This document shows, one piece after another, positions 1 through 64,000 of a DNA stretch of 64,000 bases (position 1 is its first letter; each line of letters opens with the position of its first letter). The DNA comes from a virus. The notes beneath the pieces were generated by a model. The model was not told the DNA's origin. It did no database searches and was given only the letters and a program-made list of their open reading frames with translations. The stretch is from IMG/VR virus record IMGVR_UViG_3300021963_000097, positions 1 to 64,000 of that record. One strand, given 5' to 3'. Made by a program: the position numbers and the translations under genes.

Positions 1-287
1 AACCTGGTCACCTTGTCTATATAGGGAACTCCTGAGGAAATCCCGTTCTACCCCATTCTCCCTAATAATCCCCATCCTCCATAAGAGCTCGTAATACCTA
101 TAAAGGATTAGCTAAACTTATGGGTAAAGGGGAATAAGGAATTCTAATACCAACTTCAGTATTAGAGAGTTTCATGGTCTATCTGGTATTAGATAAACTC
201 ATGTACCCCTAATTGCACCCCTATTATAGGTACTTTCTTATGGCAAGGAAAGAACTAAATTATGTTATTTTGCATTAACTAATAGGC

Positions 288-316
288 TTGCCATATATCC
301 CTATAGTTACCATAAT
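288..316 (+). promoter_or_regulatory. early sigma70-type promoter (TTGCCA-N17-CATAAT) with no ORF at +1
   Basis: Same GGCTTGCC..GTTAC-CATAAT architecture as the other early promoters; TTG-TAA follows at the expected +1. Confidence 0.75.
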
Positions 317-322
317 AAGCTA

Positions 323-412
323 TTGTAAGGGACTGGGCGCTTATAAAGATGTAACGCAATCCGTGTTACCGCAGTGGCTAGGTCATCCCGGATTAACGAG
401 GTCCTCTTATTC
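323..412 (+). ncRNA. candidate structured small RNA
   Basis: Downstream of a consensus promoter and no ORF. TAAG/GGAC 326-333 pairs with GTCC/CTTA 401-409; stem 351-357/363-369; loop AATCC(G) is complementary to CGGATT 389-394. Confidence 0.4.
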
Positions 413-510
413 TTATGATATGGTACGGATATCTAGAGATAGGTCAAGCCTATAGTTACGTAGGATGCCAGTGGTAAACTTGTTTCTTCTTAGAGGGAGC
501 ACATTTCTAG

Positions 511-562
511 ACATAGTACTTGCAGGTGATTGGGTCTGGACCGATTATATAGACTATGAAAA
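511..562 (+). repeat. promoter-cassette repeat family A, copy 1 (ACATAGTACTTGC..CCGATTATATAGACTATGAAAAT)
   Basis: Near-identical copies at about 840-902 and 1120-1166; contains -35 TTGC(A/C), -10 GATTAT/GATAAT and, in two copies, the start codon. Confidence 0.8.
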
Positions 563-855
563 TCCAACCGTTCTACCTAACCCTCGATGATCCTGAATTC
601 GTTGCCAATTATGCGCAAGAAATGATCGAGCACATCATGTGCAGTCTTCACAAGAGAGAGCCTTTCCGGTCTTATCCAGATTGTGAGTACTTGTGGGATA
701 GGCCGCGCAACTTTAGAGCAATAAGCCGGCACATCAATGACCTCAAGCAATTACTAGCACGGCTCGAGCAAATCGAAGGCCCTGTTCGGGATTTGAGCAG
801 TGCTGAACACCGGGTTCTACGTGCTGATTTCATTAAACGTAAAACCTTAACATAG
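556..855 (+). CDS. hypothetical early protein (leaderless)
   Basis: 99-aa ORF; ATG 7 nt after the -10 element. Confidence 0.7.
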   Translation: MKIQPFYLTLDDPEFVANYAQEMIEHIMCSLHKREPFRSYPDCEYLWDRPRNFRAISRHINDLKQLLARLEQIEGPVRDLSSAEHRVLRADFIKRKTLT

Positions 856-894
856 TACTTGCCAATCATTGGTTCAGTGCCGATTATATAGACT

Positions 895-1122
895 ATGAAA
901 ATAACTGAAATGGTTAACTTACTCACACAAGCTCAAGCTCGCGGTGTTACCGAGATAGAGTTTTACGATGGTGTCACCCACGAAGGCCTTCAAGACTCTT
1001 GGCACCATTATGGTTCTGCTACTACTCCCTTTGCTATTCTTTTTGAATCCGAGAAGGATTATCCGGATTACTGCAAGAACACTTATACTCTAGAAAAGGA
1101 CCTCGAGTTCACCAAACGTTAA
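895..1122 (+). CDS. hypothetical early protein (leaderless)
   Basis: 75-aa ORF; promoter TTGCCA at 859. Confidence 0.7.
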   Translation: MKITEMVNLLTQAQARGVTEIEFYDGVTHEGLQDSWHHYGSATTPFAILFESEKDYPDYCKNTYTLEKDLEFTKR

Positions 1123-1204
1123 ACCTTAACATAGTACTTGCCATTCATTGGTTCTGTACCGATAATGATCGGGTAATAAGGTAACAATCAAATCAATCAA
1201 ATAT

Positions 1205-2200
1205 ATGTCACATGGAATTACTAATCGCGACCGCCAAGAAGGCCGTCATATGGGTTGGCACAATCTAACTCAGATCAATGAGGTGCTCGATCTCAAGAAC
1301 AACTGGCTTACCAAATGGGATATCCAAGAGGTAGGTCTGAAGACGGCAGGGGATATCGAGGTGCCGTTCAAGATCCTCACGGGTACGGATGATAATGAGT
1401 TCATCGGTAAGCCGTTTGCCGGGACCTATACCCCGGTATCTAACAAAGCTTTCCTCGATATGATCGGAGAGGCGATTAGTGGAGTGAAGGGAGCCGTAGT
1501 TGAATCCGTGGGATCGGTCAATAACCGTGGTCGCGTGTTTGTCTCATTGTCAATCAAAGGGATGGAAAGCTTCAAGGTGGGTAAACGCGAGTTCAAAGAC
1601 TTCCTCAACTTCGGTAATGGTCATGATCAGACTTCAGCTCTCTGGACCAATGCTTCGAATACATGTACGGTATGTGATAATACCTTTAGTATGAATCTGC
1701 ATGGTGAGCAAGAGGTTAAGTGTAAGGTTAAGCATTCGAAGGACGTCATTGCGCGATTGGATAACATCGTGGAGATCATTGATGCTTATGCAGGTACGCA
1801 GGCTAAGTTCAAAGCTCAGTTCGAACGTCTACTCAACGAACCGATGAAGGTGGATAAAGCACGTGATCTATTCGCCGGTTGGATGATCCGTAGTACCTCG
1901 GAAGAGGGTCGCGATCTTGGACCTAAGACGTTGACCAAGGTTAACCGTCTGACGGATCTGTTTCAGGTCGGTAAGGGTAATAACGGAGCGAACCGAGCTG
2001 ATGCATTCAGTGCCGTAACGGACTATTACACCCATGAATCCACGCGCCGGTCCGGACGTAACGTTACGCGTCAGGTGTTCTCGAGTGAGTACGGACTCGG
2101 TCGGATGGCTAAGTCTGACTTCTGGAACGTAATTCGTAACGACAAGTCGGTTGACACTTATGTAGCTAACGGGAAGAAAGCTCTCGCGATGCTATCGTAA
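1205..2200 (+). CDS. DUF932-family (TIGR03299-like) phage/plasmid protein
   Basis: Motifs 'GWH', 'Y.PVSN..F', 'GS..GR.F', 'NGHD', 'VCDNT', 'KHS', 'AVTDYYTH' typical of DUF932. Confidence 0.75.
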   Translation: MSHGITNRDRQEGRHMGWHNLTQINEVLDLKNNWLTKWDIQEVGLKTAGDIEVPFKILTGTDDNEFIGKPFAGTYTPVSNKAFLDMIGEAISGVKGAVVESVGSVNNRGRVFVSLSIKGMESFKVGKREFKDFLNFGNGHDQTSALWTNASNTCTVCDNTFSMNLHGEQEVKCKVKHSKDVIARLDNIVEIIDAYAGTQAKFKAQFERLLNEPMKVDKARDLFAGWMIRSTSEEGRDLGPKTLTKVNRLTDLFQVGKGNNGANRADAFSAVTDYYTHESTRRSGRNVTRQVFSSEYGLGRMAKSDFWNVIRNDKSVDTYVANGKKALAMLS

Positions 2201-2227
2201 TGGTGGAGGTATCGATCTAGATACCCT

Positions 2228-2255
2228 AGAGAGCCTCGAGCAATTGAGGCTCTCT
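2228..2255. terminator. hairpin / probable bidirectional terminator
   Basis: AGAGAGCCTC-N8-GAGGCTCTCT between the DUF932 gene and a convergent minus-strand promoter. Confidence 0.65.
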
Positions 2256-2320
2256 TCTACCGTTACCCGGTAAACCAATCAGCGTAACCGAAGTGATTCA
2301 GCGCGGGCAGACCCATTCAT
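2228..2320 (-). ncRNA. candidate ~90-nt small RNA or 13-aa peptide (MNGSARAESLRLR, 2320-2279)
   Basis: Begins with ATG exactly 6 nt after a consensus -10 and ends at the hairpin; internal complementarity (TCTGCC/GGTAGA, AATCA/TGATT). Confidence 0.4.
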
Positions 2321-2326
2321 AAGATT

Positions 2327-2355
2327 ATTATGGGAACTTTAAGGGAGGGTTGCAA
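2327..2355 (-). promoter_or_regulatory. early promoter on minus strand (TTGCAA-N17-CATAAT)
   Basis: Reverse strand reads TTGCAA ccctcccttaaagttcc CATAAT aatctt ATG. Confidence 0.75.
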
Positions 2356-2397
2356 GCTTAAAATTTAATAAAAAACACTTAATATATTAATTAAAAC

Positions 2398-2425
2398 TTG
2401 CCAAATTAATTAAAAGGGATATATT
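2398..2425 (+). promoter_or_regulatory. early promoter TTGCCA-N16-TATATT with AT-rich UP region
   Basis: ATG 6 nt after the -10; divergent from the 2355 promoter. Confidence 0.7.
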
Positions 2426-2431
2426 TATGTT

Positions 2432-2650
2432 ATGAAAAATAAATTATTTGGATTAGTGATGGGAGAAGGAAGGATTATTATTGGAGATTTTAAGAAGGTA
2501 TTTATTGATAATAAAATTTGTGAGGAAGGAGATTATGAGAGTTTTAAAGAGGAGTGTGTTGAGAGTAAAGGGGTATGGTTGATTGATGATATGGGATTTT
2601 GTGAGGGAGAGAATGAGAGTGAGGTGATGAGTAAAATAGGTGGAGTTTAA
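2432..2650 (+). CDS. small acidic protein encoded by a cytosine-free gene
   Basis: 72-aa ORF with its own promoter; no C in 2403-2657; protein lacks A, P, T, Q, H; 16 D/E versus 9 K/R. Confidence 0.75.
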   Translation: MKNKLFGLVMGEGRIIIGDFKKVFIDNKICEEGDYESFKEECVESKGVWLIDDMGFCEGENESEVMSKIGGV

Positions 2651-2696
2651 TTTAAGGCTTGCCAAAAAAGGGAAACGTTACCATATTATTAGCACA

Positions 2697-3080
2697 ATGA
2701 TGAACAAATATCCTATATCGCAAGTCGGGAGCGTAAAGCTCTCCGATGGTTCGAATGAAATGTACGGTAACATTAACTCTTGCTGGACCTTCGGAAATGA
2801 GAAGGGGATGTCGGCTCTACTCTTTATTAGTTTGAAGGGGTTGCGTGCGCCGATCGGCAAACAGAAGTACAAATGGAAGGTAGTGGTTACGTCTAGTAGC
2901 TTAGAGCAAGTCAAACAAAACTATAAGATTGGATCCGGGCAAAGCTTCTATGCTGATCAATCTGGCCGCAATCTCGGCGATTGGGAATTGGCCGATATAG
3001 TGGAATGGAGTTTAGATGGCCTGCAACGTATCGCTAACATTACCCATAAGAAGTCTGTAATGATGGCTACCTACAAATAA
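2697..3080 (+). CDS. hypothetical early protein (start revised to ATG 2697)
   Basis: Promoter TTGCCA(2659)-N17-CATATT lies inside the longer ORF call. Confidence 0.7.
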   Translation: MMNKYPISQVGSVKLSDGSNEMYGNINSCWTFGNEKGMSALLFISLKGLRAPIGKQKYKWKVVVTSSSLEQVKQNYKIGSGQSFYADQSGRNLGDWELADIVEWSLDGLQRIANITHKKSVMMATYK

Positions 3081-3119
3081 GGCTTGCCAGTTAACAGAAA
3101 CGTTACCATTATATCAACA

Positions 3120-3356
3120 ATGAAATACGCACACGAAGTGTATACAGTCGAACAGCTGCAACAAGCGTTCGCTAGCGTTCAGAACTCTGAACATTGGAAG
3201 AACCCCATCAGTGCTACCATCAACAAAGCCGATCAGGACTTAGTTCATGAAGCAATTATTTACTTTGCAGGATGTAACCCCCAGTTCGAACCTATTATGG
3301 GTACCGAGCTATTAACCGTTAAAGCTGTCGGCTATTATGTCGCAGTAGGAGCTTAA
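3120..3356 (+). CDS. hypothetical early protein (start revised)
   Basis: The TTG at 3084 is the -35 box; CATTAT 3107-3112, ATG 3120. Confidence 0.7.
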   Translation: MKYAHEVYTVEQLQQAFASVQNSEHWKNPISATINKADQDLVHEAIIYFAGCNPQFEPIMGTELLTVKAVGYYVAVGA

Positions 3357-3362
3357 TACTTT

Positions 3363-3545
3363 ATGATCAAAATAATTGCACCCTATATGTCCGCAGATCT
3401 CTTTGAACGTAAGTTCCGGGAAGCCATTGAATGGCAGACCGAGATGTTACTCGGAGATGGCGAGTTCAAAGACGATGAATACGATGTAGCTTACGAGAAG
3501 GCAGTATTGCTCGTAGCTGAAGCAGAAGAGATTGAATTGGTTTAA
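3363..3545 (+). CDS. small acidic hypothetical protein
   Basis: 60-aa ORF filling the gap between cassettes. Confidence 0.6.
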   Translation: MIKIIAPYMSADLFERKFREAIEWQTEMLLGDGEFKDDEYDVAYEKAVLLVAEAEEIELV

Positions 3546-3584
3546 GGCTTGCCGTTTACGGTATTTGTTACCATTATACCTTAT

Positions 3585-3869
3585 ATGACAAAACAACAAG
3601 TAGCTGAAGTAGTCGTTGCTATTATGAAGGAGAAAGAAGTAAAGGAAAAGATCGGCTATTTAGCTGATTTGGTAACGCGCCATAAAGATGGTACGTATAC
3701 GGCGCGTAGAGGTTTCTACTATAAGTTCGATAAGACTGCTCTGGACTTCAAGAACGATATTGAGGCTCTAGGTATACCCGTACTAGCTTATGGTACGGAG
3801 GAAAAACCTTTTAAAGGGGGGATGGGAGTTAAGGCTAACTCGCATTGGTGGGCAACGTTTAGAGCTTAA
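3585..3869 (+). CDS. hypothetical early protein (start revised)
   Basis: TTGCCG 3549 is the -35; CATTAT 3572; ATG 3585. Confidence 0.7.
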   Translation: MTKQQVAEVVVAIMKEKEVKEKIGYLADLVTRHKDGTYTARRGFYYKFDKTALDFKNDIEALGIPVLAYGTEEKPFKGGMGVKANSHWWATFRA

Positions 3870-3910
3870 GGCTTGCCGTTTACATTAATTGTTACCATAA
3901 TATTATCATA

Positions 3911-4309
3911 ATGAATATCAATAAAACATATCAAGTAGAGTTCTCAATTGAGGACTGCAAACGGTGTCTTAATAATCATCAATACGATGCTATCCGGGTG
4001 CTCGTTGAAGAGATGCAAAAAGACGAGCGTCTTACCTCCATCCAGGACATTAGTAACTTCGTAATGGGGTTGCTCCGAGGGGAACGAGGCAGAGAGTTTG
4101 AAGATCTAGTAAAAGAGTATTCAATTAACTGGATCAGTACGCCGACGTTTAATTCAGGTTGGGGTAAGCTGGTTGAAAAATTCCCGGGTATCTTTGAGCT
4201 CGATCCTCTCATTAAGCAGTATGTTCACGATGCGTATGGGGCAACCAAACTGCAAGTCACCGTCGATGGGCTGTTAATCGATACCAAAGAGATACTCGCA
4301 AATATGTAA
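3911..4309 (+). CDS. hypothetical early protein
   Basis: 132 aa; TTGCCG(3873)-N17-CATAAT. Confidence 0.7.
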   Translation: MNINKTYQVEFSIEDCKRCLNNHQYDAIRVLVEEMQKDERLTSIQDISNFVMGLLRGERGREFEDLVKEYSINWISTPTFNSGWGKLVEKFPGIFELDPLIKQYVHDAYGATKLQVTVDGLLIDTKEILANM

Positions 4310-4350
4310 TTTAGTTCCAACAACAAAACAAAACAATAATAGAAACAAAT

Positions 4351-4635
4351 ATGAAAAATAATAACATCGTCAATGTTACGCGTATGACTAATAGGAATAC
4401 ATGGAAGGCTCAGGTGAATCGTAATAACGTCAGCCGCTCGAAAGCGTTCAGCGATAGCAAATACAAGGGTGCCGGTAAGGCGCTTGATGCTGCTCTTGCC
4501 TATGGTGCTTACTTGCAGGGTATCAGCTGGACCCGCTTCGCTGCTCCGGTCATTACCAGCTATCGTAAAAAGGGGTCTTCTTACAATCACTTCGCGGTTG
4601 CCACCAAGGCACTCGCTCGCTATACCAACGTTTAA
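4351..4635 (+). CDS. basic AP2-like DNA-binding protein
   Basis: 'WKAQV..SRSKAFSDSKYKG..KAL..ALAY' resembles the AP2/integrase-N fold; A/C-rich leader without SD. Confidence 0.5.
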   Translation: MKNNNIVNVTRMTNRNTWKAQVNRNNVSRSKAFSDSKYKGAGKALDAALAYGAYLQGISWTRFAAPVITSYRKKGSSYNHFAVATKALARYTNV

Positions 4636-4716
4636 TCGATAATAACCGTTGCAATAATTCTAGATTAATATACAATAACTTCATACCATTAAGGTATAAC
4701 TAAACAAAACCATACT

Positions 4717-4965
4717 ATGAATACTGAAAATACTACCGCTGAAAAGCGTTCCGCTACGATTGAAAAGAACCGCTCTGCTCGCATTAGTGAGCGTGGCTAT
4801 GCCTTGCCATTGGTGCTGACCTGCAAGGTTACGGGCAAGCAAGTCAAGTATACCTCGCCGTCGTATATCGATAAGGTGATTGCGCGTGCTGGCTCTCTTG
4901 AGAAGCTTCAGGCTTCCTTCACGTCGCGTGAGGGCCGTCGGTCACCAGTCGCGCAGACTCATTAA
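4717..4965 (+). CDS. small basic protein, paralog of 7301..7654
   Basis: Shared 'LTCxxTGKxVxxT...KxIA..GSLE' motif. Confidence 0.7.
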   Translation: MNTENTTAEKRSATIEKNRSARISERGYALPLVLTCKVTGKQVKYTSPSYIDKVIARAGSLEKLQASFTSREGRRSPVAQTH

Positions 4966-4986
4966 TTGTTGGTGTTTTTCATTCGC

Positions 4987-5027
4987 ATAGTGGCTCATCT
5001 GGTAACCCCGGATGGGCCATTATTTTT
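4987..5027 (+). terminator. rho-independent terminator
   Basis: ATAGTGGCTCATCTGG / CCGGATGGGCCATTAT stem followed by a T run. Confidence 0.7.
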
Positions 5028-5070
5028 GCTAAGTACCTGCCTTTACAACTAAATAACCTACATTACTGTT

Positions 5071-5253
5071 ATGAGCTACGAAAAGATTCTAAAACTAATT
5101 CGCACCGAGATTGCTGATGCAATGCTCGAGGACGGAGACCTATCACGCAAAGAAGTACTCGATGATCTAATAGAAGGGATCCGATCTGATCTAGAAGTAG
5201 ACGAAGACGAAGAGCAAGATGAGCCTGATGAATTCCTTGAAGAGATCGAATGA
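5071..5253 (+). CDS. highly acidic small protein
   Basis: 60 aa with a D/E-rich tail; TAAATA at 5050. Confidence 0.65.
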   Translation: MSYEKILKLIRTEIADAMLEDGDLSRKEVLDDLIEGIRSDLEVDEDEEQDEPDEFLEEIE

Positions 5254-5360
5254 ACTGGGACCTCATCTTTACTTGGATAGCAGGTGGTATCTTTCTAACG
5301 TGCTTAGGTCTTCTAGTTACTGTGGTCTGCTTCTGGTTAGATGGTCGTGATCAAGACTAG
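5250..5360 (+). CDS. 36-aa single-TM membrane peptide (MNWDLIFTWIAGGIFLTCLGLLVTVVCFWLDGRDQD)
   Basis: ATGA overlap with the upstream stop; one hydrophobic helix; below the ORF-track cutoff. Confidence 0.55.
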   Translation: MNWDLIFTWIAGGIFLTCLGLLVTVVCFWLDGRDQD

Positions 5361-5463
5361 TGGTACACCGGAGTATATCCCGGTTACCCTAGAGTACTCT
5401 GCAGAGTACAGTATGGACTAAGAGCTTGCCATAATAGGAAGTAGTTCTTATTCTATCTGCACC

Positions 5464-5688
5464 ATGAAGAGTACCTCAATCCTTACCCCTATCAGAGAGC
5501 AAGTACTGTTCTCTAGTGACTTCGAAGCTACTAAACAACTCGTACTCGAGACTCTAGCAGCAGCTCCTATTCAAGACAAGGACATCAAGCTAGCTCGAGT
5601 AGTGGTACAGTACCAGATATCTAATCTAGCTAGACTTCAGAAGTATGTGAGTGATATGATCCTAGCAAAGGCTGGTCTGAAGGTTTAA
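5464..5688 (+). CDS. hypothetical early protein; palindrome-tetramer-rich gene
   Basis: 74 aa; TTGCCA(5426)-N17-TATTCT. Confidence 0.7.
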   Translation: MKSTSILTPIREQVLFSSDFEATKQLVLETLAAAPIQDKDIKLARVVVQYQISNLARLQKYVSDMILAKAGLKV

Positions 5689-5726
5689 AGCTTGCCAACT
5701 AACGGAACTGTTCCCATACTACTCCT

Positions 5727-5873
5727 ATGAATAACAACAACGTTAGAGAAGAAGTAGTCGCTCGTTCGATCGAGCATCTAAAGAAGGAGCTCGATGCAAT
5801 CGATCTCGCCAAAGATCTAACCTGGGAAGAGGTCACCGCTATTGTTAATGGGTTCGGTTCGTGGATGAAGTAA
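5727..5873 (+). CDS. 48-aa leaderless early protein (MNNNNVREEVVARSIEHL...)
   Basis: TTGCCA(5692)-N17-CATACT-6nt-ATG; not in the ORF track. Confidence 0.7.
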   Translation: MNNNNVREEVVARSIEHLKKELDAIDLAKDLTWEEVTAIVNGFGSWMK

Positions 5874-5913
5874 AGCTATTGCCGCCTACTGCAAACGTTC
5901 TCATACTACTCAT

Positions 5914-6129
5914 ATGAATAACAACAACATTGATAATTCAATTGCAACTGCTGCAGCGCATCTGGAGACTATCCACGCCTACCTGAGTAATGCTTTGCAT
6001 GAGATGGAGAACCATCCTGAGGCATTTGAGCTGTGGCGTTGGCTTACTCCGCAACAGATTACCACCATTACGCAATTGGAGAGTATTGCTTTGAATGTGT
6101 TGTTAGATCATCTCGGGGCTCTGGAATAA
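5914..6129 (+). CDS. hypothetical early protein (leaderless)
   Basis: TTGCCG(5879)-N17-CATACT-6nt-ATG. Confidence 0.7.
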   Translation: MNNNNIDNSIATAAAHLETIHAYLSNALHEMENHPEAFELWRWLTPQQITTITQLESIALNVLLDHLGALE

Positions 6130-6168
6130 AAGCTTGCCAACTAACGGAACTGTTCCCATACTACTCTT

Positions 6169-6420
6169 ATGAATGTTAAATCAAAAAGTCTTACGTGGGA
6201 GTTCGATCAGATCGTCCTCAACAACTACCTTGCCAATCAGAACGCAGCCTTTGAAGCTCGTATGCGTGCAGCATCTGGTAATGCCTTCTATGTTGTATCA
6301 GCATTGACTGCATATGACCTAGCTCGTATGGGAGTGTACACCGTAGAGCAATACAAGCAATGGAGTGCTGAAAATGATGCTCTCGAAGCTGAAAAAGAGG
6401 ATAGAAAGAACAGCTACTAA
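6169..6420 (+). CDS. hypothetical early protein (leaderless)
   Basis: Promoter at 6134 essentially identical to the one at 5692. Confidence 0.7.
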   Translation: MNVKSKSLTWEFDQIVLNNYLANQNAAFEARMRAASGNAFYVVSALTAYDLARMGVYTVEQYKQWSAENDALEAEKEDRKNSY

Positions 6421-6459
6421 GAGCTTGCCGTTCTACTCTAACGTTACCATAATACTCTT

Positions 6460-6660
6460 ATGAAGAATAAAAACAAATTAACAAGTAACATGAACAACAC
6501 CTTACAACTCTTAGATGAAAACCAATTGGTTGGACTAGCAGACGGTTATGCAGTGTACCGTAACTTGTACGAGACGGTAACCGGCGAACGAGTATCCGTT
6601 CGAACCTCTAAGGTCTTCTGGAGTGAAGATCATCTTAGCTTTGAAGAGGTAGCCCTTTAA
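6460..6660 (+). CDS. hypothetical early protein (leaderless)
   Basis: TTGCCG(6425)-N17-CATAAT-6nt-ATG. Confidence 0.65.
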   Translation: MKNKNKLTSNMNNTLQLLDENQLVGLADGYAVYRNLYETVTGERVSVRTSKVFWSEDHLSFEEVAL

Positions 6661-6698
6661 GGCTTGCCAACTACCGTAACCGTTACCATACTACTCTT

Positions 6699-6944
6699 AT
6701 GAAACAATTCACCTCAGATCAATTCAACTGGAAGAATGGTATTGGTACAGCTGAACTCAGCTCGTTACTTGGTATGACCGAGAGCTTCTCTCGATTCACA
6801 ATCAAGTCCACTCGTACCAATCATACCCGAACATATGAGCTCGATACCCAATCTCCAGGATATGAGGATGGTTGGGATGGGGAGTTTAAACAGTACACCG
6901 ATAACTTGTTCGATGGTACTAAGGTAATCATTTGGAATTATTGA
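6699..6944 (+). CDS. hypothetical early protein (leaderless)
   Basis: TTGCCA(6664)-N17-CATACT-6nt-ATG. Confidence 0.7.
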   Translation: MKQFTSDQFNWKNGIGTAELSSLLGMTESFSRFTIKSTRTNHTRTYELDTQSPGYEDGWDGEFKQYTDNLFDGTKVIIWNY

Positions 6945-6980
6945 CTTGACCTTTTATCTAATTGTTACCATACTACTCCT

Positions 6981-7262
6981 ATGAATAACAAAGCAATCAT
7001 TGACACCCCACGCCATATGAACGACCTCTTGCCAATTGTAACGAAACGTATGATGGAGATGTATGGCGTGCCCTCCATCGGCGAGTGGTACGATGAGCAG
7101 TTCTTGTTTCCAGAAGATAAGGACTCACCCTTTGTAGGCGGCAATAAGTTGCTGGTAATGTCGATGCTCTCTGATGTCCAGGAGATGATCGATCGTAGTC
7201 TGATGGATGAGGCTCGTCATACGCTCAATAAGGCTAAATGGGTCCTATCTAATAAGCTTTAA
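6981..7262 (+). CDS. hypothetical early protein (leaderless)
   Basis: TTGACC(6946)-N17-CATACT-6nt-ATG. Confidence 0.7.
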   Translation: MNNKAIIDTPRHMNDLLPIVTKRMMEMYGVPSIGEWYDEQFLFPEDKDSPFVGGNKLLVMSMLSDVQEMIDRSLMDEARHTLNKAKWVLSNKL

Positions 7263-7300
7263 GGCTTGCCGTTCTACTCTAACGTTACCATAATACTCCT

Positions 7301-7654
7301 ATGATTAATACTCCTAACAAACTATTACTAACGTGCAACATTACCGGCAAGGTCGTCACCTGGACCAATAAGACGATCATTGCTGCTAAGATCGCTCAGC
7401 ATGGCTCATTAGAAGCCTTCTTATCAGCTTATGTAAGCAAGGGTGCCGGTAAGGTAAGTACTGGTATGAAAGAAGATCGTGCCCAACGTGCTGCATCGTT
7501 CGGTAAGAAGGCTAAGATCGTTCGCCCATTGCTCGAGCAAGGCGTAGCGCTCGGCAAGCTATCGCCTGCTGAGTATGCTGCTCAGTATACAACGCGCACC
7601 ATCACCTACAAGGATGGAGTCAAGTGCACGGTAGTAGCTCCTAAGGTTAACTAA
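7301..7654 (+). CDS. basic early protein, paralog of 4717..4965
   Basis: Promoter at 7266 identical to the one at 6425; LTCNITGK motif. Confidence 0.7.
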   Translation: MINTPNKLLLTCNITGKVVTWTNKTIIAAKIAQHGSLEAFLSAYVSKGAGKVSTGMKEDRAQRAASFGKKAKIVRPLLEQGVALGKLSPAEYAAQYTTRTITYKDGVKCTVVAPKVN

Positions 7655-7657
7655 ACA

Positions 7658-7678
7658 ATATAGCTCACAGAGCTATAT
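7658..7678. terminator. hairpin after last early gene
   Basis: ATATAGCTC-ACA-GAGCTATAT; no + strand U run. Confidence 0.4.
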
Positions 7679-7910
7679 AAAAGAGATTACAATAGAGAGG
7701 TAGTATCGTACCAGGTAGGGCAGCTCTGAGTGATGGTAGCATCTAGATGGACGGCTAGTCTAATACCAATGGCTCTATTAGCGACCGGGTATCCTATAGA
7801 CCAACGGTCATAATGCACCCTAAGCGCGGGAATTAGATTTATATATACAGGGTTCTTGAACACTGGTTTCTCTGCATGCAAACCTTTTTCAGTTTTTTCC
7901 GGGTTAATTT

Positions 7911-8017
7911 CCTATATAGGGCTCCCTCCGTTAATCCCGTTTATCTAGTAACCGCGATTTTTTTGCGCGTATATTTTTTTGGGGGAAATACCTATATAGG
8001 GAGTCTCGATAAATCCC
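7911..8017. repeat. two CCTATATAGG palindromes, each followed by (A/T)AATCCC, among T-tracts
   Basis: 7911-7920 and 7991-8000; related copy at 17-47. Confidence 0.7.
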
Positions 8018-8037
8018 TTAACGGTTACTTGTAATAC

Positions 8038-8802
8038 TTATTTCTCTTTAGAAGAGAGTTTAAAGTCGAAAGCTTGCTCGAAGGCCTCGGGTGCAGCCTT
8101 ATAACTCTTCTGCGTTTCATCTTTAGCGTTATCCGTATACTGCCAATTAAAGGTTAGTTGTTCGGGTACTTCGAACCCATAGAACGATAATACCTTTTTC
8201 TGCGTATCGATTACCTGAGAGCCGTTCCAGTTCTGGCCTACTACGATAAGACCTGCAACTTTGCCTTCTATAATGTTATCTTGTTCGAGCGTGGTGTGAC
8301 GGTTTTCAATCCAGTTTAGACGCTCTATAAGTGTCTGGTAAATGCTATTGGTCTGACCCCATCTTACGCTTACAAAGAATATTACGGCATCGGCTTCAAA
8401 TAACTCTTTAGATATCTTCCAGAGTTCATCATCCTTGTTATTGACAGAGGCCCAGCACCGGTGATCGCCTGAGGGGTTCTTTTCTTTATCTTTTAAGGTA
8501 GCTTCTTTTACTCCGCAGTTATTGCCGGTAGACTTACTCACATTACCTTCACAGCAATGTATCTTGAGCTTGCTGACATCGATTACTTTAACGTTTTTAC
8601 CTACGAGAAACGATTCAATGTGCCAGGCCAGTTGCGTACTCTTAGGCATTTCTTTATCACCTTCCCACCTATTACTGGTAGTCAGGAACAGTATATTTTC
8701 TTTATCCTTTAAGTACTCTACCATGGCCTCTACCTTGCTCGTATAAACGGCCGGGTTGTTGGATATGTTCACCTCTTGTAATATCTTTAAGAACCGGCTC
8801 AT
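8038..8802 (-). CDS. flavodoxin-fold NAD(P)H-dependent FMN reductase / iron-sulfur flavoprotein-like
   Basis: 'TTSNR', 'KSTQLA', 'CCEGNVS..C', 'C', 'ADAVIF..VRWG', 'ERL', 'GKVAG' motifs. Confidence 0.7.
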   Translation of the reverse strand: MSRFLKILQEVNISNNPAVYTSKVEAMVEYLKDKENILFLTTSNRWEGDKEMPKSTQLAWHIESFLVGKNVKVIDVSKLKIHCCEGNVSKSTGNNCGVKEATLKDKEKNPSGDHRCWASVNNKDDELWKISKELFEADAVIFFVSVRWGQTNSIYQTLIERLNWIENRHTTLEQDNIIEGKVAGLIVVGQNWNGSQVIDTQKKVLSFYGFEVPEQLTFNWQYTDNAKDETQKSYKAAPEAFEQAFDFKLSSKEK

Positions 8803-8891
8803 TATATTTGTAGTTACTTATTAAGAAACGGTAATTTATATGCTATATATTTAAGGCTTGCATCTAACAGTATTTCCTCCATAATGTGAGT

Positions 8892-9353
8892 ATGAAATTA
8901 GTTAACACCACAAGCGTACCCGATACCGTGCTTAAGCAAGTCATTAAGTACTGTCTTCCTAAGGGACTTTGCCTTAATGACTTTAACGAGATTGACTTTG
9001 GTAATACCGAACGCGGGTTTCATGGACGTGCTTGGTGGGATACGTTACGCGTGCATGTTGGCGTTCCCCGGTATACGCGGTACCGTACTCAGAGATACTC
9101 GGGAGGGTTCCGCGGGTATTTGCCGATTAATATCTATTCGTGGGAAGAGCATTTGGTAGAACTCGTCGCTCACGAACTACGTCATATCTGGCAATACAAG
9201 AACAGCAAGCGCTTACCACGCGAAGTAAAGCGTATCCGCAAACTGAACCTAGGTACCCGCGCTGACCTCTCTGAGGTAGATGCCTCGTTATATGCTAAGA
9301 GAGTGGTACGGATGTACCGTAAAGATAGTACCTTTAAGGTTAATCGTACGTAG
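8892..9353 (+). CDS. putative zinc metallopeptidase (HExxH), SprT-like
   Basis: 'LVAHELRHIWQ'; promoter TTGCAT(8858)-N16-CATAAT-6nt-ATG. Confidence 0.6.
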   Translation: MKLVNTTSVPDTVLKQVIKYCLPKGLCLNDFNEIDFGNTERGFHGRAWWDTLRVHVGVPRYTRYRTQRYSGGFRGYLPINIYSWEEHLVELVAHELRHIWQYKNSKRLPREVKRIRKLNLGTRADLSEVDASLYAKRVVRMYRKDSTFKVNRT

Positions 9354-9435
9354 GCTTGGGATGAGAGCTACGCTCTCGTGTGTTATAAGAATGCTTAGGC
9401 ACTAGCAAAGAATACAATCAAGAGTAATTAGTAAT

Positions 9436-10077
9436 ATGATTATACCGGTATTTAATTCCCAGATTGCAGTATATCAATTTGATCAGATGGAGTTGTACGG
9501 CCCGGGAACTCCTTTTGCTTCTAAGGTTGATGATTACTTTAATGATGAAATTTTTGCTCAAAACAAGCCGGACGAGGTCTCCGGTAAGACTATAACATCG
9601 CTCGGCTACGCCCAGTTGCGCCCGTTAAAAAAAGCTCTTGATTTTGACACCAACACATTAGGTAAATGGATTGATAGTACTATTATGCAAGGAGCGCATG
9701 ATATTGGCCTAAAACCTCAAGAGCCGTTTACTTTAACTCGTAACTGGGGTAACCGGATATATCAACATGCTAGTGTACGGTGTCATACTCATACGCGACC
9801 GGGGTGCCATATAGTGGGGGTATTTTATTATGAGGCTCCCGCCCAGAGTGCAGATATAGTATTTGTTAATAACCGTACGGAGAACGTTGAGCTATCCCAC
9901 TACCCAGAAAGCGAACGCTTTAGAGTTAGTCCTAAGCCCGGAATGCTTATATGTCACAGCCCTTGGTTAGTACACGGTACCGATGCCCATTTATTAGACC
10001 AAGTACGTACTTGTTTTGTATACGAGGGTACGTTTCTTAATATGGCTATTAGAACGTTACGCGAGCCTCAGTTCTAG
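9436..10077 (+). CDS. 2OG-Fe(II) oxygenase (TIGR02466-like)
   Basis: 'WGN...HTH...GVFY...G.L...WLVH...R' pattern. Confidence 0.7.
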   Translation: MIIPVFNSQIAVYQFDQMELYGPGTPFASKVDDYFNDEIFAQNKPDEVSGKTITSLGYAQLRPLKKALDFDTNTLGKWIDSTIMQGAHDIGLKPQEPFTLTRNWGNRIYQHASVRCHTHTRPGCHIVGVFYYEAPAQSADIVFVNNRTENVELSHYPESERFRVSPKPGMLICHSPWLVHGTDAHLLDQVRTCFVYEGTFLNMAIRTLREPQF

Positions 10078-10088
10078 TAAGTAAATGG

Positions 10089-10259
10089 GTGGAAACTCAA
10101 ACTACTTTCTGGGAATACGACTTTCAACTCTTATCGGATGGGAGTATCTTGTTCGATAAAAACTTGCAAGGCGAGCAATTGAACATAGTTACGGGCGATC
10201 TATTTGAAGCGATTATAGTGCCCGATGCCGGGATTATGCTAAAGCGTCTGCCTAAGTAA
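10089..10259 (+). CDS. 56-aa hypothetical protein (GTG start)
   Basis: TAAGTA 5 nt upstream; fills the gap; 'LNIVTGDLFE' weakly AbrB-like. Confidence 0.5.
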   Translation: METQTTFWEYDFQLLSDGSILFDKNLQGEQLNIVTGDLFEAIIVPDAGIMLKRLPK

Positions 10260-10265
10260 TATTTT

Positions 10266-10925
10266 ATGAACGCCTCGAAGCACAGCCGTCAACTCCTTAC
10301 AGAAAAGTATCTTGAAATTGCTCAGTTAAATGAATCGAGCGCAGAAGCTGTTAAAAATGCAGTTTCTCGTCGTATTGTTAATCAACATATTGAATTAATT
10401 GCTAAATACGGAATTGAAGAAGTAACGAATGCTATTGAAGACATTGCGAGCGGGATGGAGGAAGAGGACTTAGAAGAAATCGGTAGTAGTGATGTAAGTT
10501 ATTGGGTATCGTGTGTTATTAAAATGTTAGAGAAGAGAGGCCCTAACTCTAACCCTGTACGTACTGAAGCAAAGGGAATAAAGAACCCTAATGATGGTAA
10601 AGAATATGAATACTATAATGATTCGTACGAGTATGAAGGAGTTCCTTATAACGTTTATGCTAATTTCTTTAAAGAACAAAAGCCTACAGGCTTTAAGCCT
10701 GGCAAAGACAGCGAGCGTGGTTACGGCGGAAGGGATGTGTATTCCTCAGTAGCTACAGACCTTGATGACTTAGTAGTATACAAATACGATACCAATACCG
10801 ATAAAGAGACTCAAGTACTTGATCCTAAGTTACTTGAGATGATCGGTAAAGATATACTCGAGTTATATAATAGCAATTCTGATAACGGCGGCGAACGTAG
10901 TATGGGTCCTGATGTTCGCGGTTAA
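10266..10925 (+). CDS. hypothetical late protein, possibly head-internal
   Basis: TAAGTA 7 nt upstream; N-terminal LLTEKY. Confidence 0.7.
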   Translation: MNASKHSRQLLTEKYLEIAQLNESSAEAVKNAVSRRIVNQHIELIAKYGIEEVTNAIEDIASGMEEEDLEEIGSSDVSYWVSCVIKMLEKRGPNSNPVRTEAKGIKNPNDGKEYEYYNDSYEYEGVPYNVYANFFKEQKPTGFKPGKDSERGYGGRDVYSSVATDLDDLVVYKYDTNTDKETQVLDPKLLEMIGKDILELYNSNSDNGGERSMGPDVRG

Positions 10926-10939
10926 AACTTTTATATCTT

Positions 10940-11188
10940 ATGGCTTTAAATCACTTATTAACGGAAAAGTATCTTAACTTACGTAATGTAAAAGAAGCAG
11001 CAGGTAGTCATATAGCTCCTGAGCAAGCATTTAATATCATACAAAGTAAATTTGAAATAGGAAGTATTGCTGCTGTTGAAGTAACTACTCATTACGGTAA
11101 TATGGTATTGCCTATGGTTGAGATATGGGAGCAAGATGGCGTGTTAAAGATTTCAGTTGATGTAAGTCAGCACCTCGACAAGCTATAA
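10940..11188 (+). CDS. hypothetical protein
   Basis: N-terminal LLTEKY identical to the upstream gene. Confidence 0.65.
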   Translation: MALNHLLTEKYLNLRNVKEAAGSHIAPEQAFNIIQSKFEIGSIAAVEVTTHYGNMVLPMVEIWEQDGVLKISVDVSQHLDKL

Positions 11189-11192
11189 TAAC

Positions 11193-11843
11193 ATGACGTT
11201 TAGTGAATACTTTAATCTCTGGGAAGCCAAGCAGCGATTAGATCCTAAGTGCTGGGCTGGTTACCGTAAAGATGGTACCAAGATGAAAGGCGGTAAGCGG
11301 GTTAACAACTGTGTTAAAGAGAATCTCACTGAAGCGTATAAAATATCATCTAGCTTTAGTGATTTACCAGAAACTGCGCCGCATGGTTTCTGGATAACTA
11401 AAGACGGTAAAATTATAGTAGTATCACGCATGTACGGTCATGATGAAGTACTCCAACAAATAATACCAGATGAGTTAAAAGGAGCAATCGGTATGAAGGC
11501 TCTTGATATTGCTCTAAAGCTTGGAATGATGCGAGTGGCTAAGACTGGCGGCTCTTATGAAATAACTTACCATCCTTTATATATGAAAGGAACTGCTGCA
11601 AAGAAGACAGCTAAAGATATTGCTGCATTTTATGGTATGGGTATAATTGATAACTTTAATTTTTATGAAGAAAACTTTGCTGATGGCAAGAACCCCCAAC
11701 ATAAGGGTGATAGCAAACGTTACGGGGTACCTACTAAGTCTTCTGTGAGTAATTTACGTAAGGTAGCTAAACAAGGCGGCCGCAAAGGACAGTTAGCACA
11801 TTGGATGGCTAATATGAAAGCAGGTAAGGCTAAGAAGAAATAA
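11193..11843 (+). CDS. modular hypothetical protein of T4-like aquatic phages
   Basis: 'KCWAGY..GTKMKGGKRVNNCVK' and 'ENFADGKNP..AHW.ANMK' modules. Confidence 0.7.
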   Translation: MTFSEYFNLWEAKQRLDPKCWAGYRKDGTKMKGGKRVNNCVKENLTEAYKISSSFSDLPETAPHGFWITKDGKIIVVSRMYGHDEVLQQIIPDELKGAIGMKALDIALKLGMMRVAKTGGSYEITYHPLYMKGTAAKKTAKDIAAFYGMGIIDNFNFYEENFADGKNPQHKGDSKRYGVPTKSSVSNLRKVAKQGGRKGQLAHWMANMKAGKAKKK

Positions 11844-11895
11844 CTTGATTTAATTGTTGGTTAATATAAGATATATGTGAAAGGAGAAAACACAT

Positions 11896-12111
11896 ATGCC
11901 AACACACAATAAATCAGGCTATGAAATCAGACTCGAACTGTTACAAATGGCGATGTCACTGGTCAACGACCGGTACCATACATCATTAAATAGCCAGCGG
12001 GAGTACGCAGAGAAGACCGGTCAGTCTTCTTATGAAGTACCCGAAGACAATCGTGTAGCTAACGCTATTACGATTGCAGCAGAGTTATATGGTTTCGTAG
12101 GTACGAAGTAA
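11896..12111 (+). CDS. conserved small phage protein
   Basis: 'GYEIRLELL.MA...A.ELY.FV'; one of the few genes with an AAGGAG SD. Confidence 0.7.
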   Translation: MPTHNKSGYEIRLELLQMAMSLVNDRYHTSLNSQREYAEKTGQSSYEVPEDNRVANAITIAAELYGFVGTK

Positions 12112-12139
12112 AAACTCGTATTAATAGTTAATTAGATTC

Positions 12140-12175
12140 ATAGGGCTTAGGTTTATTCCTAGGCCCTATTTTTTT
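12140..12175 (+). terminator. rho-independent terminator
   Basis: ATAGGGCTTAGG/CCTAGGCCCTAT stem plus T6. Confidence 0.8.
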
Positions 12176-12209
12176 GTATAAAAATACCCCTAAAGGGGTA
12201 AATAAGTTT

Positions 12210-12443
12210 ATGGCTAACGCAGCAGATAAATATAAAGATAATATAACTGGTAAGTTCTATGTTGATACTCAATGCATTGATTGTGATCTATGCAGAGAGA
12301 CTGCACCGGACTTCTTTACCCGTAATGAAGACGGAGGTTATAGTTATGTTCACACTCAACCGGTTACGGAGAGTGATATTGCACAATGTATGGAAGCTCT
12401 TCAAGGGTGCCCAGTTGAAGCAATCGGTAATGATGGACCGTAA
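12210..12443 (+). CDS. single-cluster [4Fe-4S]/[3Fe-4S] ferredoxin (start revised)
   Basis: CIDCDLC...CP motif; TAAATA 5 nt before ATG 12210. Confidence 0.9.
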   Translation: MANAADKYKDNITGKFYVDTQCIDCDLCRETAPDFFTRNEDGGYSYVHTQPVTESDIAQCMEALQGCPVEAIGNDGP

Positions 12444-12451
12444 GTAACTAT

Positions 12452-12763
12452 ATGAACGAACAGCACGCAACAATGGAAGTACCAGAATGGTCTGCTAAGA
12501 TCTGTGCTGCTATGGTTGCTGGTGGGTACAGTCAAAAGACCTTTGAGGCTGATGATGTAGTACGTATCTTTAAAGAAGAAATGGATGACGCTCTCAGTAC
12601 TCTTGAAGTCTGGACCGCATTACAAGATGCCGTAGGCGAGGGGTTTATGGTAGTTAACCGCTTGGGCCAGTACAGGTTAACAACTTCTGGGGTAGAAATG
12701 GGTACCTATATACTGAGAGACATGGATACCGGATTAGACGATTTAGGTATACAAAAGATGTAA
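12452..12763 (+). CDS. hypothetical protein (possible winged helix)
   Basis: 'YRLTTSG' wing-like end; TAAGTA upstream. Confidence 0.6.
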   Translation: MNEQHATMEVPEWSAKICAAMVAGGYSQKTFEADDVVRIFKEEMDDALSTLEVWTALQDAVGEGFMVVNRLGQYRLTTSGVEMGTYILRDMDTGLDDLGIQKM

Positions 12764-12771
12764 ATAACTTT

Positions 12772-13053
12772 ATGCAAGACCGTAGCTTTAATAAACTCGT
12801 ACAATTACTCGAAACCATTGATCCTAATCTTAATGATAACCCGGCACCGGTCGGCGAGGATCATGAAGTGAGTATGGCAACCACTCAGATAGATAACATT
12901 ATAGCTAATGCTGTTAAGATTAAAGAGATGATGCAATCTCTCTCGACGGAAGAAGATGTTGAAGCCTGGATTCAGTCCAAGCTTACGCTTGCTGATAGTT
13001 ATTTAAACTCAGTGAGCGGGGCAATGCGCACTGATATAAAGCTCGGACAGTAA
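12772..13053 (+). CDS. hypothetical protein
   Basis: 'EAWIQSKLTLA.SYL.SV' module of T4-like phages; TAAATA upstream. Confidence 0.65.
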   Translation: MQDRSFNKLVQLLETIDPNLNDNPAPVGEDHEVSMATTQIDNIIANAVKIKEMMQSLSTEEDVEAWIQSKLTLADSYLNSVSGAMRTDIKLGQ

Positions 13054-13056
13054 GAC

Positions 13057-13194
13057 TTACTTTCTCTTCTTGCCACGATCAGAACGGGTAGCACGTATTG
13101 TACGAGCCACACCCCCACGCGCTCTTATTACAGATGCTTTCTCTTTAGTTAGAACTGGTATATACCCGATTACTCCATGTACGTTAGTTGCCAT
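13057..13194 (-). CDS. 45-aa basic peptide ending RSDRGKKRK
   Basis: ATG..TAA in the gap; below the ORF-track cutoff. Confidence 0.5.
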   Translation of the reverse strand: MATNVHGVIGYIPVLTKEKASVIRARGGVARTIRATRSDRGKKRK

Positions 13195-13232
13195 AATTTA
13201 ATTATAATAGATTAAGTTAAAAACTAATCAAC

Positions 13233-13628
13233 TTATTCTTGGTCGGAAATCTTTACTGCCACCATTACGGGGGCTGGTTGAGTTCCATAAGCCATGAAAA
13301 CGAGTTTACCTTTTTCATTTTCTTCTACGGTACCAATATCATGACTCTCTATTTCCATACCGGTAGTTTGGAGTAAGAGCTGAAAAGCTGCTTTCTTGCC
13401 TTCCGTACTTACCTGGGCTTCAATTAATGCTTTAGTAAACACTAGACCAAATTCATTGAGCTCTTTTATTTTAGCGCGATAAAACGCAACGCCTTGTTTT
13501 TGTCCTTCAAAGGTAAACTTATGCTTGCCTTTACATTCGTGGTTAAATACTTCAAAAGCAGGCTTGGCAAACACATTCTCTTCGTGTCTTTCAATTAAGG
13601 TAAAAAATGATTTAGTGTATTTATCCAT
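13233..13628 (-). CDS. hypothetical protein
   Basis: 131 aa; TAAATA 5 nt upstream. Confidence 0.65.
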   Translation of the reverse strand: MDKYTKSFFTLIERHEENVFAKPAFEVFNHECKGKHKFTFEGQKQGVAFYRAKIKELNEFGLVFTKALIEAQVSTEGKKAAFQLLLQTTGMEIESHDIGTVEENEKGKLVFMAYGTQPAPVMVAVKISDQE

Positions 13629-13636
13629 ATGTTTAT

Positions 13637-13897
13637 TTATTGATTACTGGAAAGAGATCGTGCATTGCTTGAAAGTGATTTAATATTATCCACTAGTATC
13701 TGTTCACTGAGAGCAGTATTAAACATAAACTTACCATGGCTAAACCGGTACAGTTGCTTTATACTATCACAAGCAATCTCCTCTCCTTCTTTTAACCCAA
13801 GCTCATTTAATCGGTTTAATATATCCGGACTACTCGGCATAGAGTATACTATGGCGCGCTGCCCGGGAGCAAGATTAGTGAGTACAGTAGGAGGCAC
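13637..13897 (-). CDS. FeoA-like SH3-domain protein
   Basis: 'LTNLAPGQRAIV...LNRLNELGLKEGEEI...LSEQILV'; TAAGTA 6 nt before GTG. Confidence 0.6.
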   Translation of the reverse strand: MPPTVLTNLAPGQRAIVYSMPSSPDILNRLNELGLKEGEEIACDSIKQLYRFSHGKFMFNTALSEQILVDNIKSLSSNARSLSSNQ

Positions 13898-13953
13898 TTT
13901 AATTACTTACCTTTATTATTAGGTTTTTAAAGTAAGTATATCACAATTACTCT

Positions 13954-15357
13954 ATGAATCCTAATTTTAAGAAGAAGAAGCCTTTGCCATATAAAAATTT
14001 AGGGGAGTTGTATACTGAAGCAGTACAAGGGGAGCCCAGTATTAATCGTTTTTTTGAAACGAAAGACTACGAGGTTTATATTGGTAAAAGAAATGATCCC
14101 AAAGACACAAAAGGGTTTGAAGTAGATGAACCCACAGCAGTAAAAATTACTAGAATTATTAATAATATAGACAATAATACAGAAGGATTAATTAAAGACC
14201 TTTTAGAACAAAGTGGGTTTCCTTCAGACGGGGATATTCTTACTTTAACTGTTGAGGCATTTAATAAACAAAACATTGACAGTAAAGAGCTAGAAGAAGT
14301 TATAGAGCAGAAAAAAGGTAAAAAACTTACGCTTCTTGAGGGTAAATTAAACTCTGGGGAGGTATTTAACATTAAAGAAAATGTGTTAGTGCCGGTCGTT
14401 GAACAAATGTACCCGGACATTGACAAAGCGACCCCAAGAGACCTAATTGATAATCTTTTTAAGATAACCCCTTCCCAAAAAACTGTTGGGGTGGGGCCAG
14501 GGGAGGTATGCATTGCTCTTTTTACTAATTCTGTAAAAGGAAGCCCAGGGGATTTAATTTGCGGGGATAAAAAAATTGAAGTTAAAGCCAATGGGGGCCG
14601 TGTAGGTAAATCCGGTTACTCTTTAGGGTTTCCTACATATGCTAAGATAGTATTAAAAAATAGCGCCTCTATAGTTCAATCTAAATATATTATTACAATT
14701 AATAGGGCAGCGCAAAACATTGAAAAAAACGAATATTATAAAAATAATAATAATTTAGTCAGTTATATTGAGAATATTAAAGTCTCTATTAATAATAAAA
14801 ATACAGACAGTAAAAAAATTGAAGAATTAATCCTACAAGGAAAAGAAATTGTTGAATTAAAGCCCCGATTCGCTATTCGGGTCGAGCTTGAAAAAATTAT
14901 TAATGCATTAGAAAATACAATGAAATTTTTATTGTCTGGAAAAACCCCGGCTTGGAGTCAAACTGTTCAAGATTTTTTCTTTAATCACCTCTTAACCCAG
15001 GAACAAATTATTAACGGGCTAATTGAACTAAGATCGGAACCTGATGGGGATTTAGAGTCTCTTAGAGCCGCATTAAGCGGAATTATTACAGATGAAAATT
15101 ACTTTAAAGGGGAAGACGGCAGAAAGAAATTAGATAGGCTAACTTTAGCTATACAGACAGCTAGTTACCAATGCCACGAAAAATTTAATTACCTTTTAGT
15201 TATTAATGAAAGATATAAAGCTGTAAGTTTGAAATTTGATAGTGCAGCCTTGGACGCTAGTTTTAACCAAATGCTAGAATATATTGACAAATACTCATTA
15301 ACCACTGGCTTCGCTAACGACCCAACACGTAAAGCTATTAGTATCGAGTTGCCTTAA
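13954..15357 (+). CDS. PD-(D/E)XK-like putative nuclease-fold protein
   Basis: 'GPGE...GDL...IEVKA'; AT-richer than its neighbours. Confidence 0.5.
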   Translation: MNPNFKKKKPLPYKNLGELYTEAVQGEPSINRFFETKDYEVYIGKRNDPKDTKGFEVDEPTAVKITRIINNIDNNTEGLIKDLLEQSGFPSDGDILTLTVEAFNKQNIDSKELEEVIEQKKGKKLTLLEGKLNSGEVFNIKENVLVPVVEQMYPDIDKATPRDLIDNLFKITPSQKTVGVGPGEVCIALFTNSVKGSPGDLICGDKKIEVKANGGRVGKSGYSLGFPTYAKIVLKNSASIVQSKYIITINRAAQNIEKNEYYKNNNNLVSYIENIKVSINNKNTDSKKIEELILQGKEIVELKPRFAIRVELEKIINALENTMKFLLSGKTPAWSQTVQDFFFNHLLTQEQIINGLIELRSEPDGDLESLRAALSGIITDENYFKGEDGRKKLDRLTLAIQTASYQCHEKFNYLLVINERYKAVSLKFDSAALDASFNQMLEYIDKYSLTTGFANDPTRKAISIELP

Positions 15358-15360
15358 AAA

Positions 15361-17136
15361 ATGCCTAAGCCTAAAGAGCAAACGTTCTACCTCGGTAATA
15401 AAAACTTACCGGTACCAGAGACTAACTTTGACTGGACGCCAGAGATGGTGGAAGATCTTGAACGCGCACGCAAGTCTATATTACACTTCTCTCGTTTTTT
15501 TTATATTGTTAATCTTGACGAAGGTAAACAACCTATTAAGCTTTATACCTACCAGAAGCGTATATTAAAAGCACTCGTAGATAATAGATTTAACGTAGTA
15601 CTTGCTTCGCGACAAATTGGTAAAACGACAATCCTAACTATTTTTGCTCTCTGGATGGTGTGCTTCGCAGATGATTATAGAGTGCTTCTTATTGCTAATA
15701 AAGAAAGTACTGCTATTAATATCTTTAAACGTATTCGTTTAGCATATGAGATGTTACCTAACTTTTTAAAGCCAGGCGTTATCAACTATGCTAAGACTGG
15801 TATTGAATTAGCTAATGGTTCTTCTATTGGTATTAGTACTACGACTTCAGATGCAGCCAGAGGTGAATCTATTAATTGCCTTTTAATTGATGAGGCTGCA
15901 TTTATTCCGGCAGAGTTTATGAATGACTTTTGGGAATCAGTATTCCCGGTTATTTCGTCTTCTAAAAAGTCTAAGATCTTTATGTTGTCTACCCCTAATG
16001 GAGTGGGCAATCTCTTTTATAACATCTATACAGAATCATTAGATGGGGGTAATGGTTGGCATAATGAGAAAGTTGATTGGTGGGAGGTACCCGGTAGAGA
16101 TGAAAAATGGAGAGACATGACTGCTAAGGCTCTCGGTTCTACAGATGCATTCGATCAAGAGTACGGCAACTCCTTTAGATCTGCAGGGGAGAACGCTTTA
16201 GATAAAGATCAAATGGAAGAGTTTGAAAAGACTGCCCCAGATCCCGTACTTGTAAGCGAAGACGGATGCTACACAATTTTTAGAGAAAGAAAGGATAGAC
16301 ATTTCTATACTATCGGGGTTGACGTGGGAGAGGGTATACAGAGAGCTAACTCCACTATACAAGTACTGGATATAACGGATTTAACTAACATAGAACAGGT
16401 CGCTTCCTACGCTAATAACAAGCTAGATCCTTTTAACTTTGCAGGGAAGCTCGTGGAAGTAGCCCATGAATGGGGACGTCCTCCTTTACTAGTAGAACGT
16501 AACAATTGCGGTGCCCAAGTAATCGATGCTTTAGTACATACTCACAATTATGAGAGCATTGTGAAGTATACTCCGAGTATGGGTACTTTCACGGATAAGG
16601 TAGAAAGGGATAATCGGATGGGAGTGTATTCCCATACTAATAGCAAGTTTAATGCAATGTCTAATCTTAGATATTGGATGGGCACCTTAAGATGCTTAAA
16701 GTTAAACGATAAAGAGACTATTCAAGAATTTAAAACCTACGTAAGACAGGCTAATGGGGTGTGGAAGAAACAATCCGATCGCTATCTAGATGATAGAGTG
16801 GAAGCTTTAATTTGGGCATTATTTGCTCTAGATACCAAAGTTATAGAACAATTCTATGAGGTACTTGAGCGTGATGGTAATGGTAAGCCTTTAAAGATAT
16901 TACCTCTTAATTGGAACCCTTACGAGGTAACTGATAACCAATTTCCTAGTCAACAAGAATTATATAATAGATACGGTAAGGGCAAGATACCTTTAGATAG
17001 TAATCGTAATCCGGCTTTTATAGTAGGCAGCAATAAAGGTTCGGGCATTGCAGATATGGATGATATGATATCTCAAGGGTGGAAACCATTTAGCAGTAGC
17101 GGCAGTAGCGCCAGGCATGGTACTAGCTTATTTTAA
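15361..17136 (+). CDS. terL: terminase large subunit (T4 gp17-like)
   Basis: Walker A 'SRQIGKT', Walker B 'LLIDEAAF', 'STPNG', nuclease 'GVDVGEG', 'DDRV'. Confidence 0.95.
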   Translation: MPKPKEQTFYLGNKNLPVPETNFDWTPEMVEDLERARKSILHFSRFFYIVNLDEGKQPIKLYTYQKRILKALVDNRFNVVLASRQIGKTTILTIFALWMVCFADDYRVLLIANKESTAINIFKRIRLAYEMLPNFLKPGVINYAKTGIELANGSSIGISTTTSDAARGESINCLLIDEAAFIPAEFMNDFWESVFPVISSSKKSKIFMLSTPNGVGNLFYNIYTESLDGGNGWHNEKVDWWEVPGRDEKWRDMTAKALGSTDAFDQEYGNSFRSAGENALDKDQMEEFEKTAPDPVLVSEDGCYTIFRERKDRHFYTIGVDVGEGIQRANSTIQVLDITDLTNIEQVASYANNKLDPFNFAGKLVEVAHEWGRPPLLVERNNCGAQVIDALVHTHNYESIVKYTPSMGTFTDKVERDNRMGVYSHTNSKFNAMSNLRYWMGTLRCLKLNDKETIQEFKTYVRQANGVWKKQSDRYLDDRVEALIWALFALDTKVIEQFYEVLERDGNGKPLKILPLNWNPYEVTDNQFPSQQELYNRYGKGKIPLDSNRNPAFIVGSNKGSGIADMDDMISQGWKPFSSSGSSARHGTSLF

Positions 17137-17141
17137 TACAT

Positions 17142-17171
17142 AAAAAAACCCGCTAAGTTAATAGCGGGTTT
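17142..17171. terminator. bidirectional terminator
   Basis: AAAAAAACCCGCTA/TAGCGGGTTT between convergent genes. Confidence 0.75.
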
Positions 17172-17192
17172 AGTATTTAAACTTACTATGTC

Positions 17193-18179
17193 TTACTCAA
17201 ACATCTTCTTACCTGCAACAAGATTACCGGTCTTGTTATTCTTGCCTTGAAGAGCGGCATTGTTACCTTTCTCTTCTTTTGGCTCTGGCTGACTCTTTAA
17301 TGAACCTTTTTCTGCTGTGCCGCCAGCTTTATGGAGGTCACCGACTTTATTGTTCTTACCTTGGAGAGCGGCATTGTTGCCTTTCTCTTCCTTTGGCTCT
17401 GGTTGGGAGACTGCTTCAACCTTAACACTATCACCCATAGGTGCTTCGTCTGCACCATCTTCACTGCCGGCTTCGTCGCCGTCGTTTACTGAAACGCCTA
17501 AGCTTGACATTAAAATGTCATGAAGCTTTTGCGCTAATTCTTTTGGAAGAGTGATTGTTACATCTTGGGACTCTTCATCTGCACCCATGTCAGGGGCATC
17601 AGCGGCTGCATCATCGGCAGCTGCAACACCGTCCATGGCGTCTTCACTAGCATGCACAGGCACACTAGCATCTTCGGTGAAAGGAATGCCTTTAATTGCT
17701 TCCTCGTATAGTTGATCGAATTTTGGTTTTGACATAGTAAAATGTGGTTTGTAGTTATACTTATTACTCTCTTGTGCAGATTCCCGTACTTTTTCTTGCG
17801 GTGTTGTATTTTTTGCTGTTTCTGCCTCGTGAGCATTTTCTTTATCTTCCTTAGATTCTTTATCTTCTTCAACATCTTTCATTTCTTTTGGATCAGATGC
17901 TGGATCTTGAATCTTATCTACTTTCTTAAAATCGTTACCTTTAAGTCCCTCTGGGCCTGTCTTCTTTTGAAGAGGTGATATCTCTCCCTTAGTGCCTGGG
18001 CCGCCACCTAATGGACTGCCGGGCTTAACCTGCTTTTCTTCCTTAAGATACTGATTAACATCAGTCGCTAAAATGGTGTTAGATGCTTGTTCTGTTACCA
18101 TAGATGCAATAGCATTCTGTGGAGTAGATGCAATACTTGCATATATATCACCGAGTTCTGAAAGGGATTTAAGCTTCAT
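17193..18179 (-). CDS. low-complexity charged protein, possible prohead core/internal protein
   Basis: Acidic and K-rich segments; 21-aa duplicated SQPEPKEEKGNNAALQGKNNK; TAAATA upstream. Confidence 0.65.
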   Translation of the reverse strand: MKLKSLSELGDIYASIASTPQNAIASMVTEQASNTILATDVNQYLKEEKQVKPGSPLGGGPGTKGEISPLQKKTGPEGLKGNDFKKVDKIQDPASDPKEMKDVEEDKESKEDKENAHEAETAKNTTPQEKVRESAQESNKYNYKPHFTMSKPKFDQLYEEAIKGIPFTEDASVPVHASEDAMDGVAAADDAAADAPDMGADEESQDVTITLPKELAQKLHDILMSSLGVSVNDGDEAGSEDGADEAPMGDSVKVEAVSQPEPKEEKGNNAALQGKNNKVGDLHKAGGTAEKGSLKSQPEPKEEKGNNAALQGKNNKTGNLVAGKKMFE

Positions 18180-18237
18180 GTATAATATTATTTAGTATAT
18201 TTGTCTTTAATTCTATACATTATAGTAAATATTTTTA

Positions 18238-19383
18238 ATGGCTAGTTATATATCTAAATACTGCATTGATACCGGAAGCTACGTTGCCCCGGGGACTGAC
18301 GAGGTAGGCGACACGTTAAGTGGTGGTTATAACTGTACCTATGGTACGAGCGGGGTGAGATACTTGAGTGTAAGTTCTACCGCAGCAGAAAGAAGCTTGT
18401 TTAACAATTGGTGGAAAGAACAAATTGGTCAATACGGTCAACAAGTTGATTACTTTATAAATGGATATAATTTATCTGCTCATGATTATTTTTACGGAGA
18501 ACAGCCACTAGTAAGATACTCTATAGCATTCCCTATAGTAATGGCATTAACATTAAGTAATGATAATGTTGTATTAAGCAAATTCGGTCTACAAGGAGAT
18601 GCTGACTTAACTGCAATTATTCCAATTGATACTTTTTACTCGACTGTAACTGCTATGAGTGGGGTATTGTCGGCTTCTAACTACGAGCCTAAGGCAGGGG
18701 ATTTAATTAAATTAACCGAATACGGCTCGCTTCGCCCGGGTGGTAGAAATGGTAGAGTATTCGAAATAACCGAGCGTGTAGATGAAATGGGGGGAGAGAA
18801 TAATCAGCTATTCGGTCATTATGTGTGGATGATAAAAGCGAAACGCTTTGACTTTAATTATGAACTTGATGCACCTCGCGAGGCTCTTATGGATCAGGTG
18901 TATGATAATAAGTCTGATGGAGTATTAAATAATCTACCTAAGATTATAGAGACAAAAGAATACACACAATTCGTTGATAAAGATTCTACTGAGGTATTTA
19001 ACTATAAAGAAAATACCCAAGCTAACACTAGTGTATACGGGGATTATGATGATAATAATACTCTTGTAAATCTTATTGGAGTAAGTAATAGTAGTGGTAT
19101 TAATACGGGAGCATTAGGAGCTTCAGCTAGTACTTTTGTTGTTCTTGAAAGTCCAAGCAATTATAACTCCGCAGCTGCAACCTCCGCGGTTACTACAGCA
19201 AATAATAACGCTCTATATACTCTTTACACTTTACTTTCTACATACAACCCAAGCTTAAGCGCTATGGCTCCAGTAATACCCGCAAATGATTCTGTTGCAG
19301 AAAACGCGCGGGTTCCTGCACCATTTAATCTTGCAACTCTTGCATCTTTACTGTCTGCATTAGGGTATATACCCCCACCTTAA
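18238..19383 (+). CDS. neck / head-closure protein (T4 gp14-like)
   Basis: 'EQI.QYGQ.V.Y', 'YGE', 'SKFGL', 'PKAGDLI', 'FEIT', 'F.FNYE'. Confidence 0.7.
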   Translation: MASYISKYCIDTGSYVAPGTDEVGDTLSGGYNCTYGTSGVRYLSVSSTAAERSLFNNWWKEQIGQYGQQVDYFINGYNLSAHDYFYGEQPLVRYSIAFPIVMALTLSNDNVVLSKFGLQGDADLTAIIPIDTFYSTVTAMSGVLSASNYEPKAGDLIKLTEYGSLRPGGRNGRVFEITERVDEMGGENNQLFGHYVWMIKAKRFDFNYELDAPREALMDQVYDNKSDGVLNNLPKIIETKEYTQFVDKDSTEVFNYKENTQANTSVYGDYDDNNTLVNLIGVSNSSGINTGALGASASTFVVLESPSNYNSAAATSAVTTANNNALYTLYTLLSTYNPSLSAMAPVIPANDSVAENARVPAPFNLATLASLLSALGYIPPP

Positions 19384-19406
19384 CTTTAAATATCTAATAC
19401 TATTAT

Positions 19407-21476
19407 ATGTCTGTCGATTTTCCTAATTTAATTTTTCCACATGAGCTTACTCAGGTTGTACCTATATCAGCGGATTTAATTTTTCTAGAAAGAAATAATG
19501 GTGGCGGGTCATATAGTTCTTATAGTACCACACTTTCAGCATTATCAGCTGCAGGCTTTATAGGTCTTGACGGCACATCAGGATATTCAGGTTATAGCGG
19601 CATTCCTGGTTCAGCTGTAGCTTCTGGTTATTCTGGTTATAGCGGCTCATCTGGTTACAGCGGCACGTCTGGTTATAGTGGGGTCGTCGGCAGCTCAGGC
19701 TATAGTGGGGTTTCCGGTTATAGTGGCGTTGACGGCAGTTCTGGTTTTTCTGGTTATAGTGGGGTCGTCGGCAGCTCAGGCTACTCTGGAGCATCAGGTT
19801 ATAGTGGCATAGGTACCTCAGGCTACTCTGGAGCATCTGGTTATAGTGGCGTTATCGGCAGTTCTGGTTATTCTGGTTATAGCGGTACCGGCACTTCAGG
19901 CTATAGCGGCGTATCTGGTTATAGTGGAGATGGTACGTCTGGCTATAGTGGTACGTCTGGTTACAGTGGCGCGGGTGCGTCTGGTTATAGCGGTGTATCA
20001 GGCTATAGCGGTGCATCAGGCTATAGCGGTATTTCTGGTTATACTGGAGAGTCTGGCTACAGCGGTATATCAGGCTATTCTGGTATTTCTGGTTACTCAG
20101 GTTCTGGTGTGTCAGGGTATAGTGGGGCCGGAACTTCTGGTTACTCTGGTTATAGTGGTGCGTCTGGCTATTACGGTCAAGACGGTGCTTCTGGTTATTC
20201 CGGTATATCAGGCTATAGTGGTATAGGTACTTCAGGCTACTCTGGTACCTCTGGTTATAGCGGAGCAGGCGATTCAGGGTATTCAGGTTATTCCGGCGGC
20301 GGGGCCGTTTATGCTAACGATTTATTAGTATCATTAACGGGAGGTAGAACTTTTGGAAGGTATATAACTGGATCGATTATACCTGCGACGGGTAAAACAG
20401 CAGCTGAAGTTATTCAACTAGCTATAGCAGAGCCTATTGCACCTTCAGTATCTTTAAGCACGCCTGCTGCTATTACATTTAATAATACAACAATTAGTAA
20501 TGCTCTTACTTTCAGTTATATACTTAGTTCTGTTGGCGCGACTGTTACTACAGCAATATTAGAGTGGGCGCGAGCAAGTACTCCTCCGTATGGTACTGGT
20601 GGGGCGTCTACTTGGGTAACTCTTTTCTCGGCAACGTCTGCAACAAGCTTTAGTATCACTCATACTTTAACGGACCAAAACTGGGCTACAAATACTTTTT
20701 ATTATCGCTATACTGTTACAGACTCTGTAGGGGCTTCTGCGCAGGCTACAAGTCAACGCGCTCCAACCGCATATAGTAACCCTGGTGTGTCGCTTACGGT
20801 AGCTGCTATATCTGCCACAGCATCTCCTGAAACCTCTAGTAGTAGAGAAAAAGGTAATACAGCGACTACAGTTACTGGTACTATTACTCAAAATAATAAT
20901 AGTACATATGTAGCATTAAGTGCATACAAATTACAATACAATGCAGGTCCCTCTTGGGTAGATTTGGGTAACACGGTACTCATAGGCCCAGGAACGACTA
21001 GCGTGACATCTACAAGACTTGTTAATGATTCTCTTTCTGCTGCAACGTCAATTGCGTTCCGCGCCATAGTGTATGACGCGTATTACAATTCTCTTAATAG
21101 TAGTTACACTAGTGGTACGGCCGCTACTGTTTCTCTTTATAATATGATATGGTACGGCCCCGTCGCAGCTGAACCCACTACATCCGCAGATGTTAGAGCA
21201 ATGAATACTCGTCAGTTTATACAGGCCCTATCCAACCCATTTAACTTAATAACCGGTACAACCTACCAGACGTTTACGGTAGCAATGCCTGCTACCGTTA
21301 GTATCACAAATGTGATCGACTTAGATGCATTAAATGCTGATATAACTGCAAGCTATATTAATTCAACATTTAATGTAAATGATTATGCGGGTACAGCAGT
21401 ATCATATAACGTCTATACAATGTCTAACGCATCAGTTTATTCATCGTCTCATAGACACCAAGTAACTCGCGCTTAA
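19407..21476 (+). CDS. (Ser-Gly-X)n repeat structural/fibre protein
   Basis: About 240 aa of SGY/SGT repeats plus a Thr/Ser-rich beta C-terminus. Confidence 0.8.
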   Translation: MSVDFPNLIFPHELTQVVPISADLIFLERNNGGGSYSSYSTTLSALSAAGFIGLDGTSGYSGYSGIPGSAVASGYSGYSGSSGYSGTSGYSGVVGSSGYSGVSGYSGVDGSSGFSGYSGVVGSSGYSGASGYSGIGTSGYSGASGYSGVIGSSGYSGYSGTGTSGYSGVSGYSGDGTSGYSGTSGYSGAGASGYSGVSGYSGASGYSGISGYTGESGYSGISGYSGISGYSGSGVSGYSGAGTSGYSGYSGASGYYGQDGASGYSGISGYSGIGTSGYSGTSGYSGAGDSGYSGYSGGGAVYANDLLVSLTGGRTFGRYITGSIIPATGKTAAEVIQLAIAEPIAPSVSLSTPAAITFNNTTISNALTFSYILSSVGATVTTAILEWARASTPPYGTGGASTWVTLFSATSATSFSITHTLTDQNWATNTFYYRYTVTDSVGASAQATSQRAPTAYSNPGVSLTVAAISATASPETSSSREKGNTATTVTGTITQNNNSTYVALSAYKLQYNAGPSWVDLGNTVLIGPGTTSVTSTRLVNDSLSAATSIAFRAIVYDAYYNSLNSSYTSGTAATVSLYNMIWYGPVAAEPTTSADVRAMNTRQFIQALSNPFNLITGTTYQTFTVAMPATVSITNVIDLDALNADITASYINSTFNVNDYAGTAVSYNVYTMSNASVYSSSHRHQVTRA

Positions 21477-21488
21477 TAAATATTTAAA

Positions 21489-24400
21489 ATGTCTTTAACC
21501 CCAGGTCTACAACTTCCATATGGTATACAGCCGGTTAACCCGGTACCAGTTGATGCATGGTCCGGGCCATATACTGGTGCTACAGAAGTAGCGGCTCTTT
21601 CAGCTGCAAATGCAGCGATCACTGCTGGTATACGATTCCAGTCCATGCAGGTACGGCTTATTATAGCTAGTGTCCCGTACATATATTGGTATTATACCGG
21701 GGTAGCAGATGCTGATCTAGTGATATTTGCAGGCGGAGCAGGTTCTTCTGGTTACTCTGGATACTCAGGTATTAGTGGTGCTACAGGTGGAGCAGCGTCA
21801 TCTGGCTACTCAGGCTACTCCGGTATATCTGGTTTCAGTGGCGATTCAGGCTACTCTGGTATTTCTGGCTTTAGCGGTATTTCTGGTACATCTGGTTATT
21901 CTGGTCAAGACGGATCATCTGGATATTCAGGCATAAGCGGTTACTCTGGTATTTCTGGAGCGTCTGGTTATTATGGACAAGACGGAGCATCTGGCTACTC
22001 TGGTATATCAGGTTACTCTGGTATATCTGGTTTCAGTGGTATATCTGGCTATTCTGGTATAAGCGGTTGGTCTGGCTATTCTGGTATTTCTGGCTATAGT
22101 GGTATATCTGGCGAATCTGGATGGTCTGGCTATTCCGGAATCTCAGGCTACTCTGGTATTAGTGGCTATTCGGGTATTTCCGGCTACTCTGGTATTAGTG
22201 GCGAAGCGGGCGCGGTCGCTGCATCAGGCTATTCTGGTATATCTGGTTACTCTGGTATATCTGGTTTCAGTGGTATATCTGGCTATAGTGGCTTTTCAGG
22301 TATATCTGGTTACTCAGGCGTCTCAGGTTTTTCAGGTTCAGGCTTTAGTGGGTATAGTGGCTTTAGTGGTCTTAACACCCCTTTACTTCAGACGGTAACT
22401 TATAATAATAATTTTACTGCCGGTCAAGTAATTTATAAAACATCAGGGGGGTATGCGTTAGCGCGTGCTGACGCAGTTGAAACATCTGAAGCAATTGGTA
22501 TAGTTCAAGCTGCTGACCCAACCCAATTTACATATGTAATAAACGGAGCGATTTTTTACTTAACGGGGATTACAGACGCTGCATATTATTATTTATCTGA
22601 TATTTCTGCGGGGGCACTCACCACCACCGCCCCTGAAAATGTGGGTTGTGTAATTAAGCCCATGCTTATCGGCACTAGTAGTAGTACTGGTATTGTAGTT
22701 GAGTATCCTGGAGTAGTAATTGGGAGTACTAATAATGGTGCAAGCGGTTATTTAGCGTTATGGACTGGTAACCATTCTTTAGGTAATAGTATTATACAAG
22801 AGTTGAATGGTACTATAACTATTAATGGTATTGTAAATGTAACTGGCTCATATCAATTAAGTGGTGGTCCAATCGCTGCATCAGGTTACTCAGGCTATTC
22901 AGGTCATTATGGACAAGATGGTTCTTCTGGTTATAGCGGTAAGTCTGGCTATAGTGGTGTAATAGGCAATTCCGGACTTAGTGGTTATAGCGGTATATCA
23001 GGCTTTAGTGGGTCGGCATTTGTAGGCTCGTCTGGGTATTCTGGAGTATCAGGTTATTCTGGCTTTAGTGGCTACTCTGGTGTCTCGGGATGGTCCGGAA
23101 TATCTGGTTTAGGAGTAACAGCAAGTTTTGCTCGAGGCTCTCGTAGTACCGCTCAAACAACTGGCTTAAGTGCAAACGGAGTAATATATTTTAATCAAAC
23201 CGATATTAGCTACGGGTCTGATATTAGTTTAAATAATGCCAATGGGGTTATAACTTTAGCGGCAGATAAAACTTATAGACTGATAGCGTCTGTGCCGACC
23301 TGGGCAGGAAGTTCAGCGCGCCCGGCTTTTGGCTGGTATAATAATACTACAAGCGCTTATATCGGTAGTATACAACCTAGCTACAACGTAGCAGATACAG
23401 CGGGTAATTCTGCTAACCCAAGTATAGCTGAATATATTTTTACCCCCGGGGTCAGTACTGATGTTACTTTTCGGGTTGCAGGTCTTATTGTCGGTACTCT
23501 ATCTCAACTAGGGGCCAATACAGACTTTACAACCACTGGCTCTTATCCCTGGTTTGAAATTGAAGTAATTGCTGGTCAAGCACCCTCAATGTCAGGATAT
23601 TCCGGTATTAGTGGTTACAGCGGAACAGGGGTGTCAGGCTGGTCAGGCTGGTCTGGCTATTCAGGTACCGGCCCTTCCGGTTACTCTGGTATTAGCGGTT
23701 ATAGCGGAGTATCGGGTTATTCTGGTATCAGTGGTATTTCTGGTATATCAGGGTATTCTGGTGCGATAGGCACTGGCGGTGCGTTAGGATATTGGGGGTC
23801 ATTCTGGGATACAACCACTCAAACTGCTTCGGCAATTAGTACCCCGCAACCTATAACATTAAATAGTTATGATGTAGCTAATAACGGGATCACAGTTGCT
23901 TCGAGTAGTCAAATAACCTTTGCATATTCCGGGGTTTATAGTATTACATTTTCTATTCAATTAACCAATCGTGGCACTGCAAATGGGTCTACTCAATTTT
24001 TCCTTAAAAAGAATGGTACTATCTTAGCAGATACTAACTCTCACTACGACGTTCCAGATAAACAAGGAAGTGCGTTTTCATCAGAAATATTGACGGTAAA
24101 TTTTGTCTTGTCGTTATCAGCTGGGGATTATTTGCAGCTTTTTTGGCAAACAGTTAATACTGATGTTTTAATTGAAACAATTCCTTCTAACTCGACTTAC
24201 CCAAGATCTCCTTCAGTTATCTTAACAGCTACTCAAGTAATGTACACCCAGTCCGGTTATTCTGGTACAAGTGGTTATTCTGGCTATTCTGGTTATAGTG
24301 GTATTTCTGGCTACTCTGGTATTAGCGGTTATTCCGGTATATCAGGCTATTCTGGCTATAGTGGGACAGGCACGTCTGGCTATTCTGGCTATAGCGGCGC

Positions 24401-24854
24401 AGGCACGTCTGGCTATTCTGGCTATAGCGGTTGGTCTGGTTATAGTGGTAGTGGGGTAAGCGGTTATTCTGGATATTCTGGGACAGGTTATACTGGTACT
24501 ACAGGGTCTTGGACATTATCAGCTGGCGATAATACGGTAAGCTTTACTGTACCAATAGGTAACACTTACACAATGTGGGTTAATGGTAACATTCCGAACG
24601 GTATTTGCGTATGGAACGCAACTGCGACTGTCACAAATACTAACGTTCCGGTAATCGGGGTACAGTATGCCTGGTATTACTTAGCTGGGAATGCCTTAAC
24701 ACTTACATCTATACCTGCTCAAATCCTAGGAACAGCCGGTGCTATTAGTACTGCTTCCCCCGCAGTTGGTACAACTACTAATGTGTTTATATTCGGTATC
24801 ACTAATAATAGTGGTTCCTCTCAAGTAGTTAACTGGGGTTATATTGAAATTTAA
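21489..24854 (+). CDS. (Ser-Gly-X)n repeat fibre protein with interspersed globular domains
   Basis: Several SGY/SGI blocks; decoration-like and C1q/BclA-like beta domains. Confidence 0.8.
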   Translation: MSLTPGLQLPYGIQPVNPVPVDAWSGPYTGATEVAALSAANAAITAGIRFQSMQVRLIIASVPYIYWYYTGVADADLVIFAGGAGSSGYSGYSGISGATGGAASSGYSGYSGISGFSGDSGYSGISGFSGISGTSGYSGQDGSSGYSGISGYSGISGASGYYGQDGASGYSGISGYSGISGFSGISGYSGISGWSGYSGISGYSGISGESGWSGYSGISGYSGISGYSGISGYSGISGEAGAVAASGYSGISGYSGISGFSGISGYSGFSGISGYSGVSGFSGSGFSGYSGFSGLNTPLLQTVTYNNNFTAGQVIYKTSGGYALARADAVETSEAIGIVQAADPTQFTYVINGAIFYLTGITDAAYYYLSDISAGALTTTAPENVGCVIKPMLIGTSSSTGIVVEYPGVVIGSTNNGASGYLALWTGNHSLGNSIIQELNGTITINGIVNVTGSYQLSGGPIAASGYSGYSGHYGQDGSSGYSGKSGYSGVIGNSGLSGYSGISGFSGSAFVGSSGYSGVSGYSGFSGYSGVSGWSGISGLGVTASFARGSRSTAQTTGLSANGVIYFNQTDISYGSDISLNNANGVITLAADKTYRLIASVPTWAGSSARPAFGWYNNTTSAYIGSIQPSYNVADTAGNSANPSIAEYIFTPGVSTDVTFRVAGLIVGTLSQLGANTDFTTTGSYPWFEIEVIAGQAPSMSGYSGISGYSGTGVSGWSGWSGYSGTGPSGYSGISGYSGVSGYSGISGISGISGYSGAIGTGGALGYWGSFWDTTTQTASAISTPQPITLNSYDVANNGITVASSSQITFAYSGVYSITFSIQLTNRGTANGSTQFFLKKNGTILADTNSHYDVPDKQGSAFSSEILTVNFVLSLSAGDYLQLFWQTVNTDVLIETIPSNSTYPRSPSVILTATQVMYTQSGYSGTSGYSGYSGYSGISGYSGISGYSGISGYSGYSGTGTSGYSGYSGAGTSGYSGYSGWSGYSGSGVSGYSGYSGTGYTGTTGSWTLSAGDNTVSFTVPIGNTYTMWVNGNIPNGICVWNATATVTNTNVPVIGVQYAWYYLAGNALTLTSIPAQILGTAGAISTASPAVGTTTNVFIFGITNNSGSSQVVNWGYIEI

Positions 24855-24950
24855 TAAAGAGAATTAAAAAATACAAATATATAATTTTATTTATTGGTAT
24901 TTTTACCAATACCCTCGCGAGACTGTATAAGTATGTTATAATACAAATTT

Positions 24951-27900
24951 ATGGCATTCTTTAACGTATACAATCCTGTCGGCGTCTCAGGCTATTCTGG
25001 TTACTCAGGCACCTCCGGGTTTTCCGGTATAGGTACTAGTGGCTATTCTGGTATTTCCGGCTACTCCGGCATATCAGGTGAATCTGGTTATTCAGGTATC
25101 AGCGGGTTCTCCGGCATATCTGGCTTCTCCGGCATATCGGGCACCTCAGGTTGGTCTGGTTATTCTGGCTACTCAGGCATCTCGGGATTTAGCGGCATAA
25201 GTGGCTGGTCTGGTTATTCAGGTATTTCTGGAGAGTCAGGCTTTAGTGGTATCTCCGGCTTCAGTGGTATTTCAGGTTATTCTGGTTATAGTGGTATATC
25301 AGGCTTCAGCGGCATTTCCGGCTGGTCTGGTTATTCTGGCTATTCAGGCATTTCAGGTTATAGTGGCATAAGTGGCTGGTCTGGTTATTCTGGTATATCT
25401 GGGGAATCAGGCTTCAGTGGTATATCCGGCTGGTCCGGTTATTCTGGCATCTCAGGTTGGTCTGGTTATTCAGGCTACTCGGGTATATCCGGCTTTAGTG
25501 GTATTTCTGGCTATTCAGGCATCTCAGGCTTTAGCGGCATATCCGGCTGGTCTGGTTATTCTGGTATATCTGGCGAATCTGGCTTTAGCGGTATAAGCGG
25601 TTTTAGCGGCATAAGCGGTTGGTCAGGCTATAGTGGTATATCTGGCTTTAGCGGTATATCAGGCTATTCTGGTATCTCTGGTGAATCTGGCTTTAGCGGT
25701 ATATCTGGCTATTCAGGCATTTCTGGTTGGTCAGCATATTCAGGTTACTCTGGTATATCAGGCTATTCAGGCTATTCAGGCATTTCAGGCTTTAGCGGCA
25801 TATCTGGCTTCAGCGGCATATCTGGCTTTAGTGGTATAAGCGGTTGGTCCGGGTATTCAGGCATATCTGGCGAATCTGGATTTAGCGGCATATCAGGCTT
25901 TAGCGGAATTAGCGGATGGTCTGGTTATTCAGGCTATTCTGGTATATCGGGTTACTCTGGTATATCTGGTTTTAGTGGTATATCTGGCGAATCTGGCTTC
26001 AGTGGTATCTCTGGCTTTAGTGGTATAAGCGGTTGGTCCGGGTATTCAGGCATTTCTGGCTTTAGCGGCATAAGCGGCTGGTCCGGTTATTCTGGTATAA
26101 GTGGCTATAGTGGTATATCTGGTTACTCAGGCATTTCTGGCTTTAGCGGTATATCTGGTTACTCAGGCATTTCTGGCTTTAGCGGTTCTGGCGTCTCAGG
26201 GTGGTCTGGTTATTCCGGCGCACCTGCAGTAGGGGTAACCTACTATTATTCTAATAGCGCTTCTGATATCGGTGGGTATGAATTAATGGATGTTGCTCCT
26301 GATAATGATCCAGAAGCATATTATACAGTAACTGTAAATCAAGCCGGTGGTAGAGTAATGTTTGTTGAACAAATTACTGAAATAGGCGAACCAGGAGCTA
26401 CTGTAATACCAGTCGGTACTTGGCAGTGGAATACCTATTTCACTAACACCGACACTACTAATGGCACATCATTAGTGTTTGGTATTTTCACTCGCGCATC
26501 TAACGGTACTGAAACTTTACTCTTTTCAGCAACAAGCGCGCCATTAACTCAAACAGCAAGCCCAATACTCCAGACTACCCAGTTTACAATCGCTACCCCG
26601 ATCAATACTGAAGTAACTGATCGTTTAGTTGCAAGAGTTTATGCTCAAACCACTAACGCATCAAATGTAACTGCTGAATTATATTATGAGGGCTCGGCGC
26701 ATTATTCTAACATCTCAACCGGTATATATCGTGGCGCTGTTGGTACGTCTGGTACTTCAGGTTATTCAGGTAAATCTGGTTATTCAGGCATATCTGGTTA
26801 TTCAGGCATATCTGGTTATTCAGGCTTTAGCGGTATTTCAGGCTTTAGCGGTATATCAGGCTTCAGTGGTATCTCAGGTTGGTCTGGCTATTCAGGTATA
26901 AGCGGCTTCTCCGGCATCTCAGGGTGGTCTGGTTATAGCGGTTACTCTGGTATAAGCGGCTTTAGTGGTATATCTGGCTACTCAGGCATTTCAGGCTTTA
27001 GTGGTATATCTGGCGAGTCTGGCTTTAGCGGTATTAGCGGCTGGTCGGGCTATTCAGGCTACTCTGGTATTTCAGGTTACTCAGGCATTTCAGGCTTCAG
27101 CGGTATCTCTGGTTGGTCTGGTTATTCAGGCTACTCTGGTATATCGGGTTACTCAGGCATATCTGGCGAGTCTGGCTTTTCTGGTATAAGCGGCTTTAGC
27201 GGTATATCTGGCTTTAGCGGTATCTCAGGCTGGTCTGGTTATTCCGGTATATCTGGCTGGTCTGGTTATTCTGGTATAAGCGGCTTTAGCGGCATCAGCG
27301 GTTGGTCTGGTTATTCAGGTTACTCAGGCATTTCTGGTTACTCAGGCATTTCTGGTTACTCTGGTATTTCTGGCGAATCTGGCTTTAGCGGCATATCCGG
27401 CTTCAGCGGCATCTCAGGATGGTCTGGCTATTCCGGCATATCGGGCTTCAGTGGTATATCAGGCTATAGTGGCATTTCAGGCTACTCTGGTATCTCTGGC
27501 GAATCTGGCTTTAGCGGTATATCTGGTTACTCGGGTATTAGCGGATGGTCTGGTTATTCAGGCATCTCAGGCTTTAGCGGTATTAGCGGTTGGTCTGGTT
27601 ATAGCGGGTATTCCGGTATATCAGGCTTCAGTGGTATCTCAGGTTGGTCTGGCTACTCTGGTATCTCAGGCTGGTCTGGCGAGTCAGGCTATAGTGGTAT
27701 TTCAGGCTACTCAGGCATTTCTGGTTACTCTGGTATAAGCGGCTTCAGCGGTATCTCAGGCTGGTCTGGTTATTCAGGCTACTCAGGTATATCTGGCTTT
27801 AGCGGCGACTCAGGTTTATCAGGCTGGAGCGGTACTTCAGGCTACTCAGGTATATCTGGTACCTCAGGCTGGTCTGGTTTTTCAGGCTCTGGCGTATCCG

Positions 27901-29063
27901 GCTACTCTGGCTTTAGTGGCGACCCTGCCACAACCCAAGGCACAATAACTTATGCTAATAGCTTTACAGCAGGTCAAGTAGTTTATAAAACAGCAGGAGG
28001 CTATGCCCTTGCTAAAGCTGACTCAGCGGCAACAGTAAACGCTATCGGCGTTATACAATCTTCGACAGGAAGTACATTTACAATTGTTTATAACGGTTAT
28101 ATTTCAGGTCTATCCAGTTTAACTGATGCTTACGGTTACTATCTATCTGACTCAGTTGCGGGCGCTTTAACAGTTACAGCGCCGACCGCTAGCGGGTCAT
28201 TTATTAAGCCGATATTAATAGCAACCAGTTCAACTACTGGTGTTGTTGTCGAATATCCTCCAGTACAAATTGGTTCTACTAATAATGGTACAAGCGGTTA
28301 TCTTGCATTATGGACCAGTAATAATACTTTAGGTAACAGTGTAATATCAGAAAGTGGTGGTGACGTTACAGTCACAGGTAATATTAATATTACCGGCACA
28401 CTTTCATTAAGTGGTTCGCCATTAGTCGGCGCTTCAGGATACTCAGGGTATTCTGGATTAACCGGTGGTGCTTCTGCTTCAGGTTACTCTGGTATATCTG
28501 GTTATAGTGGCTCCGGAGTGTCAGGCTATTCTGGTACAGGTATTTCTGGTTACTCTGGTATGTCTGGCCAAGGTGTCGTAGCAAGTATTACATATAACAA
28601 TAGCTTTGCTGCTGGAGATATAGTTTATAGAACAGTCGGTGGTTATGCTAAATCCCAAGCCAATTCTGCAGCAAATGCTGAAGTTCACGGCGTGGTACAA
28701 TCTGCCACTGGATCAGACTTCGTAGTAGTATATAGCGGACCTATTACCGGACTAACTGGATTAAATGATAGTGCCGTATACTTCCTCTCTGATACAGTTG
28801 CGGGTTCAGCAGTACAAACTGCTCCAACCGCTCTTGGTACTATTAATAAACCAGTATACGTTGCTACAAGCGCGACGACCGCGATTGTAATAAACATGCG
28901 CGGTATCGAAACCGGTAATCAAATTAGCACCTTCTTAACTGCAGTGCCCGCACTTACTTCTTCAGCGGGTGGTTCAGGTTTTTGGGCAGTAAATGATACT
29001 CACTTCTATGTATATAGTACTGTTAGTAATGTATGGCGTAGAGTTGCTATATCAACGTTTTAA
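24951..29063 (+). CDS. (Ser-Gly-X)n repeat fibre protein, 1370 aa
   Basis: Two ~400-aa SG[I/Y/F/W/E] tracts; C-terminal 'WRRVAISTF'. Confidence 0.8.
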   Translation: MAFFNVYNPVGVSGYSGYSGTSGFSGIGTSGYSGISGYSGISGESGYSGISGFSGISGFSGISGTSGWSGYSGYSGISGFSGISGWSGYSGISGESGFSGISGFSGISGYSGYSGISGFSGISGWSGYSGYSGISGYSGISGWSGYSGISGESGFSGISGWSGYSGISGWSGYSGYSGISGFSGISGYSGISGFSGISGWSGYSGISGESGFSGISGFSGISGWSGYSGISGFSGISGYSGISGESGFSGISGYSGISGWSAYSGYSGISGYSGYSGISGFSGISGFSGISGFSGISGWSGYSGISGESGFSGISGFSGISGWSGYSGYSGISGYSGISGFSGISGESGFSGISGFSGISGWSGYSGISGFSGISGWSGYSGISGYSGISGYSGISGFSGISGYSGISGFSGSGVSGWSGYSGAPAVGVTYYYSNSASDIGGYELMDVAPDNDPEAYYTVTVNQAGGRVMFVEQITEIGEPGATVIPVGTWQWNTYFTNTDTTNGTSLVFGIFTRASNGTETLLFSATSAPLTQTASPILQTTQFTIATPINTEVTDRLVARVYAQTTNASNVTAELYYEGSAHYSNISTGIYRGAVGTSGTSGYSGKSGYSGISGYSGISGYSGFSGISGFSGISGFSGISGWSGYSGISGFSGISGWSGYSGYSGISGFSGISGYSGISGFSGISGESGFSGISGWSGYSGYSGISGYSGISGFSGISGWSGYSGYSGISGYSGISGESGFSGISGFSGISGFSGISGWSGYSGISGWSGYSGISGFSGISGWSGYSGYSGISGYSGISGYSGISGESGFSGISGFSGISGWSGYSGISGFSGISGYSGISGYSGISGESGFSGISGYSGISGWSGYSGISGFSGISGWSGYSGYSGISGFSGISGWSGYSGISGWSGESGYSGISGYSGISGYSGISGFSGISGWSGYSGYSGISGFSGDSGLSGWSGTSGYSGISGTSGWSGFSGSGVSGYSGFSGDPATTQGTITYANSFTAGQVVYKTAGGYALAKADSAATVNAIGVIQSSTGSTFTIVYNGYISGLSSLTDAYGYYLSDSVAGALTVTAPTASGSFIKPILIATSSTTGVVVEYPPVQIGSTNNGTSGYLALWTSNNTLGNSVISESGGDVTVTGNINITGTLSLSGSPLVGASGYSGYSGLTGGASASGYSGISGYSGSGVSGYSGTGISGYSGMSGQGVVASITYNNSFAAGDIVYRTVGGYAKSQANSAANAEVHGVVQSATGSDFVVVYSGPITGLTGLNDSAVYFLSDTVAGSAVQTAPTALGTINKPVYVATSATTAIVINMRGIETGNQISTFLTAVPALTSSAGGSGFWAVNDTHFYVYSTVSNVWRRVAISTF

Positions 29064-29118
29064 TTAATACTATTGGTGGTAACTTCTATATAAGATAGTA
29101 AATATATTTTACTATCTT

Positions 29119-32100
29119 ATGTCTTTCATTTATGCAAACCCGGTAGGGACTTCAGGATTTAGCGGCGTATCTGGCTATTCAGGTATATCAGGCTATAGCG
29201 GCATATCTGGATACTCTGGGCTAGGTGGCTCTAGTGGGTACTCTGGCATAAGTGGTTATAGCGGTGTCAGTGGATTCTCCGGTATATCTGGTTATTCTGG
29301 TATTGGTATATCTGGCTATAGTGGTATTTCTGGCTGGTCGGGTTATAGTGGCTACTCGGGCATATCTGGTTATAGCGGCATATCGGGCTATTCAGGAGTT
29401 AGTAGCTATTCTGGCTACTCCGGTATTTCAGGTTATAGCGGCGTTAGCGGGTGGTCAGGCTATTCTGCCTATTCCGGTATTTCAGGGTATAGCGGTACTT
29501 CAGGTTGGTCCGGTTATTCCGGCATCTCTGGTGAATCTGGCTTTAGCGGCATATCAGGTTGGTCTGGCTATTCAGGCATCTCAGGCTTTAGCGGCATAAG
29601 CGGCTGGTCCGGTTATTCTGGCATATCTGGTTACTCAGGCATATCTGGTTTCAGCGGCATCAGCGGCTGGTCTGGTTACTCAGGCATATCTGGTTATTCA
29701 GGCATCTCTGGGGAGTCTGGCTTTAGCGGCATATCAGGTTGGTCGGGCTATTCAGGCATTTCTGGTTACTCGGGCATTTCAGGCTTTAGCGGTATATCAG
29801 GTTACTCCGGTATTAGCGGGGAAGCGGGCCAAGCAGCAGCTTCAGGATACTCAGGGTATTCTGGACCGACCGGTGGGGCTTCAGCTTCAGGGTATTCAGG
29901 CATTTCAGGTTACTCAGGCATTTCTGCTTATTCAGGCATTTCAGGCTATTCAGGAAGCGGGGTATCAGGTTATAGTGGTATAGGTACAAGCGGTTACTCC
30001 GGCATATCAGGCTACTCAGGTATATCTGGTTACTCAGGCATGAGCGGAGACTCTGGTTACTCAGGCATTTCTGGCTGGTCAGGCTATTCAGGCATATCTG
30101 GCTTCAGCGGTATTTCCGGTTGGTCTGGGTATAGCGGTATCAGCGGGTATTCCGGTCACAGTGGTATAAGCGGGTACTCCGGTATTAGCGGTACAAGTGG
30201 TTACTCAGGTATCTCTGGTTGGTCGGGGTATAGCGGAGACTCTGGTATTTCAGGTTGGTCCGGCACTTCAGGTTGGTCAGGTTACTCAGGCATTTCCGGC
30301 TGGTCCGGCTATTCTGGTTACTCAGGTACCTCAGGTATAAGCGGGTACTCAGGGTATTCAGGTACATCTGGTTATAGTGGTACGAGCGGTTGGTCTGGGT
30401 ATAGTGGTATTAGCGGTTATAGTGGCATCAGTGGGTACTCAGGCATTTCTGGTTTTAGTGGCTCTGGTATTTCTGGTTACAGTGGTATTTCTGGTTACTC
30501 AGGTATCAGCGGCGCAACCGGAGCAGCTGCGCGGGAAACAATTACCTATAATAATTCATTCGCTACCGGAAATATAATTAAAAAGACTTCTGGGGCTTAT
30601 GCTCTAGCTCAAGCCGACTCAGCAGCAAATGCTGAAGTGCTCGGTATTATTCAAACCGCCAATGCTACTACCTTTACCATAATATATTCTGGACCTATTA
30701 CTGGGCTTACCGGCTTAGTCGATAGTAGCGTATATTTCTTATCAGACACGGTAGCAGGTTCTGCCGTATCAGTAGAGCCCACGACTGTCGGTAGTGTGTC
30801 TAAACCCGTAATGATCGCAACCGGCTCAACTACTGCTAATGTAGAGATAATGAGAGGCTTTTTACTCGCTAATTCTATAGTAACAGGCACCGGAACTTCT
30901 GGGTATATAACTAAATTTACTTCTACTACAGCAATAGGTAATAGTATAATTCAGGACAATGGTACTACGGTTTCGATAGGTGGAGCCATGACTGTCAGCA
31001 GCACGCTCGGCGTCACAGGCGTAGCCACATTAGGCAACGGAGCTATTCTAGGAACGCCAGCCAGCGGCACGGTGACGAATCTCACGGGGACGGCATCTAT
31101 AAACATCAACGGGACCGTGGGAGCCACCACCCCTAGCACGATTGCGGCGACGACGATTACATCAAAGATATCTACTGCAACAACCCCAATTACGCTTGGG
31201 GTTATTTCAGATTTTAACACTTACGGAGTTATTTCTTTTAATAATATTTTAACAAATAGTGGCCGCCAAGGGATTGCAGGAGGTGCTGGTGACTTAAATC
31301 TTTATTACTCAGTTGCAACAGGCGGCGAGCATAGATTTGCTGTGGCAGGAGCTGCAGCTGTAGCCACAGTCTCCTCCACTGGCCTCGCGGTCACTGGGAC
31401 TTTGTCGGCCACGGGGCAAATTACCAGCACAACGACTGGGCAATTTTTTCTTAACAACACACCGACCACTCAGGCTAATTATATGCGGCTCACGAATACG
31501 AGCGGCAATATGTATTTTGGTTTGGAAGGTGCAACGCCTATTCTCGGAGGGACGGCATACGACACTATTTTGGTGGGTAAAACAGGACTGTCACTTTCTG
31601 GCAACGATGGTGGTGGCACACAACTCAGAGTTACTTCTGGAGGCGCGGCAATCACAGGGGCTTTGTCGGCCACATCATCAATATCAAATACAACGGCAAG
31701 CGGAACCGCTTCGGTTATCAACATTGCACAGACTGGAATTATTGGTTGGAACATTACAAACGAAGCAACTACTGGACTGCTAAAAATTGGCGTTACATCG
31801 GGCGGGACAATACTCACGATGACCAATGGCACTGGCCTCGCGGTCACTGGGGCTTTGTCGGTCAGCGCACAAACTACTCTTGCAGGAGCCGTTCAAATTA
31901 CCACCACTAGCTTTCCGTCAACTGGGGCGGGAATGGAACTTTCTTACAATGGTAATATTAGTTATGTGCAATCGTTTAACAGAACTGGAAGTGCATATAC
32001 ACCGCTTTATTTAATTGGTAGCAGTGTTCAAATTGCACCAAATGGGTCTTCGGTTGGTCTTTTCTCCTCCACTGGCCTCGCCGTCACAGGGGCTTTGTCT

Positions 32101-32529
32101 TGCACAGGCGCACTCTCCAAAGGTTCTGGCTCGTTTCGCATCGAGCATCCGCTGCCATCTAAATCTGCTACACATCAACTCGTTCACTCCTTCATCGAGG
32201 GGCCAAAGTGCGACCTCATTTATCGCGGCAAAATCAACTTAGTAGACGGCAAAGCTACCGTAAACATCGACACCGATAGCACAATGACGGAAGGCACATT
32301 TGAAGTGCTATGCGCCAACGTGCAATGCTTCACGAGCAACGAGTCTGGCTGGGGTGCAATTCGCGGTAAAGTGGTTGGCAACATCCTTACCATTGAAGCG
32401 CAAGATGCGGCATCCACAGACAACGTAAGCTGGATGGTAATAGGCGAGCGCAAAGACCCGCACATCATGGACACGGATTGGACCGATAGCAATGGTCGTC
32501 CAATCGTTGAGCCACTCAAGCCAGTTTAA
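29119..32529 (+). CDS. (Ser-Gly-X)n fibre protein with receptor-binding-type C-terminus
   Basis: SG tract, GLAVTGALS repeats, C-terminal 'KGSGSFRIEHP..LVHSFIEGP..IYRG'. Confidence 0.8.
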   Translation: MSFIYANPVGTSGFSGVSGYSGISGYSGISGYSGLGGSSGYSGISGYSGVSGFSGISGYSGIGISGYSGISGWSGYSGYSGISGYSGISGYSGVSSYSGYSGISGYSGVSGWSGYSAYSGISGYSGTSGWSGYSGISGESGFSGISGWSGYSGISGFSGISGWSGYSGISGYSGISGFSGISGWSGYSGISGYSGISGESGFSGISGWSGYSGISGYSGISGFSGISGYSGISGEAGQAAASGYSGYSGPTGGASASGYSGISGYSGISAYSGISGYSGSGVSGYSGIGTSGYSGISGYSGISGYSGMSGDSGYSGISGWSGYSGISGFSGISGWSGYSGISGYSGHSGISGYSGISGTSGYSGISGWSGYSGDSGISGWSGTSGWSGYSGISGWSGYSGYSGTSGISGYSGYSGTSGYSGTSGWSGYSGISGYSGISGYSGISGFSGSGISGYSGISGYSGISGATGAAARETITYNNSFATGNIIKKTSGAYALAQADSAANAEVLGIIQTANATTFTIIYSGPITGLTGLVDSSVYFLSDTVAGSAVSVEPTTVGSVSKPVMIATGSTTANVEIMRGFLLANSIVTGTGTSGYITKFTSTTAIGNSIIQDNGTTVSIGGAMTVSSTLGVTGVATLGNGAILGTPASGTVTNLTGTASININGTVGATTPSTIAATTITSKISTATTPITLGVISDFNTYGVISFNNILTNSGRQGIAGGAGDLNLYYSVATGGEHRFAVAGAAAVATVSSTGLAVTGTLSATGQITSTTTGQFFLNNTPTTQANYMRLTNTSGNMYFGLEGATPILGGTAYDTILVGKTGLSLSGNDGGGTQLRVTSGGAAITGALSATSSISNTTASGTASVINIAQTGIIGWNITNEATTGLLKIGVTSGGTILTMTNGTGLAVTGALSVSAQTTLAGAVQITTTSFPSTGAGMELSYNGNISYVQSFNRTGSAYTPLYLIGSSVQIAPNGSSVGLFSSTGLAVTGALSCTGALSKGSGSFRIEHPLPSKSATHQLVHSFIEGPKCDLIYRGKINLVDGKATVNIDTDSTMTEGTFEVLCANVQCFTSNESGWGAIRGKVVGNILTIEAQDAASTDNVSWMVIGERKDPHIMDTDWTDSNGRPIVEPLKPV

Positions 32530-32599
32530 CCCGCCCTAGAAGCCAAATAAAACAAACCCTTTACCTTGAATTAAAGGAAATGTGTTATAAAATATAGAT

Positions 32600-33010
32600 A
32601 TGGAACTTACTCTCGATCAGGTCATCACTCTTTTTAATCGGTTCAAAGGTTTAAACGGCTACGAACAGGTTATTGAGAATAACGGTACGAAGTCTGCTAT
32701 CTTTACTCCTTATCAATTCGATGGATCAACGTGCTGGAATATTGCTAAGAATCTTAACGTTTTACGTAAGCATGTAACTGATTATGAAGATGCTAAGAAG
32801 ATGTTAGCAACGTCTCTTTCAATCGTAGAACAGGTAGATAAAAACGATCCTGTTAAGCTTGCTGAATTCACTACAGAAGTGTATAAGTTATTGGCTACTA
32901 AGGTAGAAGTAAAGGGAGTCTTAAAGCTTAAGATATCTGGATTGTTCTTAGATAAGAACCCTATTCAGCCCGGCACTCTTGCTGATTTAGCTGAGCATAT
33001 AGAAGAGTAA
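32600..33010 (+). CDS. hypothetical protein, possible fibre chaperone
   Basis: Position between fibre genes; TTGAAT-N16-TAAAAT-6nt-ATG. Confidence 0.6.
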   Translation: MELTLDQVITLFNRFKGLNGYEQVIENNGTKSAIFTPYQFDGSTCWNIAKNLNVLRKHVTDYEDAKKMLATSLSIVEQVDKNDPVKLAEFTTEVYKLLATKVEVKGVLKLKISGLFLDKNPIQPGTLADLAEHIEE

Positions 33011-33071
33011 AGCCTCTTATATATATTTTAATCTCATGGATTATTTATGCCGCACGGCATAAATAATTACA

Positions 33072-34451
33072 ATGGGACTCTCCACATTTACAGCAAATTC
33101 TGGTTACTCAGGCTTCTCAGGTTATGGCGGTGCTAGCTCATCCGGCTATTCCGGTATATCAGGTTATATAGGAACGTCGGGCTACTCAAGCACTTCAGGC
33201 TATTCCGGCTACTCAGGTATAAGCGGGTTTTCCGGTATCTCAGGCTATTCTGGTATTAGTGGTTTTTCTGGCATCTCAGGCTTTTCTGGCATCTCTGGTT
33301 TTTCAGGTGTCTCTGGTTATTCTGGCATTTCAGGCTATTCCGGTTTTAGTGGCGAGTCTGGTTACTCTGGCGCATCAGGCTACTCGGGTATATCAGGCTA
33401 TTCCGGCATATCAGGTTTTTCAGGGGATGTGGGTATTTCTGGTTACTCGGGTATCTCAGGCTATTCTGGTACCTTAGGTACTTCCGGTATATCAGGCTTT
33501 TCGGGTTATGTAGGTATTTCGGGTTACTCGGGTATTTCGGGTTACTCTGGTATCTCAGGCTACTCAGGTATTTCAAACACTTCAGGTTATTCTGGCGCCA
33601 CCGCCGCAGCCGGTCCTCAAGGCGCTACTGGACCTACAGGTAATCAAGGCCCTCAAGGCGGTACAGGCCCACAAGGTCTAACTGGATTTATCGGGCCCTC
33701 GCCTACAGGCCCTCGAGGTCCTCAAGGCAATACCGGGCCTAATAGTCCCCCGGGACCTCTTGGTGCTCAGGGCAATACTGGTCCTACCGGCCCACAGGGT
33801 GGTACGGGCCCTCAAGGCTTTACTGGTCCTGTAGGTCCGTCTATAGCAGGTAATCAAGGACCTCAAGGACCTCAAGGCGCTAAAGGTAATACCGGACCAG
33901 CACAACCCGCTCCCGGTCCTGCTGGCCCTCAAGGCCCAGCCGGTCCTCAAGGCGCTACAGGGCCTCAAGGCGGGCCAGGACCTGGTGGCGCTGCAGGCGG
34001 GCCTGGGGGTCCTGGCCCAGCCGGCCCCGCCGGTAATCAAGGTCCAGCTGGTAATCAAGGCCCTACTGGTAATACCGGCCCTCAAGGCCCTCAAGGCCCT
34101 CAAGGGCCGGCGTCGCTCAGCTGCACGGCGAGTGATGAAAGACTTAAAGATAATGTTACAGCCATTACAGGCAGCCTACAAAAATTAAGAGATATTAATT
34201 ATTATACTTTTAAATTTAAAGATATGGAAGTTTTACCCCCTAATATCCGCGGGTCTGTCAAGTCAGGGGTTACAGCTCAAGAAATTATACCTATATATAA
34301 TAGCGCTGTTGTAAACTCATCACTACCAGTGGACGGTTCTAGCGAAAACTATTTACAGGTTAATTATATTAAGTTTGTTCCGTTAATGTTAAATGCATTA
34401 AGAGAGTTAAATAATAAAGTTAAAATATTAAGCTCAACATTAAACGAATAA
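33072..34451 (+). CDS. SG-repeat + collagen-like fibre with peptidase S74 intramolecular chaperone
   Basis: (GXY)n about 33612-34110; 'SDERLK...G..AQE...VNY'. Confidence 0.85.
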
Positions 34452-34462
34452 ATATTTAAAAC

Positions 34463-35872
34463 ATGCCTAGTATCTTTAATGCTCCAACTAATACATCAGG
34501 CTACTCCGGATATTCTGGTACTGTAGGGGGATCAGGCTACTCTGGTTTCTCCGGGGCTTCTGGTTACTCAGGCGTATCAGGTTTTTCAGGATATTCCGGC
34601 TATTCCGGTGTTTCAGGTTATTCCGCCTACTCAGGTATAAGCGGGTTCTCCGGTATATCAGGCTATTCGGGTATATCAGGCTATTCCGGCATTTCTGGTT
34701 ACTCAGGTATAAGCGGGTTCTCCGGTATATCAGGCTATTCTGGTATATCAGGTTATTCCGGCATTTCTGGTTACTCCGGTATTTCAGGCTACTCAGGTAT
34801 ATCTGGTTACTCAGGCACATCAGGCGCATCAGGCTATTCAGGTATATCAGGCTATTCGGGTAATGTTTCTGGTTACTCAGGTATATCAGGATATTCAAGC
34901 GCATTAGGCGCATCAGGCTATTCAGGTATATCAGGGTATTCTAGTGTATCAGGTTACTCAGGTAAATCAGGTTACTCCGGGTATCAAGGGCCTTCACCTG
35001 CAGGTCCAACTGGCCCACAAGGCCCACAAGGTCCTAATAGCGCGCCTGGCCCTCTTGGTGCTCAGGGCAATACTGGTCCTACCGGCCCTCAAGGTGGCAC
35101 AGGCCCTCAAGGCTTTACTGGGCCAGTTGGTCCATCTATAGCAGGTAATCAAGGGCCTCAAGGCCCCCAAGGCAACGCAGGGCCACTCGGTCCTCAAGGC
35201 GCTACTGGACCTACAGGCAACCAAGGACCACAAGGCGGTACAGGACCACAAGGAGCAATCGGCTTTACTGGCAATCAAGGAGATACTGGCGGATCTGGAC
35301 CTGCGGGGCCCCCAGGACCAACCGGTAATGCTGGACCTCCAGGCCCTAGCGGCCCTCGTGGTCCTCAAGGCGGCGCTGGTGGTGCAGGTCCTCGAGGCCC
35401 TCAAGGCCCAGTGGGCGGTCAAGGCCCCGCCGGTAATCAAGGTCCAGTTGGTAATCGAGGCCCTCAAGGCCCACGTGGTCATACAGGCCCTTTCGGCCAA
35501 GTTTACTCGGATGCAAATTTAAAAACCGATATTGAATTAACTTCCTTACATGAAAGTTTTAGTATTGTTAATAGTTTAACAGGGTATAATTTTACCTGGA
35601 ACCCAGAAATGTCTGCAATTTATATGAGTCAAATTGAATCAAAAGGATATGAGGACGTAGGGGTTATTGCTCAAGAATTAAATACTACTTGGAATACTAT
35701 TTCTACTAATATTCCAAACCCTGTCAGTATTAATCCGCAACAAATAGAGAGTTTAAATTTTACTGATCAATTAATGGTTAACTATAGAAGCTTAATACCA
35801 CTAATTACTGCAGCGACTAAACAGCTTAGCAACCAAGTAACCCAATTGAGCGCAAAAATACTTAATCGTTAA
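34463..35872 (+). CDS. SG-repeat + collagen-like fibre with S74 chaperone
   Basis: GPQ/GPT repeats; 'SDANLK..FTW..GVIAQE..VNY'. Confidence 0.85.
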
Positions 35873-35878
35873 AATATA

Positions 35879-37252
35879 ATGAGCAACACTTCTATAACAA
35901 TAGCTATAGGCCAGTCTGGTATATCAGGTTATTCTGGTCAATCTGGTTTTTCAGGAGTATCAGGCTACTCGGGTAATACTTCTGGATACTCGGGTAATAC
36001 TTCTGGGTATTCAGGTATATCAGGCTACTCAGGTATATCAGGTTATTCGGGTATATCAGGCTACTCGGGTATATCAGGTTTTTCTGGCATCTCAGGTTTT
36101 TCAGGTATAAGTGGCGCATCTGGTTTCTCGGGTGTATCAGGCTATTCAAGTTATTCAGGCATTTCAGGGTATTCAGGTATATCAGGTATATCAGGGTATT
36201 CAAGCATATCAGGGTATTCTAGCGTTTCTGGTTACTCCGGGGTGTCAGGCTATTCCGGTATATCAGGCTTTTTAGGTTATGGTGGTTTATCAGGCTACTC
36301 GGGTATATCAGGTTACTCTGGTGTTTCTGGTTTTTCCGGCATATCAGGTTTTTCTGGTATATCAGGGTTTTCAGGTTATTTAGGTATTTCAGGATATTCA
36401 GGACCAGACGGGGTTCAAGCTGGGCCAGGACCACAAGGCCCAACCGGTCCTATTGGTCCGTCTATAGCAGGTAATACAGGCCCTCAAGGCCCCCAAGGCA
36501 ACGCAGGGCCACTCGGTCCTCAAGGCGCTACTGGACCTACAGGCAACCAAGGACCACAAGGCGGTACAGGACCGCAAGGAGCAACTGGATTTATCGGGCC
36601 TTCACCTACAGGCCCTCGAGGCCCTCAAGGCAATACCGGCCCTAACAGCCCTCCAGGACCTCTTGGCGCGCCTGGTAATCAGGGTCCTCAAGGTCCTGTT
36701 GGCGCTCAAAGCTCTTTTAGTCCTCCTGGACCTCCGGGACCTACAGGACCATCTCCAACTGGGCCGACTGGACCAGCCGGCTTTACTGGCGCTCAAGGAC
36801 CTGCAGGACCGACCGGCTTTACTGGCAATCAAGGCCCAGTTGGCAATCAAGGCCCTGTTGGCAATCAAGGGCCCGCGGGCTTTACCGGCCCGACGGGCTT
36901 TCAAGGACCTCCCTGTACGAATACATTTTCTGACAGCCGCTTAAAAGAAAGTCTTACTATTATTAATGATAGTTTAAATTTATTAAGATCTGTAGATGTA
37001 TATAACTTTACTTGGAAAGAAACATTAACAGCAGCAACAGTACCTCGCATGAGAAACTTAGCCGGTAAAGCCGATATCGGATTTTTAGTTCAAAGTCTTT
37101 CTGCAGTATGGCCATACTCTATAGGTGAAAAAGTAGAAATGATACCAGGGGAAGAGGGTTATTATCAATTTTATCCTGCCCAGATGATACCGTTAGTTAT
37201 GGCTTCTATAAAAGAGCTAGATACAGTAGTTAATCAATTAAGTTCTTTATAA
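35879..37252 (+). CDS. SG-repeat + collagen-like fibre with S74 chaperone
   Basis: GPx repeats; 'SDSRLK..FTWK..IKEL'. Confidence 0.85.
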
Positions 37253-37302
37253 GATAAACTAAGAACAGTTGATAATTTTTAACAGATATATAATTATTTG
37301 TT

Positions 37303-37911
37303 GTGTATCATACTAGTTTAATTATCCAAGAAAACTTCTATACAAACCCGTTAGAAGTAAGAGCGTTTGCTCTTGCTCAAGATTTTAGTGTAGCTGGTAA
37401 TTATCCTGGTAGTAGAACAAAGTCGTTTGCCGATGAAAGTATTTTTAATACAATACAAGATATTGTAAGCCCTCATGCTGGTAAAATTACCTGGTTTGGG
37501 GGTAATAAAGATGCAGATCATAACTACACTGGATCGTATCAGTTAACGTATGCTAAAGATCGTACTTGGATACATAACGATAGTAATACCTCTTGGGCGG
37601 GGGTACTTTATCTTACTCCAGATGCACCGGTCACCGGGGGTACCGGGCTATTTAGACATAAAAAAACTGGGTGGATTAAAGCTCCCAGAACCGCTGATAA
37701 TCTTATAGATCAAGCACTTCTGGATAAAAGTATTGCGGGTTACGAGTATCAAGATTATACTAAATGGGAATTACATGATCAAATTGGTAATAAATTTAAC
37801 CGTTTAGTAATGTACCGTGGGGATTATTTTCATGCCTCTTTAGATTATTTCGGCGACTCAAAAGAAAATGGAAGGCTTTTTCAAACATTCTTTTTTAGTA
37901 CCGAGTATTGA
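37303..37911 (+). CDS. 2OG-Fe(II) oxygenase (DUF6445-like)
   Basis: 'NFY.NP..VR', 'YPG.R', 'WIHND', 'WAGVLYLTP', 'GT', 'FNRLV.Y..YFH', 'RLFQ.FF'. Confidence 0.75.
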   Translation: MYHTSLIIQENFYTNPLEVRAFALAQDFSVAGNYPGSRTKSFADESIFNTIQDIVSPHAGKITWFGGNKDADHNYTGSYQLTYAKDRTWIHNDSNTSWAGVLYLTPDAPVTGGTGLFRHKKTGWIKAPRTADNLIDQALLDKSIAGYEYQDYTKWELHDQIGNKFNRLVMYRGDYFHASLDYFGDSKENGRLFQTFFFSTEY

Positions 37912-37941
37912 TTTTTTTATAATATATAATAAATTATTATT

Positions 37942-38535
37942 ATGCACAATCAATATCAGATCTTTACAAGCGCTTTTAACGATCAATTCTGCGACCATAT
38001 TATTAGTGTAGCAAAGCTGTATCGCGAGCAAGGCGGGGTAGTAGGTTCAATTGATGCTACTACCGGGGAGTCGAGCTCCGCCCTTAATCAAGAAATACGT
38101 AATAGTACTATTCGCTGGATTGATATTTATGCACATAGAGAAATTAATACAATTCTTAATGACTATGTAAATGCAGTTAATAGCTCGCTGTTTGGTTTTG
38201 ATATAAGTTTTGGGTTTAATTCTTTACAGTATACGGAATACAATGGAGATGGCCCGGCGCCTCAGTTTTATGATTGGCATATGGACTGTTTGTTCGATAA
38301 CGCAGTATTAGACCGTAAGTTGTCTGCCGTAGTACAATTAAGTAGTCCAGATGATTATGAAGGCGGGCTTTTCGAAATGGAAGGTTGCGCGCGTCCTCCA
38401 TTTAATGTAGAGCCGTTTTTACCGCGTGGGTCGTTATTAATATTTCCTTCTTACCTTAAGCACCGGGTCTTACCCGTAACTAAAGGGCTACGCAAGAGCT
38501 TGGTAACTTGGTATAACGGACCAAGATTTAGGTAA
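37942..38535 (+). CDS. 2OG-Fe(II) oxygenase, prolyl-4-hydroxylase/PKHD-like
   Basis: 'IRNS', 'Y.WHMD', 'RKLS..VQLS...YEGG', 'FPSYL.HRV.PVT.G.RKSLV.W..GP'. Confidence 0.85.
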   Translation: MHNQYQIFTSAFNDQFCDHIISVAKLYREQGGVVGSIDATTGESSSALNQEIRNSTIRWIDIYAHREINTILNDYVNAVNSSLFGFDISFGFNSLQYTEYNGDGPAPQFYDWHMDCLFDNAVLDRKLSAVVQLSSPDDYEGGLFEMEGCARPPFNVEPFLPRGSLLIFPSYLKHRVLPVTKGLRKSLVTWYNGPRFR

Positions 38536-40231
38536 GAATCTCGCGTAGACGAAAGAATAGCTTTGTTTTTTCGTCTGTCTTAGAATCATCTGCAGGAGCG
38601 ATAATCTGAATAAACCCCGGAAGGTTATTATTCCTTACATACTCTCTTGCTTTTGATGCGCTGATACCAGCAAGTCCATCTTTATCGGCATCGCGTTGTC
38701 CGGAACTCTTAAAGGTAAAGTCTGGTATATTAAAAAGCACCTCGTGCTGAGTCTTACTAGGCTTATTATTATACATGTTAATAAGTTTTTCGTATTCTGG
38801 TATTCTATCAGAGCCAGCGACTTGTATTACTTTAGTGTATCCATTATCAGATAAATATTTTAACACTGCAAATAGGGTCTTACCTTGAGGTAATACTTCA
38901 ACCCCCTGAGGGGCTATCAATCGCAAATAAGCCATTTTTTCATTAATACTCAACGGATCAGTTTTTTTATTTTGAGTATGGGTTGGAAACACAGCAATCA
39001 GATTAGCTTTAACTGCATTACCAGTATCGACGAGTGTCTCAAGAAGGCCTTCATGGGCTAGGGTCGGGGGATTAAACCTACCAAAAGTAAACACCGCAGT
39101 CTTGCCTGAGGCTCTTATCTTACTAGTATTAAAACGGCTTTGAAGTCCACCTATAATAAATTCTCCAGTAATTTTAAACACTTCCGGCGACACCTTAGCG
39201 TTATTAATAACAATGCCTTCCTGCTTTGATGCTGGACCAAACATAGTATTTACATTTAAAAGTAACTCATTCCCTAGCATACGAGTGGCTTGGTAAAATA
39301 TCGCCCCTGCTTTTGCAGCATTAAAACTATTTGGCTTTATAAAATCAATTAAAGGAACCCCCTTAGTGACTGGAACGTATATAGCTTCTTTGCTTATTGC
39401 TTTACGAGTAGCTCCATCTAAAAACGCAACTTGAGTTTCAACAGGATTATTTAAATTTTTTAACCATTGACCTAGTGGTTTGGTTTCAGTAAGATTATTT
39501 GTAGTTTTTATAGTGAACGGAGCACCAAGCACTTTATCAAAATTCGGGGAGGATATTAAAGTCGCAGCTATCTCGTTATACACATTAAAGTCGTATTCAG
39601 CCGCAAACGGCTTTAAAGCTTGTGAGAGATCAAATAATGCTTTTTTATTATACTCTGGATCTATTTTAATACGACTACGCTTTTTTGTTTTCTTAGTAAG
39701 CCCGTATACGAATTCTTTTATATTATGTAGAACTAAAAACTCAGTATCATAAGTTATAACGTTTCCTTGCTTCTCTACATATTCTAAATTTATATACCGT
39801 TCCGTGCCCACCATTTCAAGCTGCTTTAATAACGGCATAATTGTAGGTATAGCGCTATTAAATATAGTTAAAGTCTTTTTACATTTTGCAATAAGATCTA
39901 CATTTGGAGCTATTACATCTGTTTCAGGATCTTTTCTTAAGAATCGTTCCGGTAATTTATCAATCGTGACTCCTGCTAGATCGAGTGGCATATTAGTGCC
40001 TCTATCAATAGCGAACTCAAATTTATTACCAGCTGTTATTAACCGGATACTTAAATTAATACCATCAATTTTAAGTATAGCGGGAGCAGTTTTTAAATAT
40101 TTTGCTGTATTGTTAAATAACTCTATTAAATCGTCTCCAGTTCTTACATTAGGTAAATCAAACGGGTGATTCATATGGCCGCCTGCGCCCCCTTCTTGTA
40201 ATAAACCAGAGTATTGTTTAAAAGATAACAT
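38528..40231 (-). CDS. fusion: ligase-superfamily-like (KxDG) domain + cytidylyltransferase-like domain
   Basis: 'GHMNH', 'KIDG', 'EGIVI', 'FKI'; C-terminal 'TFGRFNPPT.AH', 'NPL-like DPL', 'AGSDR', 'SASKAR'. Confidence 0.7.
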   Translation of the reverse strand: MLSFKQYSGLLQEGGAGGHMNHPFDLPNVRTGDDLIELFNNTAKYLKTAPAILKIDGINLSIRLITAGNKFEFAIDRGTNMPLDLAGVTIDKLPERFLRKDPETDVIAPNVDLIAKCKKTLTIFNSAIPTIMPLLKQLEMVGTERYINLEYVEKQGNVITYDTEFLVLHNIKEFVYGLTKKTKKRSRIKIDPEYNKKALFDLSQALKPFAAEYDFNVYNEIAATLISSPNFDKVLGAPFTIKTTNNLTETKPLGQWLKNLNNPVETQVAFLDGATRKAISKEAIYVPVTKGVPLIDFIKPNSFNAAKAGAIFYQATRMLGNELLLNVNTMFGPASKQEGIVINNAKVSPEVFKITGEFIIGGLQSRFNTSKIRASGKTAVFTFGRFNPPTLAHEGLLETLVDTGNAVKANLIAVFPTHTQNKKTDPLSINEKMAYLRLIAPQGVEVLPQGKTLFAVLKYLSDNGYTKVIQVAGSDRIPEYEKLINMYNNKPSKTQHEVLFNIPDFTFKSSGQRDADKDGLAGISASKAREYVRNNNLPGFIQIIAPADDSKTDEKTKLFFRLREILT

Positions 40232-40494
40232 TACGGGTATTGAGAAGAACCTTCTGACTGTTGTTTTAGCTCTTGCTCTGCAGCGATTGCTAATTCAAGA
40301 TAATGATTAAGATCAGCTTTCATCTGGGTAAAAACTTCTTTATCTCTTAAAGGGGCATCAAGTATTACTTCCAGACTATTTAAAGCTTTTCCAATATTAC
40401 GATACAAGCTAGCAGCAGATGCCATATAATCCTCCGGTAATTGACCGCGAGTATGCAATTGTTCGTACACTTCTGTAAGTTTAGTAATATTCAT
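40231..40494 (-). CDS. hypothetical protein
   Basis: 87 aa, coupled to the downstream gene; 'LTEVYE'. Confidence 0.6.
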   Translation of the reverse strand: MNITKLTEVYEQLHTRGQLPEDYMASAASLYRNIGKALNSLEVILDAPLRDKEVFTQMKADLNHYLELAIAAEQELKQQSEGSSQYP

Positions 40495-40497
40495 ATT

Positions 40498-40869
40498 TTA
40501 ATCGAGTTTAGTGATACCTAATATAGACTTAGCTATATACTGTGCAAGCTGTTCTTTTGATACAGTGTCATTAGCACCAAGCTTTGTGTGCTTTGTTTGC
40601 CACATTTGTATATCTTTAGTAAGTTTGCTCAAAGTGTTAGTAAGCTCTTTTAAAGCAGCTTCCGTTTGTTTTGTTTGTTCTGGAGATTCAGGCTCGTACA
40701 GTCCAGATAATCTCCAGTCTAGAGCAGCAATAGGTCTTGTATCTGAGCTACTTACACTTGCATCAGCTGATGACATTTCCCCGCCTGAACCAAAATCAAA
40801 CTCATTAACTTGAGTCTCTGTTATTAAGCTATATTTTTTAGCTAAAGTCTTTAATCCCGCGTCTTTCAT
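40498..40869 (-). CDS. hypothetical protein
   Basis: 123 aa; TAAGTA upstream; 'LAKKYSLITE'. Confidence 0.6.
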   Translation of the reverse strand: MKDAGLKTLAKKYSLITETQVNEFDFGSGGEMSSADASVSSSDTRPIAALDWRLSGLYEPESPEQTKQTEAALKELTNTLSKLTKDIQMWQTKHTKLGANDTVSKEQLAQYIAKSILGITKLD

Positions 40870-40960
40870 ATATGTAAAGATACTTATGAATTAACAGTAA
40901 AAATACACTAAACTGTTTTTTGATAGTTAAATTCAAGCTATTGAGTAAATATTATATTCT

Positions 40961-42007
40961 ATGGATTCATCTCCAAACACTTTGCCCGTTGAGTTTCACG
41001 ATAACCTTAACCCGGCTATATGGGAAGACAACAAACTTAAGCCTGAAATTAAAGACCGGTTATTAATAATTGCAAAGACATTTTTAGATTCTCTCGAAAT
41101 TGAAGTTGATGTAGAGGATATAATATTAACTGGGTCTTTAGCTAATTATAGTTATACTAAATACAGCGATTTTGATTTACATATTGTTACCGATTATAAT
41201 GAATATAGTGTTGATGCAGAATTATTAAAAGACTATTTTACTGCTAAAAAAACTGTATGGAATTTGACTCGCGATATAACTATAAAGGGGTATGAAGTAG
41301 AGGTATACGTACAAGATGTTTCCGAAACTCATAATGCTACAGGGGTATATTCTATAAAGAATGATGATTGGATTGCAGTTCCATCCCCAGTAAAAGATAA
41401 AGAAAGTATCGATAAAGTAGCAGTAGAAAGAAAAAAACAAGCGATGCTCGATATTATTAATTTTACCTTAACTGCTGAATGCGATATTGAATGCGCGGAT
41501 AAATCCAAAGAAAAAATTACTAAATTACGCAAAGTAGGTCTCGAGAGGGGTGGAGAGTACTCGCCGGAGAATCTTGCTTTTAAAGCGCTTAGACGCTCAG
41601 GAGATCTTGAACGGTTTTACGATGGTATACTCGCTAAGAAAGATAAGCGTTTATCCTTAGATAGTATACAAGAAAATACTTTTAAAAAGTTTATGGGTAT
41701 TGGTACCAAGAGAGGCCCGCGCCACCGGTCTTTAACGGCTGGCGCAAATAAGCTTACTAATCCCAACGCAAAATCGATCGGCATAGTTGCTGATTGGCAT
41801 AAAATACACGGCCATCCATTAGTACATCAATTAAAGAAACAAAACAGCGGAACTATAGTAGTACCAACCACTACCGCTAACGAGCTAGCTGGTATGTACG
41901 AATTAGATATGAATAAAATTCGTAACGGTCTGCCTCGTCAACTCAGCACCAGCGGTATAGAGTTAGGGTATAATCCCCAGTCAAACACCTTTTATTTACG
42001 TAAGTAA
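40961..42007 (+). CDS. Pol-beta-superfamily nucleotidyltransferase
   Basis: 'LNP.IW', 'LTGSLANY.Y..YSDFDLH', 'VEVYVQ', 'GE.S.ENL.FK.LRR'. Confidence 0.8.
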   Translation: MDSSPNTLPVEFHDNLNPAIWEDNKLKPEIKDRLLIIAKTFLDSLEIEVDVEDIILTGSLANYSYTKYSDFDLHIVTDYNEYSVDAELLKDYFTAKKTVWNLTRDITIKGYEVEVYVQDVSETHNATGVYSIKNDDWIAVPSPVKDKESIDKVAVERKKQAMLDIINFTLTAECDIECADKSKEKITKLRKVGLERGGEYSPENLAFKALRRSGDLERFYDGILAKKDKRLSLDSIQENTFKKFMGIGTKRGPRHRSLTAGANKLTNPNAKSIGIVADWHKIHGHPLVHQLKKQNSGTIVVPTTTANELAGMYELDMNKIRNGLPRQLSTSGIELGYNPQSNTFYLRK

Positions 42008-42017
42008 TATAACAATT

Positions 42018-42989
42018 ATGAAGAGCCTATCTTTGCTAGCTGAAAAATATCAAGAAGTACAATTTAATGACCCTGCTGTAATGGTAGAAGCGCATTCCCC
42101 ACATCAGCTCTTAGAGTCCCTTAAGGGGTATAATGAAACTCATGATTTGAAAGCAGTATTTAATTATATTGCTGAATCGAAAGAAAGCGGAAGTACTTTA
42201 GTCACAAAAAGTCTAATTGAAGAAAACGCTGAAGCCGCCGCTACTATACTTGCTATAGAAAAGATTTTAACGTATTACGTAGAAGGCAAAGACTCAGAAT
42301 TTAATAAAAAGGTACTATTAACCCTAGAAGATGTCGGCGCGTACGTCGACGCACCTAAAACTTTACCCCCTAAAGTAAAGAAAAAGACGGCTCCGGTTAA
42401 CCCGGCGCAGACACCAGGGAGTAAAGGTGGCGGTTTTATGGCCGGGGTAAAAAATGTGGTAGGTAAAGGATTAGAATATCTCGGTAAAGCGGCGGGCAAA
42501 TTTGCTAGTGGGGCTCAGAGCGGGAAAGGGACTGGAAGCCCAGAAGAAGCGCCATATGAAACTCATGAAACGCAAGCTGATTTATCTACCCTAGCAAGAA
42601 CTATAGTACCTACAAGTGCAGCTATCTTAACTAGCACGTATGGCGTACCTTCTGACATGTTAGCAAAACTTAAAACAAAACAAATAAGCGGTATAACTCT
42701 TAGTCGAGGCGATAAGTTTGCTGAAATTAAATTTGATAAAAATGGTCTTTACACAATAAGAAGTCTTATGCCAGCTGAAAAGAGCACTATAGACAAGAAA
42801 AAAGTAGCTACTAAAAAAGTGGTCACTAAACCCCCTGTTGTTGCTCCTCCTGTTGTTGTTCCTCCAGTTGTTGCTCCTCCCGCTGTGAACTCAAGCTATG
42901 TGCCATTCTCTTCTCTAGCTAGTAAAGTCTTAAAAGAATTTTATAGTACTAACAAGCCATTACCTTTAGAAACTAATAGTAAGAAATAA
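42018..42989 (+). CDS. hypothetical protein with Pro/Val-rich tail
   Basis: 'LAEKY' N-terminus; PPVV repeats. Confidence 0.65.
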   Translation: MKSLSLLAEKYQEVQFNDPAVMVEAHSPHQLLESLKGYNETHDLKAVFNYIAESKESGSTLVTKSLIEENAEAAATILAIEKILTYYVEGKDSEFNKKVLLTLEDVGAYVDAPKTLPPKVKKKTAPVNPAQTPGSKGGGFMAGVKNVVGKGLEYLGKAAGKFASGAQSGKGTGSPEEAPYETHETQADLSTLARTIVPTSAAILTSTYGVPSDMLAKLKTKQISGITLSRGDKFAEIKFDKNGLYTIRSLMPAEKSTIDKKKVATKKVVTKPPVVAPPVVVPPVVAPPAVNSSYVPFSSLASKVLKEFYSTNKPLPLETNSKK

Positions 42990-42992
42990 TGA

Positions 42993-43571
42993 ATGAGTAC
43001 AGTACAACAATCTATACTTAATAAAAATAGAAAAGACAAGTTCTTACTTGTCTTAAATCTTCCTGATGTACTTAAAAAAATTAATAAAATTTCTTCTGGA
43101 GATAGAGATACAAGTTTTTTAAATCAAGATAGTTTACAGTACTCTATATATGGTAGTATAGTGCCTAGTGTAACAGTACCATCTATCGCACTACCATTTG
43201 CCGGGCAGGTCGCGCAGTATACTAGCTATAGTAGACCTGAATATCCGCCAGTTAGTGTAAATTTTACTGTTGATAACGGATATAACAACTGGTGGGTTTT
43301 ATGGAAATGGCTAGATCTTATCAATAATTCATATGCGGGTTATTATAATGCCGATGATATACTAGACCCTAACGGCAAACTAACTAATAGCTATCAAACA
43401 AATATTACTGTTTATGGGCTAGATGAATATAACAACAAGAAGATACAGTTTACATACACTAACGCTTTTATTACGGGGCTCGGAGAAATATCGTACAATT
43501 ACCGGGAAAGCGATCAGATTGAATCTTCATTTACGTTTTCGTTTGGGCAATTAAAAGCAGAACTTTTATAA
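42993..43571 (+). CDS. tail tube terminator/completion protein (T4 gp3-like)
   Basis: 'VP.V', 'Y..VSVNFTVD..YNNW..LWKW', 'FTYTNAF..LGEI.Y'; upstream of sheath. Confidence 0.6.
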   Translation: MSTVQQSILNKNRKDKFLLVLNLPDVLKKINKISSGDRDTSFLNQDSLQYSIYGSIVPSVTVPSIALPFAGQVAQYTSYSRPEYPPVSVNFTVDNGYNNWWVLWKWLDLINNSYAGYYNADDILDPNGKLTNSYQTNITVYGLDEYNNKKIQFTYTNAFITGLGEISYNYRESDQIESSFTFSFGQLKAELL

Positions 43572-43624
43572 AATTCTCGGTTTCTATGTCGGGGACTCGT
43601 AAATAATAGTATAATCCCTTTACT

Positions 43625-45979
43625 ATGGCATCACTACGCACAATAAATTCCCCCGGTGTAGAAATTCGCGAGATTGATCTTTCAACAAGAGCAGTCACTC
43701 CAGTAGGCACTAACGTGCTTGCAGCAGGATTCGCACCTCAAGGACCAACATATGAAATCGTCGAGCTTTCTTCTCTAAATGAGTTTGAAACTGTATACGG
43801 AACCCCAACAAATGCAGCTGAAAGATATTTTTACTATTCAGTAAGGCAGCTTTTTGCAGCCGGCGGTAATCCTACAATTAAGGTAGCTCGTCTACCATAC
43901 GGCAGTGATGCTGGTGAAGGTACAACTAGTGAGTACAGCGCTTTAGCATATCCTGTAATAGCAATACCAACTGACACAGCAACATATCCTGCATCGGCAG
44001 CCATGGCAGCCGGTACAATCCCATTAAGCTCGGCGCAAGGGTTTTATTTCGGAGAGCCAGCTCTTGTGTCTTTAACAGAGTCCCAATATGAAACAATTGC
44101 TCAAGGCGGTCTTAATTGGACCACAACAACCGGTAATATCGGTTTAAGTAGTTTCTCAGTATCAGGCGCTAACGTTGTAACTAACTTAGGAAAAGCTGGT
44201 TTAGTTGTTCTCAACGAAGCTAAAACTACAATTAACGAAAAGTTCGAAGGTTATTATCTTAACTTAGCTGACTCATTCAGTAACAATCCTGCATCTGATA
44301 TGGATGATACTGTTAACATTAAGACTATTGGTAATAACTACTTTGTGGATGGTGCATTAGCTAGTACTACTTCATATACAGTTGTACCACAAAATCGTAT
44401 CGGTTTTGCATTAAGCGCAACTCAAACACAAAGCTTTGACAGTATGTCGCGCGATATCGAAAATGTACCAACATTTAACATTGCTGCCTCTGGTTATAGT
44501 GACACGGTAATTCTTTCATTATTTAGAGTTCGTCCTTCCCCATTCTCGCCAACCACAACCACATTACAATATGTAATTCAAGAAGGTTATACTGGTTCTC
44601 TTTACACTCAGCGTCAAATTCAAGACCCGCTTGGTGGTAAGCCAATGTCGTTTTATTTAGAGACAGTAGCAAATGATAATTCGAATAACCTTAATGTTCT
44701 TATAAACCCAAATATGAATCTAACCAATTGGTTAGACAATAACGGTAATTCGACTAAGAACGTGAGAGTCTTAAAGACTACAACAGGGTCTGATAGTGAT
44801 ACATTTTACAATTCAGCTTCAGCTTACTTAAATGTTAAAGTTCCCTCATTCAATGCTGCAAACAACTTATATGCCCTTGGTGTATATGCTGACAGTCTTC
44901 CATCTACTACTGCAAAGCCGATTGGCGACGTTGCTACAAAGCTTGACGCCGTATTAAACCTTGCTGAAAATATTGATACAATTGATATTGATATAACAAT
45001 TGATGCAGGTCTTTCAACGATCTACGCAGTAACTCAAGTACTTGGAGTATCTGCTTACGATGATACAGTTATTACAAACGGGCTTATATCCCAAGTTAAT
45101 GCGCTCAGTGCTTCATCTGGTAACCCAGTAAGCAACGATCTTATAACAAAGTGGTCTTCTATCACATCTAAGTTTGAAGAATTTGCAAGAAGTCGCCGTA
45201 AAGATCACCTTTTCGTATCTGACCCAATCCGTCATGTATTCATAACTGGGGAAAATTACAAGACTCTTGATAACAAGAGTAAAAACTTCTCACAAAATAT
45301 TTACTGGCCATTGCGTAACCTTTACGGCGCATACAATTCAAGTTATGCCACAACTTATGGTAACTGGGTAAAAGCAAATGACCAGTTCTCTTCAAAGGGA
45401 GTGTGGTTACCAACATCTGGATACGCTGCAGCAGTGATGACTGCAAATGATGCAGTATCTTTCCCATGGATTGCGCCAGCTGGTTTAAATCGTGGTATAA
45501 TTAACGGTCTTACTGATATTGCAGTTAACCCGCAACAAAAACAACGCGACTTGCTCTATAAGGTATCAATTAACCCATTAGTATTCTTCCCGAATGACGG
45601 TTATGTAGTAATGGGCCAAAAGACCTTATTAAAAGCACCAAGCGCATTCGATCGTATTAATGTGCGTCGTCTATTCCTCTTCCTTGAGAAAGCGACACTA
45701 CGTACAATGAGGTACTTCGTATTCGAGCCAAATACAACATTTACACGCACCCGCGCTGTAAACACCTTAAGTCCGTTGTTTGAGCTCGCTAAGAGTACTC
45801 AAGGGCTTTACGATTATTTGTTAGTGTGTAATGACACGAACAATACGTCTGATGTAATAGATGACAACACAATGGTTGTCGATATCTATATCAAGCCAGT
45901 TCGCGCCGCTGAGTTTATCTTGGTAAACTTCTACGCAACTAAGACGTCGCAAAACTTCAACGAGCTCTTACAAGGTTAA
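43625..45979 (+). CDS. tail sheath protein (T4 gp18-like)
   Basis: 'SPGVEIREIDLS', 'PW.APAGLNRG', 'SAFDRINVRRLF', 'FEPN', 'IKPVRAAEFI'. Confidence 0.95.
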   Translation: MASLRTINSPGVEIREIDLSTRAVTPVGTNVLAAGFAPQGPTYEIVELSSLNEFETVYGTPTNAAERYFYYSVRQLFAAGGNPTIKVARLPYGSDAGEGTTSEYSALAYPVIAIPTDTATYPASAAMAAGTIPLSSAQGFYFGEPALVSLTESQYETIAQGGLNWTTTTGNIGLSSFSVSGANVVTNLGKAGLVVLNEAKTTINEKFEGYYLNLADSFSNNPASDMDDTVNIKTIGNNYFVDGALASTTSYTVVPQNRIGFALSATQTQSFDSMSRDIENVPTFNIAASGYSDTVILSLFRVRPSPFSPTTTTLQYVIQEGYTGSLYTQRQIQDPLGGKPMSFYLETVANDNSNNLNVLINPNMNLTNWLDNNGNSTKNVRVLKTTTGSDSDTFYNSASAYLNVKVPSFNAANNLYALGVYADSLPSTTAKPIGDVATKLDAVLNLAENIDTIDIDITIDAGLSTIYAVTQVLGVSAYDDTVITNGLISQVNALSASSGNPVSNDLITKWSSITSKFEEFARSRRKDHLFVSDPIRHVFITGENYKTLDNKSKNFSQNIYWPLRNLYGAYNSSYATTYGNWVKANDQFSSKGVWLPTSGYAAAVMTANDAVSFPWIAPAGLNRGIINGLTDIAVNPQQKQRDLLYKVSINPLVFFPNDGYVVMGQKTLLKAPSAFDRINVRRLFLFLEKATLRTMRYFVFEPNTTFTRTRAVNTLSPLFELAKSTQGLYDYLLVCNDTNNTSDVIDDNTMVVDIYIKPVRAAEFILVNFYATKTSQNFNELLQG

Positions 45980-45998
45980 CCCTAAGTAATTAAACACC

Positions 45999-46523
45999 AT
46001 GTCACAAACAATTCAAGATTTCTATAGAGTAGCTCAATCAAGAGGTTTTTCACGAGACTTCATGCTACGAGTTACCTCTATCGGGGAGGACTCATTTAAC
46101 GAAGATGATTTTGTATATATTACTACAAAAATACTTCCAGATAGACAAATCACCAACCAACAAGCAACCTTTATGGGGCTTCCATTTAATATGCCTGGAA
46201 CTGTTACCTACCCTGGTTCTGATGGCTGGAGTGTTACATTTCGTAACGATTTAAAAGGCATTATCCGTAAAAAGCTCGAGGATTGGCAAATTAATAATGT
46301 ATTCGATGATAGTACTAGCGTTGGAGACTTATCCGTTCGTGGAATTGATAAGTTAATTCAATTAGAGCAATTAGACGATAAACAAAATGTAGTTAATACA
46401 TATAGACTTTACGGGGTTTATATAAAGGGATTAGGACCAATTGATGGGTATAATACAGAAGGTGCTGGAGCGGCTACTACCTATACTGCTTCCTTAGCTT
46501 ATCATTACTGGAGACACGTTTAA
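45999..46523 (+). CDS. tail tube protein (T4 gp19-like)
   Basis: Follows sheath; 'PG..TY..WSVTF.ND', 'Y.YW'. Confidence 0.85.
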   Translation: MSQTIQDFYRVAQSRGFSRDFMLRVTSIGEDSFNEDDFVYITTKILPDRQITNQQATFMGLPFNMPGTVTYPGSDGWSVTFRNDLKGIIRKKLEDWQINNVFDDSTSVGDLSVRGIDKLIQLEQLDDKQNVVNTYRLYGVYIKGLGPIDGYNTEGAGAATTYTASLAYHYWRHV

Positions 46524-46544
46524 AGATAGATTCAGTTTACTTTC

Positions 46545-46573
46545 AAAAGCCCCATAAAAGTGGGGCTTTTTTT
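46545..46573 (+). terminator. rho-independent terminator
   Basis: AAAAGCCCCA/TGGGGCTTTTTTT. Confidence 0.8.
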
Positions 46574-46597
46574 ATGTTCCAGTATTAAATATTATAT

Positions 46598-47212
46598 ATG
46601 GCGCAACAGACTGGATACGGCATTGCCAATTTTTATAATACCGTTTTGACCCGAGGGCTTGCGCGTAACAATATATTTCGTATTAAAAGTATAGGGGGTA
46701 TATTCGGGGTGGAAGATAGTGATTTATTAATATACGCCCAAGGTGGTAGTATACCATCTCGACAAATATCTAGTTCTATAGTAAGCTTTAAGACTTTTGA
46801 TTATATAGTGCCTATGACAGCTAACTATCCAGAAAACGCTAGTTGGCCAGTAACATTCTACTGTGATTCTGCTTACAGATTAAGAGATATACTAGAAACC
46901 TGGAGTAGATCAACGTTTGATGAGCATAAGAATATTTCTATTGTGCAAGGTCTCGTAGATATAGAACTAGTTTTAATAGAAAATTCAATTATAAACTCAA
47001 ACCCGCTTCCAAATCAGCAACCAGTACCGCCAGTTGACCCTAATACTAATGGTACCCCAAAAGAAATTAGAAAGTATACATTAAAAGGTTGTTTTCTGCA
47101 AAGTGTAGGTTCAACATCCTACAGTGTTGGTAACGGCGGAGAGTTTGCAACAGTGCCCATTAATATTGCCTTTCAGTATGTCATATCAGAAAATAGCCCG
47201 CAAGGCAATTAA
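46598..47212 (+). CDS. tail tube-like paralog
   Basis: 'GLARNN.F', 'W.VTFYCD', 'Y.L.GCF', 'FQY'. Confidence 0.7.
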   Translation: MAQQTGYGIANFYNTVLTRGLARNNIFRIKSIGGIFGVEDSDLLIYAQGGSIPSRQISSSIVSFKTFDYIVPMTANYPENASWPVTFYCDSAYRLRDILETWSRSTFDEHKNISIVQGLVDIELVLIENSIINSNPLPNQQPVPPVDPNTNGTPKEIRKYTLKGCFLQSVGSTSYSVGNGGEFATVPINIAFQYVISENSPQGN

Positions 47213-47234
47213 TATAGCATAAGTATATAAGACC

Positions 47235-47912
47235 ATGAATCAAACTATCCAGGATTTTTACGCGCGCGCTACAAAAAGTGGTTTTTCTCGAGATTTCCAA
47301 TTAAGAGTAACCGATTTCAATATAGGCGGATCCCCTTTATTTTTTGATGAAGATTTAGTATTTATTAAGACAGCAACATTGCCTGGTAAAACTATTTCAG
47401 TGCAAACCGCACCCTTTATGGGATTAACGTTTAATGTGCCTGGCGCTGTTAGTTATGCCGGTTCAGGAGCCTGGTCGATAACATTTTATGCGGATCAAAA
47501 TTTAGATATTAGACAAAAACTAGAAAACGCAATGACGAGAACGTTCGGAGTTGATACTTCTTCTGGTAATATTTTTCCTCGCGATTTAACAGGCAACTCT
47601 ATTACTTTATCTCTTTTTGATGACCAGCTAAACGAAATACGCTCTTATCAGCTACTAGGGGTATTTATTACTGACCTCGGCGCAATAAGTTACAACGCTA
47701 CCGGTAGTGGCGCTATAGTGGAAATACAAGCAAGTATTGCATACCAGTACTGGGTTGATAGTAAAATGGGGGTCGCAGGCGCTAGAGGTGGTCTTGCTGG
47801 CCTTGGCGCAACATTAGGCACTATAGGAACCGCGGCGGCAACTGTAGGTGGTGTAATTAATAGAGCCTCGTCTGCTATAAAATCTATCGGAAATATTTTT
47901 GGTGGTCGTTAA
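47235..47912 (+). CDS. tail tube-like paralog
   Basis: N-terminus 'QTIQDFY..A...GFSRDF.LRVT' matches 45999. Confidence 0.8.
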   Translation: MNQTIQDFYARATKSGFSRDFQLRVTDFNIGGSPLFFDEDLVFIKTATLPGKTISVQTAPFMGLTFNVPGAVSYAGSGAWSITFYADQNLDIRQKLENAMTRTFGVDTSSGNIFPRDLTGNSITLSLFDDQLNEIRSYQLLGVFITDLGAISYNATGSGAIVEIQASIAYQYWVDSKMGVAGARGGLAGLGATLGTIGTAAATVGGVINRASSAIKSIGNIFGGR

Positions 47913-47924
47913 TAACTAATTAGT

Positions 47925-48782
47925 ATGCAACTCTATGGCCCTAAAGCTAAAGCTGAAAATGAACCAGAGTCTGATTTAGTTATATTTGAGCAATTCTTAA
48001 GAGATCCTGCGACTTCAATTCCGTTAAATTCAAACTTTTTAATATGTTTTGGGTCGACAGGTATGCCTCTTGGTATAAAAACTTTTGACGAGGAGGCGAC
48101 TGGATTCTATGAACCAAAGCCTTGGGGGCTTGATGTTGAGAAAAAAAACTTAATAGGCAGTATCGAGGGCACGTATAGTTATAAGTGTTTGTTTGCAAAT
48201 GGAGCTAATTTGCCTGGAGAGAGTTTTGGTCAAAGAAGAGTGGGTATGCAGGATCTTTTTTCAGACAACTCAGGTGGTCTTTTATCTGGGGTGGTGTCAA
48301 CTAGCCGCGAGCAAAAAACTGCATTAAATATTTCATTTTTAGAAACCAATGCTTCTTTTATCGATGCGGTTATCAGACCATGGATCGTTGCTGCGTCTCA
48401 TTACGGGCTGTATGCGCGGGCGGCCAACTCTCCTTATAATGTAAAAACTGATATTATGGTATTAATGTTTGACCATAAAACTGATAGTAAAAGCGTAATA
48501 CGTAAAAAGTTTACCTTTTTTGGATGTGTGCCTACCAGCGTTGGGGAACAGCAAATAACGTTCGGTAAGGCTGATACAACTATAACAAGCGTTAGCTGGT
48601 TGTATTCTAATTATTCTATAGAAACGGCAAGTAAAGCTAGTGGACGTACGAGCGCTCTGCCAGCTAAAGGTATCATAGCTGATAGTATAGCTGGTACAAA
48701 AATAAAGCAGGCTATTGCACCCAAAACGTATTTACCAAACTACATGAAGCTTAGCGGTCTCCCGATTTTTCCACGCGGGTAA
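47925..48782 (+). CDS. baseplate-tail tube initiator (gp54-like, tube fold)
   Basis: 'NLPGES', 'ISFLET', 'F.GCVPTSV'; position. Confidence 0.55.
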   Translation: MQLYGPKAKAENEPESDLVIFEQFLRDPATSIPLNSNFLICFGSTGMPLGIKTFDEEATGFYEPKPWGLDVEKKNLIGSIEGTYSYKCLFANGANLPGESFGQRRVGMQDLFSDNSGGLLSGVVSTSREQKTALNISFLETNASFIDAVIRPWIVAASHYGLYARAANSPYNVKTDIMVLMFDHKTDSKSVIRKKFTFFGCVPTSVGEQQITFGKADTTITSVSWLYSNYSIETASKASGRTSALPAKGIIADSIAGTKIKQAIAPKTYLPNYMKLSGLPIFPRG

Positions 48783-48817
48783 GTTGAATTAAGATTTAAA
48801 ATATGTAAGTTATTAAA

Positions 48818-49738
48818 ATGGGATTTGTTTATAGTGTATACTTGCCAGGCTTAAACAAGAGTGTTTGGGCAAAAGAAATTCCTTGCTCGGCCTATAAAGA
48901 CACAATTAAATCCCTTTATAACAAAGACAGTTCTTCGTTTATAGTTCATAGTAATAGCCTGGTTGAACAAATAGTACCCGGGATACTTCATGAAGGACTT
49001 AATGTTATTGACAAAGTTGTATTATTAGTTAATGCTCGGGCTGTAAGTGTAAACCCAGATTTAAAATTAACTGCTAATTGTATACAGACTAAGCAATCGT
49101 TTGAGTATACTGTTAAACTGGATGAAATCTTTGATAAACTCACCAACGTAAAGTACTTCTCGCAAACGTCCTTTAAAGGGATAATAGTCTCTCACTCTAT
49201 AGCGAAAGCTAAAGATGAGTTACATTTTTTAAACAAGACCCCTGAGCAGCTATATACCTGCCAATTAGCTTCGTGTATAGATGCAATTAAAACAGAGACT
49301 AGCGCGCTTAATTTTAATGACTTAAGCTTTGAAAATCGTTGTAGTATAGTAGAGAGCTTACCAGTACAAATAACTACGAGTGTTTTAAAGCATTTAATAT
49401 CCGTCGAGACAGATAATATAGAACATAAACTGTTATATATAAAATCGCCGTTTACAAACGAGCTTGCAGTAGAAACCCCTCTATCTGTAGATGTTAACAT
49501 TTTAAGAGAGTTTAGCAAATTAGTGTTTACTGATGATCTTAATAATATATACCAGTTAAGCTTTAATCTTATTTCTAATTTAGGTTTTTCTGGAGAGTAT
49601 ATAGAAAAAATGACTCCTGCTGAAATGTACCTTTACTGGGCAATACATCTTCAACGAGTAAACCAACAAAAAGACTCTGAACAAAGCGGACGAACATCTA
49701 ATACTTCTATGTTTAATGGGGTACCCGCGCAAATTTAA
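48818..49738 (+). CDS. baseplate hub assembly protein (gp26/gp51-like)
   Basis: 'RAVSV', 'C', C-terminal 'FS.EYIEKMTPAE..LY'. Confidence 0.6.
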   Translation: MGFVYSVYLPGLNKSVWAKEIPCSAYKDTIKSLYNKDSSSFIVHSNSLVEQIVPGILHEGLNVIDKVVLLVNARAVSVNPDLKLTANCIQTKQSFEYTVKLDEIFDKLTNVKYFSQTSFKGIIVSHSIAKAKDELHFLNKTPEQLYTCQLASCIDAIKTETSALNFNDLSFENRCSIVESLPVQITTSVLKHLISVETDNIEHKLLYIKSPFTNELAVETPLSVDVNILREFSKLVFTDDLNNIYQLSFNLISNLGFSGEYIEKMTPAEMYLYWAIHLQRVNQQKDSEQSGRTSNTSMFNGVPAQI

Positions 49739-49777
49739 AGCAGTTGAAAACAACAGCATAGTATATAAGTCATTTAA

Positions 49778-50572
49778 ATGAGCGATTTTAATAACATTCT
49801 TTCCGTATTAGATACTATTAGTAAAGAGAATACGCTATCTTTTTATGTACCAAGCTTAAAGAGAGATGTACTTTTTAAAGGTATTACTACCGGACAACAA
49901 AAAGCCCTACTTAAAGCAGCAATAGATAATCCGGTATTTCAGACGAGATTTATTATGGCAGCATATGCAATTATTATTGAGAATTGTATTGAGAAAGAAA
50001 TTATCACTAATTTAACAGCGTTAGATAGTATGTCTATATTACTACAATATAGAGTCAACATATACGGCCCGGATTATGCAGTTACACAGAATGATAAAAA
50101 ATATATACTAAACTTGAGCGAGAGTATCGTCAGACTTAAGGAGATTGAAGTGCCTGCTGCTGAGACGTTTACAGAGGGTCAAATCACTATTACCGTCGGT
50201 ATGCCCTTGTTTACAGATCAGTATTTACTTGAAAAGCAAGTAAGAGAAAAAACTTTAAACGATCAAGCAACTGTTACGATTAATGAAACTATAGGGGAAG
50301 CATTTATCGGGGAAACCTCTAAATTTATTAAGCGTATTGAGGTCAACGTAAACGGCCAAACGCAGGATTTAAACTATCAAGATCTACCGTTTCCAAAAAA
50401 ATATGCAGTGTTAGAAAAACTACCAACTAAATCTGTAAAGCAAATTTTAAAATATCTCGAAGTAGTATCTGAAATTCAACGCAAAGTAACCCGTATACCA
50501 GGGGTAGACGAGGCTGGTATTACACAAGATATAGATTTTACGGTAGATTCCTCATTGTTTGCATTAAACTAA
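49778..50572 (+). CDS. baseplate hub assembly protein (gp26-like paralog)
   Basis: 'VPSLK..V.FK.ITTGQQKALL'. Confidence 0.55.
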   Translation: MSDFNNILSVLDTISKENTLSFYVPSLKRDVLFKGITTGQQKALLKAAIDNPVFQTRFIMAAYAIIIENCIEKEIITNLTALDSMSILLQYRVNIYGPDYAVTQNDKKYILNLSESIVRLKEIEVPAAETFTEGQITITVGMPLFTDQYLLEKQVREKTLNDQATVTINETIGEAFIGETSKFIKRIEVNVNGQTQDLNYQDLPFPKKYAVLEKLPTKSVKQILKYLEVVSEIQRKVTRIPGVDEAGITQDIDFTVDSSLFALN

Positions 50573-50610
50573 TACGTTAGGTTACATTGTTGGGTACCTA
50601 AGTATTTAAT

Positions 50611-53007
50611 ATGCCTGAAGGTACAGCAAATCCAGCTCCTCCAATTGTAGATTCTGCGAAAGCACTTCTACAAGTTGTGACAGGCAAGTCTACCGAAGCA
50701 AAGTCATCTCCATTTCCTCCGGAGCTTTTAACGGCGTTTAAAACAAATAACAAGCATTTAAAAAACTTAATTGAGAGTTTTAACAAGCTTATTACTGTAC
50801 AGGAAGAACAGCAAGCCCGAGACGATTCGAGTGGAGACGAAGCTAAGCAAGCCTTAACTCAAGAAAAACCTAAGGAGGTAATAATAACAGAGATTAAAGA
50901 GCCTGTATTAGAAAAAATAGTTGAAATGTTGAAGGGGCTTGGTATATCTGCAAAATCTGCAGCAGCTGTAGCTACTCCAGCTATCGGGGAATCATCAGGC
51001 GGTTCAGGTCCAAGTGATATTCTTAGTAAAATGCGAGGACCGCTCGGTTTTCTTTTTAGTAAAGTGTTTGGTAGCAAATTAATTCCGCTTGTAGCTGGTC
51101 TCGCAGGTTCTTTAGCATTAGCTGTTGGGAGTTGGTTTAATGAAGGACCCTGGAAAGGGCTAATGAAAGAAGTAGGTAAGCTCGGAGTAGATATATTTTT
51201 ACCTAAAGTAGTTAATCTTGCAAGCAAATTATTTCCAGCATTAGCAAAGTTTTTAGGACCGATAGCTGGAAAACTACCAGTTATCGGTTTTATAATTAAT
51301 TTAGGTTCTGCTATTAGTAGAGTTATTGCTGGAGACGTGGTTGGTGGCTTGATAGATTTAGGTGCAGGTATGGCCACATTTTTGGGACCATTAGGTTTAC
51401 CACTATCTATAGGCTTAGGATTCTTAAATGCAGCTCGAGATTTATCAGGTACTACTGAGTCAACCAAAAAAGGTGATACCACTAAGGATACCGGGCTTAC
51501 AGTTTTAGTTAAAACTGTGGCTCCTTTTTTAGCTAAAATAGCTAGCAAGCTTAAATTTTTTCCTATAATAGGTAATATACTCAGTATAGGCTTAGCGTTT
51601 CAAAGCTTTAAGCAAGGAGGCATTAAAGGCTGGTCGCAAGGTATTTTAAATTTAATAAGTGGTATTGCAGGCTTTGTACCTGGAGTCGGCACTGTAGTAA
51701 GTTATGTTGCAGCTGGTCTTAGCTTTTTAATAGATTTAATGAGTGGCGGAGAAGAAAAGAAAGATGAAAACAAAGAAGAAGTTAAGCCAGGCTCTTCTAA
51801 AGGTATATTCAGCATGATTGGTAGTTTTATAGGGGATAAAGTTAAAAAAAGCTTACGCTATTTGCCAGGGGTCGGGACACTTATACAGTTAGGGGAAGCA
51901 TTCGATAATTTTAAAAGCGGTAAAATTAAAGACGGGTTTAAATCATTATTAAAAGCCGGTCTTACTTTAATACCAGGAGTGGGTAGTGTGGTAGCGTGGT
52001 TAATGGATGATAAAGTGGAAGAGCCTAAAGCAGAAGGAGCAGGTACCACTGAAAAGTTTGATGCAAGTACTATATATAAAGCTATTACTGACGGGGTAAA
52101 AGACAAATTTAAAACAATATTAAAGAATATTAAAAAACTACCATTTGTTCCGAACATGGTTGTAGATAAAATAGCTGGTTATCTTGATATTGATATAGGA
52201 GACAAAGCTAAACCAGAAGTAAGCACTGGAGCTGTAGGTACATTAACTGGACCGGCTTTACCTGCGCAACCAGAGCCGATAGATACTACTCCATATCTTA
52301 CTGCGACACAAAATAATACTAGCGATTCTGATTTAATACCGACAGGTAAGTTGCCTCTAGCAATTAATGAGGTAAACAGTAACATCGCTTCGATACCAAA
52401 AGGAGTTGTAGAGCCTATAGAAAAATCTCAAGTTCTAGCTAATGGAGAGAAAGTCAGAAATAATCAACAAACAGCCCCTAAAAAAGATCGTTTTGATGAA
52501 ATATTACCTGGAGATGTTGGACTAATGGCCCCTAAAAAAGATCGTTTTGATGAAATATTAGCTGGAGATGTTGGACTAATGGCCCCTAAAAAAGATCGTT
52601 TTGATGAAATATTAGCTAGAGATGTTGAACTAATGGAGACTAAAAAGGATCGTTTTGGGGGAGTGTTTAAAGAATCAAAAGATGGATACCCAATAACCCA
52701 GCAAGCAGCTGATATTACTATACCGCTACAGCCTAATACTAATCCAAGAGTTCCTTTAGAATCTCCAATAGCCAGCTTAACTGGTATGCCAGGGTTTGAT
52801 ATATCTAAAAAGCTAGATGAATTAATTGCAGCAGTACAAACAATAAGAGGCGGGGAGAGTAGTAATAATAGCGCCGCCTCTATAAATTCATCAACTGGCG
52901 GCTCAAGTGTGACTAATGTATTTAATAATGGCAGTGAAAGAGATATACCTTATACTGAACGTACTAAATATAGAAATCAATTAATGTACTCTCGCGCACT
53001 ACTCTAA
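50611..53007 (+). CDS. tape measure / hub (gp29-like) protein
   Basis: Repeated 'K.LP.IG..I' amphipathic/TM segments; position. Confidence 0.65.
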   Translation: MPEGTANPAPPIVDSAKALLQVVTGKSTEAKSSPFPPELLTAFKTNNKHLKNLIESFNKLITVQEEQQARDDSSGDEAKQALTQEKPKEVIITEIKEPVLEKIVEMLKGLGISAKSAAAVATPAIGESSGGSGPSDILSKMRGPLGFLFSKVFGSKLIPLVAGLAGSLALAVGSWFNEGPWKGLMKEVGKLGVDIFLPKVVNLASKLFPALAKFLGPIAGKLPVIGFIINLGSAISRVIAGDVVGGLIDLGAGMATFLGPLGLPLSIGLGFLNAARDLSGTTESTKKGDTTKDTGLTVLVKTVAPFLAKIASKLKFFPIIGNILSIGLAFQSFKQGGIKGWSQGILNLISGIAGFVPGVGTVVSYVAAGLSFLIDLMSGGEEKKDENKEEVKPGSSKGIFSMIGSFIGDKVKKSLRYLPGVGTLIQLGEAFDNFKSGKIKDGFKSLLKAGLTLIPGVGSVVAWLMDDKVEEPKAEGAGTTEKFDASTIYKAITDGVKDKFKTILKNIKKLPFVPNMVVDKIAGYLDIDIGDKAKPEVSTGAVGTLTGPALPAQPEPIDTTPYLTATQNNTSDSDLIPTGKLPLAINEVNSNIASIPKGVVEPIEKSQVLANGEKVRNNQQTAPKKDRFDEILPGDVGLMAPKKDRFDEILAGDVGLMAPKKDRFDEILARDVELMETKKDRFGGVFKESKDGYPITQQAADITIPLQPNTNPRVPLESPIASLTGMPGFDISKKLDELIAAVQTIRGGESSNNSAASINSSTGGSSVTNVFNNGSERDIPYTERTKYRNQLMYSRALL
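52474..52656 (+). repeat. 54-bp tandem repeat (3 copies + partial; APKKDRFDEIL.GDVGLM)
   Basis: Units start at 52474, 52528, 52582 and 52636; near-identical DNA. Confidence 0.9.
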
Positions 53008-53008
53008 T

Positions 53009-54286
53009 ATGGCATACGAATCAAATCTTTATAAAGCTGAGTCCAATTCCGATTTTGCAACAGGCAAAGGAGCGCAAGCTCTAGGGGCGCCTATTTTAAT
53101 ACCAGGGCCTGGTACAAAAGGGGATGGTGTTAATATACATCAAGACTACCCTTGGACGCTATCTACAAGAGCTGCCCGTAATTATGTACCGAAGTTAATG
53201 CTTACAGAATATAAATTAGTATTATCAAGCGAAGTAGCCGGCATGTTATACGCCCTTAGAGGCGCAGAAGATAATGTAAATGTTATTGCAAGACAAGCGG
53301 GTGAAAATATTGTAAATATTACTGGCGCTGGACTTAATACGGCTAGATTATCTCTTACTGGTCAATTGCCAGGTTTAAAACAAATACTAAGTTCTGTCTC
53401 CAAGGCGCTTGAAAAAGAAAGTAAACAGAGTGGGGTATCAACTACCCCTGCTACTGCTCAAGAAGCCGCTTTAGCGGCTGCCAGGCGACAGGAACTTACG
53501 TCAAGTGTTAGCGGTCAAGGATTAGATGTATATAGAGGGCTATATGCAATCGAGCCTACTGGGTGGAGCTATGTAATGCCGTACCTGGGAGCAGCAAATA
53601 TGATGTCCCCTAATAATCAATGGGGGAAAAGTACTCAAATACGAGATGCATTAATACAAGGGGTGCAGGGTATAACAAAATTAGTAGATGGAACAGCGGG
53701 TGCTAAACCGGCGGCAACAACTACCCCAACAGTCCCTAATAAAACTGGGCCGGACATATTTTCCATGCTTATGGGAGCGTATAATGTTGCAGATGCTGCT
53801 AAGACTATAGGCCTAGCTGTCGGGGGTGGTCTGGTTGCTAGTGAAGAGCCTCAGTCGTTTACCGGGACTGGGTCCGATTCAATAGAATGTAGTTTTTATC
53901 TTTACAATACTCAAGAGTTGGCAGACATACGTAGAAATTGGGAGTTCTGCTTTCTATTTACCTATCAAAATTTAGCAAATAGAAAGGGTATTAATTTATT
54001 AGACCCTCCATGTCTTTATAGGGCTTTAATTCCGGGATATAAACAATTACCTATATGCTGGGTGTCTGGCTTAAGTATTGTTAATGTTGGAGCAACCAAG
54101 CTAGTAGATATTACCACTGGTAACCCTGTTAATTCTAGTGAGAAAGCAGGGGCTAATATAAAAATGATACCCGAAGCTTATAAGATAACTTTTACTCTAG
54201 AGAGCGCGCTAAAGAACGCGCGTAATATATTTCAATTTGCCGCAGATCCTACCGGGTTTGTGACAGTTTCATATAGTGGAGCATAA
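53009..54286 (+). CDS. baseplate tail tube cap (gp48-like)
   Basis: 'F.L.NT', 'PP..Y...IPG', 'IPEAYKITFTL'; position. Confidence 0.5.
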   Translation: MAYESNLYKAESNSDFATGKGAQALGAPILIPGPGTKGDGVNIHQDYPWTLSTRAARNYVPKLMLTEYKLVLSSEVAGMLYALRGAEDNVNVIARQAGENIVNITGAGLNTARLSLTGQLPGLKQILSSVSKALEKESKQSGVSTTPATAQEAALAAARRQELTSSVSGQGLDVYRGLYAIEPTGWSYVMPYLGAANMMSPNNQWGKSTQIRDALIQGVQGITKLVDGTAGAKPAATTTPTVPNKTGPDIFSMLMGAYNVADAAKTIGLAVGGGLVASEEPQSFTGTGSDSIECSFYLYNTQELADIRRNWEFCFLFTYQNLANRKGINLLDPPCLYRALIPGYKQLPICWVSGLSIVNVGATKLVDITTGNPVNSSEKAGANIKMIPEAYKITFTLESALKNARNIFQFAADPTGFVTVSYSGA

Positions 54287-54291
54287 TAATA

Positions 54292-54675
54292 ATGACTACC
54301 AATATACCATCTTTATCCTCAGGCCCTTATAAACAAAACAATTTAACTGAGTTAGTAGAGTTAGATACGTTTAGATATGAAAACTTATTTAATATATATC
54401 AAAACGAAAACGAACAGTACTTTTATAATTTACTTGCAAAGGTAAACTTTCCGGAAGAGATTTCAGATGAGTACTATACTACTTTTACTGTTAATAACGA
54501 TTCAATACCATATACTCTAATAAGCTATAAAGTATATAATACTATATCTTTATGGTGGTTAATTTGCGCTGTAAATAATATTACAAACCCGATTGATTTT
54601 CCTGCTCCAAATACTCAATTAAAAATACTTAAGACTCAGTATGTGCGTAACGTGCTGCAGTTAATAAAGCAGTAA
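54292..54675 (+). CDS. baseplate wedge protein (gp53-like, LysM-type)
   Basis: 'ISYKVY....LWWLIC..NNI.NP'. Confidence 0.75.
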   Translation: MTTNIPSLSSGPYKQNNLTELVELDTFRYENLFNIYQNENEQYFYNLLAKVNFPEEISDEYYTTFTVNNDSIPYTLISYKVYNTISLWWLICAVNNITNPIDFPAPNTQLKILKTQYVRNVLQLIKQ

Positions 54676-54679
54676 TAAT

Positions 54680-56212
54680 ATGGCATCAATTAAAAATAGA
54701 CTCCGGCTTAACAACCAGGACTATGAAATTGTAATTACGCTATACAACACTCAAGGCCTAGCGTTTCCTATTAATCCTGCTGGAATGGCTTCTTTAGTAA
54801 TTGAAGAGTCTGCTTTGTGCTGGTTTAAACGTGGGTATATTATACTGGAGAATAATGAAAATGTTATTGAGAGACGCCCTAACGAGTTTTTTGATAAAAA
54901 CGCAAACTATAAATTTCGTAATGATGGTAGAGATTTGCTAATGGTTAACATAAAGCCTGTTGTAGAAAACGAAAACTCGGTGCTAGCAAATGAAAATCCG
55001 TTTCCTGCAGATCTCTGGGAATTAAGCTATATGTTCTCTATATATGATGTTGAGGATATAGCTGTCGGGCCTACCACTCAAAAGAAATATTTTAAATTAT
55101 ATTTCTGGGAAACAGACTGTCAGATTTTTGAAGAAACTGCAGTTAACTGGAATACAAATAGTGTATTATACCAGTCAAAGCCTGAGCTAAGAGGGAAAAG
55201 CGCTTATATAGACGATAAGACCCGTAGAGTTCCGACTGGGCTAGCGATAAAAGACCTTATAAAAGAAACTCTTGAGTCTAAAGTTGGTCCTCAAGTGTTT
55301 GCAAAAGACTGGGACCCCGGCGCAAGTAATATATTTTATAGTCCGGCTTCAAACAATTTTGCGGCAACAGATTTAAATTACTTGCTTCACCGACATGTGA
55401 GTAGTAATATTAGTGGAAATATAGAAGGCGATGCTGCTATACTTTTTAGAGATAGATACACAAAGACATGGTCGTTACTATCTTTATCTAAGCTCATGAG
55501 TTATGCAGTTAATAACCAACAAACTGCAGGTCTATTACAGTACGAGCAATTTTTAATTACATCTGAAAATGCTAGTTCAGTAATAATACCATCGTTAAGA
55601 CATACCCCGCAAGATCCAACTGGCGCGCGTAATATATATATGGGGAATACAAGTAACGTAGCTAATTTTCAATTTGTTGATATGGCTTCTGTAGATAACA
55701 CTTTTGTGTTTATTAGTAAACCATGCGCAAGCAATTCTACAAAACGCAAGCAATTTAGTTTAGACTTTCAAGAGAATGATATAGAAAACGTAAAAGCATT
55801 TTTTCAGAAAAACTATGTAGATAGATTTAAAGTTAATACTAAGCCTAAAGCACTCCTTACCCTCAATAAGACGAAAACAGAAAGCCCCTCGATAGAGACC
55901 ACCTTTTCTTATGGTACTGAAAAGCTTGATCGCTACCCCGACGCTAGAAATACAGTCTTAAAATCGGCATTATTTTTAAATGGTTGTTTAAATTTTGCAG
56001 TACCAGGTAGTACTTTTAGACGCAGCAATGTATTTATAGGCTTAGATAGAGTAACAGGCGCTATAGATGCAGATTTTGATGAGAAACTCTTGGGGCAATG
56101 GTTTGCAATTAAGGTAACTCATGAGTTTACTAAAACTAGCTATAGTAATAATATTACTGCTGTTAAGCCGCACTCTGATAAAGATATACGTATTCAAGAT
56201 ACTGTCGATTAA
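54680..56212 (+). CDS. baseplate hub protein (gp27-like)
   Basis: C-terminal 'VPG...G.W...KVTHEF....Y.N.I.AVK'. Confidence 0.6.
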   Translation: MASIKNRLRLNNQDYEIVITLYNTQGLAFPINPAGMASLVIEESALCWFKRGYIILENNENVIERRPNEFFDKNANYKFRNDGRDLLMVNIKPVVENENSVLANENPFPADLWELSYMFSIYDVEDIAVGPTTQKKYFKLYFWETDCQIFEETAVNWNTNSVLYQSKPELRGKSAYIDDKTRRVPTGLAIKDLIKETLESKVGPQVFAKDWDPGASNIFYSPASNNFAATDLNYLLHRHVSSNISGNIEGDAAILFRDRYTKTWSLLSLSKLMSYAVNNQQTAGLLQYEQFLITSENASSVIIPSLRHTPQDPTGARNIYMGNTSNVANFQFVDMASVDNTFVFISKPCASNSTKRKQFSLDFQENDIENVKAFFQKNYVDRFKVNTKPKALLTLNKTKTESPSIETTFSYGTEKLDRYPDARNTVLKSALFLNGCLNFAVPGSTFRRSNVFIGLDRVTGAIDADFDEKLLGQWFAIKVTHEFTKTSYSNNITAVKPHSDKDIRIQDTVD

Positions 56213-56220
56213 GTAATACA

Positions 56221-56970
56221 ATGGCTACCGAAGTAAGAACATTCGATCTTTATAATACTACTAAGTACTGGGTAGGGTATACTATTGACGGATATGAATT
56301 AGAACAAATAGTAGCACAGCAGTACTATACTGTACAATTTAATTCTAATCCTATTGGCGCTGCTATTGAGTTTTTCCTAGCAATTCCGCAAATATCCTTA
56401 AATTATTTTTGGAAAAAATATTGGTGGGATGAAGCTACATATTATTCTAATCCATTAATACTGAGCGGAGTGAGTCTTAGTGCTTCTAATTATTATCAAT
56501 CTTTTTCAGAAAGCGTAGGTACTCTTTACTATATATCCCGTTTTAACAACTTAAATAATACACAGACAAAACCATACAGCCCAGTAATATCTCGTTTGAT
56601 ACGCGCGGATATATCCAGTGCAATTGATAGCTTTTATAGTGTAGCTAACAGTTTGTTTGTGGCTAATATAGTTAATATCGGGCCGACTGGTACAGATACA
56701 AATCCAAATAATGGAAATCTTATAATGGCTGACACTGATTTAACTCGTAGAATTACATCTAATAATTCTCTTACAGCTACTGTTAATAGCTCTTATAGCA
56801 GCCTTTCTAGCTTCTTACCTTATAATACAAACGTAATTGGTAACTTACTCACTCCTTACTATTGGCAGTTAAGTGCTAATAATGAAGATACGATTATTAC
56901 TGTAGACTTTAACAATAATAATGTTAATACTATTAAACAGCTCACCACTTACACGCTAATAGCTAACTAA
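56221..56970 (+). CDS. hypothetical baseplate-region protein
   Basis: 249 aa; TAAGTA upstream; stop overlaps the gp5 start. Confidence 0.6.
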   Translation: MATEVRTFDLYNTTKYWVGYTIDGYELEQIVAQQYYTVQFNSNPIGAAIEFFLAIPQISLNYFWKKYWWDEATYYSNPLILSGVSLSASNYYQSFSESVGTLYYISRFNNLNNTQTKPYSPVISRLIRADISSAIDSFYSVANSLFVANIVNIGPTGTDTNPNNGNLIMADTDLTRRITSNNSLTATVNSSYSSLSSFLPYNTNVIGNLLTPYYWQLSANNEDTIITVDFNNNNVNTIKQLTTYTLIAN

Positions 56971-58970
56971 TGAACAAATACGATTCAACATACCTAGGCA
57001 TTGTAGTGCAAAATAACGATCCGGAGTATCGTGGTCGAGTAAAGGTATGGGTTCCGCATATTAATGGCGCTATATACGATAAATGGTATGCAGCTAAAAA
57101 AGACCGCTCATATAAGTTTCCTGGTCTTAATTTAGAGTCTGATTTAAACTTAATTATAGACGAATTAAAAGAAAACTTACAATGGGCTGAATACAGCGCT
57201 CCTTTGTTAGGAGCTAGTTCCTCTGGGTTGTATAATGCCTTTTATAGTACTGGTTCAGTTTCTGATGCAACCTATCAACTCAGTCTTTCGGGGTCTACAT
57301 TTGCAAGTACTGTATCTGCTCTAAGGCTTAATGAAGAAAAAATGGGGGAAAAGCCCGGCGCAGTATATGAAAAATACGGGACTAAACTAACAGACGCGTT
57401 TACTGACACTACAGTTAATAATACTAACACAGTTAATCCTAATGGAGCTAATTACCGCCCGTCTACCTACTCTAATGCTGCTAAAGGGGTATTTTCAGTA
57501 CCTAATGTAGGCGCTCACGTTTGGGTATTCTTTAGAGACGGAATACCTTACTACCCGGTTTATATGGGGTACAGTTTAGGAGAAGATGATTTTAATAGTA
57601 TATTTCAATCTGAAGACGGTTCATATCAAGACTACCCTCAAACATTTGAAAGTGTTAGTAAGATTGGACGTCCTGCAGAAGATGTTAACACTATAACGTA
57701 CCGCAACAAAATGGTTATTAACCAACGCGGTGCTGCTATAGAAATAATTAACACCAGTGATAGAGAGCGTTTTAAGGTAACTAGCTTTGCCGGTGGTTAT
57801 CTAGAGTTAGGTAATGATTATAATGCCCTATTTAACCCTAAGAACTTTCAGTTATTAACCCAGAAAGATAAATACGAAACCGTAAGAGGCCATAGTAATC
57901 TTTTTATTGGTAGAGATAATGATAATGTAATAAAAGGAGATTACTTTTTAAAGGTAGGCTCTTTAAATAAAAGCGCTTTAGATAATTGGGTTACTGCATA
58001 TACCGCTATTGCTACTATACTAGCTAAACCAGAAACTGAGGACAAGAGCAATTTAGTAAGCACAGTAGCTGCACAAGCTGATTCTCTAGCAGCTGCAGAA
58101 GCTCAACTCGGGTTTGGTGGTAACTATATAGAGACAATTACTAAGCATAAATTTAGTAATGTAGGATTAGTATTTAATACTTTTGCAAGTACCAGATACA
58201 ATGGTACAAATAAAACAATAACCAATTATAGAAACGTCATTTCTGGTGGTACTGGTATAGTTACAACCACTATAAACGCTATTGAGTATACCCATATCGA
58301 TGATATGCCTGGTGGAAATCTTACTGAGACGGTAGGTAATAGATGGAGTATGTTGGTAGGTTCGGGTGGTATAGATATAAAAACAACAGGACCAGTTAAT
58401 CTCGGTGGTACTATAATGGCATTAGCAGGTAAGCAAGTCAACGTTGCTTCTTCTGATGACATGAACATCGATGGCGGTACTAACCTATCAATTATAGCTG
58501 ATATAATGTCTATTAGAAGTAGATCCCGTAATCAAGTGGTAATAGATGATAACTTGGGTATTAGTAAGAATGTAGTTATTGGCGGTGGTACATACACAAA
58601 CGGTGAAGTGTTTTTACAGCATGTTACTGCGCCAGTAGAATTTCAAGTGACTGAATCTACTAAAATAACAGATACTGGCTATACTATAATCGACGCAACG
58701 ATCTCTAAAACGGCTGGTGGTAATATTGTGAGCGGGGATGTTGTAAAAATTGAAGGGGGTACATTAACTATAAACCAACCACACACCCATTACTTTAAGA
58801 ACTTGCCGTTAACACTAGTTACAGACGCCGCAGCAGTTAGAACAGCAGCATTGATACTTAACGGTGGATCAGCTGCAGCGTCAGCATCTGCAGCTGCGGA
58901 CCATTACAATACTGCAGGTGGTAATAAGAATAGTAATCCAAACGGACCTATTAACGGGGTTCCAGGTTAA
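56970..58970 (+). CDS. baseplate central spike (gp5/VgrG-like OB fold + beta-helix), no lysozyme domain evident
   Basis: 'GIVVQNNDPE..GRVKV.VP', 'VPNVGAHVWVFF..G....PV..G', tip 'PHTH'. Confidence 0.85.
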   Translation: MNKYDSTYLGIVVQNNDPEYRGRVKVWVPHINGAIYDKWYAAKKDRSYKFPGLNLESDLNLIIDELKENLQWAEYSAPLLGASSSGLYNAFYSTGSVSDATYQLSLSGSTFASTVSALRLNEEKMGEKPGAVYEKYGTKLTDAFTDTTVNNTNTVNPNGANYRPSTYSNAAKGVFSVPNVGAHVWVFFRDGIPYYPVYMGYSLGEDDFNSIFQSEDGSYQDYPQTFESVSKIGRPAEDVNTITYRNKMVINQRGAAIEIINTSDRERFKVTSFAGGYLELGNDYNALFNPKNFQLLTQKDKYETVRGHSNLFIGRDNDNVIKGDYFLKVGSLNKSALDNWVTAYTAIATILAKPETEDKSNLVSTVAAQADSLAAAEAQLGFGGNYIETITKHKFSNVGLVFNTFASTRYNGTNKTITNYRNVISGGTGIVTTTINAIEYTHIDDMPGGNLTETVGNRWSMLVGSGGIDIKTTGPVNLGGTIMALAGKQVNVASSDDMNIDGGTNLSIIADIMSIRSRSRNQVVIDDNLGISKNVVIGGGTYTNGEVFLQHVTAPVEFQVTESTKITDTGYTIIDATISKTAGGNIVSGDVVKIEGGTLTINQPHTHYFKNLPLTLVTDAAAVRTAALILNGGSAAASASAAADHYNTAGGNKNSNPNGPINGVPG

Positions 58971-59014
58971 GTTGAACATAGTTGAATAGTTAGTAAATTC
59001 TTCTATAATATCTT

Positions 59015-60271
59015 ATGGAGGAAACCATTTTTATACAAATTGCTGCGTACCGGGATCCAGAATTAATTCCTACTATAAAAGATTGTATTGCTCGTGCAGC
59101 AAAGCCGGAGAGATTGCATTTCTGTATAGGGTGGCAACATTCTCCCGAGGAAAATATAAACGAGCTTGCTGGTATACCTAATATTGTAATAATAGATATT
59201 CCTCACACCGAGACAAAAGGCGCTTGCTGGATACGCCGGAAAATACAGGAACAGTATAAAGGAGAAAAATACACCTTACAATTAGACTCTCATCATCGTT
59301 TTGTGCAAGATTGGGATAAAGCAGTGGTAAAAATGTATAAAGGGCTGGTAAAAGATGGGTATAAAAAACCCCTACTCACAGCTTATCTGTGTAGTTATGA
59401 TCCTAAAAACGACCCTCAATCTAGATTAAACGAGGCTTGGCAAATTAATTATGATCGTTTCTTACCAGAGGGGCCTATATTTTTAAGACCCTCTACATTA
59501 AAGGGCTGGAAAGAGCTTACTAAACCAGTACCAAGCCGGGCGCTTTCAGCTCACTTTATTTTTACACGGGGGGAATTTTGTAACGAGGTACCTTATGATG
59601 AAGAGCTTTACTTTCATGGAGAAGAGATTTCTTTAGCAGTAAGAGCATATACCCATGGATATGATTTGTTTCATCCTCATATACCGCTTGTATGGCATCA
59701 GTACATCCGCGCTGGATCTAAAAAGCATTGGGACGACCATCAAAATTGGGGTGCACTCAATAGTATTAGTTATAACAGAGTAAAAATACTATTAGGGGTT
59801 GATGGAGAAGATGGCAGTCAAATTAACTATGGCAAATTCGGTCTTGGTACAGAAAGAACTTTACAGCAGTTTGAAAGATATGCCGGGGTAAGCTTTAAAG
59901 ATAGAAAGTTCCATAAAGACGTGGTTTCCGAAACTTTACCACCAGTGAAGTATACAGACGAAGAGACCTTTCAAAAGGAGCTAACATGCATGTATAAATA
60001 CTGTATAGATGTGTATCGGCCAAATTTACTAGAAAACGATTACGACTTTTGGGTGGTGGTGTTTAAAGATAAAGATAATAATAATATGTTTCGTAAAGAT
60101 GCAGATGCCCAAGAAATTGCTACTATTATGAGCTCTGACCCTAACGATAAGTTCGTACATATATGGAGAGAGTTTAATACAGAGTCTAAGCCATATAAAT
60201 GGACTGTTTGGCCGCATAGTAAGTCTAAGGGGTGGGAAACTAAAATTATAGAGAACGAAATTAAATACTGA
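59015..60271 (+). CDS. GT60-like (Skp1-hydroxyproline/polypeptide) alpha-GlcNAc transferase
   Basis: 'IFIQIAAYRDPE', 'KG.CW.R', 'LQLDSHHRF..DWD', 'F.GEEI....RAYTHG.D..HP...WH.Y'. Confidence 0.8.
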   Translation: MEETIFIQIAAYRDPELIPTIKDCIARAAKPERLHFCIGWQHSPEENINELAGIPNIVIIDIPHTETKGACWIRRKIQEQYKGEKYTLQLDSHHRFVQDWDKAVVKMYKGLVKDGYKKPLLTAYLCSYDPKNDPQSRLNEAWQINYDRFLPEGPIFLRPSTLKGWKELTKPVPSRALSAHFIFTRGEFCNEVPYDEELYFHGEEISLAVRAYTHGYDLFHPHIPLVWHQYIRAGSKKHWDDHQNWGALNSISYNRVKILLGVDGEDGSQINYGKFGLGTERTLQQFERYAGVSFKDRKFHKDVVSETLPPVKYTDEETFQKELTCMYKYCIDVYRPNLLENDYDFWVVVFKDKDNNNMFRKDADAQEIATIMSSDPNDKFVHIWREFNTESKPYKWTVWPHSKSKGWETKIIENEIKY

Positions 60272-61539
60272 TGAAAACTGTAAAGAAAAATAATATTAAA
60301 GATAAGATCTTTGTACACCTACCAGCTTATAGAGATCCTGAATTGGTACCAACAATTAAAGATTGTCTTGCGCAAGCAAAATACCCAGAACGAATAGTGT
60401 TTGGTATATGCCGGCAGTACAATGAGAACGATAAGTTTGACAATCTGGATGAGTTTCGGGATAATAAACAATTTAAACTCATCGAGATGGTTTATACCCA
60501 AGCTAAAGGTCTCCCATATGCCCGCAAGCTAATTAACGAGCTCATTACAGACGAAACCTATATATTACAGTTAGATTCTCATCACCGGTTTGTAAAAGAC
60601 TGGGATGATACTCTACAACAGATGCATTTAGGTTTAGAAGAGAAGGGGTTTAAGCCGATTTTAACAGGGTATTTGCCGTACTATACTCCAAAGACCGATC
60701 CTGTGGGGCGGGCCATGGAACCATGGCAACAGCAATTTGTATGCTTTTATCCGCACGGTACCATTTTTATTCGGCCCGCGTTACTTGCAGGGTGGCAACA
60801 AAGAACAGAACCAGTTCCTTCTCGGTTTATATCAGGTCATTTTGCGTTTGCGCGTGCTAAGTGGGCCAAGGACGTAGTGCACGATCCAAATATATATTTT
60901 AGCGGTGAAGAAATTAACTTGACTGTCAGGTCATATACTCATGGGTACGATTTATTTCATCCTCATAAGCTAGTGATATGGCACTCAACTATGCGAGAAG
61001 AACGTGGTGGTATTTTAAAGTGGGATGATGATTCTAAAAACGGGGTAAGATGGGGCGAAATGCAAGATAGTTCTCGCAAGAGAATACGTACGTTATTTAA
61101 AGTTGAAAGTAACTCTGATATTAATTTAACGGGGTATGAATTAGGAACTACGAGAACATTAGCTGATTATGAAGCATATGCAGGTATTAACTTTAAAGAT
61201 AAAACGGTACAAAAATATACCCTAGAGAATGGGTTTCCACCGACCCCGGTTGATAGTCCATGGTCTAAGTCATTTTATCATTTAGTTAATGTATATAATA
61301 CGGAACTACCTGCCAAGGATTACAAATCGATATTAATTGCTTTTGATGATGAAAATGGTATCGGTATTCATTCTAAAAGTATTGAGGGTCAGGAATTACA
61401 GAACTTCTTAAAGGAAGGTAGACCTATTCATTATGAAGAGTATTTTCAATATTTTGATAAAAAGCCAGTTAAAATGGTTGCCTGGGGGTATAGCGAGACA
61501 AGAGGCTGGGCTGAAAGAGTAGAGAAGAAAATTTTATGA
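60271..61539 (+). CDS. GT60-like GlcNAc transferase, paralog
   Basis: Same motifs: 'PAYRDPE', 'LQLDSHHRF', 'GEEI', 'THGYDLFHP'. Confidence 0.8.
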   Translation: MKTVKKNNIKDKIFVHLPAYRDPELVPTIKDCLAQAKYPERIVFGICRQYNENDKFDNLDEFRDNKQFKLIEMVYTQAKGLPYARKLINELITDETYILQLDSHHRFVKDWDDTLQQMHLGLEEKGFKPILTGYLPYYTPKTDPVGRAMEPWQQQFVCFYPHGTIFIRPALLAGWQQRTEPVPSRFISGHFAFARAKWAKDVVHDPNIYFSGEEINLTVRSYTHGYDLFHPHKLVIWHSTMREERGGILKWDDDSKNGVRWGEMQDSSRKRIRTLFKVESNSDINLTGYELGTTRTLADYEAYAGINFKDKTVQKYTLENGFPPTPVDSPWSKSFYHLVNVYNTELPAKDYKSILIAFDDENGIGIHSKSIEGQELQNFLKEGRPIHYEEYFQYFDKKPVKMVAWGYSETRGWAERVEKKIL

Positions 61540-62222
61540 AAAAAGAGCTACAGCTTAATGCTAATAACTTTAAAGTAACTACACATTATTGGAATCATGA
61601 TAGATTAACCCCTGAAGAAAATAGTATACGCAATTACCCTGCACCATGGATACGTAAAACTATTGAATTCCTTAAATTAATTGAAGGTAAAACAGTAGTT
61701 GAGATCGGTTCTACTCGAATGGAGCTTACTCAAAACTGTATTGCTTACCATGATAGTAGTTATAATTTGCTATCTAAAGATGCACCGCCTTGCTGTCAAG
61801 ATGGACATTCTACATATTTTTGGGTCCGTGAGGGGTTTGAAGTACATACAGTAGATATTGATCCGAGATGTAAAGAAATTTTATTATCTCAATACGAGTA
61901 TCATATTAAACAGCCGGTACCTTCTAACTTACATATTCACATACCTCAGGATGGTATTTCATTTTTACAAAATTTTCCAGGCAAAATTGATCTATTATAT
62001 CTAGATGGCTGGGACAAAGGTACGCATGAATATGCTGAAAATCACTTAAAAGCATACATGGCTGCAAAGGATAAGCTCGCGCCAAGACATTTAGTTTCTA
62101 TTGATGATACCGACTTTAATACAGATAGTGCCGGTAAGGATAAACTTTTAACCCCTCACCTAATTAACGAGGGTTATACTCGTTTGCTTTGTGGCCGCCA
62201 AAGTGTGTTTTATAAAGAATAA
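61536..62222 (+). CDS. class I SAM-dependent methyltransferase (Methyltransf_24-like)
   Basis: 'VVEIGS', 'TVDID', 'IDLLYLDG', 'IDDT', 'GK'. Confidence 0.75.
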   Translation: MKKELQLNANNFKVTTHYWNHDRLTPEENSIRNYPAPWIRKTIEFLKLIEGKTVVEIGSTRMELTQNCIAYHDSSYNLLSKDAPPCCQDGHSTYFWVREGFEVHTVDIDPRCKEILLSQYEYHIKQPVPSNLHIHIPQDGISFLQNFPGKIDLLYLDGWDKGTHEYAENHLKAYMAAKDKLAPRHLVSIDDTDFNTDSAGKDKLLTPHLINEGYTRLLCGRQSVFYKE

Positions 62223-62271
62223 CACGGCACACTACAAGTGGCCATATAGATAGTATAGTTTAAATAAAATT

Positions 62272-63075
62272 ATGCCTCAAGTGATTTTAACTCTTACTAC
62301 CATACCAACTCGTTTGCAAGGTACTAATGAGCATGGTTTTAAGGCTTGTATAGATTCTTTATTAAATCAAACATATGAAAATTATGAAATACACTTTAAT
62401 ATACCGGATATAAACAAAATAACAGAAATACCTTATGTTATTCCGGATTGGCTTAATGATTTATCTTTAAAAAATCCCCGTTTAAAAATATTTCGAGTAG
62501 AAGATCTAGGGCCTATTACAAAAATAGTTTCGACTCTACTACGGGTAGAAGATCCAGATGCTATTATTATTACAGTTGATGATGATCTTGTGTATAATAC
62601 TGAAATGGTAAAAGAACAAGTTGCAAACCAATATAAGTTTCCTGGCTGCGCAATTGGGTATGATGGGCTAGGAATTGTAACTCCTGTTTTTAATGATGTA
62701 AGGGATCATTACGTGGTTTCAGTTAACGGCAACCACTTAGTTAAAGTATTGCAGGCCTATAAGACTATTTCTTATCGAAGACATTATTTTCAACAAGATT
62801 ATTTTACAGATTTTGTAGGAAAATCGTGGAATGATGATCTGATTAACGCTGCTTACTTAGCATCAAGAAACATTAAGAGAATGGTTACTTTCCATCCTTC
62901 TGATCCGGTTTTAAAAACAATAGAGGAATGGCGCGCTCAAGGCGGGGTAATAACTTTTCCTGTGCTTAAACATACCTACCATGACTCTTTTGAAGGTTGT
63001 AATATTCTGAGACAAAACAAAGTAGATGATAATGGGTCTTGGGTTTATAAACATATTGAAGGTCAAAAATATTAA
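62272..63075 (+). CDS. GT-A fold glycosyltransferase
   Basis: 'LTTIPTR', 'SLLNQT', 'DLGP.TK', 'ITVDDDLVY', 'DD'. Confidence 0.75.
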   Translation: MPQVILTLTTIPTRLQGTNEHGFKACIDSLLNQTYENYEIHFNIPDINKITEIPYVIPDWLNDLSLKNPRLKIFRVEDLGPITKIVSTLLRVEDPDAIIITVDDDLVYNTEMVKEQVANQYKFPGCAIGYDGLGIVTPVFNDVRDHYVVSVNGNHLVKVLQAYKTISYRRHYFQQDYFTDFVGKSWNDDLINAAYLASRNIKRMVTFHPSDPVLKTIEEWRAQGGVITFPVLKHTYHDSFEGCNILRQNKVDDNGSWVYKHIEGQKY

Positions 63076-63077
63076 TA

Positions 63078-64000
63078 ATGAGTAAAGATTTAACAGTAGT
63101 AACAGGTCTTTGGAATATAAACCGACCCGGACGAGACTTTAATCACTATATTGAGAATTTTAATAAGTTGCTTGATATAGATGTTAATCTTTTCGTTTAT
63201 GTACCAGCCTCGCTAGAACACTTAGTATGGGCTAAACGAAAAAAAGAAAATACGTTTGTAAAAGTTTACGAGCTAGACAACGTAAAAAACCTTTACAGTC
63301 CGTTTTGGGATAAAACTCAAAAAATAAGAACAGACCCAAATTGGTTCAATCAAACTGGCGAGGGTGGTTGGTTGTCTAACAGCCCACAGGCTGTTTGTGA
63401 GTGGTATAATCCAATTGTCATGAGTAAAATGTTCATGCTTCATGATGTTACTATATGGGACCCCTTCTCATCAAAACACTTTATTTGGCTAGATGCAGGT
63501 ATAACAAATACAGTATATGAAAAATATTTTACTGAAAATAGAGTGCTTGATAGTATTAGTTCTTTACTGGATCCGTTTTTATTCCTTTGCTATCCTTACC
63601 ATACTAATAATGAAATACATGGGTTTAAGAAAGACGCTATAGATAAATTTGCTCAAGCGAATGTACAACTAGTCGGTCGCGGCGGGTTGTTTGGGGGTAC
63701 TAAACAAGCTATACATGAAGCAAATGGATTATATTATGCCCTTGTAGATCGTAGTTTATCAGAGGGGTATATGGGTACAGAAGAAAGTATTTTTTCTATT
63801 ATGACCTATTTGTATCCGGAGACGTATAGACGATATATGTTGGATGAAAATGGGCTTATTATTAAGTTTATACAAGAGCTTGCTGATAAAAAACCAGCGT
63901 TAGAGCCAATACCAGAAGAAAGAACCGCTAATAAACACGTAAATGTTGATTTAACTAAAGTTAAAACTGCAATTTATATTCTTACGTTTAATTTCCCGCA
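63078..64000 (+). CDS. HtrL/YibB-like glycosyltransferase (truncated by window end)
   Basis: Translation MSKDLTVVTGLWNINRPGRDFNHY...YNPIVMSKMFML...FIWLDAG...GGLFGG...GTEESIF. Confidence 0.7.
   Translation, partial: MSKDLTVVTGLWNINRPGRDFNHYIENFNKLLDIDVNLFVYVPASLEHLVWAKRKKENTFVKVYELDNVKNLYSPFWDKTQKIRTDPNWFNQTGEGGWLSNSPQAVCEWYNPIVMSKMFMLHDVTIWDPFSSKHFIWLDAGITNTVYEKYFTENRVLDSISSLLDPFLFLCYPYHTNNEIHGFKKDAIDKFAQANVQLVGRGGLFGGTKQAIHEANGLYYALVDRSLSEGYMGTEESIFSIMTYLYPETYRRYMLDENGLIIKFIQELADKKPALEPIPEERTANKHVNVDLTKVKTAIYILTFNFP

What the first reader, a model, noticed from the sequence alone, without database searches (positions are those of the whole stretch)
2403..2657. A complete gene with no cytosine on the coding strand
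Seen: 255 consecutive + strand nt contain only A, G and T. They span the promoter spacer, the -10, the whole 72-codon ORF 2432-2650 and the gap to the next promoter. At about 18-20% C the chance is below 1e-20. The protein is not low-complexity, yet it lacks A, P, T, Q and H (all need C) and uses AGT for Ser, AGG for Arg and TTA/TTG for Leu. It has its own early leaderless promoter, which drops the usual C-containing GTTAC-CATAAT, and 2357-2399 upstream is G-free. Inference: strong selection for expression under host attack. At RNA level, a C-less mRNA is immune to CTP depletion, to viperin-made ddhCTP chain termination and to C-containing RNase sites such as MazF ACA. At DNA level, a C-free strand cannot hold any palindromic restriction site with a G:C pair. 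The small acidic product (net about -7) fits an anti-defence or DNA-mimic inhibitor that may be encoded so as to escape the system it blocks.
Basis: partly seen in the sequence, partly recalled or inferred. Interest (0 to 1): 0.95.

Follow-up and report, generated by a model that had tools for sequence, protein, structure and literature searches.

The report
Phage gene written without cytosine
A small early gene of an uncultured T4-like phage, with its promoter core and spacers, contains no C on its coding strand; selection keeps it so in its relatives, the reason is unknown, and I found no published description.

Summary
Window 2403-2657 has no C on the + strand (255 nt; next longest C-free run 64 nt; chance about 4e-19 for the window). 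The 72-codon ORF 2432-2650 is a real gene: dN/dS is 0.2-0.5 and the AlphaFold2 model has pLDDT 89.5. It matches no known family or fold.

The C-free run coincides with a shuffled cassette. Homology to relatives spans 2408-2656, between two resident promoter -35 boxes. Fourteen neighbouring early cassettes have normal C.

In four related metagenome contigs the homolog lies in multi-gene C-free blocks (905 to 1,250 nt without a C; one 1,221-nt contig has none). Sixty-one variable nucleotide columns never show C. This family and a second island family each have distant homologs with a normal amino-acid alphabet, so existing proteins were recoded.

Selection therefore acts on DNA or RNA along the direction of transcription. 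The agent is not identified. I favour an attack on C in the message (0.35). A G-free template in guanine-hypermodifying phages is next (0.25): a relative carries a DpdA3-like gene.

This scan noted the same phenomenon before on other DNA. Five literature searches for it found no description.

The parts
1205..2200 (+). Upstream neighbour, a DUF932-family gene with normal C content. Its relatives in L005 and L006 are followed by other genes and have no C-free run.
   Evidence: (PF06067, E 5e-20)
2357..2399 (+). G-free tract upstream (43 nt). It is real but not exceptional in this window.
   Evidence: another 43-nt G-free run at 19366-19408
2398..2403 (+). -35 box TTGCCA of the resident early-promoter type. 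Its last C (2402) is the last C before the run.
2403..2657 (+). C-free run of 255 nt, which is the shuffled cassette. Homology to C-free relatives spans 2408-2656.
2404..2431 (+). Cassette's own C-free promoter core: 16-nt spacer with AAAAGGGA, -10-like TATATT (2420-2425), then 6 nt to the ATG and no Shine-Dalgarno sequence (leaderless or nearly so). The start site is inferred, not mapped.
2432..2650 (+). 72-codon ORF plus stop. It encodes a folded alpha/beta protein of unknown function built from 15 amino acids.
2658..2696 (+). Next resident early promoter (CTTGCC ... GTTACCATATTAT). It holds the first C after the run (2658). No terminator lies between the two.
2697..3080 (+). Downstream early gene with normal C content.

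Best explanation
Window 2403-2657 is a self-contained early-gene cassette. It has its own -10 region and a leaderless 72-codon ORF. It was dropped between two resident early promoters of an uncultured T4-like phage by promoter-mediated shuffling.

It belongs to a guild of small early genes that circulate among related aquatic phages. Their sense strand, including intergenic spacers and internal promoters, is kept free of C by selection on the nucleic acid, not on the protein. The product is a real folded protein, and its family was recoded into a 15-letter amino-acid alphabet. Those points are shown.

Inferred: the agent acts on the message. I think it most likely cuts or marks RNA at C. It could be a host defence or toxin RNase, or the phage's own host-shutoff RNase. 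Only C-free messages would then stay intact and translatable during a critical early period. A physical side effect, which is shown, is an almost unstructured mRNA.

CTP shortage or ddhCTP chain termination are less likely forms of the same idea. What the protein does is unknown; counter-defence is a guess.
For: Cassette: blastn homology to L007-L010 spans 2408-2656. Fifteen of the 16 early promoters listed (1 more than the 14 normal neighbours counted elsewhere, because the C-free gene's own promoter is included) share TTGCC/TTGAC-type -35 boxes. Only this cassette lacks GTTACC-CATAAT.

Shuffling: L009's normal genes match window 6168-7246 at 73-91% nt, but there they lie next to a 4-gene C-free block.

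Real gene: dN/dS is 0.20-0.51 in 9 of 10 pairs. The model has pLDDT 89.5.

Selection on nucleotides: 20 of 22 homologs have no A, P, T, Q or H (2 such residues of 1,640). Sixty-one variable nucleotide columns show no C. If a fifth of about 65 changes went to C, the chance of seeing none is 1e-6.

Island size: C-free runs of 1,221, 905, 547+462 and 1,250+495 nt occur in L007-L010. Their 418 nt of intergenic spacer hold 8 C, all in one terminator with its -35 box and one pre-(-10) element.

Recoding: P0023 (41% identity, E 2.4e-7) has 9 such residues in 73. In a second island family, 41 rows have 0-3 and 16 rows have 7-15, split by one branch with support 98/90.

Subset-specific cost: all other ORFs of the 73-kb record have at least 11% C.

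Message rather than nucleotide supply: the first C lies 7 nt after the stop codon here, and 11-23 nt after it in L009 and L010.

Unstructured RNA: -0.072 kcal/mol per nt against -0.254 +/- 0.036 for 21 tiles of other early genes.
Against: No C-directed RNase or any other agent is identified, and the host is unknown.

Sense DNA strand, template strand and message carry the same information. Sequence alone therefore cannot separate an RNA-level cause from a DNA-level cause.

The promoter spacer and -10 (2404-2431), which are probably not transcribed, are also C-free. An RNA-level cause does not require that, unless the module evolved as an internal, read-through promoter of an island.

In relative G001 the C-free stretch sits behind a promoter and leader module that holds C.

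A relative (G001) and the cultured phage immuto carry DpdA3-type guanine replacement, which favours the template rival.

In this lineage alone the evidence for ongoing selection is weak: 10 window-specific changes, none to C, P 0.02-0.12.

Expression of the ORF is not shown.
Confidence: 0.35

Rival explanations
1. G-free template. The phage lineage replaces every G of its DNA with a 7-deazaguanine derivative (DpdA3 type). Genes that must be read fastest from the incoming modified DNA avoid modified bases on the strand that RNA polymerase reads.
For: Relative G001 (TerL 78% identical) has its own 466-nt C-free run. It also has a 268-aa protein 50.7% identical to the DNA guanine transglycosylase of Flavobacterium phage immuto, next to a PurN-like formyltransferase, as in immuto.

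Passages of PMC10516641 say DpdA3 completely modifies CP220, phiST and immuto, where the modified base is fdPreQ1.

Immuto gp143 has 5 C in 357 nt, against 8-15% in most neighbours. Earlier notes of this scan report the same pairing in other genomes; these are leads that I did not check.
Against: Fourteen neighbouring early cassettes with the same promoter type have normal C. In L009 and L010 normal genes directly follow the C-free block. So polymerase reads templates that contain G in these phages.

CP220, reported fully modified in PMC10516641, has no C-free run above chance (78 nt against about 76 expected).

No TGT, QueC, QueD, FolE or DpdA3-like gene is found in this 73-kb record. The record is only 32% complete, so this is inconclusive.

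A search found no paper on transcription of 7-deazaguanine templates.
Confidence: 0.25
2. Extreme Rho avoidance or an unstructured message. A purine-rich, C-free transcript cannot be loaded by the terminator Rho and has almost no secondary structure. That would suit leaderless, weakly coupled early messages.
For: The sense strand is 68% purine with G 33% and C 0. The predicted structure is far weaker than in other early genes.

PMC13323073 (abstract, section 7 and passages) shows that excess C over G across more than 150 nt drives Rho termination. It also shows that purine bias protects genes and names phages as affected foreign DNA.
Against: Rho targets need long stretches with excess C. A message with 31% G would tolerate a few C's, yet every C is gone, at the price of five amino acids.

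Other early genes in the same array have local C excess (GC skew down to -0.22) and a normal alphabet.

The host and its Rho are unknown.
Confidence: 0.12
3. Relic in this phage. The constraint acts in donor phages with large islands. Here the single cassette is a recent import that merely keeps its donor's composition.
For: This is the only C-free ORF of the 73-kb record. Homology to island copies ends at the cassette borders. It is 89-92% identical in nucleotides to L007-L009. Ten window-specific changes without a C is only weak evidence of ongoing selection.
Against: This does not explain the phenomenon; it only moves it to the donor. P 0.02-0.12 still leans toward continued exclusion. Run X4 holds variants of the gene with 8 further differences, none to C.
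Confidence: 0.15
4. Mutational bias: cytosine deamination of the exposed non-template strand of a heavily transcribed region drove all C to T.
For: The pattern is strand-specific and follows transcription units.
Against: T is not inflated (33% against 30% in the window), whereas G rises from 22% to 31%.

Neighbouring cassettes with the same promoter type keep 19% C.

Proteins are under purifying selection yet have lost five amino acids.

The variable columns are mostly A/G (31 of 61).
Confidence: 0.03
5. Assembly or base-conversion artefact.
For: None found.
Against: Four other metagenome contigs and 22 protein clusters carry the same C-free gene. Contigs of an independent run agree. G at 31% means the opposite strand holds normal C. 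The run is confined to one cassette.
Confidence: 0.01

Closest known systems
PeSL (promoter-early stem-loop) mobile regulatory cassettes of T4-type phages (PMC2839356; abstract read. PMC4122927; search listing only)
   Same: Both have small ORFan early genes in a variable region of a T4-like phage. Each gene has a strong sigma-70-like promoter, and they are shuffled by recombination between promoter modules. Here the gene order differs between close relatives. In L010 a terminator plus promoter unit bounds a block.
   Different: PeSL cassettes are not described as lacking a base. Here no stem-loop terminator flanks the cassette, and the genes are leaderless.
Rho-avoiding purine bias of bacterial genes (PMC13323073; abstract, section 7 and passages)
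   Same: Both show a strand-specific, transcription-oriented excess of purines and of G over C on the sense strand, imposed on codon choice.
   Different: The known bias is graded and genome-wide. Here exclusion is absolute, removes five amino acids, and is confined to a subset of cassettes beside normal genes.
[quoted passage not shown]
   Same: A relative of this phage (G001) carries a DpdA3-like gene and a formyltransferase and has its own C-free cassette. Immuto has one nearly C-free small gene.
   Different: That system is a DNA modification, not a coding rule. No link to gene composition is published as far as my searches show. It was not found in this partial record. CP220 shows no C-free genes.
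Restriction-site (palindrome) avoidance in phage genomes (own knowledge; also named in earlier scan notes)
   Same: Both involve selection on DNA words rather than on protein.
   Different: Restriction-site avoidance removes particular palindromes from both strands. Here one base is removed from one strand, over a whole transcription unit.
Synthetic G-less/C-less cassettes and ACA-less messages for MazF-based single-protein production (own knowledge, recalled)
   Same: In both, a message or template lacks one base or motif, so that it alone is made or survives under a base-specific block.
   Different: Those are engineered tools. This is natural, multi-gene, and evolutionarily maintained.

Membership tests
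PeSL-type mobile early cassettes of T4-type phages | Host genome is a T4-type myovirus | tested here: met
   TerL, sheath and baseplate-hub families are present. TerL matches T4-superfamily terminases at up to 37% identity.
PeSL-type mobile early cassettes of T4-type phages | Repeated strong sigma-70-like early promoter modules flank small non-essential ORFs | tested here: met
   Sixteen aligned promoter regions in 287-7300. TTGCCA-16-TATATT matches 10 of 12 positions. Promoter activity was not measured.
PeSL-type mobile early cassettes of T4-type phages | Stem-loop terminator is part of the module | tested here: not met
   No terminator-like site in 2000-3300. One is present at the block border in relative L010.
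PeSL-type mobile early cassettes of T4-type phages | Gene content and order vary between close relatives by exchange at the modules | tested here: met
   L005 and L006 have other genes after the DUF932 gene. L009 has the homolog next to the counterpart of window 6168. Homology ends at the cassette borders.
Rho-avoiding purine-biased genes | Sense strand is purine-rich with G above C over more than 150 nt | tested here: met
   68% purine, G 33%, C 0.
Rho-avoiding purine-biased genes | Host uses Rho with runaway transcription, and the bias is graded and genome-wide | not testable with these tools
   The host is unknown. Within this phage the bias is not general.
DpdA3 complete guanine-replacement phages | Genome encodes a DpdA3 transglycosylase and a preQ pathway | tested here: inconclusive
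   No match in the 73-kb record to PF01702, PF06508, PF01242, PF01227 or to G001's DpdA3-like protein. The record is 32% complete. Relative G001 has the gene.
DpdA3 complete guanine-replacement phages | Virion DNA lacks dG | not testable with these tools
   This needs nucleoside mass spectrometry of phage DNA.
Restriction-site avoidance | Loss of specific palindromic words on both strands | tested here: not met
   One base is missing on one strand only. The opposite strand has 31% C over the same 255 nt.
Ocr/Arn-type DNA-mimic anti-restriction proteins | Fold or sequence related to known mimics, with a strongly acidic surface | tested here: inconclusive
   Net charge is -7. There is no Pfam or PHROG match. 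Foldseek gives no match at E<=0.001 (best E 0.28) and the best VIA Z is 3.9.
Peptide deformylase | PDF domain with EGCLS and HEXXH motifs | tested here: not met
   The only similarity is a 32-residue local match to bacterial def genes (L011, L012). There is no Pfam match at E<=1. The protein is 72 aa with no HEXXH.

The most novel reading that the evidence does not exclude
Some phages keep a private three-letter (A, G, U) channel of gene expression. A guild of mobile early genes is written without C, so their messages alone escape a C-directed attack on RNA or its synthesis. The attack could come from host defence or from the phage's own host shutoff. This would let first-wave, probably counter-defence, proteins be made while every other message in the cell is hit. 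Existing protein families were recoded into 15 amino acids to join the channel.
Probability: 0.3. Interest if true: 0.95.

Novelty: categorically new. Interest (0 to 1): 0.85.

Why it matters
Natural genes that use only three of the four bases, and proteins built from 15 amino acids, are not in the literature I could search. They show that selection on a nucleic acid can override protein composition completely.

Whatever the agent is, it must discriminate at the level of single C's (or single template G's). That points to an unrecognised step in the first minutes of phage infection. The step could be a base-specific RNA attack, a cost of reading hypermodified DNA, or a new use of Rho avoidance.

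The cassettes are short, portable and easy to recode. A cultured phage, Flavobacterium phage immuto, has a nearly C-free gene, so the question can be tested directly. The recoded families are also natural experiments in reduced amino-acid alphabets that still fold (pLDDT 89.5).

Tried and rejected
Function of the protein. Pfam and PHROGs gave nothing for the 72-aa protein or for 10 other island proteins (only sub-threshold Pfam rows at E 0.035-0.089). Foldseek against PDB gave no match at E<=0.001. VIA-align wide gave a best Z of 3.9. The ESM Atlas gave only unnamed clusters at 0.90. I draw no function from these.

Relatives in phage collections. There was no match in 'phages' by megablast, tblastn or blastn. 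There was none in IMG/VR with the protein, with alignment A1, with the second island protein or with alignment A4. There was none with a 23-letter spacer motif. Alignment A1 found nothing in 5 related viral records or in immuto and CP220.

Peptide deformylase. L011 and L012 are bacterial def genes with a 32-residue local similarity. I rejected this as chance.

P0024 and P0025 are long repetitive proteins, which I treat as chance hits. I did not view P0026.

RNA evidence. In the two RNA-library runs laid (X19, X20) no contig covers ORF 2432-2650. Their contigs cover 2648-2900, and X20 has one 33-nt piece at 2411-2443. This says nothing about expression. The shares of the 20 runs that I did not lay are not used for habitat.

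Guanine-modification genes in this record: none found. This is uninformative at 32% completeness.

The tree of the second family may be pulled by composition; the tool flags 6 rows. Its root is unknown, so the direction of recoding is not shown. I dropped 5 of 62 rows (P0060, P0068, P0069, P0070, P0079) as partial or carrying unrelated tails.

In one search one of the 20 listed stretches (L008 1151-1288) was read in the wrong frame by my slip. The zero count of A, P, T, Q and H holds in any frame of C-free DNA.

Supplements of PMC10516641, which list the DpdA3 and DpdN phages, were not seen and may bear on the association.

Literature. Five searches for a description of C-free genes found none: four listed only irrelevant papers and one listed nothing. 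One search on transcription of 7-deazaguanine templates found nothing relevant.

Full report
OBSERVATION. The + strand of window 2403-2657 has no C (A 93, T 84, G 78). The next longest C-free run in the 64-kb window is 64 nt, and the window has 18.9% C. The chance is 5.7e-24 per start and 3.6e-19 for the window. The run begins just after the last C of a -35 box (TTGCCA, 2398-2403) and ends just before the C of the next CTTGCC at 2658. It holds a 16-nt spacer, a -10-like TATATT (2420-2425; 10 of 12 consensus matches), the ORF 2432-2650 and a 7-nt gap. No terminator-like site lies in 2000-3300.

By the window's own codon usage, 73 C-free codons have a chance of 1e-18 to 1e-23. The upstream G-free tract (43 nt) ties with another in the window and is not remarkable. 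In the whole 73-kb record this is the only such ORF; the next lowest has 11% C.

CONTEXT. The window is the first 64 kb of a 73,140-bp viral record rated 32% complete. It has a T4-type terminase, sheath, baseplate hub and collagen-like fibres. Bases 287-7300 hold an array of small genes. Each is preceded by CTTGCC-N13-GTTACCATAAT and then, 6-9 nt later, by ATG without a Shine-Dalgarno sequence. The C-free gene keeps only the -35 box of that module. Its spacer and -10 (AATTAATTAAAAGGGATATATT) are of another, C-free type.

IT IS A REAL GENE. A search of 5.8 billion proteins gave 22 homologs at 70-90% identity (alignment A1). Four metagenome contigs carry the DNA (L007-L010; 6 of 132 candidate stretches were confirmed, and the other 2 are bacterial deformylase genes). 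dN/dS among the five copies is 0.20-0.51 in 9 of 10 pairs; the tenth pair had no synonymous change. In C-free composition a 72-codon open frame has a chance of 1.3e-4. AlphaFold2 on 16 sequences gives pLDDT 89.5 and a beta-beta-alpha-alpha-beta-beta-beta-alpha fold. No family or fold match was found.

THE EXCLUSION OF C IS SELECTED AND IS LARGER ELSEWHERE. In relatives the homolog sits in multi-gene C-free blocks.
- L007 has no C in its whole 1,221 nt.
- L008 has none in 384-1288.
- L009 has none in 1-547 and 552-1013.
- L010 has none in 1-1250 and 1283-1777.

These blocks hold up to seven consecutive small ORFs, mostly starting MKNK or MKIK. Their 1,445 listed residues include no A, P, T, Q or H (one stretch was misframed by my slip). 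Their 418 nt of spacer hold 8 C. Six lie in an intrinsic terminator plus -35 box (L010 1236-1311) and two lie just upstream of a -10 (L009 525-565). The other spacers are C-free promoter-like modules (TTGTAA-N16-TATTAT, then about 6 nt to ATG).

Among the five copies of the window gene, 61 nucleotide columns vary and none shows C. With a fifth of about 65 changes expected to go to C, the chance is 1e-6. Twenty of 22 protein homologs lack all five C-dependent residues (2 such residues of 1,640). Contigs of an independent run (X4) cover 2431-2640 with 8 differences, all among A, G and T. Contigs of run X1 are identical over 2406-2900, but X1 may be the source sample.

THE RUN IS A SHUFFLED CASSETTE. 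Homology to the island copies spans 2408-2656 (L010) or 2431-2652 (L007-L009), which is the C-free run and nothing more. L009's normal genes after its block match window 6168-6421, 6655-6704 and 6968-7246 at 73-91% nt. So a fairly close relative has the gene in another place and in C-free company. Two relatives of the upstream DUF932 gene (L005, L006; 76-81% aa) have other genes downstream and no C-free run over 48 nt. This is the behaviour described for PeSL cassettes of T4-type phages (PMC2839356, abstract), except that no stem-loop lies here.

RECODING OF EXISTING FAMILIES. An exhaustive HMMER search of 1.84 billion representatives found one distant homolog, P0023 (E 2.4e-7; 41% identity over 66 residues). 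It has a normal alphabet, with 9 of 73 residues being A, P, T, Q or H.

A second island family (the 128-aa protein of L010) gave 62 homologs. Thirty-seven have none of the five residues. Those at 42-53% identity have 7-15, around the same conserved core. On a tree of 57 rows (5 dropped), 41 C-free-type and 16 normal rows are split by one branch with support 98/90. The root is unknown and composition may pull the tree. The proteins therefore work in either alphabet, and the rule is imposed on the nucleic acid.

WHAT IT IS NOT. It is not simple C-to-T decay. T is 33% against 30% in the window, while G rises from 22% to 31%. Neighbours with the same promoter type keep their C. It is not an artefact, because it appears in independent assemblies and the opposite strand holds normal C. 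It is not restriction-site avoidance in the usual sense, because the exclusion is one-stranded and covers only 255 bp of the genome.

MECHANISM. Because every case follows the coding direction, the target is one of three things: the message, the template strand (G-free), or the displaced sense strand. Because normal-C early genes lie beside the C-free ones under like promoters, the cost of a C is specific to this guild, to a time window, or to a condition.

(a) Message immunity. An activity that cuts or marks RNA at C would leave only these messages whole. I prefer this form to CTP shortage or ddhCTP. The first C lies 7 nt after the stop codon here, and 11, 15, 19 and 23 nt after it in L009 and L010. 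A polymerase halted there would, by my inference from the known polymerase footprint (recalled), still cover or crowd the stop codon. No agent is identified.

(b) G-free template. G001, whose terminase is 78% identical, has its own unrelated 466-nt C-free stretch between two copies of a 110-nt promoter module. It also encodes a protein 50.7% identical to the DpdA of Flavobacterium phage immuto, beside a PurN-like formyltransferase. Passages of PMC10516641 state that DpdA3 gives complete guanine replacement in immuto (fdPreQ1), phiST and CP220. Immuto has one gene, gp143, with 5 C in 357 nt. CP220 has no C-free run above chance. The strong form of this idea fails, because G-containing templates beside the islands must be read. 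A weak form, a per-G delay that matters only for the most urgent genes, survives. This record shows none of the modification genes, but it is a third of a genome.

(c) Rho avoidance or lack of structure. The message is 68% purine and nearly unstructured (-0.072 against -0.254 kcal/mol per nt). The published Rho-avoidance bias is graded (PMC13323073) and does not predict removal of the last C's.

(d) In this phage the state may be partly inherited. Ten window-specific changes without a C give only P 0.02-0.12.

PRIOR WORK. Searches of the library for cytosine-free, C-less or cytosine-depleted phage genes found nothing relevant. This scan's own earlier notes describe the same kind of C-free early cassettes in many other viral records. 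Several of them name PeSL, DpdA3 and Rho avoidance as nearest knowns. I took the DpdA3 and Rho leads from there and checked them as described above. Those notes are not independent evidence.

VERDICT. The specific agents and the anti-defence role are untested. What this window adds:
- a single C-free cassette embedded among normal ones, with borders that equal the recombination borders;
- two families with both alphabets;
- the short distance from stop codon to first C.

Noticed in passing
window 287-7300: An array of at least 15 small early genes. Each has CTTGCC-N13-GTTACCATAAT followed 6-9 nt later by ATG, with no Shine-Dalgarno sequence, so the messages are apparently leaderless.
   Followed up: partly
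L059 17629-17738 and 18266-18373 (G001 37629-38373): Two copies of a 110-nt promoter and leader module flank a 466-nt C-free stretch with two small ORFs unrelated to the window gene. The module itself contains C and long G-free tracts.
   Followed up: partly
L077 477-3134 (G001 about 120.3-123.0 kb): A DpdA3-like transglycosylase (268 aa) lies between a PurN-like formyltransferase and a 349-aa piece of a DNA polymerase. This is the same DpdA and formyltransferase pairing as in Flavobacterium phage immuto.
   Followed up: partly
NC_055915.1 68330-68686 (L095 1831-2187): Cultured Flavobacterium phage immuto has one small hypothetical gene (gp143) with only 5 C in 357 nt, inside an array of small genes with 8-15% C.
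   Followed up: partly
NC_027997.1 83687-83797: Campylobacter phage CP220 has a 111-nt G-free run on the + strand, against about 63 nt expected as the longest. I did not look at it further.
   Followed up: no
L011 2423-2983; L012 233-790: Bacterial peptide deformylase genes share a 32-residue local similarity (GDFKKVFI...EEGD...F.E.C) with the C-free protein. I judged it chance.
   Followed up: partly
L008 304-369: A 66-nt G-free, C-rich tract lies directly upstream of the start of a C-free block. This mirrors the shorter G-free tract at window 2357-2399.
   Followed up: no
window 2646-2677 (runs X19, X20, X4): Contigs, some from RNA libraries, join the promoter at 2658 and the downstream gene to a different C-free sequence. 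Other phages therefore have another C-free gene in this slot.
   Followed up: no
L007-L010, island ORFs: Nearly all island genes begin ATGAAAAATAAA or ATGAAAATTAAA (MKNK/MKIK). This suggests a shared 5' module or a requirement of leaderless initiation.
   Followed up: no
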